From positions 1,594 to 65,593 of the forward strand of contig JAMCZK010000038.1 of the NCBI GenBank assembly GCA_023485685.1: DNA of 64,000 bases. The letters run 5' to 3'. Source of the stretch: Chloroflexota bacterium (GTDB taxonomy: Bacteria; Chloroflexota; Anaerolineae; Anaerolineales; UBA11579). Positions within the stretch are counted from its first letter, which is position 1. Each line of letters starts with the position of its first letter. The position numbers and the translations under genes were made by a program. Under the pieces are notes generated by a model, which was not told where the DNA came from, searched no databases, and worked only from the letters and a program-made list of their open reading frames with translations. Of this stretch, positions 1-64,000 are shown piece by piece.

Positions 1-53
1 TAGGCGCCCTTGTCGGAATGACATACGAAGGATTATTTTACGTCACCGAAAAC

Positions 54-95
54 AAAACGGGGCATCTGATAAATCAGGATGCCCCGAATTTTTTA
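54..95 (-). terminator. Probable rho-independent terminator after the PT-rich protein gene
   Basis: Hairpin cggggcatc...gatgccccg flanked by A and T runs, just past the stop at 111. Confidence 0.6.
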
Positions 96-110
96 TCCAA
101 CCCGGCTGAC

Positions 111-2228
111 TCAGTCCTCGTATTCCTCTTCTTCTTCCTCGTCCTCAGGGCTGCGGTCCATCTTGATACCGATGCCGAGCAGGATGAGGGCGAAGCCGAA
201 GATGCCGAGGCCCAGATTGAGGAACATGCTGTCCCGGAAGATGGCGGGCAACTCGATGCCGGTGACCGGGATCAGTACTTCGGGCGTGGAGGTCGGCGTC
301 GGCGTCGGGCTGGGTTGCTCGCCGCAAGCCACGCCACTGTTAGTCCCGGTGATAGTCTTGGTGGCGCCATCCACGGGGTCGATCCACATGATGGCCAGCG
401 TGTTGGGCAGCAGCCCGTCGATCGGCTGGTCAAAGTTGACGACGCTGTTGGCGGGCACTACCAGCGGGCCGCCGGAGGCAGATCCGCCCACCACCCACCA
501 GACGATGTTCACTGGGTAGGCATTGGCGTTGCTTACCTGCCAGTTCAGCGCGACGCCTGGGTTGTTGGTGCACGGACCGAAGAGTGTCAGGCCACCGGTT
601 ACCGGGATGAATACAGTGGCTGTAGGTGTGAAGGTGAAGGTAGCCGTTGGCGTGTTGGACGGTGTAAAGGTGCTTGATGGCGTAAAGGTAATGGACGGGG
701 TCAGCGACGCGGTTGGGGTGTTGCTCGGAGTAAATGTATTGGTCGGCGTATTGGTAGGAGTGAAGGTATTGGTTGATGTCGGCGTATTGCTGGGTGTCGG
801 CGTGAAAGTTGGCGTGTTGCTCGGCGTCGGGGTATGTGAAGGAGTAAGTGTATTGGTAGGCGTATTGGAGGGGGTCGGCGTGTTCGACGACGTGGGTGTG
901 TTCGACGGGGTGAACGTGTTGGTCGGCGTCGAGGTGCTGGACGGCGTTGGCGTCGGGCTCAATGTTCCCGTGGGTGTATTAGTCGAGGTGGATGTATTCG
1001 TCGGCGTTGGAGTATTGCTTGGCGTCGGCGTGTTGGTTGGAGTATCAGTGGGCGTGTGTGTGTTGGTAGGCGTTGGCGTGTTGCTCGGCGTAGGTGTGTT
1101 AGTCGGCGTATTGGATGGTGTGGGAGTGTTCGACGGCGTTGGCGTATTGGATGGCGTGAACGTACTCGTCGGCGTATTGGTCGGCGTGTGAGTATTAGTT
1201 GGCGTCGGCGTATTGCTTGGCGTCAAAGTGTTCGTCGGAGTGTTGGTAGGCGTGAAGGTATTAGTCGGCGTCGGTGTGTTACTGGGTGTCGGCGTGAAAG
1301 TTGGCGTGTTGCTCGGCGTCGGGGTATTGCTGGGTGTCGGCGTGAAGGTCGGTGTATTGCTCGGGGTCGGGGTGTTCGACGAAGTGGGTGTATTGGTAGG
1401 CGTGTTCGTTGGAGTCGGATACCCGTAGCAGAAGGTGACGTGACTCAACCCATAAGGCTGACCATTGTTGGGATTAATTGGGGCATGCAACCCGGTATCT
1501 GAAGTGGCAGGCGGCGAATAAGTGTAAATGTTTACGCTAGGACCGCCTTTGACAATCACGGCGTTTATTCCAAGAGTTGCGCTCCAGTCGAAGTAGGCGC
1601 CGCTCACGGAAAGCGTCACAGAATAACCGTTGCCAAGATCATAGGTGCCGCTGTTAACCGGCTCGATCTTCTTTCCCACCGGACCATAACCTAAATCCAC
1701 GCAACTGGGATTGAATTCGGTCGGGGTAATCGACGGAGTAGGAGTATTGGTCGGGGTATTGCTGGGAGTGGGGGTGTTCGATGGCGTAGGGGTGTTCAAC
1801 GATGTGGGTGTATTACTCACCGTCGGCGTATTGGTTGGCGAGTTCGTCTTTGTAGGCGTACTCGTAGGCGTTTTGGTTGGACTTGGTGTCATGGTTGGTT
1901 CAGGTGTATTAGTTGGTTTTGGGGTCTCAGTTGGCTTTGGGATCTCAGTCGGCGAAGGAGTCTGACAGTGATCCTCATTCACGCCCCCTTTAGAAGGGCC
2001 GTGTTCCTCGCAGTCTTTCCCACTGGCAGGCGCCGGGTCTGTGCGGCACGGTTCCCCGTTATTGCCATGCGCACATTCGCCTTGCCCAGGCGGGGCAGTC
2101 GTCGGAGACAGATCAGTCCCAGCTGTGGCAGAAAAAAATTGAACAACAAGCAAAACAGAAACCAGGCCAAAAGCGGCCAAAGCTATCAATCCGAAATTTA
2201 AGAACTTGGTGAAGGAGAGCTGTTTCAT
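111..2228 (-). CDS. Secreted Thr/Pro-repeat surface (glyco)protein with IPVTG sorting-like motif and C-terminal TM
   Basis: N-terminal hydrophobic segment, long TPTPSNTP repeats, globular Cys-containing domains, IPVTG followed by a hydrophobic helix. Confidence 0.85.
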
Positions 2229-3032
2229 TTATTCCGCCGCCAACTGGTACCCGTAACGAGTCTTGTTCAAAATCAACTCAGGCTTGCCGGGGTTTTTCTC
2301 CATCTTCTGCCGCAGTAAATACACAATCCACTTGATGCGTTCACGAATCTTTTCGTTGTCGTCTCCCCAAACCTCTTTCGCCAACATCTCATAAGAAACG
2401 GGCTTGGGATGTTGCCTGGCCAGCACTTCGAGCACGGCGAATTCACGCGGGGTCAAATCAATCAGGCGCTCGCGATAGGTGACCTGGCGTGTTTCCAAAT
2501 CCAGGGAGAGACCGTTGTCCGGAAAGACTAATTTGGATACCGGCGTCTTAGGCCCCGAGCGGCGCAGAGCGGCCTCCACGCGGGCCACGACTTCGTCGCC
2601 GATGAATGGCTTGGCGACGTAATCATCGGCGCCCTCCCTCAGTCCACGTACCACGCTTTCTTTTTGCGTCAGGGCCGAGAGGATGATGATGGGCGCGTCG
2701 GTGATGGCGCGCAGTTGGCTTAGCGTCTCCCAGCCGTCCATCTGTGGCATCATCAGATCCAGCAGGACGATATTGGGGTTGGTTTCCATCCACTTGCGGA
2801 TGGCCTGTTTGCCATCCATGGCGCCCACGACGTTCATACCGGCGCGGCGCAAGGTGAGCTTGAGTAAATCCAGCGTGTCAGGATCGTCTTCGACGACCAG
2901 CACCACGCGCTGGTCGCCCAGTTCCTGGACAGTGTCCAAGTCCAAGCCGGCGGCCTGGACCGCGCCGTTTGAGCCAAATGCGCCTGTAAGTTCCTTTTCG
3001 GCTGCCATTCTTGTATTTACGATCGTTACCAA
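2229..3032 (-). CDS. OmpR/PhoB-family response regulator
   Basis: VLVVEDD...LLDLMMPQMDG...GADDYVAKPF receiver domain plus winged helix (LTPREFAVL, YGYQL). Confidence 0.95.
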   Translation of the reverse strand: MVTIVNTRMAAEKELTGAFGSNGAVQAAGLDLDTVQELGDQRVVLVVEDDPDTLDLLKLTLRRAGMNVVGAMDGKQAIRKWMETNPNIVLLDLMMPQMDGWETLSQLRAITDAPIIILSALTQKESVVRGLREGADDYVAKPFIGDEVVARVEAALRRSGPKTPVSKLVFPDNGLSLDLETRQVTYRERLIDLTPREFAVLEVLARQHPKPVSYEMLAKEVWGDDNEKIRERIKWIVYLLRQKMEKNPGKPELILNKTRYGYQLAAE

Positions 3033-3228
3033 ATCTTTCCTTTTTGCAAAGAACCCCCCATATAAGGGAGGATCATCGAAAATTAGCTTATATCTGGCGA
3101 TAATTTCTACTAATTTTCAACTGTTTTTCGACTATTTCTAACCAACATAATACCATAAACTTGCGAAAATGCAAGGTGTTAGCTGAATTGCTTGCAATTT
3201 TTTAAGGTGAAAGCAGGGTGAGCCAGAT

Positions 3229-4458
3229 TTATTCTTCTAGTGAAACGACTGGTTTGTTGCCGCCCCCGTAGATTTGGTCGGGGTCGTAATTCAAGGCAAG
3301 CTCCCCATTTCCGGTCACATTGAGTGTGTTGACAATCAGCTGGGCATTCAAGACCGTATTGGCGCCGTTTCCGGTTAAATTCCCCGTGGAAAGGGCCCCA
3401 TAGATCGTTCCGGTGGTGCTGACCATTCCGTTGCCTGTGATTGAAATTGTGCTGACATTGGCCTGAGCCATAAACAGCATCATTCCCTGATAGTCGCCGG
3501 ACGCTGGGGCGCTGATGTCGAAATTCCCATTTCCGCTAATGCTGAAATCACCATCTTCCATATAGATCATGACTTCATTTGCAGTTAAGCTCGCATTGCC
3601 CGAAACACTGAAATTGCCGCCATCCACATAATAGATCCCCGGATTCAAGGTCAGAATTGCATTGCCCGACGCAGAGATCGAACAATACAATCCGGGATCG
3701 ATGGTGGCTGAATTGTTCGAGCCGATGGAAAAAGAGGTGCAGCTTCCGCCGGGTTTGAGCGGCGCAGCCAGCCCGCTGAGGGGATCACCCAATGCCGGGG
3801 CGCCGGTGGTCGGCGTGGGATCGAAATCGGCATTCCCCGTGGTTCGCACCCCTCCCACAATGGAGATGGACGTAGCCGCGTTCACTTGCGCATTGCCGGT
3901 GGCGCAGGCGGCGCTGGTGAAATTGTTCGAGTCGACCTGGATACCGCCACCGTTCACCGTGATGCTGCCGTTGCCCGTGGCGTTGAATGCGCAGGAATTA
4001 TCGCTGTCCAAAACGATGATGCCGTTATTCCCTCCGGGCGGGCCGCCGGCCCCGGAACAATGCCCTACAGCGCGCGCCGAAGCTTCAAGCAGACCTGGAT
4101 AAATAACTTGCGAAAAGGCCCCATCGACACTTGAAGTAATGATCACCTCAATAAATTCGTCATCGCCTGCCTTGGGGCCGGAAAGCGGCGGATGGTTTAT
4201 TTCCACCGTATTGGTGGCGCCATCATTATTGAACCCGTTGTCGCCGGCGGAATCCAATGCCGCCGCATTGGGATCGGCGCCTAAACAGAGCGCCAGGGCA
4301 GCCGCCAGGGCAGAGTTATCCGCGCCGTTTTGGGTAGTGCGTCGCGCAGCGTACAGTCTGGTGCCATCCACTACAACCGCGGCAACCCCAAAGATGGCAA
4401 TAAGCAACAAGGCAATGATTATGATTACTTGCCCGTTTTCTTTCTTCCTGTAATTCAT
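3229..4458 (-). CDS. TadG-like (Tad domain) pilus-associated protein with Gly/Asn-rich beta-helix-like C-terminus
   Basis: ENGQVIII...VVDG...QNGADNSALAAA N-terminal Tad motif; repeated xxGNG units. Confidence 0.85.
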   Translation of the reverse strand: MNYRKKENGQVIIIIALLLIAIFGVAAVVVDGTRLYAARRTTQNGADNSALAAALALCLGADPNAAALDSAGDNGFNNDGATNTVEINHPPLSGPKAGDDEFIEVIITSSVDGAFSQVIYPGLLEASARAVGHCSGAGGPPGGNNGIIVLDSDNSCAFNATGNGSITVNGGGIQVDSNNFTSAACATGNAQVNAATSISIVGGVRTTGNADFDPTPTTGAPALGDPLSGLAAPLKPGGSCTSFSIGSNNSATIDPGLYCSISASGNAILTLNPGIYYVDGGNFSVSGNASLTANEVMIYMEDGDFSISGNGNFDISAPASGDYQGMMLFMAQANVSTISITGNGMVSTTGTIYGALSTGNLTGNGANTVLNAQLIVNTLNVTGNGELALNYDPDQIYGGGNKPVVSLEE

Positions 4459-4620
4459 GGATTCTCTTAGAATAGGGTAAATTCTACATGAAAATTTTAG
4501 CTATCAATCTTGTTAGTACCTATCAACCAAAAGTACTACCTGGCCTCAGCCAAATCCTTGACCGCCCTTTTAAAGGATTGCCCCAACCCCAGAGGCTTGA
4601 GCGTTTTTTGTTCGCGGAGA

Positions 4621-5841
4621 TTAATCGACGAGGCTGACAGTAGCAGGGGGTGTGACGTTCAAGCCCGGGTCGTAGTTGACCACGACGCTGCTGTTGCCGC
4701 CCAATCGGATCGTGTCGGCGATGATCATGGAACTGAGATTGTTGACCGCACCATTGCCCGAAAGGTCTAGAAATGAACTAGGGGCATAGATGGTCCCCAC
4801 GGCATTCCAGGTAGCATTGCCGGTCATACTGATGGACTGGGTAAAAGCCCGATCTGCATAGAAAAGCATCCCGGCATAACCAGGGTCGCCGCAAGACGAG
4901 ATAGTACAGCCTGAAATATTCACGTTTGCATTGCCGGTCATATCTACAGCTCCGGCGGTGGGGCTCAGGTATATCATTACGCCAGAGCCCGTGATGGTGC
5001 TGTTGGAAGTCACCGCGAAACTACCCGGGCCATCAATGTAATAAATCCCGGGGTTCAAGACAAAGCTCACGTTACTGTCTCCAACGATTTCGCAATACAA
5101 GCCGGGGTTAAGCGTAATGGTTTGGCTGCCACTGTAATTGGCATTGATGCAAGTGCCCCCAGGGTTCGTTGGCGGGGGAACCGAAGCTAGCGGATCAGGG
5201 ACAGGCGGTATGCCGGCCACCGGCGCCGGCACGCAGCCGCTGCAGGACGTACCTCCATTGGCATGAATATCATCGGCAGAGATACTTCCACTGCCATCTT
5301 CATAAATGGACTGAGTGGGATGGCCGGAATTGGACATGATGGCCCCATTATTAACATCCAAATTGCCGTCGCCAACCACCTCGATGCCTCTCACCGTCGT
5401 ATCGGTGTTCAAAGCGAGCACCGCATAATCAAAACTCTTGCGACAGCGGGCTACGGCGCGCGTGGTGACTTCCAGGCTGCTCTGGCCGATCAACTGCGAA
5501 AAGAACGTATCGCGAACGCTATGGATAATGACTTCCGCATATTCATTGTCACCGGCGTTGGGGCCGCCGGCAGGCGGGTTATGCATCACCACCGTATTCG
5601 TAGCGCCGTTATTATCGAAGCCATTGTCAGCCGCAGAAGCCAAAGCCGCCGCGCCGGGAACGCTATTTTTGCATAAGGCCTGGGCAGCAGCCAGGGCGGC
5701 GTTATCCGCAGCATTTTGCGCTGTGCGGCGCTCCGCAAATAATTGCCCGCCATCCACAGCCAGGGCAACCAAAGCCACGATAGCCGACAGACCCAGAATG
5801 ATGAATATAAGGACCTGCCCCTTCTCGGATCTGAGGCTCAT
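4621..5841 (-). CDS. TadG-like protein, paralog of 3229..4458
   Basis: EKGQVLI...AVDGG...AQNAADNAALAAA; shared FxNNGATNTV..HxPP..GP motif and VSLxx end. Confidence 0.85.
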   Translation of the reverse strand: MSLRSEKGQVLIFIILGLSAIVALVALAVDGGQLFAERRTAQNAADNAALAAAQALCKNSVPGAAALASAADNGFDNNGATNTVVMHNPPAGGPNAGDNEYAEVIIHSVRDTFFSQLIGQSSLEVTTRAVARCRKSFDYAVLALNTDTTVRGIEVVGDGNLDVNNGAIMSNSGHPTQSIYEDGSGSISADDIHANGGTSCSGCVPAPVAGIPPVPDPLASVPPPTNPGGTCINANYSGSQTITLNPGLYCEIVGDSNVSFVLNPGIYYIDGPGSFAVTSNSTITGSGVMIYLSPTAGAVDMTGNANVNISGCTISSCGDPGYAGMLFYADRAFTQSISMTGNATWNAVGTIYAPSSFLDLSGNGAVNNLSSMIIADTIRLGGNSSVVVNYDPGLNVTPPATVSLVD

Positions 5842-6308
5842 TCGACGATCACCTCCTGAAGCAGGGTGCGACGGTTGACCGAAGTGATATCAAAAGTAGG
5901 GATGTCGAGTAAAGGTACGAAAGCAGCCGGCGTAAAGTGCCCTACCACCTGCACGACGATCCGGTCTCCGGAAGCCAGATCGTTGGGATTCACGGGGCAA
6001 GTGCCGATGGAGGGGGTGCCTGGACCTCCATCGTAAGAAATCGTGACGTCCGCATCCGCGACCTGGCCGGGGCCGCCAAAGGATTTGGCCACCTCTCTGA
6101 TGCCCGCACAATCCAGGTAATGGGGCGTTCCGCCTCCCGTAGTTCCAAAGGTAAGCGCGTAGCGGCTGGCTTCACGGCTGGCGGTGTACACGGAGGACAA
6201 CACCCACACTACCCGCCCAAATTCGAATAAACCGACAATCACAGCCAGCAAGACCGGGAAGGTCAGGGCAAATTCCACTATATTCTGGCCGCGTTCTTTT
6301 CGTTTCAC
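5838..6308 (-). CDS. tadE: TadE-like minor pilin
   Basis: RGQNIVEFALTFP...EFG...ASREASR prepilin motif; stop overlaps next start. Confidence 0.85.
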   Translation of the reverse strand: MKRKERGQNIVEFALTFPVLLAVIVGLFEFGRVVWVLSSVYTASREASRYALTFGTTGGGTPHYLDCAGIREVAKSFGGPGQVADADVTISYDGGPGTPSIGTCPVNPNDLASGDRIVVQVVGHFTPAAFVPLLDIPTFDITSVNRRTLLQEVIVE

Positions 6309-6695
6309 AGCAAAAATCTAAGCATTCCCAATGCTTCCGCGCAACAAGCTATAGCCAACTTATACGTTGGCTTCCCTAAAGTATAACCATTCCAGATAAA
6401 GGGGCTAGGGGACTTAAGGGCTACGCCACCGGGCCGCAGCACCCCGGGGAAAGTAAAACCACAGGGTCATTACGCGGATCGGGTGTTGGTTAGCCACATC
6501 GAATGGCGAGAAGGCAGCAAGATGATCAACAAATATCTGTTTGGCTCATTTGTGTTCCTTTCCAATTATTTAGCTACCATAGGTTGGCGCAATAGCTGTA
6601 CAATGCTTTGTTTGGAACTACACTGCCGCGATTGCGTATATGCGGGCAATGGGCGGTACACAGCGATGAAAAACATTCCATAAAGGAAAGCAATT

Positions 6696-7646
6696 GTGAG
6701 CGAAACAATCCTCAAAGCCCAAGACCTGCATAAACGATTCGACAAAGTCCACGCCGTGCAAGGCGTGAGCTTCGACATCCGGCAAGGCGAGATCTTTAGC
6801 CTATTGGGGCCCAACGGGGCAGGCAAGACTACTACCATTTCCATGCTTAGCTGCCTGTTGACACCTACCAAAGGCGACGCGCAAATAGACGGTTATTCCG
6901 TGCGGACCCAGGCCGACAAGGTAAAACAAGTCATCGGCGTGGTGCCGCAGGAGATCTCCCTGTACCCGGACCTAAGCGCCCGTGAAAACCTGGCCTTCTG
7001 GGGGCGCATGTATGGCATGGGCGGCGCACAACTCAAAGAACGCATCGAGGCCGTGCTGGATATCGTCGGCCTCAGCCAACGCGCCAAAGAAAAAGTGGAA
7101 ACCTACTCCGGCGGCATGAAGCGGCGCATCAACATCGCCGTAGGCCTGTTGCATCAACCCAAAATCTTATTCATGGACGAGCCCACTGTGGGCATCGACC
7201 CGCAAAGCCGCCGCCGGATTCTGGATACTGTGCTGGAGTTGAATAAAAAGGGGCTCACCGTCCTGTACACCACCCACTATATGGAAGAGGCAGCCGAACT
7301 CAGCCATCGCATCGGCATCATCGATCACGGAAAGCTGATCGCACTGGGCACGCAAGAGGAGCTGACCAGAACGGTGGGCGAATACGACACACTGCACATC
7401 AGTGTCGACGGCAGCAAGACGGATCCTGGTGCATTGGTCGAACCGATCGGGAAGATCAAGGGAGTGCACCGCGCTTCGCTGGAAGACAGCAGTTTCATCA
7501 TTCAGGCAGAGGACGCCAACACGGTGTTGGCCGGGATCATTGCTCAACTCGATAAAGCGGGCGCTCGAGTGCTCAACCTGAGAGTAGATGAACCCAATCT
7601 GGAAGCAGTATTTCTGCACCTGACTGGCCGGGCGTTGCGGGATTGA
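6696..7646 (+). CDS. ABC-2 exporter ATP-binding subunit (DrrA/LnrL-like)
   Basis: GPNGAGKTT, YSGGMKRR, FMDEPT motifs; C-terminal EPNLEAVFLHLTG. Confidence 0.95.
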   Translation: MSETILKAQDLHKRFDKVHAVQGVSFDIRQGEIFSLLGPNGAGKTTTISMLSCLLTPTKGDAQIDGYSVRTQADKVKQVIGVVPQEISLYPDLSARENLAFWGRMYGMGGAQLKERIEAVLDIVGLSQRAKEKVETYSGGMKRRINIAVGLLHQPKILFMDEPTVGIDPQSRRRILDTVLELNKKGLTVLYTTHYMEEAAELSHRIGIIDHGKLIALGTQEELTRTVGEYDTLHISVDGSKTDPGALVEPIGKIKGVHRASLEDSSFIIQAEDANTVLAGIIAQLDKAGARVLNLRVDEPNLEAVFLHLTGRALRD

Positions 7647-7666
7647 CAAAATGATGACCCTCACCT

Positions 7667-7719
7667 TGTCATTGCTTCGCTCCGCGTGCAATGACGGGCG
7701 GGTCTGAGACCCGCCCCAC
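7667..7719. repeat. Short CGTC-type palindrome followed by a GTAG-like REP hairpin
   Basis: gtcattgc...gcaatgacg then gggcgggtctgagacccgcccc, between ABC genes. Confidence 0.65.
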
Positions 7720-7733
7720 CGGATGTTGAACTC

Positions 7734-8990
7734 GTGAAAGTTCTTCGCATCGCCTGGAAAGACACCCTGACGCGCTTTCGCGACCGCAAAGCATTAATCG
7801 GCCTGCTGGCCGCGCCGCTCATCATTTCGGCTCTCATCGGCCTGGCCTTCGGCAATATCAATTTCGGCGGCAGCGAGCCGCCACTTAGCCATATCCCCAT
7901 CATTTTGGTCAATGAAGATGACGGCCAGCTTGGGCAAGTCTACGAAGACGTGCTCACCTCGGATGCGCTCGCGGATCTGCTGGACGTCACAAAAATGGAT
8001 GACCTGCAGGCCGCCCGTATTCAAATCGAGCAAGGCGAGGCTCGCGCGGTGGTGCACATCCCTACCGGGTTCAGCAACCAGATTATTCCGGCATCCACGG
8101 GCGCCAGTGTAGGGCAGGCTTCTATTAAAATTTTTACCGATCCAACCTCCACTGTAGCCCCAGTCATCGTAAAAAGCATCATTGAGCAGATCAGCGCGGG
8201 GATCAACACCGTCAACCTAGCTGCTGAGATCAGCGCCCAGCAGGCCATGGAGTATGCAGGCATCCTGGGACCCGAACTGGCGCGATTGGCGGAGATCCTG
8301 CCGGAGGAATTGAGCCAGGAAAACTTCGATTTCGAGACACAGAAACTGAGCCTAAACAAATCTCAGGTGGGCGAAGTGCAGCAAGACATCAACGCTTTTG
8401 CCTACTTCGTGCCGGGTATGGCGGTCTACTTCCTGATGTTCTCGATGTTCGGCGGTGCGCGTTCAATCCTTGACGAGGAAAGCCGCGGCACCCTGCCGCG
8501 CTTGATGACCACTCCCACCCCTATCAGCGAGATCATCCTGGGCAAAATGGGAGGCACTTTCCTAACCGGGGTGCTGCAATTCACGATCCTCATGCTGGCA
8601 TCTCGTTATATTTTTCAGTTGAGTTGGGGCAATTCGCTCCTCGGGCTGGCGATGATTGTGCTCCTCACCGTGTTCGCCGCTAGCGGATTGGGCGCCCTGC
8701 TGACCAGCTTCACCAGGAACCAATTGCAGGCGAACGTTGTGGGAATGACGGTTTCCCTTGTGTTCGGCGCGCTGGGCGGTTCGTTCTTCTCGACACAAAA
8801 TCTCACCGGCGCTTTGGATTTCGCCAGCCGCCTCACCATTAATCGCTGGGCCATGGATGGGCTGACCAAGCTGACCATTTCAGGCGCTGGATTCAACGAG
8901 GTTCTCACTGAGGCCGCGGTACTGGGCGTCATTGGCCTGGTCACCTATGCCCTGGCCATTCCCGCCTTTCAGCGCCGCTTTGTGAAATAA
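7734..8990 (+). CDS. ABC-2 exporter permease
   Basis: N-terminal TM, extracytoplasmic loop, EESRGTLPRLMTTP, multiple C-terminal TMs. Confidence 0.9.
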   Translation: MKVLRIAWKDTLTRFRDRKALIGLLAAPLIISALIGLAFGNINFGGSEPPLSHIPIILVNEDDGQLGQVYEDVLTSDALADLLDVTKMDDLQAARIQIEQGEARAVVHIPTGFSNQIIPASTGASVGQASIKIFTDPTSTVAPVIVKSIIEQISAGINTVNLAAEISAQQAMEYAGILGPELARLAEILPEELSQENFDFETQKLSLNKSQVGEVQQDINAFAYFVPGMAVYFLMFSMFGGARSILDEESRGTLPRLMTTPTPISEIILGKMGGTFLTGVLQFTILMLASRYIFQLSWGNSLLGLAMIVLLTVFAASGLGALLTSFTRNQLQANVVGMTVSLVFGALGGSFFSTQNLTGALDFASRLTINRWAMDGLTKLTISGAGFNEVLTEAAVLGVIGLVTYALAIPAFQRRFVK

Positions 8991-8991
8991 G

Positions 8992-10224
8992 ATGTTGCGC
9001 AAAATCTTTGCCATTGCCGCGTTGCACCTCAAGACCACGTATCAAAGCCGCTCCGCGTTACTTTTCGGCTTGGCCATGCCGGTTGTTTTCACCCTGGTGA
9101 TCGGAGCGGCGATAGGCCAGCAAGAAGGCCCAGCGGCAGAGGCCTGGGAATTATTTGTAGTCAATGAGGATCGCGGCGAGTTGGGCTCACAGTTGGTTCA
9201 GAATCTCGAAGCTAATCCAGTTCTCGAAGTGAGGTTGGAAGACGCAGAAACCACCCGCGCCGAACTGGATGCGGAGGAAATCTCTGCCGGTCTGTTCATC
9301 CCGGAAGACTTCAGCGCCCGTCTGTTGGACGGAGAATCGCTTTCCCTTGATTTCATCGCCAACATAAAGGATGCTTTATCGGGCCAGGTGGTGGAGCAGG
9401 CTGTACAAGCTGCGCTCAACGAATTGGCCAGTTCGATAGACATTGCCGCTGCCAGCTTGCGAGTCGCCACACGCCTGGGCCTTTTCGAACCCGGTTTGGC
9501 AGGCGCGCCGAGCGAGGCTGATTACCAGCGAGAAGCAATCGACTCTGCTCGGGCTCGCATGCAATCGGGTCCGCCGATCACGGTGCAAGCCATACAGCAA
9601 ACTCAACGGAAAGAACCCGGGGACGCCATCCCGCTCGGGTTCAACCAATCCTCGCCAGGAATAGCAGTCATCTTCGCCATGTTCTTCGTCATGGCGGGAA
9701 CCAGCTCCCTCGTCGTGGAGCGCGAACGAGGAACCCTATCCCGCCTAATGACTGCCCCGGTGAGCAAAGGCATCATCATGGCTGGCAAGCTGCTGGGGGT
9801 TTACATCTCCGCCAGCGTCCAATTCGCCATCATGGTGCTTTTCGGGGTTTTCGCGCTTGGCGTCGATTGGGGGGCCGAGCCGCCGGGAATCATCCTTATG
9901 ATCCTGGCATTCACCTTCAGCATCACCGGCTTGGGGATTCTGGTGGCTTCTATGGTTCGCACATCCAGCCAGATCGACGCGGTAAGCACCATATTGATCA
10001 TGCCGCTGGCCGGGCTGGGCGGCGCTATGTGGCCGCTGGAGATCGTGCCGCAATGGATGCAGCAGCTCGCCGTATTCCTGCCCAGTGGCCTGGCGATGCG
10101 CGGCTTCCACGACCTCATCACCCGCGGCTTGGGATTGCAGGATGTGCTATTGGAGGCCGGAGCGCTGGTGGCGTTTGGAGTTGTATTCTTGGCTGTCGGG
10201 GCGTGGCGATTCAAGTACGAATAA
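8992..10224 (+). CDS. ABC-2 exporter permease
   Basis: ERERGTLSRLMTAP, GGAMWPLEIVP motifs; 1 nt from previous stop. Confidence 0.9.
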   Translation: MLRKIFAIAALHLKTTYQSRSALLFGLAMPVVFTLVIGAAIGQQEGPAAEAWELFVVNEDRGELGSQLVQNLEANPVLEVRLEDAETTRAELDAEEISAGLFIPEDFSARLLDGESLSLDFIANIKDALSGQVVEQAVQAALNELASSIDIAAASLRVATRLGLFEPGLAGAPSEADYQREAIDSARARMQSGPPITVQAIQQTQRKEPGDAIPLGFNQSSPGIAVIFAMFFVMAGTSSLVVERERGTLSRLMTAPVSKGIIMAGKLLGVYISASVQFAIMVLFGVFALGVDWGAEPPGIILMILAFTFSITGLGILVASMVRTSSQIDAVSTILIMPLAGLGGAMWPLEIVPQWMQQLAVFLPSGLAMRGFHDLITRGLGLQDVLLEAGALVAFGVVFLAVGAWRFKYE

Positions 10225-10380
10225 TGCTGGTTTACTTCCCCTTCACTGCATTTGAAGAAGGTGGGTATATTGGTCAGTACGAATTGGCTTAAAATATCGC
10301 GCGCTGGAAATGGATGAAGGCTTGCTCTGGTTCTGGATCAGGACTCATGCCGAATATGACAGGATGCGGGAATAGCAAGC

Positions 10381-10438
10381 GCCTTGCGAAGGTTGGACTT
10401 GTAATCACCACTGCCTTAAAACAAACCTTCGCAAGGCT
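10381..10438. repeat. Inverted pair of ACCTT(GC/CG)GAAGG-type mini-palindromes
   Basis: gccttgcgaaggtt ... aaccttcgcaaggc; same motif recurs at about 53597-53656. Confidence 0.55.
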
Positions 10439-10535
10439 GACTTTCGCTCTACTGCTGGCCCTGCTGCTGGCCGCCTGCAGCCCGGCTGCCGTGCCCGCGG
10501 CTCCTCCCTTCCAGAATTGGCTATAATGAGCGGAA

Positions 10536-10790
10536 ATGAGCAACGATAAAAAAACAAAGGTTTTGGAATATAACGCCATCTTTACTCAAGAAGAAGAGGG
10601 TGGCTATTCGGTGCACGTTCCCGATTTACCGGGTTGTTATTCGCAAGGCGAAACGTTTGAAGAGGCCAAGGCGAATATTAGCGAGGCTATTGAGCTTTAC
10701 CTGGAGGGCGCCGACGAAGCGCTTTATCACATACCGGAAAAGACCAGAAGAGAATTTATGGCTCCGGTTTCAGTGCGCATCATTGAGTAA
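10536..10790 (+). CDS. hicB: HicB-family antitoxin (short, no DNA-binding domain)
   Basis: EEGGYSVHVPDLPGCYSQGETFEEAKANISEAIELYL. Confidence 0.9.
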   Translation: MSNDKKTKVLEYNAIFTQEEEGGYSVHVPDLPGCYSQGETFEEAKANISEAIELYLEGADEALYHIPEKTRREFMAPVSVRIIE

Positions 10791-11017
10791 TGCCGCGCCT
10801 GCCTCAGGTCTCTGGCAAAGAACTGGTCAAGGCGTTCTTAAAGGATGGGTGGACGGTGATTGGCCAAAAAGGGAGCCACGTAAAGCTTAGAAGGGTTCTT
10901 GAAGGGCAGGAGAAAACAATCATCATCCCGCAGCATAAGACAGTCAAGAAAGGGACCCTCGCAGGCATCTTGAAGGACAGTGGGATAAGTTTGGACAGGC
11001 TCAGGGAAATTCTGTAA
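10790..11017 (+). CDS. hicA: HicA-family mRNA interferase toxin
   Basis: GW...QKGSHVKL...IIPQH..VKKGTLAGILK; TAATG overlap with hicB. Confidence 0.9.
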   Translation: MPRLPQVSGKELVKAFLKDGWTVIGQKGSHVKLRRVLEGQEKTIIIPQHKTVKKGTLAGILKDSGISLDRLREIL

Positions 11018-11183
11018 CCAGCGGACTAGCAATCAATGCGAGCGCGCGTTTTATCATTTCTCACATTACTCGCCCTGCTGCTGGCCGCCTGCAGCCCGGC
11101 CGCCGCGCCCGCGACGTTTCTTTTTTACACAAAAAGCTTTGGCAATTTCGGATCTTAACAGTCAACCGTCTACTGTCTACTAT

Positions 11184-11696
11184 CTACTGCTTCACCCCCA
11201 CCCACAAAAACCAATACTTCCCTTTCGGAAACGCCTTCTCGGATTCTTTCCCCCACACAAAGTCACCGCTGGTCGTCATCTCTTTTAGCTTGCTGTCGAG
11301 CGCGGCTAGCTGGCTGCTGAGCCCGGGCGCCTCGCCGGCTAACAATTCCAGCAACGTGCGCACGCGCACTTCGGTCTTGTATTGCGCCGCATAACGCGAG
11401 GGGTGCTCAGATAATTCAGCCAGGTATTGGGTCCACTGTCGCAGCCTCGAGCCAAACTCGCGCTCGGCTTTCTTCTGCCAGGCGCTGGGCCATTCCTTTT
11501 TCTGGGCGGCAATTTCCGTCAACAGCCTCCTGTCGCCGCCAGCGGCTTTCACCTGCGTCTCGGCCAGAAGCAGGTTACCGAGAGTTAGTTGCGGATCGAT
11601 GCCGATATTCCAGAAGATCTCGTTGGAGAGCAAATAATCTTTGAGTTGGGGGACGGCGGCCTGGAGCCAGCGGAGATCGTTAGAAGCCATAGTCAC
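11184..11696 (-). CDS. Hypothetical protein
   Basis: 170-aa ORF with coherent codon usage; no recognised motif. Confidence 0.7.
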   Translation of the reverse strand: MTMASNDLRWLQAAVPQLKDYLLSNEIFWNIGIDPQLTLGNLLLAETQVKAAGGDRRLLTEIAAQKKEWPSAWQKKAEREFGSRLRQWTQYLAELSEHPSRYAAQYKTEVRVRTLLELLAGEAPGLSSQLAALDSKLKEMTTSGDFVWGKESEKAFPKGKYWFLWVGVKQ

Positions 11697-11697
11697 C

Positions 11698-11898
11698 CGT
11701 CATTGCGAGCGAGTAAGCCTGCTGCCAGGCAGGCGTGACGACGCGAAGCAAACTCGAAAAATCATCATAGTTGCCTATAAACCTCGACGTATATTAACAG
11801 CAAACGACGAATAAGAATTGTAAACAATATTTCAAGTACGAGATTGCCACGTCGGCTGCACCGTTAAAAGCGGTGCAAAACGCCTCCTCGCAATGACG
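11698..11898. repeat. Inverted dimer (REPIN-like) of CGTC-tagged palindromes
   Basis: cgtcattgcgag...gaagcaa / AT-rich spacer / gagattgcc...ctcgcaatgacg. Confidence 0.85.
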
Positions 11899-11954
11899 AT
11901 AGTCGTCGGGGTACGGCGGCCTGGAGCCAGCGGAGATCGGATGAGCAATACATC

Positions 11955-12464
11955 TTAGAAATTCCTAGGGTTTTCCTTGTCCAATTCCCACTTGAGTGGA
12001 TTATTCACAATGTATTCGCGAATACTATCTAGATCTTTGTCGTCTCTGATAACGTGATCGTAAAAGGATCTCTGCCAAAGAGGAACGCCGACCTTCCTTC
12101 CCCGTTCATTAACACGACGAGCAGACCAGGTTTTAAAACCGCGGATGATTTCCGAGAGATTATGATTTTTTCGTAGGGACAGGTTTCCAAACCTGTCCTC
12201 ATCGCCTTGCTTCAAGATAGCAATGGCGTGAAAATGATTCGGCATGACGATGAATTCGTCTAATTGGAGGTTGGGATAATGGTTTGGCAGATCCCGCCAA
12301 GCGTCCTTGACAATATTTCCAGATTCATTCAAGACCATTTGGCCATTATTTATAGATCCGAAGCGCAGTCCTTTGTCCGCAGTGCAAATAGTAACGAAAT
12401 AGTAACCGGTTGTACTGTAATCAAATCCCTGCAAGCGCGGCGAGGATTTTCGTTGAAGGGTCAT
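11955..12464 (-). mobile_element. REP-associated tyrosine transposase (RAYT, Y1/HUH)
   Basis: RKSSPRLQGFDYS..GYYFVTICT, MPNHFH (HUH), WQRSFYDHVIR, YIVNNPLKW. Confidence 0.92.
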
Positions 12465-12517
12465 ATGCCTTCATTGTAAATGATGTTTTGGGATGGTTGG
12501 CGGGATTGCAGATAGAG

Positions 12518-12546
12518 TAGGGACAGGTTTAGAAACCTGTCCCTAC
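12518..12546. repeat. GTAG-tagged REP upstream of RAYT
   Basis: gtagggacaggtttagaaacctgtccctac hairpin. Confidence 0.85.
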
Positions 12547-12593
12547 GTTTTCAACTTTTATGGGAAATTGTACAATGGTGATTGCGAAATTTC

Positions 12594-13463
12594 ATGCGCA
12601 GCGAAAAAGAAATACTTGATCTGATCTTGGAAATCGCCCGCAAGGAAGACGCCGTCCGCGTGGTGGTGATGAACGGCTCGCGGGTAAACCCAAATACTCC
12701 CCGTGACCCATTTCAAGACTTCGACATCATTTACTTTGTCACTGACGTTGCCCCTTTCGTAGAAAACCGCGGTTGGCTCACGCCCTTTGGCGAACTCATG
12801 ATCCTGCAGACACCGGAGGCCATGAGGGAACCGGCGCCAGAAGACGATGGACATTTTTCGTACCTGATGCAATTCACGGATGGAAATCGAATCGATCTGT
12901 CACTGCGCCCGCTTTCACAGCTTTACAAGGTTTACGAAGACCGCCTGGCCGTTCTGCTGCTAGACAAAGACGGCGTTGTCGAAGCTTTGCCTGCGCCATC
13001 CGAAAAGGGATACCTGCCAAAACCGCCCACGCCCAAGGCTTTCGAAGATTGCTCCAATGAATTTTGGTGGGTATCCATTTATGTAGCCAAAGCCCTATGG
13101 CGGGGAAACCTTTTCCACGCGAAAGATCTGCTCGATTGCACCGTGCGGGATCAACTAATGAAGATGCTAACCTGGCATTTCGGGATCCAAACCGATTTCC
13201 GAGTCAATCCGGGTAAAGGAGGCAAATATTTTCGAACCTATCTTGATTCCGAGTTGGTCAAGATGCTGGATCAGACTTATACAGGTTTGGATGAGGACGA
13301 GAATTGGAAGGCCCTGTTCACAATGTGTGACTTGTTTAGAAAGATAGCCGGGCAAATTGCGGACAAATATGGTTTCGATTATCCCGGCGAAGATGACAAA
13401 CAAGTCATGGAGCACTTGAAACACATATACCAGCTACCCCGTAATGCAAATGAGATTTATTAG
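12594..13463 (+). CDS. Aminoglycoside 6-adenylyltransferase (AadK/ANT(6) family) homologue
   Basis: MRSEKEIL...VVMNGSRVNPN..RDPFQDFDI...YLMQFTDGNRIDL...NEFWWVSIYVAKALWR. Confidence 0.88.
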   Translation: MRSEKEILDLILEIARKEDAVRVVVMNGSRVNPNTPRDPFQDFDIIYFVTDVAPFVENRGWLTPFGELMILQTPEAMREPAPEDDGHFSYLMQFTDGNRIDLSLRPLSQLYKVYEDRLAVLLLDKDGVVEALPAPSEKGYLPKPPTPKAFEDCSNEFWWVSIYVAKALWRGNLFHAKDLLDCTVRDQLMKMLTWHFGIQTDFRVNPGKGGKYFRTYLDSELVKMLDQTYTGLDEDENWKALFTMCDLFRKIAGQIADKYGFDYPGEDDKQVMEHLKHIYQLPRNANEIY

Positions 13464-13487
13464 TGAGCTATTTTTCATTCATTGGTG

Positions 13488-13673
13488 GAGATTGCCACGT
13501 CGGCTGCGCCGTTAAAAGCGGCGCAAGGCGCCTCCTCGCAATGACGAAAAAAAGCGGGCGGGGTACCATTCGCTTCGCTCAGGGCAAGCTTAGACCCGTC
13601 CCTACGGATTAATCAATGTCTCTTTGCAAATTGGCTTGGGGATTGCCACGCTCGCTTCGCTCGCTCGCAATGG
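13488..13673. repeat. Cluster of CGTC-type, GTAG-type and cttcgctcagggc-type palindromes
   Basis: gagattgccacgtcggctgcgccgttaaaagcggcg...cgcaatgacg; agacccgtccctac; ctcgcttcgctcgctcgcaatg. Confidence 0.8.
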
Positions 13674-13721
13674 TTTTCGGAGTTTTGTGAAAGCTAATAG
13701 CTAAACGCTAACAGCTATCAG

Positions 13722-15032
13722 CTATTGCATAAACAGCGAGACAGGATTCTCTAAATACTGCCCCATTGCCTGCAAATACTGCGCCGCTTCGGCGCCGTCG
13801 CTGACGCGGTGGTCCACCGAGATGGTGGCGCGCATGCGCCAGCCGGGCGCCACCTGCCCGTCCTTCACCACTGCCTGCTGCAGCGCGGAACCGAGCGCCA
13901 GGATGGCGGCTTCAGGCGGGTTGATGATGGCGACGAATTCGAATACATCATACATGCCCAGGTTGCTGATGGTGAAGGTGGAGCCTTCGATATCTTCGGA
14001 CTGTACTTTGCCTGAGCGGACGCGCTCGGCCATCTGTTTGACTTCCATTGAGATCTGTCGCAGCGGTTTGCGATCGGCGTCCTTACACACTACGGTGAGC
14101 AGGCCATTATCCGCCGCCACTGCCACACCGATATTGACTCGGCCGAATTGCAGCACCGCGTCGCCATCCAGTTTGGCGTTGAGATTCGGGAACTGGCGCA
14201 ATGCCAACGCGGCTGCTTTGATCACGAAATCATTCACCGAGAGTTTTTCGCCGCCGCCTTCCAGCGCCATGTTCGCTTGCTCGCGGGCATCCATTACGCG
14301 ATCCATGTCGTATTCATGGGTCACGTAGAAATGGGGGACTTCCTGGCGCGACTGCGTCATGCGTCGCCCGATTGCAGACCGCAGGCGGCTCAGCGGCAAG
14401 CGCTGGTCAGCTGGCGGCGGGCCCAGCGCGACCTTCTGCAGGCCGGGTAAGCCAACAGCCCCGGACTTGGCGCTCTCGATGTCTTTCCTGGTAATGCGGC
14501 CTTGCGGCCCGCTGCCGCGCACAGATTGCAGATTGATGCCGCGCTCGCGCGCCAGGCGCCGAGCCAATGGAGACACGCGTACACCGGCGGGAAGATGACC
14601 GTTGCCCTCGGATGTCTTGATGTCCTGAGGTTTGGAGGTCTTGATGTCGGGACGTCGCGCAGGTCCCTCTTTGACTTCCGGACTTCGAGACCTCTCGACT
14701 TCCTGACTTCTAGACTTCTGGACCTCCTGACTTTCTTTTTTCTGCTCCCCAGCACCCGCGCTCACCAATACAGATTCATCCACCTTTTCACCCGCTTCAC
14801 CCACGGCGGCGATCGGTTGGCTCACGGGGACAGCAGTGCCCTCTTTGACCAGATGTTTGAGCACTACGCCGCTGAATTGTGATTCCACTTCAACGGTGGC
14901 CTTGTCGGTTTCGATCTCGGCCAATAGTTCGCCTTTTTCGACTTTGTCGCCTTCTTTTTTGGCCCAACGCAGCAGGGTGCCTTCGGCCATGTCAAAGCCC
15001 AGCTTGGGCATGATCACAATCTCGGCCATCAC
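13722..15032 (-). CDS. pdhC: Pyruvate dehydrogenase E2 dihydrolipoamide acetyltransferase
   Basis: Lipoyl ETDKA, E3-binding SPLARRLA, catalytic DHRVSDG. Confidence 0.93.
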   Translation of the reverse strand: MMAEIVIMPKLGFDMAEGTLLRWAKKEGDKVEKGELLAEIETDKATVEVESQFSGVVLKHLVKEGTAVPVSQPIAAVGEAGEKVDESVLVSAGAGEQKKESQEVQKSRSQEVERSRSPEVKEGPARRPDIKTSKPQDIKTSEGNGHLPAGVRVSPLARRLARERGINLQSVRGSGPQGRITRKDIESAKSGAVGLPGLQKVALGPPPADQRLPLSRLRSAIGRRMTQSRQEVPHFYVTHEYDMDRVMDAREQANMALEGGGEKLSVNDFVIKAAALALRQFPNLNAKLDGDAVLQFGRVNIGVAVAADNGLLTVVCKDADRKPLRQISMEVKQMAERVRSGKVQSEDIEGSTFTISNLGMYDVFEFVAIINPPEAAILALGSALQQAVVKDGQVAPGWRMRATISVDHRVSDGAEAAQYLQAMGQYLENPVSLFMQ

Positions 15033-16000
15033 AGCACCTCTTTGACCGCGGCGATCACGTCGGCCACTTGCGGCAAGGCGGATTGTTCCAGTTCGCGGTT
15101 GTAAGGCAGCGGCACTTCTTTCTGCCCAACGCGCTTGATGGGCGCATCCGCATAGTCGAAGGCTTCTTCATATAAACGCGTGGAAACTTCCGCGCCGACG
15201 CCATAGCTGGGCCAACCCTCTTCCACGACCACGGCGCGGTTGGTCTTCTTGAACGATTCGATCACCGGACCCATGTCCAGCGGGCGCAGGGAGCGCAGGT
15301 CCACCACTTCGGCGCTGATGCCTTCGACAGCCAACTGCTCGGCAGCCAGCATGGAGAGCTGCAGCCCGCGGCAATAACTCACGATAGTCACGTCGCTGCC
15401 TTCGCGCTGCACTTTGGAAACTCCGATGGGTACGGTGAAGTCCCCGGTGGGGACTTCACCTTTGACCTGGTACATGGCGGCGTGCTCGATGTAAAGAACC
15501 GGGTCATCATCGCGGATGGCCGCTTTCAGCAGACCCTTGGCGTCTGCCGGGGTTCCGGGGGAAACGACCTTCAATCCGGGAAAATGAGCAAAAATTGCGT
15601 CGGGAGTCTGCGAATGCGTAGCGCCCAGTTGGCGCCCGCCGCCGCCCGCCGTGCGTATCACCAGCGGCACTTTCATCTGCCCGCCGAACATGGTGTGCAG
15701 CTTGGGCGCTTCATTGACGATGTGGTCCATAGCCACAAAGGCGAAGTTGATCGTCATTAGCTCTGCGACCGGTCGCAGGCCTACCAGCGCGGCGCCGATG
15801 CCGGCGCCCACGATGGCGGCCTCCGCAATGGGTGTGTCTTTCACGCGTTTGGCGCCGAAATGATCATAGAAACCCTTGGTAACCGCGTAGGTGCCGCCCC
15901 ACACGCCGACTTCTTCGCCCATGATGAAAACTTTTTCATCACGCTCCATCTCCTCCCACAGCGCGTCGGAGATGGCCTGGCGCATGTTGATCTCAGCCAT
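15029..16000 (-). CDS. pdhB: Pyruvate dehydrogenase E1 beta
   Basis: DTPIAE, GLRPVAE, GATHSQ, VDLRSLRPLD. Confidence 0.95.
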   Translation of the reverse strand: MAEINMRQAISDALWEEMERDEKVFIMGEEVGVWGGTYAVTKGFYDHFGAKRVKDTPIAEAAIVGAGIGAALVGLRPVAELMTINFAFVAMDHIVNEAPKLHTMFGGQMKVPLVIRTAGGGGRQLGATHSQTPDAIFAHFPGLKVVSPGTPADAKGLLKAAIRDDDPVLYIEHAAMYQVKGEVPTGDFTVPIGVSKVQREGSDVTIVSYCRGLQLSMLAAEQLAVEGISAEVVDLRSLRPLDMGPVIESFKKTNRAVVVEEGWPSYGVGAEVSTRLYEEAFDYADAPIKRVGQKEVPLPYNRELEQSALPQVADVIAAVKEVL

Positions 16001-17033
16001 GGTTCTGCTCCTTGTCCGTGTACATGTAATCGAACAAGGTATCCAGAGCCGGGTCCGGACTGGTCTCGGCGAATTCCACTGCTTCCTTTACTTCAGCTTC
16101 AACTGCTTCTTCCACCTTCTCCAAATCCGCCTTGGTGGCAATTTCTTGTTCCACCAGATAGCGATTGTAAATGCCAATGGGGTCGGTCTTCTCCCATTGG
16201 GTGACTTCTTCTTTTTGGCGGTAGCGCTGCGGATCGCCCATGGAGTGGCCCTGGAAGCGATAGGTGACGATCTCAAGGAAATAAGGGCCTTTGCCGCTGC
16301 GCACCTGCTCCAGCGCAGCCGCGCTGGCCTCGCGTACTTTCATAATGTCCATGCCATCGTCCAATCGGGAGTGCGGGATGCCGTAGCCTTCGGCCTTCTT
16401 ATGGATCTCGCCGACAGCAGAGGCGCGTTCCACGGCGGTGCCCATGCCGTATTGGTTGTTCTCGCAAACCCAAAGGACCGGCAGGTTCCAGACTTTGGAA
16501 AGGTTGACGCCTTCGTGGAAGAAACCGATGTTGGTAGCCCCGTCGCCAAACATGCAGATGGTGACGCCTTTATTGCCCTGGTACTGGTCGCCCAGCGCCA
16601 TGCCGGCGGCGATAGGCAGATGCGCGCCCACAATGGCGTGCCCACCCCAATAATTCTTGCTCACGTCAGCCATATGCATCGAGCCGCCGCGGCCTTTGGA
16701 GATGCCGGTTTCTTTACCGAGGAGTTCAGCCAACACCTGCTTGGCAGGAATGCCAACGTTGATCGCCACGCCATGGTCGCGGTACGCGGTAATGACGCGG
16801 TCCTCCGGCCTGCGCACGGAGATCAGGCCAGTGCTGACCGCTTCCTGGCCGATATACAAATGTAAAAAACCGCCGATCTTTCCCTGCTGGTAAAGCTCGG
16901 CAGAGCGTTCTTCCACGCGGCGGATCAGCACCATCTGGCGGTAAAACTCCAAATGGTCATTCTTCTTCAACGTCATTGCATGCTCCCGCGTGGCAGCCTT
17001 CTTTGGCTGTGTATTGCGAACTTTCGTTTTCAT
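15993..17033 (-). CDS. pdhA: Pyruvate dehydrogenase E1 alpha
   Basis: GFLHLYIGQEA, GRGGSMH, GDGATN...NNQYGMGT, YRFQGHSMGDP. Confidence 0.95.
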   Translation of the reverse strand: MKTKVRNTQPKKAATREHAMTLKKNDHLEFYRQMVLIRRVEERSAELYQQGKIGGFLHLYIGQEAVSTGLISVRRPEDRVITAYRDHGVAINVGIPAKQVLAELLGKETGISKGRGGSMHMADVSKNYWGGHAIVGAHLPIAAGMALGDQYQGNKGVTICMFGDGATNIGFFHEGVNLSKVWNLPVLWVCENNQYGMGTAVERASAVGEIHKKAEGYGIPHSRLDDGMDIMKVREASAAALEQVRSGKGPYFLEIVTYRFQGHSMGDPQRYRQKEEVTQWEKTDPIGIYNRYLVEQEIATKADLEKVEEAVEAEVKEAVEFAETSPDPALDTLFDYMYTDKEQNHG

Positions 17034-17072
17034 AGGCGAAGGCCGATTATACCAATGGCAAGTTACGGAAAT

Positions 17073-17492
17073 TTATTTCCGTTTTGCTTCCGACTTTTTC
17101 TTCAGTTTCGGCTTGAATGTTTTCTCAAGCTTCAGTTTGCCGTTCTTGTCATAGGTCTTCCATAAACCAACCTTGTGCCCATCCACGTACTCGCCTTCAT
17201 CATATAGCACCCCGTTGGCCAGCCAGCGCCGCCAAAAGCCAACCTGCAATCCATCTTTGAATTTTCCCTGCTGGCGCAATTGTCCGTTCTCCCCCCACCA
17301 TTTCCATAAGCCGGTGAACTTGCCCTGGTCCAGGTTGCCAGTCGCCTTCAGCTTCCCGTTGCGGTAATAAAACTTCCACAGTCCGTGTTTCTTGCCATCC
17401 TTGAAATCCCCTTCGCTGTCTAGCTTTCCATCAGTGAAGTAGCTTTTCCACGGTCCGTTGTGTGGAGGCCTGATATTTTTCTTGGGCGGCAT
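17073..17492 (-). CDS. MORN-variant repeat protein (YwqK-like)
   Basis: Repeated G.WK.Y..NG.L..EG.F.DG units. Confidence 0.85.
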   Translation of the reverse strand: MPPKKNIRPPHNGPWKSYFTDGKLDSEGDFKDGKKHGLWKFYYRNGKLKATGNLDQGKFTGLWKWWGENGQLRQQGKFKDGLQVGFWRRWLANGVLYDEGEYVDGHKVGLWKTYDKNGKLKLEKTFKPKLKKKSEAKRK

Positions 17493-17521
17493 TTTGGTTC
17501 TCTCCTTGCTTCAATCTTACA

Positions 17522-18913
17522 TCAGCGCTCGATGGAAGCCGGGTCAAAGCAGGGCTGATAGTCCTCGCCCAATATCAACCGATACTGGGCGGCGCTGCCG
17601 CGTTCAGGTTCGTGCTCGAAGCGGTCAACCGATAGGCCCAGGCTCTGGAGCAGAAAATCGACTTCCTCTTCGTCCACCTCCGTGGCCAAGCCGACCAGGA
17701 CGGTCTGATGGATGGCGCCGCCTTGATATTCGGCGACCAGGGAGTCGAAACCTGCATAGCTCAGGCGCTCGCCGGCCAATTCGGACCAACTGCTATTGTC
17801 GGTTCCGTTTAATATCTCGACCAGATTTTCGGAAGCGGCCGCGGCCGGACCCGGCGGTCCCAGCGCCCTGCCGAGCAGCGCGCCCAGTTTCTCGCTATCC
17901 GGGAGCAGCACGGCCGCTCCCTGGGGTGTGCGCCAGCTGATCAGCACATCTTTATTGATGTACACGCTGCGCACGTGGGCACGGCTTAATTCGGCTGCAT
18001 GAGGCAGCAGTTCCAGCAAATAGCGCAGGTCTAAATCCGTGGTGAGGCTTGAACTCAGCTGTTCATAAAGCTCCGGCGCTTTGGCCAAAGTATCCAACCG
18101 CGGGCCTGGCTGCGGAGCCGCTCTCAGCACCTCCTGCTGCCGGCGACCGCGGTCAAAGTCGCTGGATTTCTTCCGGGCGCGCACGTACCAAAAAGCCAGG
18201 TCGCCGTCCATGTGCACCACGCCGGGGTCCAGCGTGTACAAGCTCCAGTTGTCCTCGTCTTCGGGATTCCTGTTGGGGTTGATGATCTTCCAGTCGGTGT
18301 AAGCGCAGGCGACCGGGACGTCCACGCCGCCCAGGATGTCGATGATGTTCACGAAGCCGTCAAAATCGACCAGCGCCACGCGGTCCACCTGGATGCCAAG
18401 GTTGTAGAGCATGGTGTCTTTGAGCAAACCGGGGCCGCCGCCGGGATAAGGAAAAGTTTTGGACTCACCGCGATAGTAAGCCGCGTTGATGCGCTGCATC
18501 TGCCAGCCGGGAATGTAGACGTACAGGTCGCGCGGAATGGAAACCAACGTGACCAGATCAAATTCAGGCTGGAAGTTGACCAGGATCAGCGTGTCCGTGC
18601 GGAAGGAAGGCGAGGCGCGGTCTGCGCCGACCAGCAGGATGTTGAACGCATCGGAATTGCCGATCGGATCGGCGGGGAGCGGAACAGCGGTCACCTGGGT
18701 GGGGCCGGGGGTGCCAAAATTCGGAGGCAGCCAATCGCGCGGCGTAGCCGTGCTCGCAGGAGTCTGCGTCGCGGAGGACGTCGCGCTCGGAGCACTGGGA
18801 AAGAATGGGGATGGCGTGGCGGAGCGACTGACCTGGGACGGAAGCGGCCGGGTGCACCCGACCTGGAGCAGCGCCAAGGCGAAGAGGATGCTCCATGAGC
18901 GGCGAGTCTTCAT
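17522..18913 (-). CDS. LCP (LytR-CpsA-Psr) family lipoprotein with LytR_C domain
   Basis: NILLVGAD..RTDTLI, SIPRDLYV, RINAAY, SDFDRGRRQQ, VEILNGT; probable start MKTRRSW with lipobox VGC. Confidence 0.9.
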   Translation of the reverse strand: MKTRRSWSILFALALLQVGCTRPLPSQVSRSATPSPFFPSAPSATSSATQTPASTATPRDWLPPNFGTPGPTQVTAVPLPADPIGNSDAFNILLVGADRASPSFRTDTLILVNFQPEFDLVTLVSIPRDLYVYIPGWQMQRINAAYYRGESKTFPYPGGGPGLLKDTMLYNLGIQVDRVALVDFDGFVNIIDILGGVDVPVACAYTDWKIINPNRNPEDEDNWSLYTLDPGVVHMDGDLAFWYVRARKKSSDFDRGRRQQEVLRAAPQPGPRLDTLAKAPELYEQLSSSLTTDLDLRYLLELLPHAAELSRAHVRSVYINKDVLISWRTPQGAAVLLPDSEKLGALLGRALGPPGPAAAASENLVEILNGTDNSSWSELAGERLSYAGFDSLVAEYQGGAIHQTVLVGLATEVDEEEVDFLLQSLGLSVDRFEHEPERGSAAQYRLILGEDYQPCFDPASIER

Positions 18914-18979
18914 GGAAGGCGCTATTTTATCTTTGGCGCGATCTAGATCAAACAAAAATAAGCCGCACGGCCGATTTGT

Positions 18980-19261
18980 CTACTCCATCGCCTGCACAAT
19001 GTTGGCGCATGGAGCACCGCAACGCTGAATCTCGTCGAAGATAGCGTCAATGGTTGGCTCAGCGGTGATCACAGTGACCCCGCTGCGCAGGGTGAGACGC
19101 ACCTCCAGACTATGCAACTGCACTACCGCGGTTACCCGGCCGTCGTACAGCAATTCTATAGCGTGGCCCCAACTGATAGTTTGGCCATCGGCTGGCAGCG
19201 CCGGGCTGCAAGCGGCGAGCAAAAAAATGATCACTAAAGCGAATTTTAAAATGCGTTTCAT
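18980..19261 (-). CDS. Small lipoprotein of unknown function
   Basis: MKRILKF...LLAAC lipobox, GGAGG RBS. Confidence 0.75.
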   Translation of the reverse strand: MKRILKFALVIIFLLAACSPALPADGQTISWGHAIELLYDGRVTAVVQLHSLEVRLTLRSGVTVITAEPTIDAIFDEIQRCGAPCANIVQAME

Positions 19262-19278
19262 TTTGCCTCCACCCTAAG

Positions 19279-19304
19279 AACGCTTTAGCCTCTCGGTAAG
19301 TTCC
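19279..19304 (-). promoter_or_regulatory. ECF-sigma type promoter
   Basis: GGAACT-N16-CGTT upstream of the lipoprotein RBS. Confidence 0.55.
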
Positions 19305-19375
19305 TTACGAAGAGACTTGTTAGGGAGATCTGGGACGACCTAACTACCTACAATCAGTTCCTTGCCGCCGTGATT

Positions 19376-20809
19376 TTACGGCTGAGCCGGGTCCCATGTG
19401 ATCGTCCAGTCGCCGGGAACAAGCACATCCAACCAGACAACCGCAAACGACATTGGATCGGCGGGATAATCGCCTTCGATCGCATAGCTGCTGGTAAAGG
19501 GCACATTTGTTTGCGGAGTGCCCCCTCCGCCGCCAAAGCCCATGGGCGGGTGATTGACATCGAAGATCTGCGCGCCGATAACATTCGAATCAGATGTCAT
19601 CGTGAAAACAAAGGACCAAGCGGCAGGGTCTTCTTGATATTGCGCCGAAACGATCTTCACTATATGGCCAGCAACAGGCACGTCGAGATTCAGATCCCAG
19701 GTTTGGCCATTCTGCGGATCCAGCCCTGGGTCGAACTGGAAACGCGCCTCGGAAGGAATACGCAACTGGATGTAAAAATTCAGGCTTAGCGGAACTACGA
19801 ATTCCTTGGTCAAGATTCTAAAAGCCCAGCCGTTGCGAAGCTCTCTAGGCTGTGTGTTCATCTCAGGCTGAGTGCGTTCGAATTCGATCAAATGCCCTTC
19901 GGCATCTTTCACCGTGAGGAGGTCCACGAAAAGGTCCTGCGGGAGAATCGAAACGTCAATCCATTGAGCGCTGCCCATGAGGATATAGCCATCGGGCAAT
20001 TCAACAGCCTTGTCGAGCGTGATCGAAATCCCATACGCCGGCTGCGCAGTTTGTTCGCCAGCGCCACCCACTATGGTGACGGTGGGCGTGGGTTCATAAG
20101 CGAACACCGGAAAAGAGACCTGCGCCGGATCCCCCTCTTTGAATTGGATAGGGATTGTCCAATTCTCAGGCCCCGCGCCGGGCAGCATCCCCGCAAGGCG
20201 AGTGAGTTCCAGCGTCACTTCCGTGACGCCAGTGGGCAAGGGCCCGAACTCCAGAGCGTACAAAATTCCCGCGCCATCAGAGGGTTGCCGGTGTCCAACG
20301 ACCACATCTAATTTTCTCCCGTCGGGTAACCGCAAGGCCGGGCGGTCCTCGGGATAGGTCTCTGGGGCTTGATAGTTTTCGTAATCAACAGGTTCTTCGA
20401 CGTGGCGATAGACCACCACCGTTTTTTCGGAGGTGGCTACTGCCAATTCCAGCGTAAGGGTGACCCCGTCGCGTTGGATCATCACTGGTTCGGCCAAAAC
20501 AAGAATGGTGGAACCCTGGTCGACGATGCCGGCTCCAGGAATGTAGCCAAAGAGCATCTGCAAGGCCCTGGCCACCGTAGGAGAGAAGGCTAGTAGCGCG
20601 ACAACCAGGATCAGAATGACTGCATAGGCCAGAGTCCGACGCGCAGAGGATTTCCGCAAAAATGAAAGCGGCTTAGTTTCCGCTGCGACTCTCCCCGCAG
20701 AAACAAATCGAGCGCGGGTTTCCTCAAGGAACTTGCTATCCGGCTCAGGGATGGCAAAAATTTTTCGCAACATTTGCTCAAATTCATCCATCGGGATGGG
20801 ATTAAACAT
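19376..20809 (-). CDS. Putative anti-sigma factor (single TM, DUF4179-like extracytoplasmic domains)
   Basis: Overlaps sigma stop; short N-terminus, TM, LFGYIPG.G.V motif, beta-rich repeats. Confidence 0.7.
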   Translation of the reverse strand: MFNPIPMDEFEQMLRKIFAIPEPDSKFLEETRARFVSAGRVAAETKPLSFLRKSSARRTLAYAVILILVVALLAFSPTVARALQMLFGYIPGAGIVDQGSTILVLAEPVMIQRDGVTLTLELAVATSEKTVVVYRHVEEPVDYENYQAPETYPEDRPALRLPDGRKLDVVVGHRQPSDGAGILYALEFGPLPTGVTEVTLELTRLAGMLPGAGPENWTIPIQFKEGDPAQVSFPVFAYEPTPTVTIVGGAGEQTAQPAYGISITLDKAVELPDGYILMGSAQWIDVSILPQDLFVDLLTVKDAEGHLIEFERTQPEMNTQPRELRNGWAFRILTKEFVVPLSLNFYIQLRIPSEARFQFDPGLDPQNGQTWDLNLDVPVAGHIVKIVSAQYQEDPAAWSFVFTMTSDSNVIGAQIFDVNHPPMGFGGGGGTPQTNVPFTSSYAIEGDYPADPMSFAVVWLDVLVPGDWTITWDPAQP

Positions 20810-21362
20810 GTGGCACCTCGATCTGGCTATACAAACGCTCCAGGATGCGGCTCAGGGATTTACGCACCGCGTCTTCTCTGCGTGCGAGCATTACGGCGAT
20901 CTCGACGAAAGACATTTCCGCAACATAGCGCAAGCGGATTAATTCGCGCTCGTCTTCTTCCAAAGTTTTTAGCAACGCGGAGAGTTTTGCGTAGGTTTGA
21001 TCTTGAATAATCTGATCCAGAACTCCATCGGTATGGGCAGTATCCAATGGAATGTCGATTGGATCGCGGCGTTGTTTCCGGAAAAAATCAATGATCTTGC
21101 TATAGGCGATGCGAAAAATCCAGGCCGAAAAATGGCCGCGATGGCGATAACGCGGCAGCGCCTCGATCACCGCCATAAAAGTCTGCGCGGTCAGATCTTC
21201 GGCGTCATCTGCATTTCCCACCCGGCTGTAGCTGTACCGATAGATATCGCGCGCGTAATTGTCGTAGATCTGCGCCAGGGTAGCTGTGTTGCCCGAGACA
21301 GCTTGCGCGATGAGGGCATCGTCTATTTCAATACGTTTAGGGGTAGGTTGGTTTTTCTCCAT
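20802..21362 (-). CDS. ECF RNA polymerase sigma factor
   Basis: DAEDLTAQTF, FSAWIFRIA, region 4 RELIRLRY..EMSFVEIA. Confidence 0.93.
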   Translation of the reverse strand: MEKNQPTPKRIEIDDALIAQAVSGNTATLAQIYDNYARDIYRYSYSRVGNADDAEDLTAQTFMAVIEALPRYRHRGHFSAWIFRIAYSKIIDFFRKQRRDPIDIPLDTAHTDGVLDQIIQDQTYAKLSALLKTLEEDERELIRLRYVAEMSFVEIAVMLARREDAVRKSLSRILERLYSQIEVPHV

Positions 21363-21381
21363 GCGGAGTTCCCAGTAATAT

Positions 21382-21407
21382 AACGATATCCCCCTTGAAA
21401 ACGGACA
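21382..21407 (-). promoter_or_regulatory. Putative autoregulatory ECF promoter
   Basis: TGTCCG-N16-CGTT upstream of the sigma ATG. Confidence 0.45.
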
Positions 21408-21502
21408 ACAAACTGGAACTTTACATCATCAGGTCTGTATCGATCATGGTCAGGGATTGAGCCAACAGATCTGAGAGGAAAATGTGGTAGGTAGGCGTTA
21501 GT

Positions 21503-22096
21503 TTAGGTCTTGCTCTTAGCTTTGACGATTTGCGTTACCTTATCCGGCACCCAGCGGCCTTCCTCGTTCTGGCGTTCGGTGTACCTGGCTACCCAATGTC
21601 CCTTGGGCTTATTTTCCTTGAGCGGGTCGAGCGCCTCGGCAATGCCCGCGGCCTCCAGGGTCTCCGGCCAGCAGGTGACGCCGAACTTCTTGAACTTGCC
21701 GCCCTTCACCACCCAACGCGGGTGCTCACCGCCGGCCGCTAGCTGGATGCTCTCCAGCTCGAAGGTTTTCCCAGGTCGGTGTCCAGTGCCGTTCGCTCCG
21801 TCGGCTAGAGAACGGGCTTCTTGTTTGGAGCCTGTCCCGAGCGAGCCACCGGGAGCCTGCCCTGACCCCGAGCGAAGCGAGGGGGAACGGGGCGACGAGG
21901 GGTTCTCCAACGCGTCCGTGTCTTCCGGACGCAACCATTCTTTCCACCCATTCTCGCCGAGCAGCTTTACGAACTGCTTCACGCGGGCGATGAACTCCTT
22001 ATCCGATTGGTTGTCAGCTTGTCGAAGGGTGAACTGATCCTTATTGCCCCCGGGGCTACGAAAGTAGCCATTGAAACTTGCCTTTGCCTCATTCAT
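21503..22096 (-). CDS. Hypothetical protein with in-frame palindromic insert
   Basis: GGAG RBS; two globular-looking halves joined by repeat-derived linker (21827-21905). Confidence 0.7.
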   Translation of the reverse strand: MNEAKASFNGYFRSPGGNKDQFTLRQADNQSDKEFIARVKQFVKLLGENGWKEWLRPEDTDALENPSSPRSPSLRSGSGQAPGGSLGTGSKQEARSLADGANGTGHRPGKTFELESIQLAAGGEHPRWVVKGGKFKKFGVTCWPETLEAAGIAEALDPLKENKPKGHWVARYTERQNEEGRWVPDKVTQIVKAKSKT

Positions 22097-22257
22097 CTTT
22101 ACTCCTGTTCCACTTGTTTGCGAAAGTCAGGAAGTCCTGAAACCCAGTGGTCCTGAAGTCGACATCAAGACCTCAGGGCTTCCAGACTTCAAGACCTTGC
22201 CCTCTCAGCAGCAATTACAATGGCACAGTTGCGTAGAGAGGACTTCAAGGTTACAAT

Positions 22258-22271
22258 AAAACAAGTGTTCT
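22258..22271. promoter_or_regulatory. Putative LexA (SOS) box
   Basis: aAAAC-AAGT-GTTCt, one mismatch from GAAC-N4-GTTC; its 13-mer reverse complement occurs at 46104-46116. Confidence 0.6.
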
Positions 22272-22280
22272 ACGATTAGT

Positions 22281-23459
22281 ATGCCACTCGATTTCATCTC
22301 TGTCAAGCAGCAAATCCGCGAAATAGCCAAAAATGCCCCGGCCGAAGCCGAGCGCATCAACCGGCTCCGCAGCCAGGCCCGCGATCTGCTGGCCGCCAAT
22401 GCCGACAAGGGCGCCGCGCTGCGCGCCAGGGTTGAGCAGGCTGCCCGCCTGGATAGCTGGCTGCGTTCCGCCAAACCCACCGACGAGCCGTTAACCTCCG
22501 CCCACCCGCTGCCCAAGGCGCCTGCGCAGGCCACCGTCGTCGCCGCCGACGGCTCGCAGATCAACCCCAATCGCCACCAGGCGGTGAACTACTTCCTGGT
22601 CAATATTGGCGCCATCACTATGCTCGCCGGCAGCGGGCAGCCGCCAAACCTGCGCACCGATAGTTACCTGCATTTCGCGGAATACTCCGCCAGCGGCACC
22701 TACAGCGACGACCAGGTCGGCCTCGAACGCGACAAAGGCGAGCGCGTCCTGCTCGCCCAACTGGCTGCCGCAGCCAAAGAGCAGCCGGTCATCACCCTCA
22801 CCGACGGTCCGCTGGAGCTTTGGGGCGGACGCAGCCGCGACCCCGAAGAGATCGCCAGCTTCGAGAAAAATCTCAACAAATATCTAGAGGCGCTCGAAGC
22901 CCTTCACAAGACGGGCGCCGCTACCGCGGGCTACGTCGACAAACCCCGCGCCGACCTGGTCGTGCGCGCCCTGGAAGTCGCCGCCACGCCCGACACCCAG
23001 CTTGCCGATATCCGCAAGCAGCGCCCGCTGCGCGGCGTCACCGACAACGATTTGTTCGCCGGCATCCTCAAGCCCGGCGAGCGCTCGGCGATCTTTGGAT
23101 TGCAGACCCACCTATCTGATCGCTATGCCGACTCGTTGGCGCTGCACTTCTTCTATTTAAACGTGGGCAGCGAGAAGGCGCCCTGGCTGGCCCGCGTCGA
23201 GATCCCCGCGTGGGTGATGGCTAACAGCGACTCATTGAATGCATTGCACGCAGTGCTCATGCAGCAGTGTGGCATCCTCGCCGGACGGCCGTACCCCTAC
23301 GTGCTGCACCGTGCCCACGAGATCGCCATCGTCTCGCGTGAAGAGAAGGAACAGCTTACCAATATGCTGGTCGGCGAACTGCAGGCGCAGGGCGTGCACG
23401 TTGGCAGCGCTTCGCACAAGCAAGCACTGAAAGATTTGCCGGGAAGAACGAGAAGATAA
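22281..23459 (+). CDS. nurA: NurA-family nuclease
   Basis: VVAADGSQI, LTDGPL, ARVEIP, PYPYVLHRAHEIA. Confidence 0.88.
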   Translation: MPLDFISVKQQIREIAKNAPAEAERINRLRSQARDLLAANADKGAALRARVEQAARLDSWLRSAKPTDEPLTSAHPLPKAPAQATVVAADGSQINPNRHQAVNYFLVNIGAITMLAGSGQPPNLRTDSYLHFAEYSASGTYSDDQVGLERDKGERVLLAQLAAAAKEQPVITLTDGPLELWGGRSRDPEEIASFEKNLNKYLEALEALHKTGAATAGYVDKPRADLVVRALEVAATPDTQLADIRKQRPLRGVTDNDLFAGILKPGERSAIFGLQTHLSDRYADSLALHFFYLNVGSEKAPWLARVEIPAWVMANSDSLNALHAVLMQQCGILAGRPYPYVLHRAHEIAIVSREEKEQLTNMLVGELQAQGVHVGSASHKQALKDLPGRTRR

Positions 23460-23533
23460 AAACGTCCAACGTCCCACGTACCAACGTCGGCGACAGACGT
23501 GGGACGTTGGACCTGGGACAAAGGAATAATTTT

Positions 23534-24151
23534 ATGGCTGAAAAAAGTTATCAAATCGGTTATCTACTGCGCTCGGGCATCACTGGCTTTGTGGCTGGCT
23601 GCCCGATTGTTGATCAGGAGGTGCCGCGCTTCGGAGAACTGGTGCGCGCTCCGCTCGGCGAGAAGGACAGCATCTACGGCATTGTGCACGACCTCAGCAT
23701 CGTGGACGATGGCCTGGTGCGCCAACTGGTCACCAGCCAGGGTGTGGATCCCACGGTGATCGCTGATAATCGCACCAATCGCACCGTGCCGATGGAGATC
23801 AGCGTGCTGGCGGTCGGTTACCGGCGCGACGGCGCCATCCGCCATCTGCTGCCGCCGCGCGCCCCATTGAGTCTCGATCTCATTTGGCAATGCAGCCCCG
23901 AAGAACTGGTCGCCTTCACCAACGCGGGGCGCTTCGGCTACCTGCGGCATCTGTTGCGCAACCCGGATCTTCCGGTCGCAGAGCTCATCGCCGCGCACGT
24001 GCAGATGGCAACAGAAGCCAACAACGCAGCGGGCAAGAAAGAATGGCGAGAGAAGGCCACACAAGAGATCATCGCGCTGCTACGAGACGACTATGAAATG
24101 TTGATGCAGGTGCTTTCCGCGCTTTCAGATGCAATAGAAACGTCGCCATGA
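23534..24151 (+). CDS. HAS-barrel domain protein
   Basis: PRFGELV..IYGIVHD..VLAVGY..HLLPPRAP; lies between nurA and herA. Confidence 0.7.
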   Translation: MAEKSYQIGYLLRSGITGFVAGCPIVDQEVPRFGELVRAPLGEKDSIYGIVHDLSIVDDGLVRQLVTSQGVDPTVIADNRTNRTVPMEISVLAVGYRRDGAIRHLLPPRAPLSLDLIWQCSPEELVAFTNAGRFGYLRHLLRNPDLPVAELIAAHVQMATEANNAAGKKEWREKATQEIIALLRDDYEMLMQVLSALSDAIETSP

Positions 24152-24158
24152 CTCCTCC

Positions 24159-24310
24159 CGTCATTGCGAGGAGGGCGTCTAGCGCCGCTTTTAACGGCGC
24201 TGCCCGAACGAAGCAATCTCCCCCAACAAATAGGCAATTACCCATGCTTTCTTTTAGTTTCCTAAACCCGTCATTGCGACCCCGAGCGAAGCGAGGGGGA
24301 AGCAATCTCC
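24159..24310. repeat. Two CGTC-tagged palindromes upstream of GIY-YIG gene
   Basis: cgtcattgcga...gaagcaatctc at 24159-24220 and 24269-24310. Confidence 0.88.
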
Positions 24311-24331
24311 CCTACTGAAATAGAAATTACT

Positions 24332-24628
24332 ATGCCGCGCCAAGGATTCTTCTACATTATGACCAACAAATACAACACAGTTCTATATTGTGGCGTGACC
24401 AATAACCTTGCGCGCAGAGTCGCGGAACACAAAGAGAAACCAGGCAATACGTTCGTTGGCCGATATTTATTGAACAAACTTGTCTATTACGAACTAACGG
24501 AACGCATTATCGATGCAATAGAACGAGAAAAGCAGATTAAGGGCGGTTCGAGGCAAAAGAAGATCGACTTGATAAACAGCCTTAACCCTGCATGGAAAGA
24601 CTTGTATGATGAAGTCCTTGAGGATTAG
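24332..24628 (+). CDS. Stand-alone GIY-YIG nuclease (UPF0213-like)
   Basis: FYIMTN..LYCGVTNNLARRVAEH..LVYYE..AIEREKQIK..NPAWKDL. Confidence 0.9.
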   Translation: MPRQGFFYIMTNKYNTVLYCGVTNNLARRVAEHKEKPGNTFVGRYLLNKLVYYELTERIIDAIEREKQIKGGSRQKKIDLINSLNPAWKDLYDEVLED

Positions 24629-24640
24629 TAATCCGTGGTG

Positions 24641-25096
24641 GAGAGTGCTTCGCGGCGTCACGCCGCCTTCGGCGTCTTATCTGCTCGCAACGACGGGTTT
24701 GCTTTCAACGTCATTGCGAGGAGGGCGTTTAGCGCCGCTTTTAACGGCGCTGCCCGAACGAAGCAATCTCCCGGCTGGATTCCAAGCAATGCAGGAGATT
24801 GCTTCGCGGCATCACGCCTTGCCTGACGGCAGGCTTACTGGCTCGCAATGACGAACTACACACCGAATCCGTCATTGCGAGGAGGGCGCCCAGCGCCGCC
24901 TTTAGCGGCGCTGCCTGAACGAAGCAATCTCCCGGCTGGATTCCAAGCAATGCAGGAGATTGCTTCGCGGCGTCACGCCGCCTCCGGCGTCTTACTGGCT
25001 CGCAATGACGGGGTTGGGGTTGCTTCGTCGGGCTTGCTCCGCAAAGCCACTCCTCGCAACGGCGGAAAGCAAGCTTTCCTTGGCTCGCAATGACGG
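24641..25096. repeat. Array of CGTC-tagged palindromes including two near-identical ~140-bp inverted dimers
   Basis: Units 24709-24853 and 24870-25010 share the spacer ccggctggattccaagcaatgcagg; half units at 24641-24696 and 25018-25096. Confidence 0.9.
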
Positions 25097-25176
25097 AGTG
25101 TGATCATGGCAAATCAAATATCTGAGATCATAAATCTTAAATCATAAATTCTTTGGATTTTTTCTAGGAGCGAATA

Positions 25177-26850
25177 ATGGTTGAGGAAATACAAGGCAGA
25201 AAGCAGATCGGCTTCGTCGTCGGCGGCACACTGAAGGACGGCCTAACGGTCCGCTTGCAGGTGCCGGCGCAAGACGTGCAGGAAGGCGCGTTCGTGGTGA
25301 TCGAGTCGAATGATTGGATCTTCCATGGCCTGGTCACCGACCTGCAGCTGGGCTCCACCGATCCGCGCTTCGCCGATGAGCAGTCCGGCACGCGGCTACC
25401 CGCCGAGCTCGCCAGCCTGCTCCAGGGCCAGACGCTGTTCACCAACCTGCAAGTCCTGCCGGCGCTGATGATCACCGGCGGCGATGACCCGCAGGGTCCG
25501 CTGCCGGTCAAGACCGTGCCGTCGCATCACGCGCCGGTCATGCTCGCCTCCGAGGGCGACATCGCCGAGATCTTCGGCAAGCCGGATGCCAAGGGCAACT
25601 TCGTCATCGGCTCCACCCGCGAACAGGGGCACCCGGTGGCCATCGACCTGCGCAAATTCATCCAGCGCTCCTCCGGCATCTTCGGCGCCACCGGCACCGG
25701 CAAGAGCTTCCTCACCCGCCTGCTGCTGGCCGGCCTCATCCACCACAACGCCGCCTCCGTGTTGGTGCTGGACATGCACAACGAGTACGCCTACAACGAC
25801 CAGGACGAGAACGGCAACCCGGTCACCGGCCTCAAGACCAAGTTCGGCAATAAGATCAAAGTCGTCGGCCTGGGCGCGGGCGCCGCCATCCGCGGCTCCG
25901 TCCCAGACTTCAACCTGGAGATCGCCATGAGCGATATCCAGCCAGAAGACATCGAGCTGCTCACCCGCGAGCTCAACCTCAAGGAGACCACGCCGGCAAC
26001 GCTGGACGCGCTGATTGCTACTTTTGGGCGCCAGAACTGGTTCAAGCAATTCAAGGAGCTCAAGAACGGCGCGGTCATCCAAACCGACGAAGGCTCGCCA
26101 GGTAAACCTGGCGCACGCGTCCCGGCGCCCGATTCCGTGGCCGCCTGGGCAGACGAGCACGGCGTCAACGTGATGGCGGCCGAGGGCCTGCACAACAAGC
26201 TGGGCCGCGTGTTCCGCCTGCCCTACGTCACCGAGCGCCCCGCCGCCGACACCATCGGCAACATCATCGACACGCTGGAGAAGGGCAGCCACGTGGTGCT
26301 CTCCTTTGGCAACCACGAGACCGACCTGGACTACTTGCTGGTGAGCAACCTGCTCACCCGCCGCATCCGCCAGCGCTGGGAGCAGGCCACCAACGACTAT
26401 CGCAGCAGCAACAAAGCCGAGCCGCGCCCGCTGGTGATCGCCGTGGAGGAGGCGCACAAGCTGCTCAACCGCGAGATGGCGGTGCAGACCACCTTCAGCA
26501 CCATTGCCCGCGAGCTGCGCAAGTATTACGTCACCCTGCTGATCATCGACCAGCGCCCCAGCCAGATCTACGACGAAGTGATGTCTCAATTAGGAACAAG
26601 AGTGTCAGGGTGGCTCGGTGATGAAGATGACATTCGAGCGGTACTCTCTGGACTCGCGGGGAGAGATGCACTCCGAGGAATGCTGGCCAGATTACAACCC
26701 AAAGAAGAAGTCCTCCTACTCGGCTGGGGCGTACCAATGCCGTTGCCGGTGCGGAGCAGAAGGTACGACGATAAGTTCTGGGAGGAGTTGCTGGGCAAAG
26801 GCGGCGGGAAGAAGAGGGAGAAGGAGATCAAGGAGGAGTTGGGTTTCTGA
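25177..26850 (+). CDS. herA: HerA-family ATPase/helicase
   Basis: N-terminal HAS barrel, GATGTGKS, LDMHNEY, EEAH, ARELRKY..DQRPS. Confidence 0.9.
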   Translation: MVEEIQGRKQIGFVVGGTLKDGLTVRLQVPAQDVQEGAFVVIESNDWIFHGLVTDLQLGSTDPRFADEQSGTRLPAELASLLQGQTLFTNLQVLPALMITGGDDPQGPLPVKTVPSHHAPVMLASEGDIAEIFGKPDAKGNFVIGSTREQGHPVAIDLRKFIQRSSGIFGATGTGKSFLTRLLLAGLIHHNAASVLVLDMHNEYAYNDQDENGNPVTGLKTKFGNKIKVVGLGAGAAIRGSVPDFNLEIAMSDIQPEDIELLTRELNLKETTPATLDALIATFGRQNWFKQFKELKNGAVIQTDEGSPGKPGARVPAPDSVAAWADEHGVNVMAAEGLHNKLGRVFRLPYVTERPAADTIGNIIDTLEKGSHVVLSFGNHETDLDYLLVSNLLTRRIRQRWEQATNDYRSSNKAEPRPLVIAVEEAHKLLNREMAVQTTFSTIARELRKYYVTLLIIDQRPSQIYDEVMSQLGTRVSGWLGDEDDIRAVLSGLAGRDALRGMLARLQPKEEVLLLGWGVPMPLPVRSRRYDDKFWEELLGKGGGKKREKEIKEELGF

Positions 26851-26877
26851 GTTTCTGGTATAAAGAAATAAGAACAT

Positions 26878-27734
26878 ATGGTGAAAACAAAACTTTACCT
26901 GGGCGATTGCGCTGATATCCTCAATCAGTTGAAGACAACTCAATTGATTTGATTTTTACCTCACCGCCCTATGCTGACAGCAGGAAAGACACGTACGGAG
27001 GAATTCATCCCGACGAGTATGTAAATTGGTTCCTACCCATCACGAAAGAATTATTCCGCGTTCTAAAACCTACAGGAACTTTTGTATTAAACATCAAGGA
27101 ACGTGTCGTTGAAAGTGAACGACATACTTATGTGATTGAACTTATTCTCAATATGCGGGAACAGGGTTGGCTCTGGACCGAAGAACTAATATGGCACAAG
27201 AAGAATAGTCATCCAGGAAAATGGCCGAACCGCTTTAGGGATGCCTGGGAACGGCTCCTTCAGTTTAACAAGGCGAAGCAATTCAATATGTACCAGGAAG
27301 AGGTTATGGTTCCAGTTGGGAAATGGGCAACGACAAGACTAAAAAATCTTAGCAAAACTGATAAAGTTCGTGATCCCTCAAGGGTGGGAAGTGGTTTTGG
27401 TAAAAACGTTTCCAATTGGGTCGGTCGCGAAATGGTTTATCCAACAAACGTCCTGCATATGGCAACCGAAACAGGAAATAAAAACCACAGTGCGGTATTT
27501 CCAGAGGCACTACCGGAATGGTTTATAAAACTCTTTACACGAGAGGGCGACTGGGTTTTAGACCCGTTTATGGGTTCGGGGACCACGAATAAAGTTGCCC
27601 AGAGAATAGGCAGGAATTCAATTGGCATCGAAATCCTCTCCGAGTATTTCGATGTTGCAAAGAACCGAATTGACAAGAAACAGCTTATGCTATTTGAAAA
27701 GAAGGGGAAATATGAAACCAATCAAACTAAGTGA
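26878..27734 (+). CDS. Beta-class N4-C/N6-A DNA methyltransferase (single-base frameshift near 26933)
   Basis: MVKTKLYLGDC in one frame joins SIDLIFTSPPY...LDPFMGSGTT in another. Confidence 0.88.
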
Positions 27735-28445
27735 AGTGTCGAATTATGTTCAAAAGAATATTGGTTCGTTTCACGCAAAGAGATTGCTGCGCCTAAACAG
27801 TCTCAACTCAAGACAGTACTAAAAAGAAAAAATCCCTATTTATTTAAGGCGAAAAATCTGGGGGTGGCTCATGGTCTGGTAAAAGTCTTAGTTGACGCAC
27901 ATCTTTCATCTCAGGAAGAAACAATTTTTGGCGATTTCCTAGAAGGCTTGGCTATTTTTATATCTAGTAAGGTATACGGTGGAAAGAAATCCGCTGCAGA
28001 GGGCATAGATTTAGAATTTTCTAGAGACGGGATTGTATACATCGTCGCAATTAAATCGGGTCCGAACTGGGGAAACAGTAGCCAGATTCGAAGAATGATT
28101 AATGACTTTAATTCTGCTACGAAAAGACTACATACGAGTCTGTCGACCCTCAATGTGAGGGCTGTTAATGGATGTTGTTACGGAATTGATAACAATCCTA
28201 ATAAAGGCACTTATGAAAAATTTTGCGGGCAGGCGTTTTGGGAATTTATTTCTGGAAACCCAGAACTTTATCTAGACATCATTGAACCTTTAGGACATCG
28301 GGCCAAACAAAAGAACGCTGCTTTTCAAAAGAGATATGACCAAATTTTAAATAGGTTCACTCAGGAATTTATCGAAGAATTTTGCGACGATGGAGTAATA
28401 AATTGGGAGAGACTTGTTAAATTCAACTCGAGTACAGTTCCTTAA
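27712..28445 (+). CDS. Type II restriction endonuclease, PmeII-like (single-base frameshift near 27806)
   Basis: MKPIKL..FHAKRL joins LKRKNPYLF..SSQEETIFGDFLE..GIDLEF..IKSGPNWGNSSQ..CGQAFWEFISG. Confidence 0.8.
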
Positions 28446-28460
28446 TTACGGGAGGTTGGC

Positions 28461-28688
28461 ATGGCAAGACGTCAGGGATCGCCTACATTTGGGCACAGAT
28501 ATGTTGGCAACAAGAACAATATGGAGGTTCACGACCTAGATAACGAGAAAACCGGCCAAAATCAATGTCAAATTGATGAGATCATAAGAGCTGGTAATGC
28601 AGTGATTTTCACACCTGACACACTATCCCAAGCTCATTCCGAGGGATACGACAATTGCGCCTATTGTCTAGGCAGTTCAACAAGATAA
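28461..28688 (+). CDS. Small His/Cys-containing protein (Ada-Zn-like pattern)
   Basis: GGAGG RBS; YVGN..EVHD..C..A..GYDNCAYC. Confidence 0.7.
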   Translation: MARRQGSPTFGHRYVGNKNNMEVHDLDNEKTGQNQCQIDEIIRAGNAVIFTPDTLSQAHSEGYDNCAYCLGSSTR

Positions 28689-28720
28689 AACAATACTGTA
28701 CTGCTCTCCCAATCTACTAT

Positions 28721-28752
28721 AAAAAGAGCCGTGTCCGTTGCACGGCTCTTTA
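28721..28752. terminator. Bidirectional rho-independent terminator
   Basis: aaaaagagccgtg-tccgttg-cacggctcttt. Confidence 0.75.
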
Positions 28753-29054
28753 CTTTAATCATTGCTGAGGCATCAATATCGCCAAGCCCCGGATACTTCG
28801 TCCGATTCGTGCTTTAAAGCGTGGTAGCTGTGTACATGTTGTAGCTCTAGCCGATTTGGTAACTATGGTAGCTGTGGTAATTGTGGTGAGTTTGGTTGCT
28901 CATCGGCGGCGGATTCCTCGATCAGCTTGTTCAGCAAATCATTGACGGAAACTTCAACGATTTATCAACGCGGTGGGGGACGGCGAAGTAGTAGATGCCA
29001 CCGGGGCGGAAGAGTTTCATGGCAAAGCCTTTGTTCACCAAGGCGTTCAGGCGC

Positions 29055-29285
29055 CTATGGGTGTTGCTGCGATCCTGGAGGCAGGAGGGACTCTAAGTCA
29101 GTTCCAACAACGGTAGATTTACGGCGGAATATTCGACATTCATCAAACCCCCACGCCATCAGTAAATGGGGATGCCTGCGTAAGTAGCCACATATTCGTC
29201 TTATTTTTGTAAACGGGGGTTCGTAATAACTTCTTCCGTGCAATATTCGCTGGAACTCAGCAACCTCGTAGGGTTGTATATGCAT
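29055..29285 (-). CDS. Possible small third gene of the RelA/SpoT operon
   Basis: ATG 3 nt after the synthetase stop; no recognised motif. Confidence 0.3.
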   Translation of the reverse strand: MHIQPYEVAEFQRILHGRSYYEPPFTKIRRICGYLRRHPHLLMAWGFDECRIFRRKSTVVGTDLESLLPPGSQQHP

Positions 29286-29288
29286 ATG

Positions 29289-29909
29289 TTATTTGTTTAA
29301 TTCAGTATAAAGGTCGCTAAAAAAAACGTCGGCGCCCCAAGCTTGAGCTGCAGTAAATGCTACACGGCGTTGTTGATCCTTTGTCAACGGATTCGCTGGC
29401 TTGTAACCTAAATCATGATCAGCCAGCGCCCAGGCATGCTGAAACAAGGTTTTTACTTGCAACTCAAAAAACCTCGGACAATCATCACGATCTATTTCTT
29501 TATCAAACACATCCTCGGGAATGAACAAAATAAAATGCAATCCCTCATAGCCAAATTCAGATGGCGTGTCAGGAACTATTGTTTTCTCTTCAATAGGACC
29601 AAAATATTTCTTTACAAATTCCTGTAGTGGCTCAATATCAGACAAGTAATATGCAACAATGCGAGCCCCCAATTGATCTTGGATTTGATTCAGCGGATCA
29701 GAGTATTTAGGCTTTCCCTCTTCAATTTTTTTGGCTTTCTCTAAAAATGAATCTAGTGCCTTAGGTCTAGCCACCACTTTGTCAATCCTAGGTAACTTTT
29801 CATCAGTAACAAGATCGAGAAGGTAACTTTCAAGTCTTTTGGCAAGGGGAATGAGACATTTCTCCAGTCTTTGTTCATACGATTCTTGTAAATTTCTGCT
29901 TTTATTCAT
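29289..29909 (-). CDS. RelA/SpoT-domain small alarmone synthetase-like nucleotidyltransferase
   Basis: RPKALDSFLEK, IQDQLGARIV, FGYEGLHF, ELQVKTLFQHAWA..HDLGYK. Confidence 0.9.
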   Translation of the reverse strand: MNKSRNLQESYEQRLEKCLIPLAKRLESYLLDLVTDEKLPRIDKVVARPKALDSFLEKAKKIEEGKPKYSDPLNQIQDQLGARIVAYYLSDIEPLQEFVKKYFGPIEEKTIVPDTPSEFGYEGLHFILFIPEDVFDKEIDRDDCPRFFELQVKTLFQHAWALADHDLGYKPANPLTKDQQRRVAFTAAQAWGADVFFSDLYTELNK

Positions 29910-30925
29910 TTACGACCCCTGACTCTTTCGTCAACAATTTTCCCTTCTGTTGCAAACCTGACCACACCTTCGTTTTCATTAATTGTAGTTTTCTCAAATA
30001 CGTCCTCGAACTGGTCTGATGGCGCGATCATCATTGCGCCGGTATCTAATTCAACACTGGCGAACGACGCGTGTCTTCGAAATTCTTCTGCATCAATAGC
30101 AAATACATCGCTTGCAGTTCTTTCCCCTGGCAATACCGAGAGAATAGATTCCCGAGCGTTTTGCGGCAGATTAAATCTTTGAAAAAGTTGATTTATAGAA
30201 AAGCGTTGACCATCTAAAGCCTGAACAAAACGGGCAAAGGCTACTAAATCGTGCTTGACGTCTTTATCTTGAGAAATACCACTAGCACTTCTGATTGCCC
30301 GTGCAATGCGTCTAGTTCCTGCTTGAGCAGTTGTGAAAAAGTCGGATGCTAAAAAATCTTTTATCCAATAATAGGCTATTTGCTGATTAGATGCGTTTAC
30401 TTGTTTATCGGTCGCACTCCCATTCCAGAAATCTGCGTCAAGAGACCTGCCCAAATAAAGTGCAGCTTTATATGACTGGGCGTTCTTCATGAATATTCGC
30501 TCTAAGAAATCAATGCGCAACCCTCCCTTTTGGGCCTCAGCTAGAATTCCCACATCTGCGGGAAATCTTGATAAAACAAATTTTCTCTGTCCTGCCTCTT
30601 GCCCTAAGATAAGAAATAATAAGCCTAATCCGGACTTATTGGTAGTAACATCTCTTAGTCTGTGCGCTATAAATCTCCCTGCCCTAACACCAGGGCTTCG
30701 GAAATAATTAATAAAATCAGCCCTCACTACACTATGTTGAATCGCTGGGTCTGTAGTTACAAATCTAATCGGGATTTCACATTCGACCTCAGATCCCTCA
30801 TAAATCCCATTTAGCATTTCAAAAAGGTGGCCCCGAAGAGCTAGCATCACGCCTAACGCTTGGTCCGGATTCTCAACGTGTTTTCCTGGTGACACTAAGA
30901 AACTACAGATTGAATTAATCGCCAT
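29906..30925 (-). CDS. Hypothetical protein, NA37/YejK (nucleoid-associated)-like
   Basis: 339 aa; IAHRL..SGLGLLFL, YKAALY, DKQ..AYYWIKDFL pattern resembling NdpA/YejK; ATGA-coupled to synthetase. Confidence 0.55.
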   Translation of the reverse strand: MAINSICSFLVSPGKHVENPDQALGVMLALRGHLFEMLNGIYEGSEVECEIPIRFVTTDPAIQHSVVRADFINYFRSPGVRAGRFIAHRLRDVTTNKSGLGLLFLILGQEAGQRKFVLSRFPADVGILAEAQKGGLRIDFLERIFMKNAQSYKAALYLGRSLDADFWNGSATDKQVNASNQQIAYYWIKDFLASDFFTTAQAGTRRIARAIRSASGISQDKDVKHDLVAFARFVQALDGQRFSINQLFQRFNLPQNARESILSVLPGERTASDVFAIDAEEFRRHASFASVELDTGAMMIAPSDQFEDVFEKTTINENEGVVRFATEGKIVDERVRGRK

Positions 30926-31149
30926 TCTTTCCTCTCCTACGGCTTAAATCACATTTCAAGTTTCGCTAAGTATTATAAAGCGTAGACAGTTCTGCGGCAA
31001 CGTTCTTAATCTTAATCTTCTTTTGCTGCTGCTTTGCCCTTCACCGCCCACGCCCTCGCCACCAACCGCAGCCTGCCATCCGCTTCCAGCCGGCAGCCGC
31101 CTGCGCCCGGCTTCCCGTTCGGCAGCCGGCAACCGCTTGTTTCTCCGGC

Positions 31150-31266
31150 GGCAAAAGGAAGCAAGACACGAAAGCACCGGTCCCCCGCCGCCTTGAACGC
31201 TTGCCAGTAATCGTCGAAATCGCGGAAGGCAGATTTTCCAAGCGCGAGCTCCTGGGCATCACCCAC
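31150..31266 (-). pseudogene. Probable relic of a SAM-methyltransferase C-terminus at the island edge
   Basis: FRDFDDYWQAF segment followed by degenerate repeat sequence. Confidence 0.3.
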
Positions 31267-31273
31267 GGACGCG

Positions 31274-31302
31274 TTGACAAGTCACCCGCCATGTGCTAAG
31301 AT
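31274..31302 (+). promoter_or_regulatory. Sigma70 promoter of marR operon
   Basis: TTGACA-N17-TAAGAT with extended TG. Confidence 0.75.
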
Positions 31303-31322
31303 ATTTCCAATTTGGAAATATC
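31300..31322. promoter_or_regulatory. Putative MarR operator 1
   Basis: Perfect 11-1-11 palindrome GATATTTCCAA-T-TTGGAAATATC overlapping the -10. Confidence 0.8.
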
Positions 31323-31337
31323 TTAACTGGAGCTGGG

Positions 31338-31844
31338 ATGACGGGTTCTGCTCTGAAACTTTCCGCTGAAGCCACCGGCGAGTTTATCCGGCAGCTGATT
31401 AGCATTAAACCTCGCTTGAAATTAATGCTCCCCGATGACCTGGCGCGGCTCAAGCATCGCCTCAGGGAGTTACATCCTGAAGGCGGTGTTAAGAAGGCAG
31501 CCGACTATGATCTCTTTTACCGCGTGGGCATAGTTCTCTCAGGGCAGCAAGAACCGATGACCATGAGTGAGCTGAGCGAAGCCTTGTCGGTCCCCTTTAG
31601 TTCGACTACCCGGATGGTGGAATGGCTGATTGAAAGTGGCTACGTTAAGCGCCTCCCTGATCCTGAGGATGGCCGCATCGTCCGCGTGAGCTTAACCAAA
31701 GCCGGCCAGGCGCTGTATCAAACCATCAATGATTTTCTGACTCGGCGCCTCAAGCAGATACTTTCTAAATTTACTCCCGCGGAGCGGGAAAACCTGATTG
31801 CCCTGTTGCGAAAAGGAATGGACATCCTAAAAGAACTGGAATAG
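31338..31844 (+). CDS. MarR-family transcriptional regulator
   Basis: MTMSELSEAL..STTRMVEWL..GYVKR..DPEDGR..VSLTKAG; start chosen after GGAG RBS. Confidence 0.92.
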   Translation: MTGSALKLSAEATGEFIRQLISIKPRLKLMLPDDLARLKHRLRELHPEGGVKKAADYDLFYRVGIVLSGQQEPMTMSELSEALSVPFSSTTRMVEWLIESGYVKRLPDPEDGRIVRVSLTKAGQALYQTINDFLTRRLKQILSKFTPAERENLIALLRKGMDILKELE

Positions 31845-31866
31845 TTCCCTCTTTTTTTAGGTATTT

Positions 31867-31883
31867 ATTTCCATTTTGGAAAT
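31867..31883. promoter_or_regulatory. Putative MarR operator 2
   Basis: ATTTCCA-TTT-TGGAAAT, same core as 31300-31322. Confidence 0.7.
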
Positions 31884-31901
31884 TTCTTCGATGGAGCTGA
31901 G

Positions 31902-33481
31902 ATGAATTCGACTAAATTGCCTTCCCGCCTGAAAACAATCGGCCTGATGGCTGGGCTGATGATTGGGGTGTTTCTAACGCTCATGGATCAGACTGTGGTG
32001 AGCATCGCCCTGCCTTCAATTGCCGGGCAGTTAAATGGACTCAGCCTGTATGCCTGGGTTTTTTCAGGCTACATGCTGGCGCAGACCGCGTTCCTGACCA
32101 TTTTCGGAAAGCTTTCCGACCTTTATGGCCGCAGGCTTATGTTTCTTATAGGTGTGGGCCTGTTCATGCTGGGTTCAATTCTTTGCGGGCAAGCTCAGAC
32201 AATGGAGCAGCTGATCATTTTCCGGGCGCTGCAAGGAGTCGGGGGGGCCGGGCTAATGCCCATTGCTCTTGCCATCCTGGGTTTCCATTATGGACCCAGG
32301 GAACGGGCAAGACTTCAAGGCATTTTGGGAAGCGCAGCGGGGCTGGCGGTCGTGGTCGGTCCCACTGTGGGTTCGCTTGTCGTGGAAAATTTCTCCTGGC
32401 GCTGGGTGTTCTACATCAACCTGCCTTTAGGCATTCTTTCAGCGGTACTTGTGGTCCTGTTCCTGCGCGAATCCCGCGACACGGCGAGAACTCCATCAAT
32501 AGATTATTCGGGTGCAATTACCCTGCTGGGATGGGTAGGTTCATTGATGATCGCCTTTTTCTTCAGTCGCGACTTACCCTGGAGTTCACCTCAGATCTTG
32601 GGTCTGCTGGGCGCCTTTATATTATTTTTTGTGCTCTTCCTCTTCAACGAGTCCCGCGCTCGAGAACCCATTCTGCCCTTGCACATCTTTGCCCACCCGA
32701 CCGTGGCTGCCGCCAGCGCCGTCGCATTTGTCCGGGCAGTCGCCTTTTATGCACTAATCATCTACGTACCCCTTTTAGTGCAAGGGGTCCTTGGAGGCAC
32801 TCCCGAGAACGCTCGCAATGCACTAATCGCTTTCGCCGTCCCGGTTATTTTTGGTGCGGTCATCGCCGGGTTTCTTGTGGCCCGCAACATCAGTTATCGC
32901 ACGTTGTTAATGGTGGGCTTAGCGCTTTTCGGAGTAGGTCTTTGGCTGGTGAGCCAGCTGGGCAGGAACTCCGATCAAGGTGTGCTTCTGCGTGACCTGG
33001 TTCTAGCAGGGTTCGGCGTGGGCATAACTCAGGTAACCATCGTCCTGGCGCTTCAAAATTCAGTTAAACGTGAACACATGGGCACAGCCTCTTCGCTGTC
33101 CCAGTTTCTTACCAACCTGGCAGGAACAGTGGGCGTAGGTTTGCTCGGTTTTTATCAGTCCAACCTGTTGATTAATCGAGTGAGCCACATCGTTACTTCG
33201 GCGACCTTGGAACAACTTTCGCCGCAGGCAGCACAAGTGCTCAATGATGCCGCCGCTTTGGGACGCGTGTTTACCAGCCCTGCAGCTGCAGCCCAGCTTC
33301 CTTCCCAGTTGTTGGACACACTTCGGGGAGCGCTGGAAAATTCCCTGACCAGTGTTTTTCAAGTAGGTTTGTTCCTGACAGCCATTGCGCTTTTTGCCAG
33401 CCTGTTCATGCAGGTTCAGCAAGCGAAAAGGCAAACGAAGCAGCGCCGGGCGTGGCTTCTGATCTCGGTGAGCGGACTTAG
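31902..33481 (+). CDS. DHA2 (EmrB/QacA) MFS efflux transporter; C-terminus probably frameshifted near 33428
   Basis: MDQTVVSIALPSI, GKLSDLYGRR, RALQGVGG, WRWVFYINLP; restoring one A gives a stop at 33481, 9 nt before next ATG. Confidence 0.9.
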
Positions 33482-33490
33482 TCATCTTCC

Positions 33491-34064
33491 ATGCCAGCGA
33501 AAACGGGCTCATGGTTGTATAGAACGAGAGGTCTCTATCCGTTCCTCTCAATCCTGGCCATCCTGCTCATTAAATTTGTGACCTCGAGCCGTATCAGCCC
33601 AGTCATCTATCTGGCGTCGCTTATTTTGGCGCTTTGCCTCCTGGGCTTCAGGGTTTGGGCGGGCAGGCTTCATGGAAATCGCTGCCCGATCCGGAGAAAA
33701 CTATAAGCACACATTAGTTACAGCCGGGCCTTACGCCTATGTTCGAAACCCTATGTATTTGGCGGCCATGTTGTTAGGCTTGCTTTATGTGGTCATATCC
33801 GGGGTGTGGTATTCACTTTTTATCTGGATCCTTGGTTACGTTTTCACCTACTCCCAGGTCATTAAGTATGAGGAGGAAGACCTGCACCTGAAGTTTGGCC
33901 GAAAGTATGAGGAATATCGTTCAAAGGTTCCAAGGTTGATCCCGGCGCTGAGAGCATACGATGACGGGATCGGGGAATTCAAATTAGGAAGTGAGACTTT
34001 GCGCAATGCGCTTGCTGAAATGATTATTCTTTCCGCGTTCTGGTTTCTTTACTGGTGGCTCTAA
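33491..34064 (+). CDS. ICMT/PEMT-family membrane methyltransferase (extra G near 33661)
   Basis: FRVWA(A)G...LVTAGPYAYVRNPMY...EEEDL..KFGRKYEEY...VPRLIP. Confidence 0.8.
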
Positions 34065-34092
34065 TGCAGCACACGGTAGCAAGTGGGCATCG

Positions 34093-34734
34093 ATGAGACT
34101 GCCCCGCATACGAGCTGAAGCTCTGCCCTATCTCGCTGGGCTGGGGCTGTTAAGCCTCGTCATGTTATTGATGCGATCCTGGTTCAGTCTTCCAGCTCTC
34201 GGACTGCTTCTTTTCGTGGCCTTCTTCTTTCGTGATCCCGACCGGCAAGTGAGGCCTTCATTGGACGCAATCCTGGCTCCCGCGGATGGTCGGATAGCTG
34301 ACGTTAGCGAGGTCTTTGAAGCGCAGTTCCTAAAGCAGACCGCGGTCCGGGTGGGCATATTTCTTTCCTTATTCGATGTGCACATCAATCGTAGCCCGGT
34401 GGATGGTCGCGTAATCTATCTTAAGTACCAGAGGGGAAAGTTCAGGCCGGCATTCAGGGCCCCGGCTACCCTCGAAAACGAACGAAATCTTGTCGGCTTG
34501 GAAGGGCAGCGCGGAAAGGTATTGGTGGTTCAGATCGCCGGTATTCTGGCGAGGCGAATTGAGTGCCAGGTGATCGAAGGGGACGTTCTGGAGGCTGGGC
34601 AGAGATTTGGCATGATTCGTTTCGGATCGCGCACAGAACTATTCGTTCCTGAAAAAATGATCGAAGTGCTGGTAAATCCGGGCGATTATGTCAAGGCTGG
34701 TGAAACCGTTGTGGGGAGATGGAAATCCGTATGA
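34093..34734 (+). CDS. psd: Phosphatidylserine decarboxylase proenzyme
   Basis: FFRDPDR, APADG, IFLSLFDVHINRSP, ENERN, RFGSRT self-cleavage site. Confidence 0.93.
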   Translation: MRLPRIRAEALPYLAGLGLLSLVMLLMRSWFSLPALGLLLFVAFFFRDPDRQVRPSLDAILAPADGRIADVSEVFEAQFLKQTAVRVGIFLSLFDVHINRSPVDGRVIYLKYQRGKFRPAFRAPATLENERNLVGLEGQRGKVLVVQIAGILARRIECQVIEGDVLEAGQRFGMIRFGSRTELFVPEKMIEVLVNPGDYVKAGETVVGRWKSV

Positions 34735-35435
34735 ACCGGACATGGATCCCTAATTTAATTACCTTGGGCAACCTGGCGGCAGGCTTCATTTCCGTATTGT
34801 TTACCCTCCACGCCCAATTCGAAATCGCCGCCCTGGTCATTTTAATTGCCTGCGTTTTAGACGGTCTGGATGGAAGAATTGCCAGGTGGCTCGGCGCTAG
34901 CAATCCAATGGGAGCGGAACTGGACTCCCTGGCCGATGTAATTTCCTTCGGCGTGGCTCCCGGATTCCTGTTGTACGCCCTCGATCTACGCAATCTTGGC
35001 CTTTTAGGAGCTTTGCTCTCAGTACTTTATGTGTTAAGCGCAGCCTTCCGACTGGCACGCTTCAATCTCGGGACCATTCCCGGCTACTTCGTGGGGTTGC
35101 CAAGTACCGTGGCGGGAGGAATTACCGCTTCCTTCGTTTTGTATGGTGCAAAGCTTCAAACCCCGTTCTATCCTCTGCTATCTTTGTTGCTGGCCGTTCT
35201 GATGGTAAGCCAATTGCCCTACAGGGACTTCAAACGTATCCACTGGTCTGAACTGCGTCTCTCCAAGTTGTTCCTGGCCGTAACCCTTGCTTCCATCTTT
35301 GCCCTGATCAACCCGCGCAAATTGATCTTCTTGCCACTTACGATCTATCTGTTATATGGACCTAAAGACCATCTGATGGCGGCACATAAGAAGGTGGACA
35401 GGTCCACAGAAATGACTGGCCAAACAAGGAGCTGA
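34731..35435 (+). CDS. pssA: CDP-diacylglycerol--serine O-phosphatidyltransferase
   Basis: PNLITLGNL, DGLDGRIAR..GAELDSLADVISFGVAP, RLARFN, FVGLP. Confidence 0.92.
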   Translation: MNRTWIPNLITLGNLAAGFISVLFTLHAQFEIAALVILIACVLDGLDGRIARWLGASNPMGAELDSLADVISFGVAPGFLLYALDLRNLGLLGALLSVLYVLSAAFRLARFNLGTIPGYFVGLPSTVAGGITASFVLYGAKLQTPFYPLLSLLLAVLMVSQLPYRDFKRIHWSELRLSKLFLAVTLASIFALINPRKLIFLPLTIYLLYGPKDHLMAAHKKVDRSTEMTGQTRS

Positions 35436-35438
35436 ATC

Positions 35439-36368
35439 ATGGATTTGTTATCGCACACCCTGATGGGAAGCCTGGTGGCTTCGATAGGGCTGCAAAAAAA
35501 ATACGGCGCGGTTGCCTCAGCAACGATGATCGCCGCCAACCTCCTGCCGGATATTGATGGCACCGCGATGGCCCTGGGACCGAAGTATTTCTTTCTGTAT
35601 CACCGTCACCCTTTGACCCATTCGCTGGGCGGGGCGTTTGTGCTGTCAGCAGCACTCACGGCTGTTGTTTCCCTCGCCACTTCATTTAAGCGACCGGGTT
35701 TAGTCTTCCTCATCTCCTTTATTGGCGTTGTTTTACATCTCCTTAGTGACCTCTTGACTCCATGGCCAATACCCATCCTATGGCCCTTCTCAGCCAGGAC
35801 GTATTCATTCGATTTGATCAATTTCCTTGATCCGTTCCTTCTGGCTTTGCTGGTAGGAAGTTTCTCATCGGTTCGCCACTGGCCCGCACGAGGGTTGTTG
35901 TTCGGAATACTTACGATCGCTATTGCCCTTGGATATCTGGGTTTCAGACTATACGGCCAGGGGACGGCCTTAAATATCGTTAGGGAAAGGTCTTCGAGCC
36001 AGGAGATTACGACCCTGCCCCATGGGTTGAGCCTCACAAATTGGGATGTAATAACGCGCGAGCAGCAGGGCTATGCTCTCTATATAGTCGACGCCCTCCG
36101 AAGGGATATGCAGGGTCCACAGATTTTTCATTCTGTTTCGGACGAACGCATCCCAATCATTGCCGGCAAGTCAGACTTGGTTCAAGCATTTCTCAAGAGG
36201 GCCCGATTCCCGCTTGTTCGCACTACTGAAATGGGCACTCTCACCACGATAGAGTGGCTGGATGTCCACCTTATTACAAGCGGTGGGGCCATAAACGGAG
36301 TGAAAGTGACTATCAATGATCAAGGCGAGATTGTCGAAGAAAAGTTTATATTCAACTCCCGGCGTTAA
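35439..36368 (+). CDS. YdjM-like membrane-bound metal-dependent hydrolase
   Basis: MDLLSH, NLLPDID, HRHPLTHSL, HLLSDLLT..P.LWPF. Confidence 0.85.
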   Translation: MDLLSHTLMGSLVASIGLQKKYGAVASATMIAANLLPDIDGTAMALGPKYFFLYHRHPLTHSLGGAFVLSAALTAVVSLATSFKRPGLVFLISFIGVVLHLLSDLLTPWPIPILWPFSARTYSFDLINFLDPFLLALLVGSFSSVRHWPARGLLFGILTIAIALGYLGFRLYGQGTALNIVRERSSSQEITTLPHGLSLTNWDVITREQQGYALYIVDALRRDMQGPQIFHSVSDERIPIIAGKSDLVQAFLKRARFPLVRTTEMGTLTTIEWLDVHLITSGGAINGVKVTINDQGEIVEEKFIFNSRR

Positions 36369-36529
36369 TAGGAACACCTCCAGCGAAAGCTGCAGCGTTC
36401 AGGTGCCTTTGCTTTGGCACTCTGACTTCCTTGACACGGCGCCCCAATCCCACATTTCCCCGCCAAAGCCATCCGATAATATCTGCCAGCAATCTTGAAC
36501 CTTAAAATCGGCTTTGGCTGCGGCCCACC

Positions 36530-36750
36530 CCCAAAACCTTGCCCTGACCCTGAGCGCAGCGAAGGGGAAATGGGGACATTATTTTTCTTCTCTCTCACCA
36601 AAGCTCGCCGCTGCAGCGGCGAGCGATTCGAAGGGCAAATCTGGAATCTTCAGAAAGCGTCATCTTTATGCGAGGGGGGATTGGGGGGCATGCAATGTCC
36701 CCCCAACGGGGAGCCTGTCCCGAGCGAGCCGCCTCGCGGCGACGAGGGAT
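36530..36750. repeat. ccctgagcgNagcgaaggg-type palindromic modules
   Basis: gccctgaccctgagcgcagcgaaggggaa and ggagcctgtcccgagcgagcc...ggcgacgaggg, also seen at 21827-21905. Confidence 0.7.
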
Positions 36751-36859
36751 CCGGGCCAGCGGCCCCCAAGGATAAAATGGGCAACCACCCCACATTCCTC
36801 AATGTGCCTTGTCTCCAGCAATCCCACCTCGGAGACTCGACTCTTGTCGATTGTCTTCC

Positions 36860-36888
36860 TTGACATCAGAATTAACCGTAATTACAAT
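36860..36888 (+). promoter_or_regulatory. Sigma70 promoter of TA operon
   Basis: TTGACA-N17-TACAAT. Confidence 0.75.
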
Positions 36889-36908
36889 GTACCTACTTTG
36901 AGGTGATC

Positions 36909-37163
36909 ATGCCGGTGAAAACAAAAGTCATCAAAATAGGCAACTCCAAAGGAGTTCGCATTCCCAAAGCCCTCCTCGAGCAGGCCAACCTGGGCGATGA
37001 GGTCGAGATGGAGGTGCAGGAAGGCAAACTCATAATGAGGAACGTGAAAAAACCTCGCGAAGGTTGGGAGGAGGACTTTGCCCGCATGGCGGAAGAAGAC
37101 AAAGAGATTTTGGACATTACTTCCCTTTCCAATGAATGGGACGATACGGATTGGGAATGGTGA
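36909..37163 (+). CDS. AbrB/MazE-family antitoxin
   Basis: KIGNSKGVRIPKALLEQ..PREGWEEDF..acidic Trp-rich tail. Confidence 0.9.
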   Translation: MPVKTKVIKIGNSKGVRIPKALLEQANLGDEVEMEVQEGKLIMRNVKKPREGWEEDFARMAEEDKEILDITSLSNEWDDTDWEW

Positions 37164-37480
37164 CCAAACGCTCGGAAGTCTATCTTGTCAGACTAGATCC
37201 AACTCAGGGACACGAGATGAAAAAAACGCGTCCATGTCTTGTAATTTCGCCGGACGTAATGAACCGCAATTTCAAAACCGTCATCATTGCTCCTCTAACC
37301 ACAAAAAGCCACTCCCAGGTAACCCGCATTCCATGTAAATTCGAAGGGAGACCTGGCTGGGTTGTGCTTGATCAGATTCGCGCCGTAGACAAGAACCGCT
37401 TGGTCAAGTTCTTGCGCGTCATGGATGAAACGACAAACCAAAAAGTATTGCAGGCATTGGGCGAAATGTTCGCGCCATAG
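37157..37480 (+). CDS. MazF/PemK endoribonuclease toxin
   Basis: LDPTQGHEMKKTRPCLVISPD..APLTT..DQIRAVDKNRL. Confidence 0.92.
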   Translation: MVTKRSEVYLVRLDPTQGHEMKKTRPCLVISPDVMNRNFKTVIIAPLTTKSHSQVTRIPCKFEGRPGWVVLDQIRAVDKNRLVKFLRVMDETTNQKVLQALGEMFAP

Positions 37481-37567
37481 GCGTTTTCCCCGGCTCCGAC
37501 TTCCCTCCCGTTGTTTGCGGGGCCTGCGTCCCGCTCTGATTCGCCTTTGATTTCCAGGAGGTTGAAA

Positions 37568-38332
37568 ATGGCAGAGACCGCATCAAAACAATTCAAGGAC
37601 AAGGTCGCCCTGGTTACCGGCGGCGCTTCCGGGATCGGCGAAGCCTGCGCCCTCACCTTCGCGCGGAGCGGCGCTAAAGTGGCCGTCGTGGATCTGAACG
37701 ATGAGCTCGGCGAAAAAACCGCGGCCGCCGCCAGGCGGGCGGGAGCGGACGCCATCTACCTGCGCGTCGACGTGTCCGACCCGGCCGCGGTCGAGAAGAT
37801 GGTGGCGGATGCCGTAAAGGCCTTCGGCCGCGTGGATATCGCCGTGAACAACGCCGGCATCGGCGGAGAGTCGAATCCCACCGGAGCGTACAGCATCGAA
37901 GGCTGGCGCAAAGTGATCGACATCAACCTGAATGGCGTGTTCTACTGCATGCGCTACCAGATTCCCCAAATGCTCAAGCAGGGCAGCGGAGTGATCGTGA
38001 ATATGACCTCCATTCTGGGGACGGTGGGCTTTGCCAATTCCGCCGCCTATGTCGCCGCCAAACACGGCATCCTTGGGCTCACCAAGACCGCCGCGCTGGA
38101 GTATGCCAAGCAGGGCATCCGCATCAACTCGGTGGGGCCGGGATTCATCAAGACCCCGCTGCTGGATTCCCTCGACGAGCAAACCCAGGCTTACCTCAGC
38201 GGACTCCATGCCATGGGGCGCATGGGCGAAGCGCAGGAGGTCGCCGACCTGGTCGCCTATCTCTGCTCGGACCAGGCCTCCTTCCTGACCGGCGGCTATT
38301 ACCTCGTGGATGGTGGATACACCGCGCAATAA
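37568..38332 (+). CDS. Short-chain dehydrogenase/reductase
   Basis: TGGASGIG, NNAG, YVAAK, PGFIKT. Confidence 0.93.
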   Translation: MAETASKQFKDKVALVTGGASGIGEACALTFARSGAKVAVVDLNDELGEKTAAAARRAGADAIYLRVDVSDPAAVEKMVADAVKAFGRVDIAVNNAGIGGESNPTGAYSIEGWRKVIDINLNGVFYCMRYQIPQMLKQGSGVIVNMTSILGTVGFANSAAYVAAKHGILGLTKTAALEYAKQGIRINSVGPGFIKTPLLDSLDEQTQAYLSGLHAMGRMGEAQEVADLVAYLCSDQASFLTGGYYLVDGGYTAQ

Positions 38333-38438
38333 TTTCAGGGTGAAGCCCTCGCACTTTCGTTAGCCGCCCTTCCGCGCGCGGCTACGATGCTAGAATCAGG
38401 GTGACGATCCGCGCCGTGTTTTCAGGAGGACTCGGTAT

Positions 38439-39184
38439 ATGAAAACTACCCGCCTGCTCACCATTCTTTTCACCCTCGCCACCATCACCGTCAACGGTCT
38501 CGCCAACGCGCTGCCTTTCAACGGCCAGACCACTGCGGAGATCTCCAATCGCTTCCCCATCTTTTTCGTACCTGCTGGCTATGTCTTTTCCCTTTGGGGT
38601 CTCATCTATCTCGGCCTGCTGGCCTTTGCCGTCTACCAGGCCTTGCCCGCCCAGCGCAAAACTAAATTGCTGGATGACATCGCCCTGCTGTATTGGCTTT
38701 CCTGCATCGCCAATGCCGTGTGGATCTTCCTCTGGCACTATGAATACTTCACCCTCACCGTCTTCGTGATGGTCGTCCTGCTCCTTTCCCTCATCGCCAT
38801 CTATCGTCGACTGCGCGCCGCCACGAAACCGGATGCCGGCTTCCGCTGGTGCGTCCAGCTACCATTCAGCATCTACCTCGGCTGGATCTCAGTCGCCACC
38901 ATTGCCAACGCTTCGCAATGGCTCTACTTCCTGAATTGGAATGGTTTTGGCCCCAGCGGGGACGTGTGGGCCGTGATTATGCTGCTCGTTGCGACAGCGC
39001 TCGGCACCGCCATGCTGCTGCGCGAACGCGATTGGGCCTACGCGCTGGTCCTCGTCTGGGCATTCGCCGGAATCGCTGTCGCCCAGGCAGCATCACCCTG
39101 GTGGCCTACAGCGCCTGGATCCTCACCGCGGCCACTGCCCTGATGATCTTAATGACTCTCGCGCGGAAACCAACCGCGGCTTGA
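38439..39184 (+). CDS. TspO/MBR-like tryptophan-rich membrane protein (frameshift near 39097)
   Basis: PAGYVFSLWGLIY, PFSIYLGWISVATIAN; last TM VAYSAWIL in the other frame. Confidence 0.75.
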
Positions 39185-39203
39185 AGCGGGATCCGCGAAA
39201 CAT

Positions 39204-39234
39204 AAAAAACGAGCGACCGCATCGCTCGTTTTTA
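39204..39234. terminator. Bidirectional terminator
   Basis: aaaaacgagcga-ccgca-tcgctcgttttt between convergent genes. Confidence 0.75.
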
Positions 39235-39243
39235 CTTTGAGGT

Positions 39244-40701
39244 TCAGGAAGCCCCTAAGCGCTTCCTCCGCTTGGCCTTGTACAAGGCCACGTCGGCCAG
39301 TTCGATCAGTTCGGTGATGCCGCGGATCGGCGGCTGGTGCCCATTCGTGGAGGCTAAGCCGAAGCTGCAGCTCAGCGGCAGCTGCTTTCTGCCGGCCTTC
39401 ACCCGTTCCTTTTGAACCGCGCCTTCCATGCGCCCCGCGATCATCTGGGCAGCCTCCTCCGAGGCGCCCGGCAGCACGACCATGAACTCGTCTCCGCCGT
39501 AGCGCCCGAACCAATCGTAGGGCCGCTTGTGCTGGTCGACCACCCGGGCTACGGCGTTCAGCGCCTGGTCTCCAGCGTTGTGTCCATAGGTGTCATTGAT
39601 CTCTTTCAACCCGTCCATATCCACCAGCATCAGGCTCATCGGCTGCTGCTCACGCGCGTAGCGTTCCCATTCCGCTCGGGCATGCTGCAAGACGGTCTCC
39701 CGGTTCAAGATTCCGGTCAGCGGGTCGGTGCTGGCTTTCACCACCATATGCACCAGAGTACTCTTCATGCGTTGCTCTTCCATCACCTTTTGCGTCACGT
39801 CGCGGCCGGTGCTCTGGTAGTGAAGCGGCTTGCCATGCTCGTCCTTCACCAGTGAGAGGTTTGTCTCCAGCATCAATTCGTCACCGGCCTTGGTGACAAC
39901 CCGTCGTGTGATGGGCGCCAGAAAATCCGTGCCCTTTACCGCCTCCAAGCGCTCTTGCACGTCCCGCCACTCATCGGCCGGAAATAGTTTTTGGACGGGC
40001 AGGTCAACCATTTCTTTTGGTTTATAGGCCAGCATCTTTGCGGCCTGCTCATTCACTTCAATGAGCCTCAGATTCAAACCAAAGATGAACACAGCATCAG
40101 TGGTTTGCTCGAACAGTGCCCGAAAGCGGTACTCACTGTTGGCTAGATTCAGCGTGAGCGCTTGAATGATGCGCTTCGAATACAGGATCGTCCCGGCAGA
40201 AATCAGCAGGAGGGCGGTTTGAATCGAGAAGCGGATGATCGGCTCGTCATTGAGCACCAGTTGTGTCAGTTGCTGTGATTCGGCAAAATAAATCAATGAA
40301 AAATTGAAGAGGGTTGTGGCTATTACCACAATCAAGGTGAACCCCGTCGTTGTGACCAGCGCGGCCACCACCACTACAAAGGCCTGGGCGACCAGCGCAA
40401 CGCTGGCAATTCCCCCGGAATAGAAAATGGAGACAGAAATAAGAATACCGGAGCCCAACACCAAAAGAACGGACGCCGGATTCAGGCCAAAACGAAACCA
40501 CACCAGCCAGACCCCCACCTCAAAAAGGAGAAAAGCCGCAACCAATATAACGTCGATCGAAAAGACAGGGTCGGTTAGGATAATTACGACTGCTAAACCG
40601 AGCGTGATGGGAATACCCAGAGAGAGCATCGCCCCCAGCAAGCGCGCACGCCAATTATCCCCCAGCCCCTCGTAGTGCGGAAACAACCTTTGGAGCCTCA
40701 A
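39244..40701 (-). CDS. Membrane PAS-GGDEF diguanylate cyclase
   Basis: N-terminal TMs, PAS (RFRALFEQ), DPLTG, INDTYGHNAGD, RPYD I-site and RYGGDEF. Confidence 0.92.
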   Translation of the reverse strand: MRLQRLFPHYEGLGDNWRARLLGAMLSLGIPITLGLAVVIILTDPVFSIDVILVAAFLLFEVGVWLVWFRFGLNPASVLLVLGSGILISVSIFYSGGIASVALVAQAFVVVVAALVTTTGFTLIVVIATTLFNFSLIYFAESQQLTQLVLNDEPIIRFSIQTALLLISAGTILYSKRIIQALTLNLANSEYRFRALFEQTTDAVFIFGLNLRLIEVNEQAAKMLAYKPKEMVDLPVQKLFPADEWRDVQERLEAVKGTDFLAPITRRVVTKAGDELMLETNLSLVKDEHGKPLHYQSTGRDVTQKVMEEQRMKSTLVHMVVKASTDPLTGILNRETVLQHARAEWERYAREQQPMSLMLVDMDGLKEINDTYGHNAGDQALNAVARVVDQHKRPYDWFGRYGGDEFMVVLPGASEEAAQMIAGRMEGAVQKERVKAGRKQLPLSCSFGLASTNGHQPPIRGITELIELADVALYKAKRRKRLGAS

Positions 40702-40849
40702 GGCGAGTGGGCCCTTGCAAAAATGTTGGCCGCTATTCTAATTCATTTTCGAACCGACAAATAGTTCGGTCAGCCATCCTGGTTAGCTGCCTCAGCGACT
40801 CATCCGCATCCAGCGGCAGGCAACCGCAGGGTCGAGGCGTCCGGATGGC

Positions 40850-41944
40850 TCACACATTCACTTTGATCACACCTTCCTCCGCCAGCTCAAATTGCGTGCC
40901 AAAGGGCTCCGAGGCGGCTTTCAGGCAACCCAGCATCCAGCGGGCATCCTCGGCGGCCGCACGCTGCAGCCGGAAACGCTGGATCTGCAACGGCACCAGT
41001 TCCAGTTTGCGCAGCTTGAACGGCGCAGAATCGAAATCCGCGAAAACCATGAACACCAGGTCATCGCGGAACTCTTCGTAGCCGCCGATGCCCTCGTAAT
41101 CGTTGATGAAGTCGCCGCAGCCATAGAAGACCAGGCGGCCATTGTAGAGCTCGACGGGCCGCGGGTGGTGCGAGGAGTGGCCATGGATGATGTCCACACC
41201 GACTTCATCGATCAGCGCATGGGCAAAGCGCACCTGGGCCTGGGGCACCGCATAGCCCCAATTACCGCCCCAATGGATGCTGGCAACCACCACATCGCCC
41301 GGCTTGCGATGCTGCTCGATGGCTTCGCGAACCTGGCTGACGGCATCCGAAGCCAAGCTATCCAGCAACCAAACGCCAGGCGATTTGTCCGTTGTGCGCC
41401 AACTGCGCGGCACTCCGCTGGATTCCGTGCATATCGAGAAGATCAGTACCCTGTCGCTCCCGGTCTCGAAGATGGCCGGCGTCTGGGCGGCGGCAAGCGT
41501 TTCGCCCGCGCCGGCGTGCCGCACGCCGGCGCGCTCCAGCGTCGCAATCGTATCTCGCAGGCCATGCTCGCCCCAGTCCAAAACGTGGTTGTTCGCCAAG
41601 CAGCAAATGTCGATGCCCGCCGCCGTCAACATAGCGGCGTTATCGGGGTGCATGCGATAGTTGATCCCCTTAGGCGCAAACTCGTCGCTAGACGTGATGG
41701 CCGTTTCTAAATTCACAACCTTCAGGTCTGCTTTTCTCTCCCGCCATATTTCCAACGCATCACCCCAAATATATTCGGGCGCCCCTCCGCGCGGAATGGG
41801 CCCATTGGCGCGCTCGGCCAGCATCACGTACTCGCGCGCATCCTTCACGGAATGCTCATGCAGGCGAGGATCGCTCGGATGGCGCAGAATCTGGTCGATC
41901 CCCCGCCCAGTCATCACGTCACCGCAAAGGAAGATGCGCATCAT
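40850..41944 (-). CDS. CapA/PGA_cap family metallophosphatase-fold protein
   Basis: GDVMTGRG, VNLET, LANNHVLDWG, SIHWG, HGHSSHH, YGCGDF. Confidence 0.9.
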   Translation of the reverse strand: MMRIFLCGDVMTGRGIDQILRHPSDPRLHEHSVKDAREYVMLAERANGPIPRGGAPEYIWGDALEIWRERKADLKVVNLETAITSSDEFAPKGINYRMHPDNAAMLTAAGIDICCLANNHVLDWGEHGLRDTIATLERAGVRHAGAGETLAAAQTPAIFETGSDRVLIFSICTESSGVPRSWRTTDKSPGVWLLDSLASDAVSQVREAIEQHRKPGDVVVASIHWGGNWGYAVPQAQVRFAHALIDEVGVDIIHGHSSHHPRPVELYNGRLVFYGCGDFINDYEGIGGYEEFRDDLVFMVFADFDSAPFKLRKLELVPLQIQRFRLQRAAAEDARWMLGCLKAASEPFGTQFELAEEGVIKVNV

Positions 41945-42153
41945 AATAAAGAAGCTGTCAGCTATCAGCCGTCGGCCTTCAGCTAAACCATTTTCAGCCG
42001 CTAATTCTCAAATCAGAAATCGGCAATCAGAAATCAGCAATTTATTACAGTAGTTTCTTGCAAACCTCCGGGTGATCCAGAACCCTGTCCAATCCAGCGG
42101 GCATCCTCGGCTGCTGCACGCTGCAACCGGAAACGGTGGATCCCGTGAGATCG

Positions 42154-43500
42154 TCAAGGCGTGAAAATATGGATATAGGGCAGGAAAATTTCACCTCGGT
42201 CATTGGGTCGATGCCTCCCATTGGCTACTGTTTCCAGATCCTGCGCATCTTCCCAAGAATTGACGCCGACGCTCTCAAGCCGAGCCCTTATATCCTCGTA
42301 TCGTTGGACAGGAATCGTTGCCGCAGCAGCAAATTCACCATAAACAAAGGAGGCGTTTGCCTGGTTCCAGGTTACGCTCTGCGGATGGAGGGATTCGAGC
42401 GCAAAAAAACGAAAATACAACGAACCCGTAAACAACCAGACCAGAAGGAGGGCGGCCATGGGTTTCCCTCCATTCAGGTGAAAGAAAATCATCTCCAATT
42501 GCGCACCCAAAAACAAACAAAAAAATGTCAGCGGAAAAAACAACAAGTTTGGCCGGGTATAGCCACTTATGGCAAGGACGGTGAGTGAGATCACTGTACA
42601 AAATAACCAGATTAACGAAACGCGACTCACTTTGAAATAAGAGACAAATATAATAAACAACAAGATAAAAGGCCAACTGATCAGGAAAAATCTTGAAAAA
42701 GCGTCAAAGCTGGTGATCCCGGTTAAACCATATCCAAGCTCGGCAATGGTCAAAAGAGCCTGCGGGAAAATGGGTTGCAATGGTTCAGGTTGAGGAACAA
42801 AAACAGTTCTTAATCCAAAATAGATCGACCCGGCCAGGAGACAAGCTGCTAAATACACGTGCATCTTCCAAGTTGACTTTCCCTTGTCCACAGTTCGCCC
42901 TGCATAGAGATAACCCAGCAGAATGATCACAAGGATTGCGGCAATCGAATCTTCCCTAACAAATAGGTTGATAACAGAAAGAAGAACGGATAGGGAATAA
43001 AAACCGATCTGGCTTCTATCAATGGCTGTTATAAGACAGGTCAGGGAAAGTATGAAGAGAACTGCTTGCAATAAACGAGTTCCATCGGTAACCCAAACAA
43101 GGTGGGGAATGTTATATCGAGCGACAAGGATCAAGCTGGCTGCCACAAGACCGAATCCCCAGGACATGCCGAACTTATAAGCTACCCAGCACAACAACGT
43201 TAAATAAAAAGCAAACAGGGCCGCCTGAAAAACCCGATGGGCAATAACATCTTCTCCAAAAAAGAAGTACCGTAAATGATTGAATAGAGTTGTCAGGGGT
43301 CTATATCCACGAGACTCTATTCCATCCACATCCCAATTGCCAACAAAGGCCGAACGAAGTTCCTCGGGGGTAAATGCCCTGATCAAGTGCAGGTCATCAT
43401 AAAAAAAGGGGTTATCAATCGCTTTCCAGGAAACCAGGATCGCCAAAATGACGAAAAATATGAAGGCAAGCAAAACCAACTGTCTTGGTTGCAGTTGCAT
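42154..43500 (-). CDS. AT-rich polytopic membrane protein, GT-C glycosyltransferase-like
   Basis: FFYDD after first TM, YRPL motif, VRE; many TMs. Confidence 0.6.
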   Translation of the reverse strand: MQLQPRQLVLLAFIFFVILAILVSWKAIDNPFFYDDLHLIRAFTPEELRSAFVGNWDVDGIESRGYRPLTTLFNHLRYFFFGEDVIAHRVFQAALFAFYLTLLCWVAYKFGMSWGFGLVAASLILVARYNIPHLVWVTDGTRLLQAVLFILSLTCLITAIDRSQIGFYSLSVLLSVINLFVREDSIAAILVIILLGYLYAGRTVDKGKSTWKMHVYLAACLLAGSIYFGLRTVFVPQPEPLQPIFPQALLTIAELGYGLTGITSFDAFSRFFLISWPFILLFIIFVSYFKVSRVSLIWLFCTVISLTVLAISGYTRPNLLFFPLTFFCLFLGAQLEMIFFHLNGGKPMAALLLVWLFTGSLYFRFFALESLHPQSVTWNQANASFVYGEFAAAATIPVQRYEDIRARLESVGVNSWEDAQDLETVANGRHRPNDRGEIFLPYIHIFTP

Positions 43501-43606
43501 ATTTACTCGCAATTCTTAATAAATATGAATCGTTCTCTCATCCAGCAGGTAACGGGTAATTGCCTATTCTCATTTCTCCTTTCTCTTGCATGTACCTCCT
43601 TATCCC

Positions 43607-43805
43607 CTTCCTCGGCGCTGTAACCCTGCGCCATCAACTCGATGCCCATCGGCCCAAAAGCAATGTTGGTCAGGGACTGTGTGGCCACCGCGCCCACCCC
43701 GGCGCGTACCCAGGGCACCACCGCTCCCACGCTGGGCTGGTGCGTCTGCACACCGACGCCGAACTGCTTGGTTTCAGGATCATAAGCAACAATCGAGTAG
43801 GTCAT
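43607..43805 (-). pseudogene. Truncated DUF1028 (Ntn-hydrolase-like) gene
   Basis: MTYSIVAYDP..GVGVQT..VGAVVPW..GVGAVATQS then abrupt loss of family pattern after about 66 aa. Confidence 0.75.
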
Positions 43806-44039
43806 GGGACACCTCGAAGGAAATTAGACCATGAAAAAAGCGGTCAGCGATCAGCTTTCAGCTATTAGCAATTAGCTTTTAGCTTTCTTCCGTTCTGCTA
43901 TTCTGCGGGAGAGGGGAATTGGTGAGGGGCGACTTCCTTGACGATGCCCTTCAATTTCAAGCCGAATTCCCAAAACCGTGCATTAATAGACCCATGCAGC
44001 GCAAGAACATCAATCAACCCTTGTCAGGCCCCGCCCTAG

Positions 44040-44135
44040 GCACCGCCCTGAACCCTGCCTTGACCCTGAACGTAGTGAAGGGGAAGTGAAGGGAACAGCT
44101 TGCGGAGCCTGCCCTGAACGGAGCGAATGGGACGA
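44040..44135. repeat. Nested ccctgaacgtagtgaaggg-type palindromes
   Basis: ccctgaac[cctgccttgaccctgaacgtagtgaagggga]agtgaaggg then gagcctgccctgaacggagcgaatggg. Confidence 0.7.
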
Positions 44136-44355
44136 ATGGGTAGGTCGACCCCACCCACACCTCGCGGAATAATATCCTGACTGTTACGGAAGATTTCAAT
44201 GTGCAACGTGTCAACTTGTAATGGTGCGCTCCCCCGGAAATTGCACATTGCACATAGTAGGTCGGAGAATAAGGTGCCATAAGATTTGGCATTGGGACGT
44301 CGGACTTTGGACTTTGGACGTTTGGCACAAAGCTTGCATCAACGGGTGAGTAACT

Positions 44356-45576
44356 ATGGCACTTAACGGTAAAGGTATTTACCTCTGGCAGATCCAGCGC
44401 GTAGCAAGCGGCGACCCCGCGGCCATCGCCAATATGGCGGCTGCGGCCAACCTGACCCACGTGCTGATCAAGGTCGCCGACGGCAAATATGGCTACGGCT
44501 TCTCAAACGGCACCGACTTGGTGCCAGGCGTGGTGGCCGCCCTGCGCGCTAAAGGCATCCAGGCTTGGGGCTGGCAGTATGTCTACGGCGCCGACCACAA
44601 GGCCGAGGCCCAAAAAGCCATTGACCGCATCAAAATGCTAAAGCTGGACGGTTTCGTAGTAAATGCCGAAGGCCAATTCAAAGCCAAAAGCATGGCGGAT
44701 ATTGCCAGCAAGTACATGAAGCTTCTCCGTGCGGGTGTCGGCAACTTCCCCATCGGCCTCAGCACCTATCGCTATCCGACGGTCCATTATCAGTTCCCTT
44801 ACGGGGTTTTCCTGGAATATTGCGATTACAACCTTCCCCAGATCTACTGGATCGAATCGGTGAACCCCGCCCAGCAGTTGAAAAAATCCTACGACGAATA
44901 CAAAGCCATAAAACCCTGGCGTCCCTTCATCCCCACCGGCGCGGCTTTCGCCCAGGGCAACTGGACAGTTACTCCGGCGCAAATCAACGAATTCCTCGCC
45001 AAAGCCCGCGCCATGCAATTGCCCGGCGCCAACTTTTGGGAGATGGGCGCGGCCAACGATAACGGCGCCCAACTCTGGAACGCCATCCGGTCTTACGACT
45101 GGGCTACGGGGACGGCGCCTACACCAGAGCCCGGTCCCGAACCGCAACCGGTTCCAACTCCCACGCCGCCGCCCGCTACCAAGCCCGATATCCTAAACCG
45201 CTACCTGGCCGCGCTGAACAGCCAAAATGCAAACAAACCCACTTTGCTGTACGAAAAAAATACCAGCAAACTATTTGCCGGCAACAAGAAGTACAAAGGG
45301 CGCACCGAGATTTATGCCTTTTACAACAAGCTCTTCAAGAACGTCATGCCCAAAGCCACGTTTAGCTATCGAACCTGGTCCTGGAAGGGCAACGTGTATA
45401 AGGTCAATTGGAAAGCCATATCGGGAAGTAGAAGCTGGATGGGCGCCGACACGATCATCATGAGCACAACCAACCCTAACCTGATCGATCAGCATTACAC
45501 TGCGATCCCCAAGTCGAAATCCATCGACCCGGACGACGAGTCTATTTTTTCAGAAGCCGGGCCAATTCCCGTATAA
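44356..45576 (+). CDS. Putative glycoside hydrolase TIM-barrel protein with Pro/Thr linker and NTF2/SnoaL-like C-terminal domain
   Basis: HVLIKVADG, WGWQYVYG, GFVVNAE, LPQIYW; linker PTPEPGPEP. Confidence 0.55.
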   Translation: MALNGKGIYLWQIQRVASGDPAAIANMAAAANLTHVLIKVADGKYGYGFSNGTDLVPGVVAALRAKGIQAWGWQYVYGADHKAEAQKAIDRIKMLKLDGFVVNAEGQFKAKSMADIASKYMKLLRAGVGNFPIGLSTYRYPTVHYQFPYGVFLEYCDYNLPQIYWIESVNPAQQLKKSYDEYKAIKPWRPFIPTGAAFAQGNWTVTPAQINEFLAKARAMQLPGANFWEMGAANDNGAQLWNAIRSYDWATGTAPTPEPGPEPQPVPTPTPPPATKPDILNRYLAALNSQNANKPTLLYEKNTSKLFAGNKKYKGRTEIYAFYNKLFKNVMPKATFSYRTWSWKGNVYKVNWKAISGSRSWMGADTIIMSTTNPNLIDQHYTAIPKSKSIDPDDESIFSEAGPIPV

Positions 45577-45997
45577 ACCCGGCCTGCGCCGGGTTTATTT
45601 TTTCACTCCCCTCGGAAAGCGAAAACCACGCGGCCCGGTCTATTTCGGGAAATTCCCGCGTCTTCCCGGATTTCGGCGGCCACTCCATCTCGAAAGCGTT
45701 GCTCTGAACCTGAGCCGGATCGAGATCGGCCTCCACTGTCCAAGCGTGCACGATCTTGCCGCTCTTTAGCGTTACCGGAGCCAAGGATCTGAACTCGCCA
45801 CTGATGCTCAATCCGGTTTCCTCCTGGAATTCTCGCCGGGCAGCCGCCAGTGGATCCTCCTCGTCGAATTCGCCCTTAGGAATTGTCCAGGCGCCGGAAC
45901 CCTTCTTGGCCCAAAACGGCCCGCCGGGGTGCACCAGAAATACCTCCGGCTGATCCCGAAATCTGTAAACCAGAATACCAGCGCTCTTTTTTGGCAC
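45542..45997 (-). CDS. NUDIX hydrolase
   Basis: SAGILVY..HPGGPFW..IPKGE..AARREFQEETG..FPEIDRAAWF. Confidence 0.9.
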   Translation of the reverse strand: MPKKSAGILVYRFRDQPEVFLVHPGGPFWAKKGSGAWTIPKGEFDEEDPLAAARREFQEETGLSISGEFRSLAPVTLKSGKIVHAWTVEADLDPAQVQSNAFEMEWPPKSGKTREFPEIDRAAWFSLSEGSEKINPAQAGFIRELARLLKK

Positions 45998-46061
45998 GCC
46001 TTTGATTGTAATGTACCCAAAATCTGGCGTAACCCGCCTTTTTAGCCCCAATACCCAGCGC

Positions 46062-46117
46062 TTGACTCGATTAGCACTTCTGTTCTATACTCTACCCAAC
46101 TTTAGAACACTTGTTTC
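46062..46117 (+). promoter_or_regulatory. Sigma70 promoter with two LexA-like boxes
   Basis: TTGACT-N18-TATACT; AGCAC-TTCT-GTTCT (46073-46086) and AGAAC-ACTT-GTTTC (46104-46117). Confidence 0.65.
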
Positions 46118-46142
46118 TGCCCAATTCGGGTAAGGAGAAGAG

Positions 46143-46793
46143 ATGGTCAATCGAGGATTGCTAAGTCAGTTCAACTGGTCGGCCCGCCTGCAGCGCAACC
46201 TAGTCTGGGGGCTGCTGATCGCCGGCGCGCTGGTGGCGTTCGAAGCCTTCAATTACAGCACCACCGAGTTCGCCATGCGCGACCTGTTGGGCGATTTACG
46301 TTTCGGCGGCATCGGCTGGGCCACCATTTTGGCCCTGGCGTTCTGCAGCATCGATTTCGCCGGTATTGCCCACATGTTCAGCAATGGCACCAATCTGAAA
46401 GAAAAGCAGGGCCTGGAAGTTTGGTACCTGTTTGCCGCCTGGCTGCTGGCCGCCACGATGAATGCCATCCTGACCTGGTGGGGGGTCTCTGTCGCTATTT
46501 TGGAGCACGGCAGCCTGGGCAACGCCCTATTGGGCCGTGAAACACTATTGCAGATCGTGCCTGCATTCGTTGCAGTGCTGGTCTGGCTGATTCGCGTGCT
46601 GGTCATCGGAACCCTGATCACCGCCGGCGGCAAGCTGTTCGCTGCGCCCGGCAGTACCCAGCGCACCATGCCGCCCAGCCTGCGCCGGGTCCAACCCAGC
46701 CAGAACAGTCGCGTTGCGCAACCCGCCATGCGGCATGGGTTGGTACCGAATAAAGTAGACGAGCCAGTCTACGTAGATCAGGGCGAATTCTAG
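46143..46793 (+). CDS. Four-TM membrane protein of unknown function
   Basis: AGGAG RBS; FEAFNYSTTEFA, WATILALAFCSIDFAGIA, AWLLAATMNAILTWW. Confidence 0.8.
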   Translation: MVNRGLLSQFNWSARLQRNLVWGLLIAGALVAFEAFNYSTTEFAMRDLLGDLRFGGIGWATILALAFCSIDFAGIAHMFSNGTNLKEKQGLEVWYLFAAWLLAATMNAILTWWGVSVAILEHGSLGNALLGRETLLQIVPAFVAVLVWLIRVLVIGTLITAGGKLFAAPGSTQRTMPPSLRRVQPSQNSRVAQPAMRHGLVPNKVDEPVYVDQGEF

Positions 46794-46811
46794 TCCGGGC
46801 AACACACATCT

Positions 46812-47498
46812 GTGCAAAGAGCGATTCTTCTCTCCGAAGACTTGCATCAAGATGGAGAGGCAGCCCAAAGAGGTGGTTGCCTCTCCATCTTATTATTCCC
46901 GCCCTTTTCCTCAATCCTATTCAGCGCGTTGTTGTTTTTGGGTCTAACGAAAATCACGTTGCCTCCCACGGCGAGCAACGAGATTGAAAGCCAATCCGGG
47001 CGACCCGCTCAACTCTTTACGCAGCAAGTACTGTACTGGAAGCCAGAAATCATCCGGTGGGCCGCTGACAACAATCTCGATCCCAACTTGGTCGCCACGG
47101 TCATGCAAATTGAATCCTGCGGGAACCCGAATGCAGTTTCCAGCGCCGGCGCGATGGGATTGTTCCAAGTCATGCCGTATCACTTTGCCGAAGGCGAAAA
47201 TCCGTTTTCGCCAAATACCAATGCGGCGCGCGGGCTGAATTATTTGCGGAATTCGCTGGAAGCATTCCATGGAGATTCGGGATTGGCGCTGGCCGGATAC
47301 AACGGCGGCATCAACGGCGCCAGACGCCCGCAATCCGAGTGGGCGCAGGAAACGCGGGATTACCAATTTTGGGGAGAGAATATTTATGCCGATGCAGCGG
47401 CCGGGCGCCAAAGCAGCCCGGTTCTGGAGCAATGGTTGGCGGCGGGCGGAGCTAGCCTATGCGCTCAGGCTGAGCAGCGAGAGGCTTACGCTCGCTGA
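46812..47498 (+). CDS. Membrane-anchored SLT-domain lytic transglycosylase
   Basis: VMQIESCG, AGAMGLFQVMP, ALAGYNGG, ETRDY. Confidence 0.9.
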   Translation: MQRAILLSEDLHQDGEAAQRGGCLSILLFPPFSSILFSALLFLGLTKITLPPTASNEIESQSGRPAQLFTQQVLYWKPEIIRWAADNNLDPNLVATVMQIESCGNPNAVSSAGAMGLFQVMPYHFAEGENPFSPNTNAARGLNYLRNSLEAFHGDSGLALAGYNGGINGARRPQSEWAQETRDYQFWGENIYADAAAGRQSSPVLEQWLAAGGASLCAQAEQREAYAR

Positions 47499-48897
47499 GT
47501 TCGCCGGTTGCATCGGCGCAATCTTTATCAGCCAGGGGGAGGCGCACAGTAAAGGTGCTGCCGCGATTCAACTTCGATTTGACCTCGATTTCACCGCCGT
47601 GATTGCGAACAATCCAGTAGGCGATCGAGAGTCCCAAACCAAAGCCTGCCCCATCCTTGCTGCGCGAGCGCGACTTGTCGCCGCGATAAAAGCGCTCGAA
47701 CACATGAGGCAAATCCCCGGAGGGAATGCCCATGCCGGTATCTTTCACGGAGAAAACCCCTTGACCCGTTTCTTTGGATAAGCTCACGGTTACCTTGCCG
47801 CCCTCCGTCGTGTATTTGATGGCGTTGGCGACTAAATTCAGCACCACCTGCTTCAAGCGATCACGGTCTCCACACACCAAGACCTGATCGATCTGGCCAA
47901 TTTCCAACCGGACCTGTTCGCCCGCCAAAATATGAGCCTGGCTAAAAACTTCCAGCAGCAACGTGTCGAGTTCGACCCGGCGACGATCCATGGGCAATTT
48001 TCCGGATTCGGCTTGCGCCAGAATCAGCAAATCCTCCACCAGGCGCGACAGGCGATCCACCTCAAGCTCGATGCTGTGCAACGATTGTTCATCTTCGATC
48101 CCCACTCGGCGCATCAAATCGATGTTACCCCGGATCACCGTAAGCGGCGTGCGTAGCTCGTGGCCGATGTCGGCCACGAAACGGCGCTGAGTGGCGAACA
48201 ACTTCTCTAAGCGACCCATGGTGTCGTTGAAGGCCGTGATCAGCTTACCAACTTCATCATCCACAATGCCCCGCGTCGGAATGCGCTTCGACAAGTCATC
48301 AGCGCGAGTGATCTGCAGCGCGGTGTCGGTCGCCGCTGCCAGCGGCGACAAAGCCCTCCGACCGGAAACCAACCCGAACATGCCGGCCAGTATGACCGCA
48401 ATTAAACTGAGCACTACCAGGTAACGCACAATCTCATCGCGTAGGGCGTCAAGGATGGTGAGCGAAGTCCCGCTTTGCAGAACGCCGATAGGAGTTCCTT
48501 GCGTATACAATGGCACCGTCAGGACCCGGAAATGAACACCGCCCACTGTGACCGAGTTGTAAACGGGCAGGGTCGCGGAAAAGTTGGTGGAATCCAAAGG
48601 TTGCCGCAGCGGACTATCAGGCTCGGCGGAAGGCGTCAGGCCTACTAAACGATTATTGGTATCCCAGATTTGGACGATGACGCTGGAATCAAGCGAAACC
48701 CGCTCCGAAAGCACGAAGTCCCCTTCGTCGTTGATACGGGTCACCAGGATGAGGTCGCGGGCAGTGCGCTCCAGAGTAGCGTCAACCTGGCGCAACTGCA
48801 CGACAGACACCAGGCCATATACGGCAAGGCCAAAGAGCACCAGAACGGCGCCCAGCACAACCGTATAGAACAGGGTCAGGCGCGCCCTTAGGGACAT
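47452..48897 (-). CDS. HAMP sensor histidine kinase
   Basis: HELRTPL, NLVANAIKYT, DTGMGI, FERFYR, GFGLGL. Confidence 0.95.
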   Translation of the reverse strand: MSLRARLTLFYTVVLGAVLVLFGLAVYGLVSVVQLRQVDATLERTARDLILVTRINDEGDFVLSERVSLDSSVIVQIWDTNNRLVGLTPSAEPDSPLRQPLDSTNFSATLPVYNSVTVGGVHFRVLTVPLYTQGTPIGVLQSGTSLTILDALRDEIVRYLVVLSLIAVILAGMFGLVSGRRALSPLAAATDTALQITRADDLSKRIPTRGIVDDEVGKLITAFNDTMGRLEKLFATQRRFVADIGHELRTPLTVIRGNIDLMRRVGIEDEQSLHSIELEVDRLSRLVEDLLILAQAESGKLPMDRRRVELDTLLLEVFSQAHILAGEQVRLEIGQIDQVLVCGDRDRLKQVVLNLVANAIKYTTEGGKVTVSLSKETGQGVFSVKDTGMGIPSGDLPHVFERFYRGDKSRSRSKDGAGFGLGLSIAYWIVRNHGGEIEVKSKLNRGSTFTVRLPLADKDCADATGELSERKPLAAQPERIG

Positions 48898-48901
48898 TTA
48901 G

Positions 48902-49579
48902 TTATTCGTCTTCGCGAAGCACATAACCCATGCCCCGCACTGTGTACAATAATCGTGGCTCTTTGCCGTCTTCCAGTTTCTGGCGAAGGTAACGGATATA
49001 CACTTCGATAATATTGCTCTCTCCCCCGAAGTCATAGCCCCACACGTCGTCATAGATCATTTCGCGAGTGAGCACCTGGCGCGGGTTGCGCAGGAACAGT
49101 TCCAATAACTCGTATTCCTTGGCGGTCAAATCGATGACCCGTTCCCCCCGCTGTGCCCTGCGGGTACCTGTATCCAAGGTCAGATCCGCAAAGGTGTACG
49201 ACTTCTGCTTGGGCGTTTGAGTGCGGCGCAACAGCGCCCGAATGCGCGCCAGCAACTCATCGAGGTTGAATGGCTTGACCATGTAGTCATCCGCGCCCGC
49301 GTCCAGCCCCAACACCCGGTCGCTTACCGAGTCCTTGGCCGTCAGCATCAGGATCGGAACTTTGCCCGTAGCCCGCAGCCGCTTGCAGACTTCGAGGCCG
49401 TCCATGCCGGGAAGCATCCAATCCAGGACAACCAGATCAGGACGGTTGCCTCCTGCCAGCGCCAGGCCTTTCTGGCCGGTCTCGGCTGTGTCCACCTCGT
49501 ACCCCTCGAAACCCAGGCCGCGTCGCAAAAAGGCCAGAATTGCTTCATCATCTTCAATGATCAGTATCCTAGCAGCCAT
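48902..49579 (-). CDS. OmpR-family response regulator
   Basis: [33 protein letters not shown]. Confidence 0.95.
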
Positions 49580-49645
49580 GTTTTGCTCTCCAACTATTGC
49601 GAATTGACTATATCATAGCCTCAAACTGAGCGAATTGAAGCTGTT

Positions 49646-49682
49646 AAAAACGAAGGCCGCCCGTAGGCGGCCACGTTTTTTC
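49646..49682 (-). terminator. Terminator after rplL
   Basis: ggccgcc-cgta-ggcggcc hairpin flanked by A/T runs. Confidence 0.65.
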
Positions 49683-49695
49683 ACAGGGTTTCTGC

Positions 49696-50076
49696 TTACT
49701 TCAGCTCGACCACAGCGCCGGCGGCCTCTAGTTTGGCTTTGGCGTCATTGGCAACTTCCTTGCTAACGGCTTCCAGCATCTTAGCATTGCCCGCCTCGAC
49801 CTGAGCCTTAGCCTCGCCGAGGCCCAGGTTGGTGAATTGGCGCATCACCTTGATCACTTCGATCTTCTTGGGACCGGCGTCCTTGATGATTACGTCAAAT
49901 TCGGTCTTTTCTTCGACAGCGGGAGCAGCGCCAGCGCCGGCCGCGGGGGCAGCGGCCATCGCCACCGGGGCAGCGGCAGAGACGCCCCACGCCTCTTCCA
50001 GTTTGGACACGAGTTCAGCCGCCTCAACGACGCTGAGCTTGCCCAGTTCTTCCACTAACTTTTCCAGATCAGCCAT
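49696..50076 (-). CDS. rplL: 50S ribosomal protein L7/L12
   Basis: [33 protein letters not shown]. Confidence 0.97.
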
Positions 50077-50112
50077 TTCTTTTCTCCTATTCGTTTTCTT
50101 TTTTGATTCAGG

Positions 50113-50640
50113 CTAAGCCGCCGCGGCTTTGTCCGCGTAGGCCTTCAAGACTTGTGCCACCCGGCGGCCGGGTTCGGCCAGCAAACGAGTGAGCTGAGTC
50201 GCCGGCGTATTGAGCAGCGCCAGGAATTGTGCGCGCACCACAGGCAGCGAGGGCAGGCTGGCCAGGCGCACGACTTCTTGCGAAGTCAGGTGCTTGGTGC
50301 CCAGGAACCCGCCTTTGATCTTGACGGCTTCTTTACCCTTCGCAAAATCCGCAATGGCTTTTGCCACGCCGGGCGCGTCGGAAAACGCCAGGCCCAGCGC
50401 GGTGCTCCCGAGCAAATGGTCCGCGGGAACGTCCAGGCCAGCCGCCTTGAACGCTAGTTTGCTGAGCGTGTTCTTCACCACGTGGTATTCACCACCCGCT
50501 TCCCGCACGCGTTTGCGCAGTTCATCGAACGCGGGCATGGTAAGTCCGGTGTACTCAGTGAGGAAGACAGCCTCCGACTTGTTCAGCCAGTCTTCATACT
50601 CAGCGACGATGGTTTGTTTTTCTTCCTTCGAAAGCGCCAA
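50113..50640 (-). CDS. rplJ: 50S ribosomal protein L10
   Basis: YTGLT..LR..VVKNTL..LASLPS; TTG start after AGGAGG. Confidence 0.95.
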   Translation of the reverse strand: MALSKEEKQTIVAEYEDWLNKSEAVFLTEYTGLTMPAFDELRKRVREAGGEYHVVKNTLSKLAFKAAGLDVPADHLLGSTALGLAFSDAPGVAKAIADFAKGKEAVKIKGGFLGTKHLTSQEVVRLASLPSLPVVRAQFLALLNTPATQLTRLLAEPGRRVAQVLKAYADKAAAA

Positions 50641-50659
50641 GGGCTTTCACCTCCTATAC

Positions 50660-50785
50660 AAAAAGTCTTTGCCTCAGAGACGAAGCAAAGACTTCTAACG
50701 CAGGTGGAATGATTCTGCGATCAGTTGCCTTTACCTCGGCAGGCGATTAAGCGGCTATCGAGCCGCACCTGCTGTCTCGGGTAAA
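50660..50785 (-). promoter_or_regulatory. L10 leader RNA
   Basis: CCGAGACAGCAGG...TTAA..CCTGCCGAGG upstream of rplJ, followed by a hairpin and U-run. Confidence 0.75.
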
Positions 50786-50976
50786 GTACCGCCGTCCGGC
50801 GGGGCCGCCTTTTATGCCGGCGGCAAGCAAGGGCCAGATTTTACTACAGGATCATCCTCTCGCATAGATAATCATTTCCGAAGCAAATCAGTTGCTTTCA
50901 ATCGGGGGGATTGCTTCGGCGCACCCCATAGGGTGCTTCTCGCAACTGCGGTTGGGCAAGGCACCCAACCTTGATC

Positions 50977-51696
50977 CTACTCCTTGACATTCATGGTTTG
51001 CGCCTGCATCGGATCCACACGCACGCCAGGTCCCATGGTAGCGGAAAGGGTCAGGGTGCGGATGAATTGCCCCTTGGCTGCCGCGGGGCGAGCCTTCACC
51101 ACAGCCTCCATGAGGGCGGCAAAGTTCTCGGAAAGTTGTGTGATATCGAACGAAGCTTTGCCGATAGCGACGTGCAGGTTGGCGGTCTTATCCAGGCGGA
51201 ATTCCACCCGGCCGGCTTTCGCTTCTTTGACCGCACGAGGCAAATCCTTCTCAGGAACCACCGTGCCGGCCTTTGGGTTAGGCATCAACCCGCGGGGACC
51301 GAGCACGCGACCCAGGCGGCCAACCGCTCCCATCATGTCGGGCGTTGCGATGGCGACGTCGAAATCCATCCATCCGCCCTCGATCTTCTTAAGTGTAGCG
51401 TCATCATCCGCCACGGCATCAGCGCCGGCTTCACGAGCCAAGCGGCTGCCTTCGCCCTTGGCAAAGACCAGAACACGCACCGTTTTGCCCAGGCCATGAG
51501 GCAGGACAACCACATCGCGCACTTGCTCATCCGCTTTGCGGGGATCTACACCCAGGCGCATGTGGACTTCAATGGTTGAGTCGAACTTGGTGTAGGCGGT
51601 CTCTTTTACGAGAGCAACAGCTTCTGCCGGTGAATACTGGCGGCCCGCTTCAATCTTAGCTGCCGCCTCTTTATACTTTTTTCCTCGGTGTGCCAT
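50977..51696 (-). CDS. rplA: 50S ribosomal protein L1
   Basis: [30 protein letters not shown]. Confidence 0.97.
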
Positions 51697-51746
51697 TCCA
51701 TTCTCCTCGTGGTGCTATCGAGTCCTCAATCGACTCTCCCACATGA

Positions 51747-52172
51747 CTAGTCTTTAACGACAATGCCCATGTTGCGAGCGGTGCCTTCGATCTGTTTCAT
51801 CGCCGCTTCAATGTCATTGGCATTCAGGTCGGGCATTTTGATTTCCGCAATCTCGCGGACCTGGGCGCGGGTTACCTCGCCCACTTTTTGGCGATTGGGT
51901 TCACCTGATCCTTTTTCAACCCCCGCCGCTTTGGCGAGCAAGGTCGCCGCGGGGGGAGTCTTGAGAATGAAAGTAAACGAACCGTCGCTGTAAATGGACA
52001 CTTCTGCGGGGATCACATCGCCTATCTTGTTGGCGGTGCGAGCGTTGTACTCTTTGCAGAAGCCCATCAAGTTGATGCCATGGCCGGCCAGAGCCGGGCC
52101 GATGGGCGGCGCCGGGCTGGCCTTGCCAGCCTCGATCCGCACTGTAACTACTGCCTTTAACTTCTTTGCCAT
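51747..52172 (-). CDS. rplK: 50S ribosomal protein L11
   Basis: [28 protein letters not shown]. Confidence 0.97.
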
Positions 52173-52233
52173 ATTTTCTCCTTTGCGGTGTTATCGGACT
52201 GCTGTTGGGTTTCGCAATCCTCCCGCGAATGCA

Positions 52234-53214
52234 CTAGGCTTTTTCTACTTGCAGGAAATCCAACTCGACCGGAGTTTCGCGGCCGAAGAAATTCACCATC
52301 ACGCGCACTTTGGCGCGCTCCATATCAATCTCCGAAACCGTACCGCGGAAATCGTTGAAGGGGCCGTCCACAATGCGAACGCGCTCGCCTTGCTTGAAGG
52401 TCACCTTAATGCGCGGCGCTTCCGCTTCCATGCGCTTCACAATTTGGGAGACTTCCTCCGGACGCAGTGGCAGCGGAGTGTTACCCTGGCCAACAAAACT
52501 GGTCACGCCAGGGGTATTGCGCACTACGTACCAGGATTCCTCGGTGAGGCGCATATTAACCAGAATATAGCCGGGAAACACGCGGCGCTCTACGGTGCGG
52601 CGCTTACCTTCTTTGACTTCGATCTCTTCTTCGGTGGGGACGACCACATCGAAGATTTGATCCTTCATACCCATGGATTCGATGCGCTGCTCGAGGTTAT
52701 GGCGCACTTTGTTCTCGTAACCCGAATAGCAGTGCACCACATACCAGGCGCGTCCGTCCCCGTGTTCGCTATCTACTTGGGGAACCTGGCTTAGGTCGGG
52801 GATGCCTTCTTCGCTGCGACGGGCGGCGGTCTCTTCCACCTTTTCCGGTGTGGGCGGCTCGCCCTTGGCTTCTTCCTCCAGAGCAACTTGTTCCTCTGCT
52901 TCAGGGGGCATGTCCTCTGCCAGTTCTTCCTGGACAGGCGGTTGTTCTTCGATCAACTCGCCTTCACCAAGGCGCGCAGACACTTCCGTTTCCTGGTCAG
53001 CCGCTTGTGATTCGTCCTTTTCGTCGGGCATAGCCGTTTCGCCTGCATCGACCGCCGGGGATTCAGCTAGTGGCACTTCGGCTTCAGGCTCTATGGGCTC
53101 ACTGTGCTCCCGCGCGGCGAGGTTGGCGTCTTGGATCGCCTCATCCGCCGATGGTCCTTCGGCAACTTGGTTTGCCTGTTCCTCAGGCGCTATGCTTTCG
53201 TTCTCTTCAGCCAT
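52234..53214 (-). CDS. nusG: Transcription factor NusG with long acidic N-terminal extension
   Basis: WYVVHCYSGYENKV, FPGYILV, DGPFNDF, FGRETPVEL. Confidence 0.95.
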   Translation of the reverse strand: MAEENESIAPEEQANQVAEGPSADEAIQDANLAAREHSEPIEPEAEVPLAESPAVDAGETAMPDEKDESQAADQETEVSARLGEGELIEEQPPVQEELAEDMPPEAEEQVALEEEAKGEPPTPEKVEETAARRSEEGIPDLSQVPQVDSEHGDGRAWYVVHCYSGYENKVRHNLEQRIESMGMKDQIFDVVVPTEEEIEVKEGKRRTVERRVFPGYILVNMRLTEESWYVVRNTPGVTSFVGQGNTPLPLRPEEVSQIVKRMEAEAPRIKVTFKQGERVRIVDGPFNDFRGTVSEIDMERAKVRVMVNFFGRETPVELDFLQVEKA

Positions 53215-53236
53215 TCACACTCACTAATTAATTCCT

Positions 53237-53452
53237 TTAACGACCCAGCAAGGTTCCAAAGAACCGGAAGAACACCCAGTCCAGTCCGCCAAGAATAATA
53301 GCCATAATCACCATCACGATAATCACAATCCAGGTCAGGCTAACCGCTTCAGCGCGACTCGGCCAAGACACACGGCGCAATTCACTAATCGTTTCGCGGC
53401 CCCAGCGTTGCAAAGCATTGGGTTCTCGCTGGCGCACTGGTTTGATCGTCAT
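53237..53452 (-). CDS. secE: Preprotein translocase SecE
   Basis: ELRRVSWPSR followed by one TM; upstream of nusG. Confidence 0.92.
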   Translation of the reverse strand: MTIKPVRQREPNALQRWGRETISELRRVSWPSRAEAVSLTWIVIIVMVIMAIILGGLDWVFFRFFGTLLGR

Positions 53453-53512
53453 AAACACCTCGTTTTCACCGGTTAAAAAGCCGCTTGACAGCGGCCTTTC
53501 CGGACCATCAGG

Positions 53513-53585
53513 CAGGCGAGGCAGGAATCGAACCCACAACCCCCGGTTTTGGAGACCGGTGCTCTACCAGTTGAGCTACTCGCCT
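53513..53585 (-). tRNA. tRNA-Trp(CCA)
   Basis: AGGCGAG acceptor stem, CTCCAAA anticodon loop, GGTTCGATTCC T-arm. Confidence 0.95.
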
Positions 53586-53656
53586 GTGACAACTACAACC
53601 TTGCGAAGGGTTGGGCTTGAAGTCATATTAATCTTTTCGTCAACCTTCGCAAGGTT

Positions 53657-53824
53657 TTACTTCGTCTCGCGATGCAAACGATGCACTTTGCAGCGCGGGC
53701 AGAACTTGGTCATCTCCAGCCGGTTCTGGTCGTTGCGGCGGCTTTTCTCTGAAGTGTAGTTGCGCTCATGGCACTCCGTACACTCCAGGGTAATGATGAC
53801 ACGCACACCTTTTTTGCCAGCCAT
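53657..53824 (-). CDS. rpmG: 50S ribosomal protein L33 (Zn-binding type), absent from ORF track
   Basis: Manual translation [55 protein letters not shown]. Confidence 0.95.
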
Positions 53825-53852
53825 TTGTAATCCTTATGCCTTCAATACTACC

Positions 53853-55055
53853 TTATTCCAAGATCTTAGTGATCACGCCGGCGCCCACGGTCAGGCCGCC
53901 TTCGCGAATGGCGAACTTGGAGCCTTGCTCCAGCGCCACCAAGGACCCCAGTTCCACCTGCAGGTTCACGTTGTCTCCCGGCATCACCATCTCCACGCCC
54001 TCCGGCAGGGTGATCTCCCCGGTCACGTCCATGGTGCGAATGTAAAACTGCGGCTTGTAGCCCGTGAAGAAGGCTTTGTGCCGCCCGCCTTCCTCTTTCT
54101 TCAGCACGTACACTTCGCTCATGAATTTTTTGTGCGGTTTGATCGAGCCCGGCTTGGCCAGCACCATGCCGCGCTCTACCTGGTCGCGGTCGATGCCGCG
54201 CAACAGCAAGCCGGCGTTGTCGCCTGCCAGGCCCTCATCCAGTTGTTTGTGGAACATTTCGATCCCCGTCACCACGGTCGAGCCCACTTTGTCGCGCAGG
54301 CCCACGATGTCCACGGTGTCGTTCAGTTTCACCCGGCCCCGGTCGATGCGCCCGGTCACCACGGTGCCGCGCCCTTTGATGGAGAAGACGTCTTCAATCG
54401 ACATCATGAAGGGCTTCTCCACTTCGCGCACCGGCTCCGGGATGTATTCGTCCACCACCCGCAGCAGTTCCCGGATGGAGGCATAGTCCTCGTGGTTCGG
54501 GTCGGTCTCTTTGCTCTCCAGGGCCTTCAACGCCGAGCCGCGCACGATGGGGGTCTCGTCCCCGGGGAAGCCGTAGCCGTTCAGCAGCTCACGCAGTTCC
54601 AGTTCCACCAGTTCCAGCAGTTCCGGGTCGTCCATCTGGTCCACTTTGTTCAAGTACACCACGATGCTGGGCACTTCCACCTGGCGGGCCAGCAGCACGT
54701 GCTCCCGGGTCTGCGGCATGGGGCCGTCGGGCGCCGCCACCACCAGGATGGCGCCGTCTACCTGGGCCGCTCCCGTGATCATGTTTTTGATGTAGTCCCG
54801 GTGCCCCGGCATGTCCACGTGGGCGTAGTGGCGCTTGTCCGTGGAGTATTCGACGTGGGTGATGTTGATGGTGATGCCGCGCTCGCGCTCTTCCGGGGCG
54901 TTGTCGATCGTGTCGTACGCCCGGTACTCGCCTTTGCCCAGCATGGCCGCCACTTTGGTGATCGCAGCCGTCAGGGTGGTCTTGCCATGGTCAATGTGCC
55001 CCATGGTGCCCACGTTCAGGTGCGGCTTGCTGCGATCAAATTTTTCCTTCGACAT
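53853..55055 (-). CDS. tuf: Elongation factor Tu
   Basis: [35 protein letters not shown]. Confidence 0.98.
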
Positions 55056-55097
55056 GAATCCTTCTCCTTAGTGAATCAATGTTGTCGTTTTTTTCAG

Positions 55098-55169
55098 AGC
55101 CCTCAATGGGATTTGAACCCATGACCTCATTCTTACCAAGAATGCGCTCTACCCCTGAGCTATGAGGGC
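55098..55169 (-). tRNA. tRNA-Thr(GGT)
   Basis: GCCCTCA acceptor, TTGGTAA loop, GGTTCAAATCC. Confidence 0.95.
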
Positions 55170-55320
55170 TTGCGAACATCAAAACCGTCCTTGCGAACGG
55201 TTTTGATGTTCGCGTTGGAGTTTGCTTGATATTTAATCGACAACCTTTTTCTACCGGGTTTCAACCCAATAGACTTGCTTTCAATGCGATTGCGCAAACT
55301 CCAGTCTGCATTCGCATCAG

Positions 55321-55403
55321 TGGGCAGGGAGGGATTCGAACCCCCGAAGGCGTATGCCATCTGATTTACAGTCAGACCCCTTTGGCCACTTGGGTACCTG
55401 CCC
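55321..55403 (-). tRNA. tRNA-Tyr(GTA)
   Basis: GGGCAGG acceptor, CTGTAAA loop, long variable arm. Confidence 0.95.
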
Positions 55404-55430
55404 TTGTTCCGCTGCTTGCTTCGCGGCGGA

Positions 55431-55502
55431 AGCCGACGACGGGAATCGAACCCATAACCTACCGCTTACAAGGCGGTTGCTCTGCCGTTGAGCTACGTCG
55501 GC
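55431..55502 (-). tRNA. tRNA-Thr(TGT)
   Basis: GCCGACG acceptor, CTTGTAA loop, GGTTCGATTCC. Confidence 0.95.
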
Positions 55503-55592
55503 ACATAACTATGTTAAAGAAGCCGCGGCTAGGCGCGCAACAACTTACCCAGGCGAACCATCAACCATTGGCCGCTTGGGCGATTGGCAAGT

Positions 55593-55892
55593 TTATCCGC
55601 GATGAGCGGGGGAGTCAATAGAACCGGAGCTGACCGAGCGGCATGACGTTGCAACATCGGCAGGGACAAGTCGCATTGCCAGCCAGATCAGCCCTGGGAT
55701 AATCAACACATCATCCAGATGTCCCAAGATAGGAATGAAATCCGGGATAATGTCGATTGGAGTAAGGAAATAGGCTATTGCGGCTCCAAGAAGAACGCGA
55801 GACAGTTTTGGGGTTCCAGGGTGAGCGATCAAACATTTGTAATAGGCCAGTTCAAGTTTTAGCCTCCCAGCGATCCGACTCAGAGTGGTCAT
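55593..55892 (-). CDS. YkvA/DUF1232 family membrane protein
   Basis: AYFLTPIDIIPDFIPILGHLDD. Confidence 0.88.
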   Translation of the reverse strand: MTTLSRIAGRLKLELAYYKCLIAHPGTPKLSRVLLGAAIAYFLTPIDIIPDFIPILGHLDDVLIIPGLIWLAMRLVPADVATSCRSVSSGSIDSPAHRG

Positions 55893-56629
55893 TTAATAAA
55901 CCCACGCGCCTGCCAGGCAAGATAAAGAGCGATGGATCCGGCGACTGCCGCATTGAGTGATTCGATCTTGCCCTGCATCGGGAGCCGCAGCAAGGCATCG
56001 CAGGACTCCCGCACCAGACGCCGCATCCCCTCGCCTTCGCTGCCCACGACCAAAGCCAAGGCTCCGTCCAAGCGAACCTGGTCCAGAGGCTGGGCATTTT
56101 CGCCGCCTTCGAGGCCAATAACCCAGACGTTGGCTTTCTTTAGCTCCTCAATAGCCTGTGCCAGGTTGTGTTGGGCAATGAGAAGGTGTTCGCTGGCGCC
56201 CGAAGAAGCGTTTACCACCGCTGGGCTGACTGTCGCGGTGCGCCGCTGAGGCAGGATAACCCCGTGCACGCCGACCGCCTCGGCGGTGCGTAACAAAGTG
56301 CCCAAGTTTTGCGGATCCTGCAAGGTATCTAATAGAAGAAAAAAGGGTGGGACTGAGGAATTCCTGGCCTGATCCAATAGCTGCGAAAAGTGAGCATAGG
56401 GATATTCGTCGGCTTGCAAGGCAACACCCTGGTGACCTTCCGCCAAACCATCCAGCTCGCGGCGCGGCACCTGCTCTATTGGTAATTTCTTCTCAGTTGC
56501 GTACCGTTGAGTTTGCTCCAGGCGAGAGCTTGATTGAATCCCTTGGGCAACTTTCAGGCGATAAGCCCGCCGCTTGCCTGCGCGCAATGTCTCATAGACC
56601 GCGTTGCGGCCATAGATCCATTCTTTCAA
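55889..56629 (-). CDS. rlmB: 23S rRNA Gm2251 methyltransferase
   Basis: IYGRNAV, HQGV, QDPQNLG, GSEGEG, ESLNAAVA. Confidence 0.93.
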   Translation of the reverse strand: MKEWIYGRNAVYETLRAGKRRAYRLKVAQGIQSSSRLEQTQRYATEKKLPIEQVPRRELDGLAEGHQGVALQADEYPYAHFSQLLDQARNSSVPPFFLLLDTLQDPQNLGTLLRTAEAVGVHGVILPQRRTATVSPAVVNASSGASEHLLIAQHNLAQAIEELKKANVWVIGLEGGENAQPLDQVRLDGALALVVGSEGEGMRRLVRESCDALLRLPMQGKIESLNAAVAGSIALYLAWQARGFIK

Positions 56630-56632
56630 GGA

Positions 56633-58132
56633 CTATTCCCAGCGCCAGGAGGAGCCACCGGCGCTATCTTCCACCAGCACACCAAGTTTTGCCAACCCAT
56701 CACGAATCTGATCCGTCAGTTTCCAAAGTTTTTTGGCGCGCAGAACATCACGAATATCCAACAGCATGTCAATCAATTGGGGAGTATTTCCATTTTCTCC
56801 GCCAGCGGTCGGCCACCGTATTTCTTGCGACATTTCCGCGTCTATTTCTTTTCGCAGCTCATCGAATATTTTGAGCACCAGCCCGGCATCGAGATTCTTT
56901 TCCTGGCGTTTCAACCGAAGACCAAGCACGCCACTCAACTCGAACAAAACCGCCTGAGTACCCTGCATCTGTTCATTCGTTGCGCCTACTTCGCGCACCT
57001 GGTTAATTTGTCGCACTAATTCAAACAGCAGCCCCAGGACTGCTGCGGTATTGAAATCGTCATCCATCGCCTCGATGAAACGGGTCCGTGTCTCCTCGGC
57101 CAGCTTAGCGAGGGCAGCCGTCTCCGTTTTCGGCGCGCCCGTGGCACCCGGTAGTGCGGGCCGCAACCCGCTGCGCAATCGCTCCAGGCCCCGCGCGGCT
57201 CCCTCGACAATTTCGTCTCCATAGGTGAGGGGATGCCTGTAGCTGCTGTTCAACACCATCATGCGCAGCACGTCGGGTTCGTGTTTTTCCAAGAATGCCT
57301 TAATCGAAATGAGATTCCCCAATGACCGCGACATCTTCTCGCCGGAAAATTGCATCAGGCCGTTGTGCATCCAGTAGCGCGCAAACGGCTTGCCTGTGAG
57401 GCTTTCGCTTTGGGCGATTTCGTTTTCATGGTGCGGGAAAATGAGATCGTTTCCGCCGCCGTGGATATCGATCTGTTGCCCTAAATGATGGAAGACCATG
57501 GCAGAGCATTCGATGTGCCAGCCGGGGCGGCCAGGCCCCCACGGGCTGTCCCAGGCGGGCTCGCCGGGTTTGGCGGCTTTCCACACGGCGAAATCCATGG
57601 GGTGTTCTTTGCGTTCATCCACATCGATACGAGCACCGGCATGCATGTCTTCCAAACGACGGCCGGAAAGTTTTCCGTAGTCATCGTCTTTCTCGACACG
57701 GTAGTACACATCCCCATCGACGACATAAGCCGCGTCATCTTCCAACAGTCGCGCCACCATGTCGATGATGTAGGGAATTTCGGCAGTTGCGCGCGGGTAT
57801 ACCGTTGCCGGCAGCACGCTGAGCGCTTTTAGCTGCTGGTCGTATTCTTCAATGTAACGCTCAGCCAACTCCAGAGGCGGCTCACCTTCCTGCTTGGCGC
57901 GCTGGATGATCTTGTCATCCACGTCGGTGTAATTCATGGCGTACCTGACCTCATAGCCGCGATAAACCAGGTAGCGCCGCACGATATCGAAGACCAGGCT
58001 GGACATCCCGTGCCCGACATGCGCACCACCATAGACCGTCGGTCCGCAGACGTACATGGTGACCCTGCCTGGTTCCAGCGGTTGAAAATCTTCCGTTCGG
58101 CGCGTGAGCGTGTTGTAGATGCGCAGTGTCAT
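56633..58132 (-). CDS. cysS: Cysteine--tRNA ligase
   Basis: [34 protein letters not shown]. Confidence 0.97.
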
Positions 58133-58156
58133 GGTAGTCCTGTCAGATATTGGAAC

Positions 58157-59242
58157 TTACTTCGCCTTACGTGAATGGCTGGGCTTGGAATCCCCTTCAG
58201 GTTTGGCAAAGATCATGCGGCCCGCGGCCGTCTGCAGCACCTTCGTCACCGAGGTTTGCACGTCCTGCCCCAACAATTCGCTGCCGTCCTGCACCACCAC
58301 CATGGTGCCATCATCCAGGTAACCCACACCCTGGCGGGCCTCGCGCCCTTCTTGAATAATCCGCACGGTCAATTCTTCACCTGGCAGAAAGACCGCTTTT
58401 ACAGCGTTTGCCAAATCATTGATGTTAAGAATCGTCACGCCCTGCAATTCCGCCACCCGATTCAAATTGAAATCGTTAGTAAGGATTGGCGCATGCATTT
58501 GCCGCGCCAGAATGACCAGCTTGTCATCCACCTCGCGCGTGCCCTCGACATCGATGTCACTGATGTACACCGGCAGCCGCGGATCCTTCTGCAAATTGGC
58601 TAACACCTCCAAGCCGCGGCGCCCGCGCTGGCGGCGCAGCTTGTCTCCAGAATCGGCGATGTGCTGCAACTCAGCGAGCACAAAACGCGGAATGAGTAGT
58701 GAGCCGGCCAGGAAACCTGTTCGCACGATGTCCGTAATGCGGCCATCAATAATGACGCTGGTGTCCATCAAGATGCTGCGGGTATTGTCTCCGGATTTGA
58801 CGCGCGAATCTCCACCACGGGAAGGGAGGAAACTAAACACAGAAAGGATATCGTTTTGGCGAGTGATAAAGATGGCCACCCCAAAGTAAGCCAGGATAAT
58901 GGCAACAGCTATTGGTAGGATTTGGCTGAAAGGCCGCGGAAGCAAAGACAAAGGGAACGCCAGAAGACCGGCGATGACCAGACTGAGGATCAGACCAAAC
59001 AGTCCAGCCAGCAAGGTCCGCGAGGACAATTGGCCCAACAGGCGCCGGGCGGCACGGATAGGGCGGAGAGTCAGCCAGGGAGTAAGCACCAACCCGGCCA
59101 GCACCCCTACCAGCGCAAACACCAGCACCCAACGTTCTGCATCAGCGGCATCCGCCATGCGGGCCAGGTTTGCCCCCAGATACAGGCCCCCCACTCCCAA
59201 TACGATCATGCCAATCAGGCGGGATACAAATTCGACGCTCAT
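58157..59242 (-). CDS. PIN/TRAM domain membrane protein (YacL-like)
   Basis: DTSVIIDGRI, TNDFNLNRVA, GVGYLDDGTMVVV, LQTAAGRMIFA. Confidence 0.92.
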   Translation of the reverse strand: MSVEFVSRLIGMIVLGVGGLYLGANLARMADAADAERWVLVFALVGVLAGLVLTPWLTLRPIRAARRLLGQLSSRTLLAGLFGLILSLVIAGLLAFPLSLLPRPFSQILPIAVAIILAYFGVAIFITRQNDILSVFSFLPSRGGDSRVKSGDNTRSILMDTSVIIDGRITDIVRTGFLAGSLLIPRFVLAELQHIADSGDKLRRQRGRRGLEVLANLQKDPRLPVYISDIDVEGTREVDDKLVILARQMHAPILTNDFNLNRVAELQGVTILNINDLANAVKAVFLPGEELTVRIIQEGREARQGVGYLDDGTMVVVQDGSELLGQDVQTSVTKVLQTAAGRMIFAKPEGDSKPSHSRKAK

Positions 59243-59604
59243 AACACTCCTGAGGACCTCGGGGCCTGCGTTAAACAATTCGCGCAGACAGAGGTCTGCG
59301 CTCAAGCCAAGCACCGGGCAATTGTCCGGAGTCCCTTAGGATGACGCCTTCTGGCTCACCGCTGTTTCGTGGATGTAAAATCCATCCTAATAAGTGCTGT
59401 GCCAGCCCAAGGGCCTTGGCGTGAGGCAATAAATGCGTGTGACAATAGAAACGAAACAGCAGCAATGATCGTATCATAGTAATGATCGATCATTGCAATA
59501 ATCGTAACATGTAGGAAGGCGAGCGTCAAACAGACCCACGAAACCCAAGCTCTTATGCTGCATTGACGTAATTCTGGTAGGATAAACCCAATACGCACAA
59601 ACTG

Positions 59605-60438
59605 ATGTCGAACCATATTATCAACGTAAACGAGACGGATTTCCAATCAGAGGTACTTCTTTACTCCAGCCAGCGGCCGGTAGTGGTCGACTTTTGGGCG
59701 GAGTGGTGCCTTCCTTGCCGCACCCTGGGACCCATCCTGGAAAAAATCGCCGAGGAATCCAACGGCGCTTTCCGTCTCGCAAAGTTAGACGTGGACTCCA
59801 ACCCCAAAGTAGCCAACGATTACGGCGTGCGCGGCATCCCCGCAGTGAAAGCATTCCGCAATGGGCAAGTAGTTGCCGAATTCAGCGGCTTGCGGCCCGA
59901 GCCACACGTTCGTGAGTTCCTGAACGCATTGGCGCCAGCCACCAGCGACCTGGCCGTGGGGCGTGCAGACAGCCTTCTGGCCGCCGAACACTGGTCCAAA
60001 GGCGAAGAAATCTACCGCCAAGTGCTCGACGAAAGTCCAGACCATCCTGGTGCGCTGTTGGGTCTGGCCCGCAGTCTGCTGGCGCAGGGAGCCGCCAGCC
60101 AAGCGCTGCCCATCCTGCGGGTTTTCCCAGTCAGCAAGCAATACGCCAAAGCGGAGCAACTCATTTCACTGGCCCAGGCCATAGCTGATCTGGAAAATAG
60201 CGAAACGGTCGATGAAAGCGAAGAACCACTGTCCGCGCAATACCATTCTGCGGTGCACTTGGCTAAGCGCGGCCAAATCTTCGCAGCCATGGACGGCTTG
60301 CTGGATATTTTGCGGCAGAACAAGAAATACAAGCAAGGAGAGATCCGCAGCCTGACGCTTGGCTTATTGGGGGTGTTGGGCGACGAGAATCCACAAACAC
60401 GAGCATACCGTTCTGAATTAACAAGTTTGCTTTTTTAA
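59605..60438 (+). CDS. Thioredoxin-TPR chaperedoxin (YbbN/CnoX-like)
   Basis: VDFWAEWCLPC, GIPAVKAF, TPR helices, YRSELTSLLF end. Confidence 0.88.
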   Translation: MSNHIINVNETDFQSEVLLYSSQRPVVVDFWAEWCLPCRTLGPILEKIAEESNGAFRLAKLDVDSNPKVANDYGVRGIPAVKAFRNGQVVAEFSGLRPEPHVREFLNALAPATSDLAVGRADSLLAAEHWSKGEEIYRQVLDESPDHPGALLGLARSLLAQGAASQALPILRVFPVSKQYAKAEQLISLAQAIADLENSETVDESEEPLSAQYHSAVHLAKRGQIFAAMDGLLDILRQNKKYKQGEIRSLTLGLLGVLGDENPQTRAYRSELTSLLF

Positions 60439-60466
60439 TTCGCACACATTCATCTATCATCGCCAC

Positions 60467-61708
60467 ATGACGGAAACCATGACAGAATCCTTCGAAGCCC
60501 AAGACGACCTCGGCCTGCTCGTGGCTCGCTATTTCGATATCCAAAAGACCATCAGAGGCGGAGGCAAGTACCCCTTCCTCATTCGCTTTGTAGGCCGCTT
60601 GACCGCGGACTCCGAGCGAGCCTATACGTCGTTGAGCCGCGATCTGAAGCGTTACAAGATCACGCCGCTGTTCCTCGAGGAAAAAGATCAGCAAGTCATT
60701 CAATTGATGCCGGCCCTGGTCAAGCCGAAGAAATCCAATCCCTGGATCAACCTGATTTTTTTCTTGCTCACCCTGGTGAGCATGCTAATGGCCGGCGCCT
60801 TATATAGCTACCAGGGCCCCGAACCCGACAGCACTTTAGGATATTTCCAGCTTGTGTGGGAGAACCTGGCCAGCGGCATCCCATTCGCCGTCAGCCTGCT
60901 GGCTATTTTGCTGGCTCACGAGTTTGGACATTATCTGGCGGCTCGCTATCACAAGACGGAAGTTACCTTACCTTATTTCCTTCCATTCCCGTTTAGCCCA
61001 TTCGGAACCTTGGGCGCATTTATTCAATTGAAGGAACCGCCGCGCAATAAGCGCGTGCTGCTAGATATCGGTATCGCCGGCCCGTTGGCGGGGCTCGTCG
61101 TCGCCATCCCGGTATTGCTGATTGGCTTGTCGCTTTCCGAGGTGAGCCAGATTCCGGAATTCCTCCGCGCTGGGCAGGCTTATAGCTTGGAAGGAAACTC
61201 TATCCTGTATCTCTTGGCGAAATTTTTCGTCCACGGTCAGTGGCTTCCTGCTCCTGCCAGCTTCGGAAACGTTTCGCCTTTGATGTATTGGCTGCGCTAC
61301 GTGTTCACCGGGTTGCCAAGTCCCATCGGCGGCATGGATGTCATGCTGCATCCCATAGCCTGGGCTGGGTGGGCAGGTTTGCTGGTTACCGCGCTGAACC
61401 TGATCCCCGCCGGTCAATTGGATGGCGGGCACGTGTTGTATTCGTTGTTCGGCAAGAACGCCAGGTACATCCTGCCTGTCATCCTGGTGGGGCTGGGCTT
61501 ATTGGGCTTCTTCTGGTCGGGCTGGTGGCTGTGGGTATTCTTAATATTAATGCTTGGCAGTTCCCACGCCCAGCCACTGGATCAGATCACCAAACTGGAT
61601 GCAAGTCGCACTGCACTGGCCGTTTTCGGATTGATCGTATTTATCCTGGTGTTTGTCCCCGTCCCCCTGCAAATCATTCAAGGCCCTTCCGCAGGATTAA
61701 TTCCCTAA
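60467..61708 (+). CDS. Site-2 protease (M50) family zinc metalloprotease
   Basis: HEFGH, AGPLAG, NLIPAGQLDGGH. Confidence 0.92.
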   Translation: MTETMTESFEAQDDLGLLVARYFDIQKTIRGGGKYPFLIRFVGRLTADSERAYTSLSRDLKRYKITPLFLEEKDQQVIQLMPALVKPKKSNPWINLIFFLLTLVSMLMAGALYSYQGPEPDSTLGYFQLVWENLASGIPFAVSLLAILLAHEFGHYLAARYHKTEVTLPYFLPFPFSPFGTLGAFIQLKEPPRNKRVLLDIGIAGPLAGLVVAIPVLLIGLSLSEVSQIPEFLRAGQAYSLEGNSILYLLAKFFVHGQWLPAPASFGNVSPLMYWLRYVFTGLPSPIGGMDVMLHPIAWAGWAGLLVTALNLIPAGQLDGGHVLYSLFGKNARYILPVILVGLGLLGFFWSGWWLWVFLILMLGSSHAQPLDQITKLDASRTALAVFGLIVFILVFVPVPLQIIQGPSAGLIP

Positions 61709-62640
61709 GGACGAACCTCGACTAACAAATCCACATTGACAATATCCGGACCCAGGCTGTAAACGATGAAATCGAATTCCGTTTCGCCTTCGCTTTCCCA
61801 CCGCCGGAAGCCGACCATGCGGCCTTCTGCGTCGTAAGCAACTGCTAACACCCAAACGGTCGCAGCTTCCCCTTCCTGAATCTCGACGCGGCCTACAACC
61901 CTGGCGGCCAGGCCATCTTCCGAGATGTCGAAACTGGATCCCTGGATCGTCGCCGCTAAGTAATAATTCGATTCCTCCGCCAATGAAAATGCGCTCAGCA
62001 ATTGTCCGCGGGCAGCCCTCCATTCTTCTGGCAGGCTGGATGAATAAGCTACCAGTGGCATCGCCCCTCCTGCTCCCAGAAGATTGAGCGGCGCGGTGGC
62101 CTCCATCGTGGTCACCAGTTCTCCATTAGCCGTAAGCAACTGGACCACCGCGGTAAGGTTTTCTACGCTGACGGCCAGCGTATTCTCAACAGGGAGAAAA
62201 CACCACAACTCCCCTGCAGCCGAGGCATAGCACCTGGTTTCGCCAACTGCTAAAGGGACAGGGGTCGGGGTTGGGATGCTGGCTACGGCGGTTCCACCCG
62301 CCACCGGCAGCAACAATGTGGTACCGGGCGTAAGCAGCTGTGGATCCGCATCGGGATTGGCGGCCATCAAAGCGTCCAGGCTGATGCCTAATCGGGCGGC
62401 GATAGTAAAGAATGTATCCCCCTCGGCCACAATATAAGTGGCAGGCGTCGGCGTGGGCAGGTCTAGCTCGTCGCCAGCATCGAGCGTTGGGGCCGCGGTA
62501 GGGATTGCTGTCTGGTAGGGGAGCAATACTGCAGTCGGCCCGCCGGTCGGGGTCGGTATCGACTCAATGGGTAAACAGGCGGTTAATACCACCAGCCACA
62601 ATGCAAACAGGGAAATTTTTTGACCCCGAAGAGAGGACAC
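61705..62640 (-). CDS. LysM-domain lipoprotein
   Basis: LTAC lipobox, PT linker, YIVAEGDTFFTIA..LMAANP..LTPGTTL; start uncertain. Confidence 0.85.
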   Translation of the reverse strand: MSSLRGQKISLFALWLVVLTACLPIESIPTPTGGPTAVLLPYQTAIPTAAPTLDAGDELDLPTPTPATYIVAEGDTFFTIAARLGISLDALMAANPDADPQLLTPGTTLLLPVAGGTAVASIPTPTPVPLAVGETRCYASAAGELWCFLPVENTLAVSVENLTAVVQLLTANGELVTTMEATAPLNLLGAGGAMPLVAYSSSLPEEWRAARGQLLSAFSLAEESNYYLAATIQGSSFDISEDGLAARVVGRVEIQEGEAATVWVLAVAYDAEGRMVGFRRWESEGETEFDFIVYSLGPDIVNVDLLVEVRP

Positions 62641-62779
62641 GGCGGGATTATACCTAGCAGGACACGGCCAGGTCGACGTATATTTCTTCAAGCCGACGTC
62701 ACCGGTGAGAGGGGGATAGCGATAATACGTGCCTGCTCATCTTGTCTGGCACCTGCCGCTGTGCTAGACTTCACGGGCG

Positions 62780-64000
62780 ATGCCGAACAGGGCGCGTTCT
62801 AAGGAAGAGATGCTGCAAGAAGCTGTGGAAGCGGGGCAAAGTGGCCAACCCGAGCGCGCCCGCAAACTGCTGCTTCGCCTCCTGCGACAGGATAATCGCG
62901 AACCGCTCTACTGGTTGTTGATGAGCACCGTGGTGGATTCGCGCGAGGAGCGCATCTACTGCCTTCAGAATGTGCTTTTCCTAGATCCGGAGAACAGCGC
63001 TGCGATTCACGACTTGGAGCTCTTGGGGGCGGAGATCCCCAAACCCGACACTCCTGCGCTCTTGCCGGAGGAGCCGGAAGATTGGCACACCAAAGAGATT
63101 GCTGCGCCCAAGATTCCCAAAAAAAGAAAGAAAAAGAAAGAAGAGCCCTGGTCGCTGTCGTGGATTGTTGCCAGCCTGGGTGTTGGACTTGTAATTATCT
63201 TATTAGGCTATTACGCGGCGCAGAATGGATTCTTGGACGTGCTGTTATCCACAGAAACACCTGGACCATCACTTGAGCCATCACAACAATCAGGGAGCAC
63301 CCCGACGTCACAGGACGAGCCGACAGCAACGCAAGAGATGTTGGTGGTGCCGCGCGACCCACAGGATTTATTAGAGGCGACCTACACGCCCACCCCGCGC
63401 TACATCAGCACCCCGCATCCGGGCGATGACAACTTCGAACAAGGTCTGGCAGCCCTCGACAATCAAAACTGGGATGCGGCAGCTGATTTCTTCCAGGGCC
63501 ATCTCGTTGCGAATCCACAATCAGCAGACGCGGCGTACTACCTGGGCCAGGCGCGCCTGGGCGCCGGGGACCTGGAGGCTGCCCAGACGGCCTTCCAACA
63601 GTCGCTGGCCATTGACCCCGAATTCGCGCCCGCCTATCTTGGCCGGGCACGCGTCGCCATCGCACAGGGCGCGGATTCCTCGCTGATCCTGACGGACTTG
63701 AACTCGGCTATTTTGCTTGATCCCAATTTCGTCGATGCTTACCTGGAGCGAGCCGCCTACAACCTCCGACGCGGCAATATCGAAGATGCCAACGATGACA
63801 TCAAAGCGGCGGAAGCCATCGCTCCCCTCTCCGCTCTTGTGCAATATCACAAGGCCCTGGTCTTGCTGGCCGGGGAAGATTATTCGGGAGCACTGCAAGC
63901 CAGCCAGCGAGCTTATGAACTTGATTTGACCTTATTGCCCAACTACCTCACCCGGGCCGAATCCCAGCAGGGCGTCCAACAATACGCCGCGTCCATTGAG
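62780..64000 (+). CDS. TPR-repeat membrane protein (runs off window end; not in ORF track)
   Basis: Manual reading MPNRARSKEEMLQEAV..WLLMS..CLQNVLFLDPEN, then TM and TPRs (AAYYLGQA, AIDPEFAPAYLGRA). Confidence 0.85.
   Translation, partial: MPNRARSKEEMLQEAVEAGQSGQPERARKLLLRLLRQDNREPLYWLLMSTVVDSREERIYCLQNVLFLDPENSAAIHDLELLGAEIPKPDTPALLPEEPEDWHTKEIAAPKIPKKRKKKKEEPWSLSWIVASLGVGLVIILLGYYAAQNGFLDVLLSTETPGPSLEPSQQSGSTPTSQDEPTATQEMLVVPRDPQDLLEATYTPTPRYISTPHPGDDNFEQGLAALDNQNWDAAADFFQGHLVANPQSADAAYYLGQARLGAGDLEAAQTAFQQSLAIDPEFAPAYLGRARVAIAQGADSSLILTDLNSAILLDPNFVDAYLERAAYNLRRGNIEDANDDIKAAEAIAPLSALVQYHKALVLLAGEDYSGALQASQRAYELDLTLLPNYLTRAESQQGVQQYAASIE

Follow-up and report, generated by a model that had tools for sequence, protein, structure and literature searches.

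A YejK-fold protein coupled to a PsRel-type small alarmone synthetase: a candidate stripped-down relative of PANGU anti-phage systems

The A-B locus and its surroundings

The window analysed here, a 64,000-nt stretch of a Chloroflexota contig (JAMCZK010000038.1), contains two overlapping genes on the minus strand, A and B, which converge on a type II restriction-modification (R-M) system. The features of the region, in window positions, are:

26949..27734, plus strand: N6_N4 DNA methylase (156.7 bits)
27864..28445, plus strand: EcoO109I-type endonuclease (217.9 bits)
29055..29285, minus strand: third ORF, 76 aa (ORF only)
29289..29909, minus strand: gene B, predicted RelA/SpoT small alarmone synthetase, 206 aa (ORF and Pfam RelA_SpoT)
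29906..29909, minus strand: ATGA shared by the stop of A and the start of B (read from the sequence; translational coupling)
29906..30925, minus strand: gene A, predicted YejK/NA37-fold protein, 339 aa (ORF)
30972..31000, minus strand: promoter-like site TTGCCG-17-TATAAT, 47 nt upstream of the A start (consensus scan, 10/12 matches)

An initial annotation of this DNA had described an AT-rich two-gene operon with an ATGA overlap, convergent on a type II R-M system, and that description holds. GC content is 0.42-0.43 across 27-31 kb, against 0.51-0.62 in the flanks; at 200-nt resolution the low-GC stretch extends from ~26.85 to 31.0 kb, with a bump of 0.49-0.525 at 28.8-29.2 kb, and the A-B operon lies inside it. 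No flanking repeats were found around this segment. The A/B junction reads CGTAAATGAATAAA, so the stop codon of A shares its ATGA with the start of B, and a Shine-Dalgarno-like GGAGAGG stands directly 5' of the A ATG. Because promoter-like sites across the region do not exceed the number in shuffled sequence (3 versus 5.1), the site at 30972..31000 is placed by position only.

Two further suggestions, a third ORF in the operon and a setting in a defence island, fared less well. The 76-aa ORF sits in the higher-GC spacer, has no family match in Pfam, NCBIfam, PADLOC or PHROGs, and yielded a tblastn match in 0 of 80 homologous loci; it is not supported as a real gene. An R-M pair does adjoin the operon, but it is the sole clear defence neighbour of A-B in the window, which makes the term island generous.

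Relationships of the two proteins

Protein A has no match in Pfam, NCBIfam, PADLOC or PHROGs. The NA37 family (PF04245) does not match it at E <= 10, short of the gathering cut-off of 24.6 bits, and has no match across the whole of its own genome. Across the wider A family, PF04245 matches 5 of 40 members weakly (best E 7.4e-4), NA37 being the commonest match, and 27 of 30 Atlas feature matches are NA37 clusters. An AlphaFold2 (AF2) model of A (pLDDT 81.4) divides into an N-terminal domain (~1-197) and a C-terminal domain (~198-339), and VIA-align places residues 1-333 of the model on E. coli YejK (9be2) with a Z of 13.8 over 290 aligned residues, the runner-up reaching 6.0; Foldseek gives E 7.8e-6 for the same structure. 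With hhalign, the A profile matches at 97.2% (E 3.2e-11) an NA37 protein encoded in a NAP + SAS operon (L083). The profile scored 3.8% against the single E. coli YejK sequence, with no sequence similarity detectable, and 29.7% against the single sequence of the L082 NAP, neither value being informative. Judged by its modelled structure, A has the YejK fold and is related, though very distantly, to that DNA-clamping nucleoid protein, in keeping with the resemblance to NdpA/YejK that the initial annotation had pointed out.

YejK-family proteins are described as abundant housekeeping nucleoid proteins in PMC11229321. A shares the two-domain fold of E. coli YejK/NdpA, with a secondary-structure order that agrees with the topology published there, but the A gene is accessory, not core, and shares an operon with that of an enzyme, and no terminal helix is predicted after the last strands of A. 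The A family comprises 541 clusters at 50% identity, and its alignment has a mean column identity of 56% and 34 invariant columns; residues 198-240 form a basic segment with conserved R205, R206, R212 and K224. A suggested likeness to Kiwa KwaB looks weak. KwaB is the second family in the Foldseek list for A (E 0.03-0.26), yet its VIA Z of 4.3-4.5 over ~125 residues is no better than that of unrelated MHC-like rows, and no KwaA-like membrane partner is present at the A-B locus. Searched against PDB sequences, the A profile gave a lone match, to an integrase (E 0.087), which was set aside as chance.

B matches Pfam RelA_SpoT (PF04607) over residues 48-171 with 49 bits (cut-off 27; E 8.7e-13). 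It consists of a SYNTH domain only, with no HD hydrolase, regulatory or C-terminal DMK domain, and its AF2 model is a single domain (pLDDT 89.6). Across 40 sequences of the B family the core motifs R48-x-K50, D78xxGxR83, the G-loop Y121 and E149xQxKT are invariant, the full set of invariant residues being R48, K50, D78, R83, Y121, H125, E149, Q151, H165, Y169 and K170. This is the stand-alone synthetase without a hydrolase that had been read from the sequence at the outset; its motifs mark B as an intact small alarmone synthetase (SAS). The best 120 homologues of B are all 200-229 aa long. B-family proteins are acidic (median pI 5.5), with a conserved acidic loop at 131-147, and carry positive charge only in the segment that binds ATP (41-76).

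RelQ and RelP head the Foldseek list for the B model (E 3.5e-9), which also contains CapRel (7ztb, E 9.3e-8). These housekeeping enzymes (SAS1/SAS2) are the closest solved structures and sequences, and are similar to B in length and in their long terminal helices; their identity to B is only 21-24%, however, and B is paired with A and mobile. Among PHROGs, B matches the phage SAS family phrog_9640 (E 6.3e-22). A PADLOC match to PDC-S33, partial (34 bits) and in the SYNTH region, does not identify B, since unrelated SASs match it equally. The next-best matches among plasmid SASs (H7, H10, H17 and H28) are single longer genes with no NAP neighbour.

Within the SASs, B aligns to residues 68-211 of the 330-aa GRel-type protein of locus L082, its Y121 falling on Y129 of that protein, and stops right after SYNTH. 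Its subfamily, however, is PsRel rather than GRel as judged by sequence: psRel-labelled proteins from Reyranella massiliensis 521 and Desulfospira joergensenii DSM 10085 are, by exact motif match, the B homologues of loci L033 and L052/L053, which are 46-53% identical to B, an assignment made from labelled sequences in the supplement alignment of Jimmy et al. 2020 and not from a subfamily HMM. That study (PMC7229694) classified PsRel, its label standing in supplement file 2, but tested five other subfamilies. A maximum-likelihood SYNTH tree that combined 14 of the 40 rows of the B family with two NAP-linked, one NACHT-linked and four fused SASs and two long RSHs has long branches and open forks, and does not tell whether PsRel and GRel form sister groups.

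Pairing, mobility and defence context

A neighbourhood survey, which the initial annotation had proposed as a check, bore out both co-conservation and a defence setting. Of 80 loci with an A homologue, 79 have a B homologue as the next gene downstream; in the remaining one the contig breaks off 230 nt past A. These loci span ~ten phyla, and a B-seeded search of viral contigs found A upstream in 6 of 7. The 4-nt overlap recurs in 47 of 67 homologous pairs, and the distance matrices of A and B correlate with r 0.64, a value that 0 of 999 permutations equalled. There is no conserved third gene, no other gene cluster occurring in more than 4 of the 80 loci. The pairing is thus far beyond chance, with translational coupling and joint inheritance of the two genes. 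The only locus with B but without A (L095) has a B whose C-terminus is frameshifted, and in one other (L001) an IS splits B while A is intact.

ORFs with defence domains make up 21 of 150 nearest neighbours of the pair (19 of 77 loci) but only 1 of 95 ORFs that lie 4 kb or more from it (Fisher p 3.3e-4), the domains coming from a hand-made list (R-M, Mrr, Abi, TIR, HEPN, Wadjet, Dnd and Schlafen) and the distal control ORFs from the same loci. The flanks vary and include integrases, transposases, and plasmid and prophage contexts; A homologues occur on Rhizobium/Agrobacterium plasmids and on prophage-like contigs, and uvrB neighbours the pair in four Hyphomonadaceae-type loci. Within its own genus A was found in 0 of 22 genomes searched, and within the family in 1 of 24. 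The NurA-HerA genes upstream of A-B occupy the same position in two same-genus genomes, and a same-genus genome lacks at its HerA locus the segment in which A lies. A-B appears to be an accessory, horizontally mobile, defence-associated pair.

Relation to PANGU and possible modes of action

We found a single literature match for YejK/NA37 proteins with alarmone synthetases and for PsRel, a preprint of April 2026 on PANGU (bioRxiv 10.64898/2026.04.06.716658), whose operon lists lie outside our comparison. According to the preprint, PANGU type I operons encode Pag1A, a YejK-like NAP, and Pag1B, a GRel toxSAS, and guard E. coli against T4 and Bas34. The NAP activates the synthetase once the phage degrades the host genome, and co-expression of NAP and toxSAS is non-toxic. 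The sensor binds a C-terminal acidic DNA-mimic (DMK) domain of the effector, sensor dimer and effector forming a 2:1 complex, and the isolated SYNTH domain is inactive. The initial annotation knew of no experimental characterisation of such a pair; the preprint supplies it for a related, distinct form.

A-B is like PANGU type I in that a YejK-fold gene, with the two-domain clamp fold, is followed by a RelA/SpoT synthetase gene in an overlapping bicistron (compare L082), the two less than 40 bp apart. The catalytic G-loop tyrosine (Y129 of Pag1B, Y121 of B) and the synthetase motifs are intact in both, and both are linked to R-M or other defence genes and spread over phyla. The two forms differ in sensor and effector alike. 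The comparators match NA37 with 52-65 bits, whereas A falls below detection by the NA37 HMM; the preprint's census, as given there, took proteins of at least 300 aa matching the NdpA/IPR007358 HMM at E < 1e-10, and A, at 339 aa, is long enough but gives no such match with PF04245, our stand-in for the authors' HMM. The PANGU effector is a GRel of ~330 aa with a DMK domain, whereas B is a PsRel of 206 aa with none, and the A-B locus has no SLATT/DUF4231 partner. PANGU type I is backed by experiments, while the A-B form is known here from its genes. A-B looks like a related but distinct, stripped-down and seemingly undescribed relative of PANGU systems. Since B is a SYNTH domain only, the published sensor-effector interface cannot apply.

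We favour, with a probability of roughly 0.55 and by analogy with PANGU, an abortive-infection module that works in a PANGU-like way but whose sensor and effector meet at a different interface, which would be a self-contained, horizontally mobile two-gene anti-phage system. Dimers of A would ride chromosomal DNA through a basic pore, for which the conserved segment 198-240 is a candidate, while B would idle as an inert oligomer, like RelQ-like SASs and Pag1B. Degradation of the chromosome by phage nucleases would free A to bind B and switch on pyrophosphate transfer from ATP; consumption of ATP and GTP and build-up of (p)ppGpp or a related alarmone would then arrest the infected cell. Because B has no DNA-mimic domain, A would have to contact the synthetase core or the long N- and C-terminal helices of B; that the acidic character of B, including the loop at 131-147, stands in for the mimic is speculative. 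The initial annotation had suggested that A senses phage DNA or restrains the synthetase, and by the same analogy neither part fits, since the PANGU sensor reads host-DNA degradation and activates its synthetase.

Since B is PsRel and not GRel, and since the SYNTH tree leaves their relationship open, the A-B partnership may be independent and could use the opposite logic. It is conceivable, though we would lean against it, that the PsRel pair represents an independent recruitment of the YejK-fold clamp, in which the clamp contacts the catalytic domain directly, through its DNA pore or elsewhere on its surface, with no mimic adaptor, possibly with a DNA-bound clamp holding the enzyme off. If so, sensing by nucleoid-protein release evolved more than once, and extends well past NA37-HMM censuses (541 clusters, ~ten phyla, prophages).

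On the favoured PANGU-like reading, the A-B family extends a sensing principle described months ago, whereby a nucleoid protein signals that the host chromosome is being destroyed, to many environmental bacteria (Acidobacteriota, Planctomycetota, Chloroflexota, Desulfobacterota, Gemmatimonadota and others) that were probably overlooked by the published census. It gives the uncharacterised PsRel subfamily a partner and a likely role, and poses the mechanistic question of how a sensor controls a synthetase devoid of the one domain to which it is known to bind; at 1.6 kb, the pair is a convenient minimal system for structure and biochemistry.

Other modes of action can be weighed against the same evidence. 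In a classical type II toxSAS toxin-antitoxin (TA) module B would be constitutively toxic, A would sequester or occlude it, and infection or loss of the element would remove A and free B. The toxSAS modules of Jimmy et al. 2020 (FaRel, FaRel2, PhRel, PhRel2 and CapRel) resemble A-B as synthetase-only RSHs in overlapping bicistrons, mobile and defence-associated, and that study (PMC7229694) recognised toxSAS TA modules by an antitoxin gene that comes first, an overlap of 4 nt and strict joint inheritance. B also lacks the autoinhibitory or regulatory extra domain of GRel, and the frameshifted B without A and the IS-split B beside an intact A are states that such a toxin could leave, although neutral decay would also yield them. 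The partner here, however, is none of the described antitoxins; it is large, more constrained than a typical antitoxin and of a DNA-clamp fold, and in the sole characterised NAP + toxSAS system, as the preprint describes it, the NAP activates and co-expression is non-toxic. We consider a TA module of this type, the main rival to the favoured reading, somewhat unlikely.

Only slightly less likely still is the same architecture with another chemistry, pyrophosphorylation of tRNA 3'-CCA or synthesis of (pp)pApp instead of (p)ppGpp. Both activities are established for toxSASs (PMC11782079 and PMC11559606), and the matches of B to CapRel and to the phage SAS family are compatible with them, but in sequence and fold alike the solved proteins nearest to B are RelQ and RelP, which make (p)ppGpp, and an acidic protein with positive charge only at 41-76 does not suggest a tRNA-binding surface. 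A host stress-signalling pair, with the nucleoid protein tying chromosome state (damage or replication) to alarmone synthesis outside defence, appears very improbable. The housekeeping nature of YejK-family proteins and the adjoining uvrB genes would suit it, but the pair is sporadic, foreign in composition, variable in its flanks and enriched alongside defence genes, and a long RSH is already present in 20 of the 22 same-genus genomes.

The A-B locus and its two proteins

The locus consists of two overlapping genes, A and B, whose stop and start codons, respectively, overlap in an ATGA. Its features are:

29906..30925, minus strand, A (339-aa ORF)
29289..29909, minus strand, B (206-aa ORF)
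31000..30972, minus strand, promoter-like TTGCCG-17-TATAAT
before the start of A, minus strand, GGAGAGG motif, from the sequence

The promoter is placed by position only, because such sites do not exceed the chance count in this region. GC content is ~0.42 over 26.85 to 31.0 kb, which includes the pair, and 0.51-0.62 outside, and an N6/N4 DNA methylase and an EcoO109I-type endonuclease, convergent on A-B, share this low-GC stretch. Sequence and GC content thus agree with the AT-rich two-gene operon, convergent on a type II R-M system, described in the initial annotation. The possible third gene of that description, a 76-aa ORF after B, was dropped: it had no family match in Pfam, NCBIfam, PADLOC or PHROGs and no counterpart in 80 related loci, and it lies where GC rises to 0.49-0.525, between the two low-GC modules.

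Protein A itself had no match in Pfam (E <= 10), NCBIfam, PADLOC or PHROGs, and a PF04245 search of the whole genome found nothing, with a positive E. coli control. Its family comprises 415 proteins in a word-indexed search and 541 clusters at 50% identity in an exhaustive one (172 at E <= 1e-30). Nearly all of the best 120 relatives are ~340 aa long (range 283-376), and none of these 120 carries a precomputed Pfam domain; the family is large and uniform. The AF2 model of A (pLDDT 81.4) has a single significant Foldseek match, E. coli YejK (9be2, E 7.8e-6), to which VIA-align aligned 290 residues of model positions 1-333 with a Z of 13.8 (next match, 6.0), and its strand and helix order agrees with the published YejK topology of an N and a C domain. 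Signal to E. coli YejK itself was not found at the sequence level. The family profile did align with the NA37 protein of a Streptomyces plasmid operon (97.2% probability, E 3.2e-11, 242 columns), NA37 was the commonest weak Pfam match among members (5/40, best E 7.4e-4), and NA37 clusters made up 27 of 30 ESM-Atlas feature neighbours. The proposed resemblance to NdpA/YejK therefore holds up, and the predicted structure shows a YejK fold. Within A, residues 198-240 are the most basic (mean net charge +3.9) and include conserved R205, R206, R212 and K224.

B scores 49 bits against Pfam RelA_SpoT (cut-off 27) and has no match to another domain, in keeping with a stand-alone synthetase without a hydrolase domain. 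Structural matches of its AF2 model (pLDDT 89.6) are SAS1/RelQ of B. subtilis, RelP of S. aureus and CapRel (E 3.5e-9 to 9.3e-8), and the nearest solved protein by sequence is YjbM/RelQ (E 1.6e-9). Invariant in 40 homologues are R48, K50, K58, D78, Q79, R83, Y121, G123, H125, E149, Q151, T154, H158, H165, Y169 and K170, which we assign to three motifs known from RSH synthetases: ATP-binding, G-loop and the catalytic ExQ(I/V)(R/K)T. Alignments to YjbM and to a GRel-type protein agree with this assignment, and the residue pattern shows a predicted active site that is intact. Lengths among the 120 best homologues stay within 200-229 aa, so the short form is the normal state of the family. One alignment published by Jimmy et al. 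(2020, supplement file 2) gives the label psRel to proteins from Reyranella massiliensis 521 and Desulfospira joergensenii DSM 10085. Exact motif matches identify them with B homologues in two groups of our loci (L033 and L052/L053), and B is on this basis assigned to PsRel. PsRel is named as a subfamily, and we found no main-text discussion of it in the literature searched.

Conservation and genomic context of the pair

The best 80 of 101 genome loci encoding an A relative were kept for comparison. In 79 of them a same-strand B relative starts no more than a few bases from where A ends; in the remaining one the contig ends 230 nt after A. Seven viral contigs were found from B, and in six A is directly upstream. 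In a clustering of ORFs, A and B were recovered from 80 and 77 loci, respectively, and no other gene from more than 4. The 4-nt overlap recurs in 47/67 pairs, and pairwise distances of A and B correlate (r 0.64, 0/999 permutations as high), host relatedness contributing to this value. By record title, the hosts belong to Chloroflexota, Acidobacteriota, Planctomycetota, Alpha-, Beta- and Gammaproteobacteria, Desulfobacterota, Gemmatimonadota, Myxococcota, Bacteroidota, Ignavibacteria, Eremiobacterota and Armatimonadota. The two genes form a genuine and strongly conserved module, and the coupling suspected initially extends across its homologues.

The pair is also mobile, accessory and in a defensive context. 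Members of the A family occur on conjugative Rhizobium and Agrobacterium plasmids, and 13 loci carry integrase, transposase, recombinase, phage or conjugation genes. Among 150 nearest-neighbour ORFs from 77 loci, 21 (in 19 loci) have defence domains (R-M, Mrr, AbiTii, TIR, HEPN, JetA, DndB or Schlafen), compared with 1/95 control ORFs lying 4 kb or more away within these loci, an AbiEii (Fisher p 3.3e-4). Restricting the comparison to ORFs with any Pfam match gave 21/81 versus 1/35 (p 0.0036). The domain list was made by hand, with HNH, PIN, PLD, caspase, YhcG and HD excluded both near and distal. The homologues are thus enriched next to defence genes.

In an Anaerolineae genome (L001:7017-8960), a 370-aa transposase gene in the reverse orientation (7391..8503; mutator/IS256-like by eye) interrupts the B homologue, and A is intact. 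A viral contig (L095:990-6382) has a B homologue with a frameshifted C-terminus and no A gene, positioned after a terminase-like gene (by eye) and before a large ORF. At L031:4514-8884, an intact pair lies between Pfam-matched terminase large subunit and portal genes. The module behaves as a phage moron at a terminase-side position. In three Planctomycetota loci, a NUDIX hydrolase gene directly follows B:

L050:6241-6786, same strand as B, NUDIX hydrolase gene
L069:7594-8175, same strand as B, NUDIX hydrolase gene
L076:7615-8175, same strand as B, NUDIX hydrolase gene

The NUDIX enzyme could belong to the system as a third component, such as an alarmone hydrolase that serves as off-switch or antitoxin.

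Relation to PANGU type I and possible mechanism

As described in a preprint (bioRxiv 10.64898/2026.04.06.716658, April 2026), PANGU type I combines Pag1A, which is YejK-like, with the GRel toxSAS Pag1B, whose N-terminal synthetase is accompanied by an acidic DNA-mimic (DMK) domain at the C-terminus. [quoted passage not shown] Two plasmids in our set have this architecture: a Klebsiella plasmid (DUF4231, NA37 at 65 bits, then a 330-aa RelA_SpoT protein) and a Streptomyces plasmid (NA37 at 52 bits, then a 327-aa RelA_SpoT protein).

A-B resembles PANGU type I in sensor fold, gene order, coupling and defence context. However, the type I effector is a GRel with a DMK domain, whereas B is not a GRel and has none: aligned with the Klebsiella enzyme, B matches residues 68-211 at 30% identity, with Y121 on Y129, and ends there. 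A also falls below the published census threshold, as judged with Pfam's model rather than the authors' own. Sequence comparison thus indicates that the locus lacks two defining type I features, effector type with DMK and the sensor HMM threshold. A-B is a new variant of this very recently described kind, of which a few PsRel-type pairs may already be in the preprint's operon tables. Its interest is that the published mechanism's one essential domain is gone.

By analogy, A would sit on DNA as a sentinel and B, an alarmone synthetase or NTP sink, would be held inert; chromosome degradation would release A, which would bind B and switch it on, and active B would abort infection. We give this scheme as a whole a probability of roughly 55%. 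Its main difficulty is that B has no DMK domain, and therefore contact with A must involve the synthetase core or the long terminal helices, 3-36 and 177-205 in the AF2 model. B is acidic (median pI 5.5) with a conserved acidic loop, 131-147, and we speculate that this may provide a built-in DNA mimic. The chief rival is an ordinary toxin-antitoxin pair with A as antitoxin, which we consider rather unlikely; the decayed loci, with B interrupted beside an intact A or frameshifted where A is missing, are compatible with both this and the PANGU-like reading.

A Klebsiella plasmid (NZ_CP043587.1; L081:1869-4852) encodes a 704-aa NA-iREase2 and NACHT protein followed 2 nt on by a 288-aa RelA/SpoT protein, another candidate SAS-based two-gene system, with a STAND-type partner.

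The surrounding window and related genomes

A profile searches found no match in 22 same-genus genomes and one in 24 same-family genomes, counts that include the unpublished G015. Because one same-genus genome (G016) joins HerA directly to a homologue of the window gene 38439..39143, window 26.9-38.4 kb is a variable insert. In another (G018), none of the downstream window genes had a recognised homologue in the ~13.5 kb analysed after HerA. B accounts for the sole RelA_SpoT match in the host assembly, which is 76% complete; since 20/22 same-genus genomes (again counting G015) have a long RSH of ~730-840 aa, the host probably has a Rel of its own that was missed by the assembly.

Within the insert, the EcoO109I-type endonuclease ORF (from 27864, GTG start) covers profile positions 47-198 only, so its start may be mis-set or the gene truncated. 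It is followed by a 75-aa ORF (28461..28688) matching phrog_28292 (E 1.5e-9, unknown function). Upstream are two genes whose order is conserved in two same-genus genomes:

22281..23459, NurA
25177..26850, HerA

With a 214-aa protein without family between them, they keep this order at 64-75% identity (window 22281-26850), and the block resembles core machinery for repair or defence more than a component of the island. Window 24159-25100 contains a ~110-nt repeat three times, 62-nt and 20-nt repeats and 22-48-nt inverted repeats, flanking a 98-aa GIY-YIG ORF (24332..24628); in the two same-genus genomes the 214-aa gene and HerA are closer, with no space for this block. Window 11955-13463 has a gene of the streptomycin-adenylyltransferase family (PF04439, 364.6 bits) next to a fragment of an IS200-like transposase, in a kilobase of locally reduced GC (0.475).
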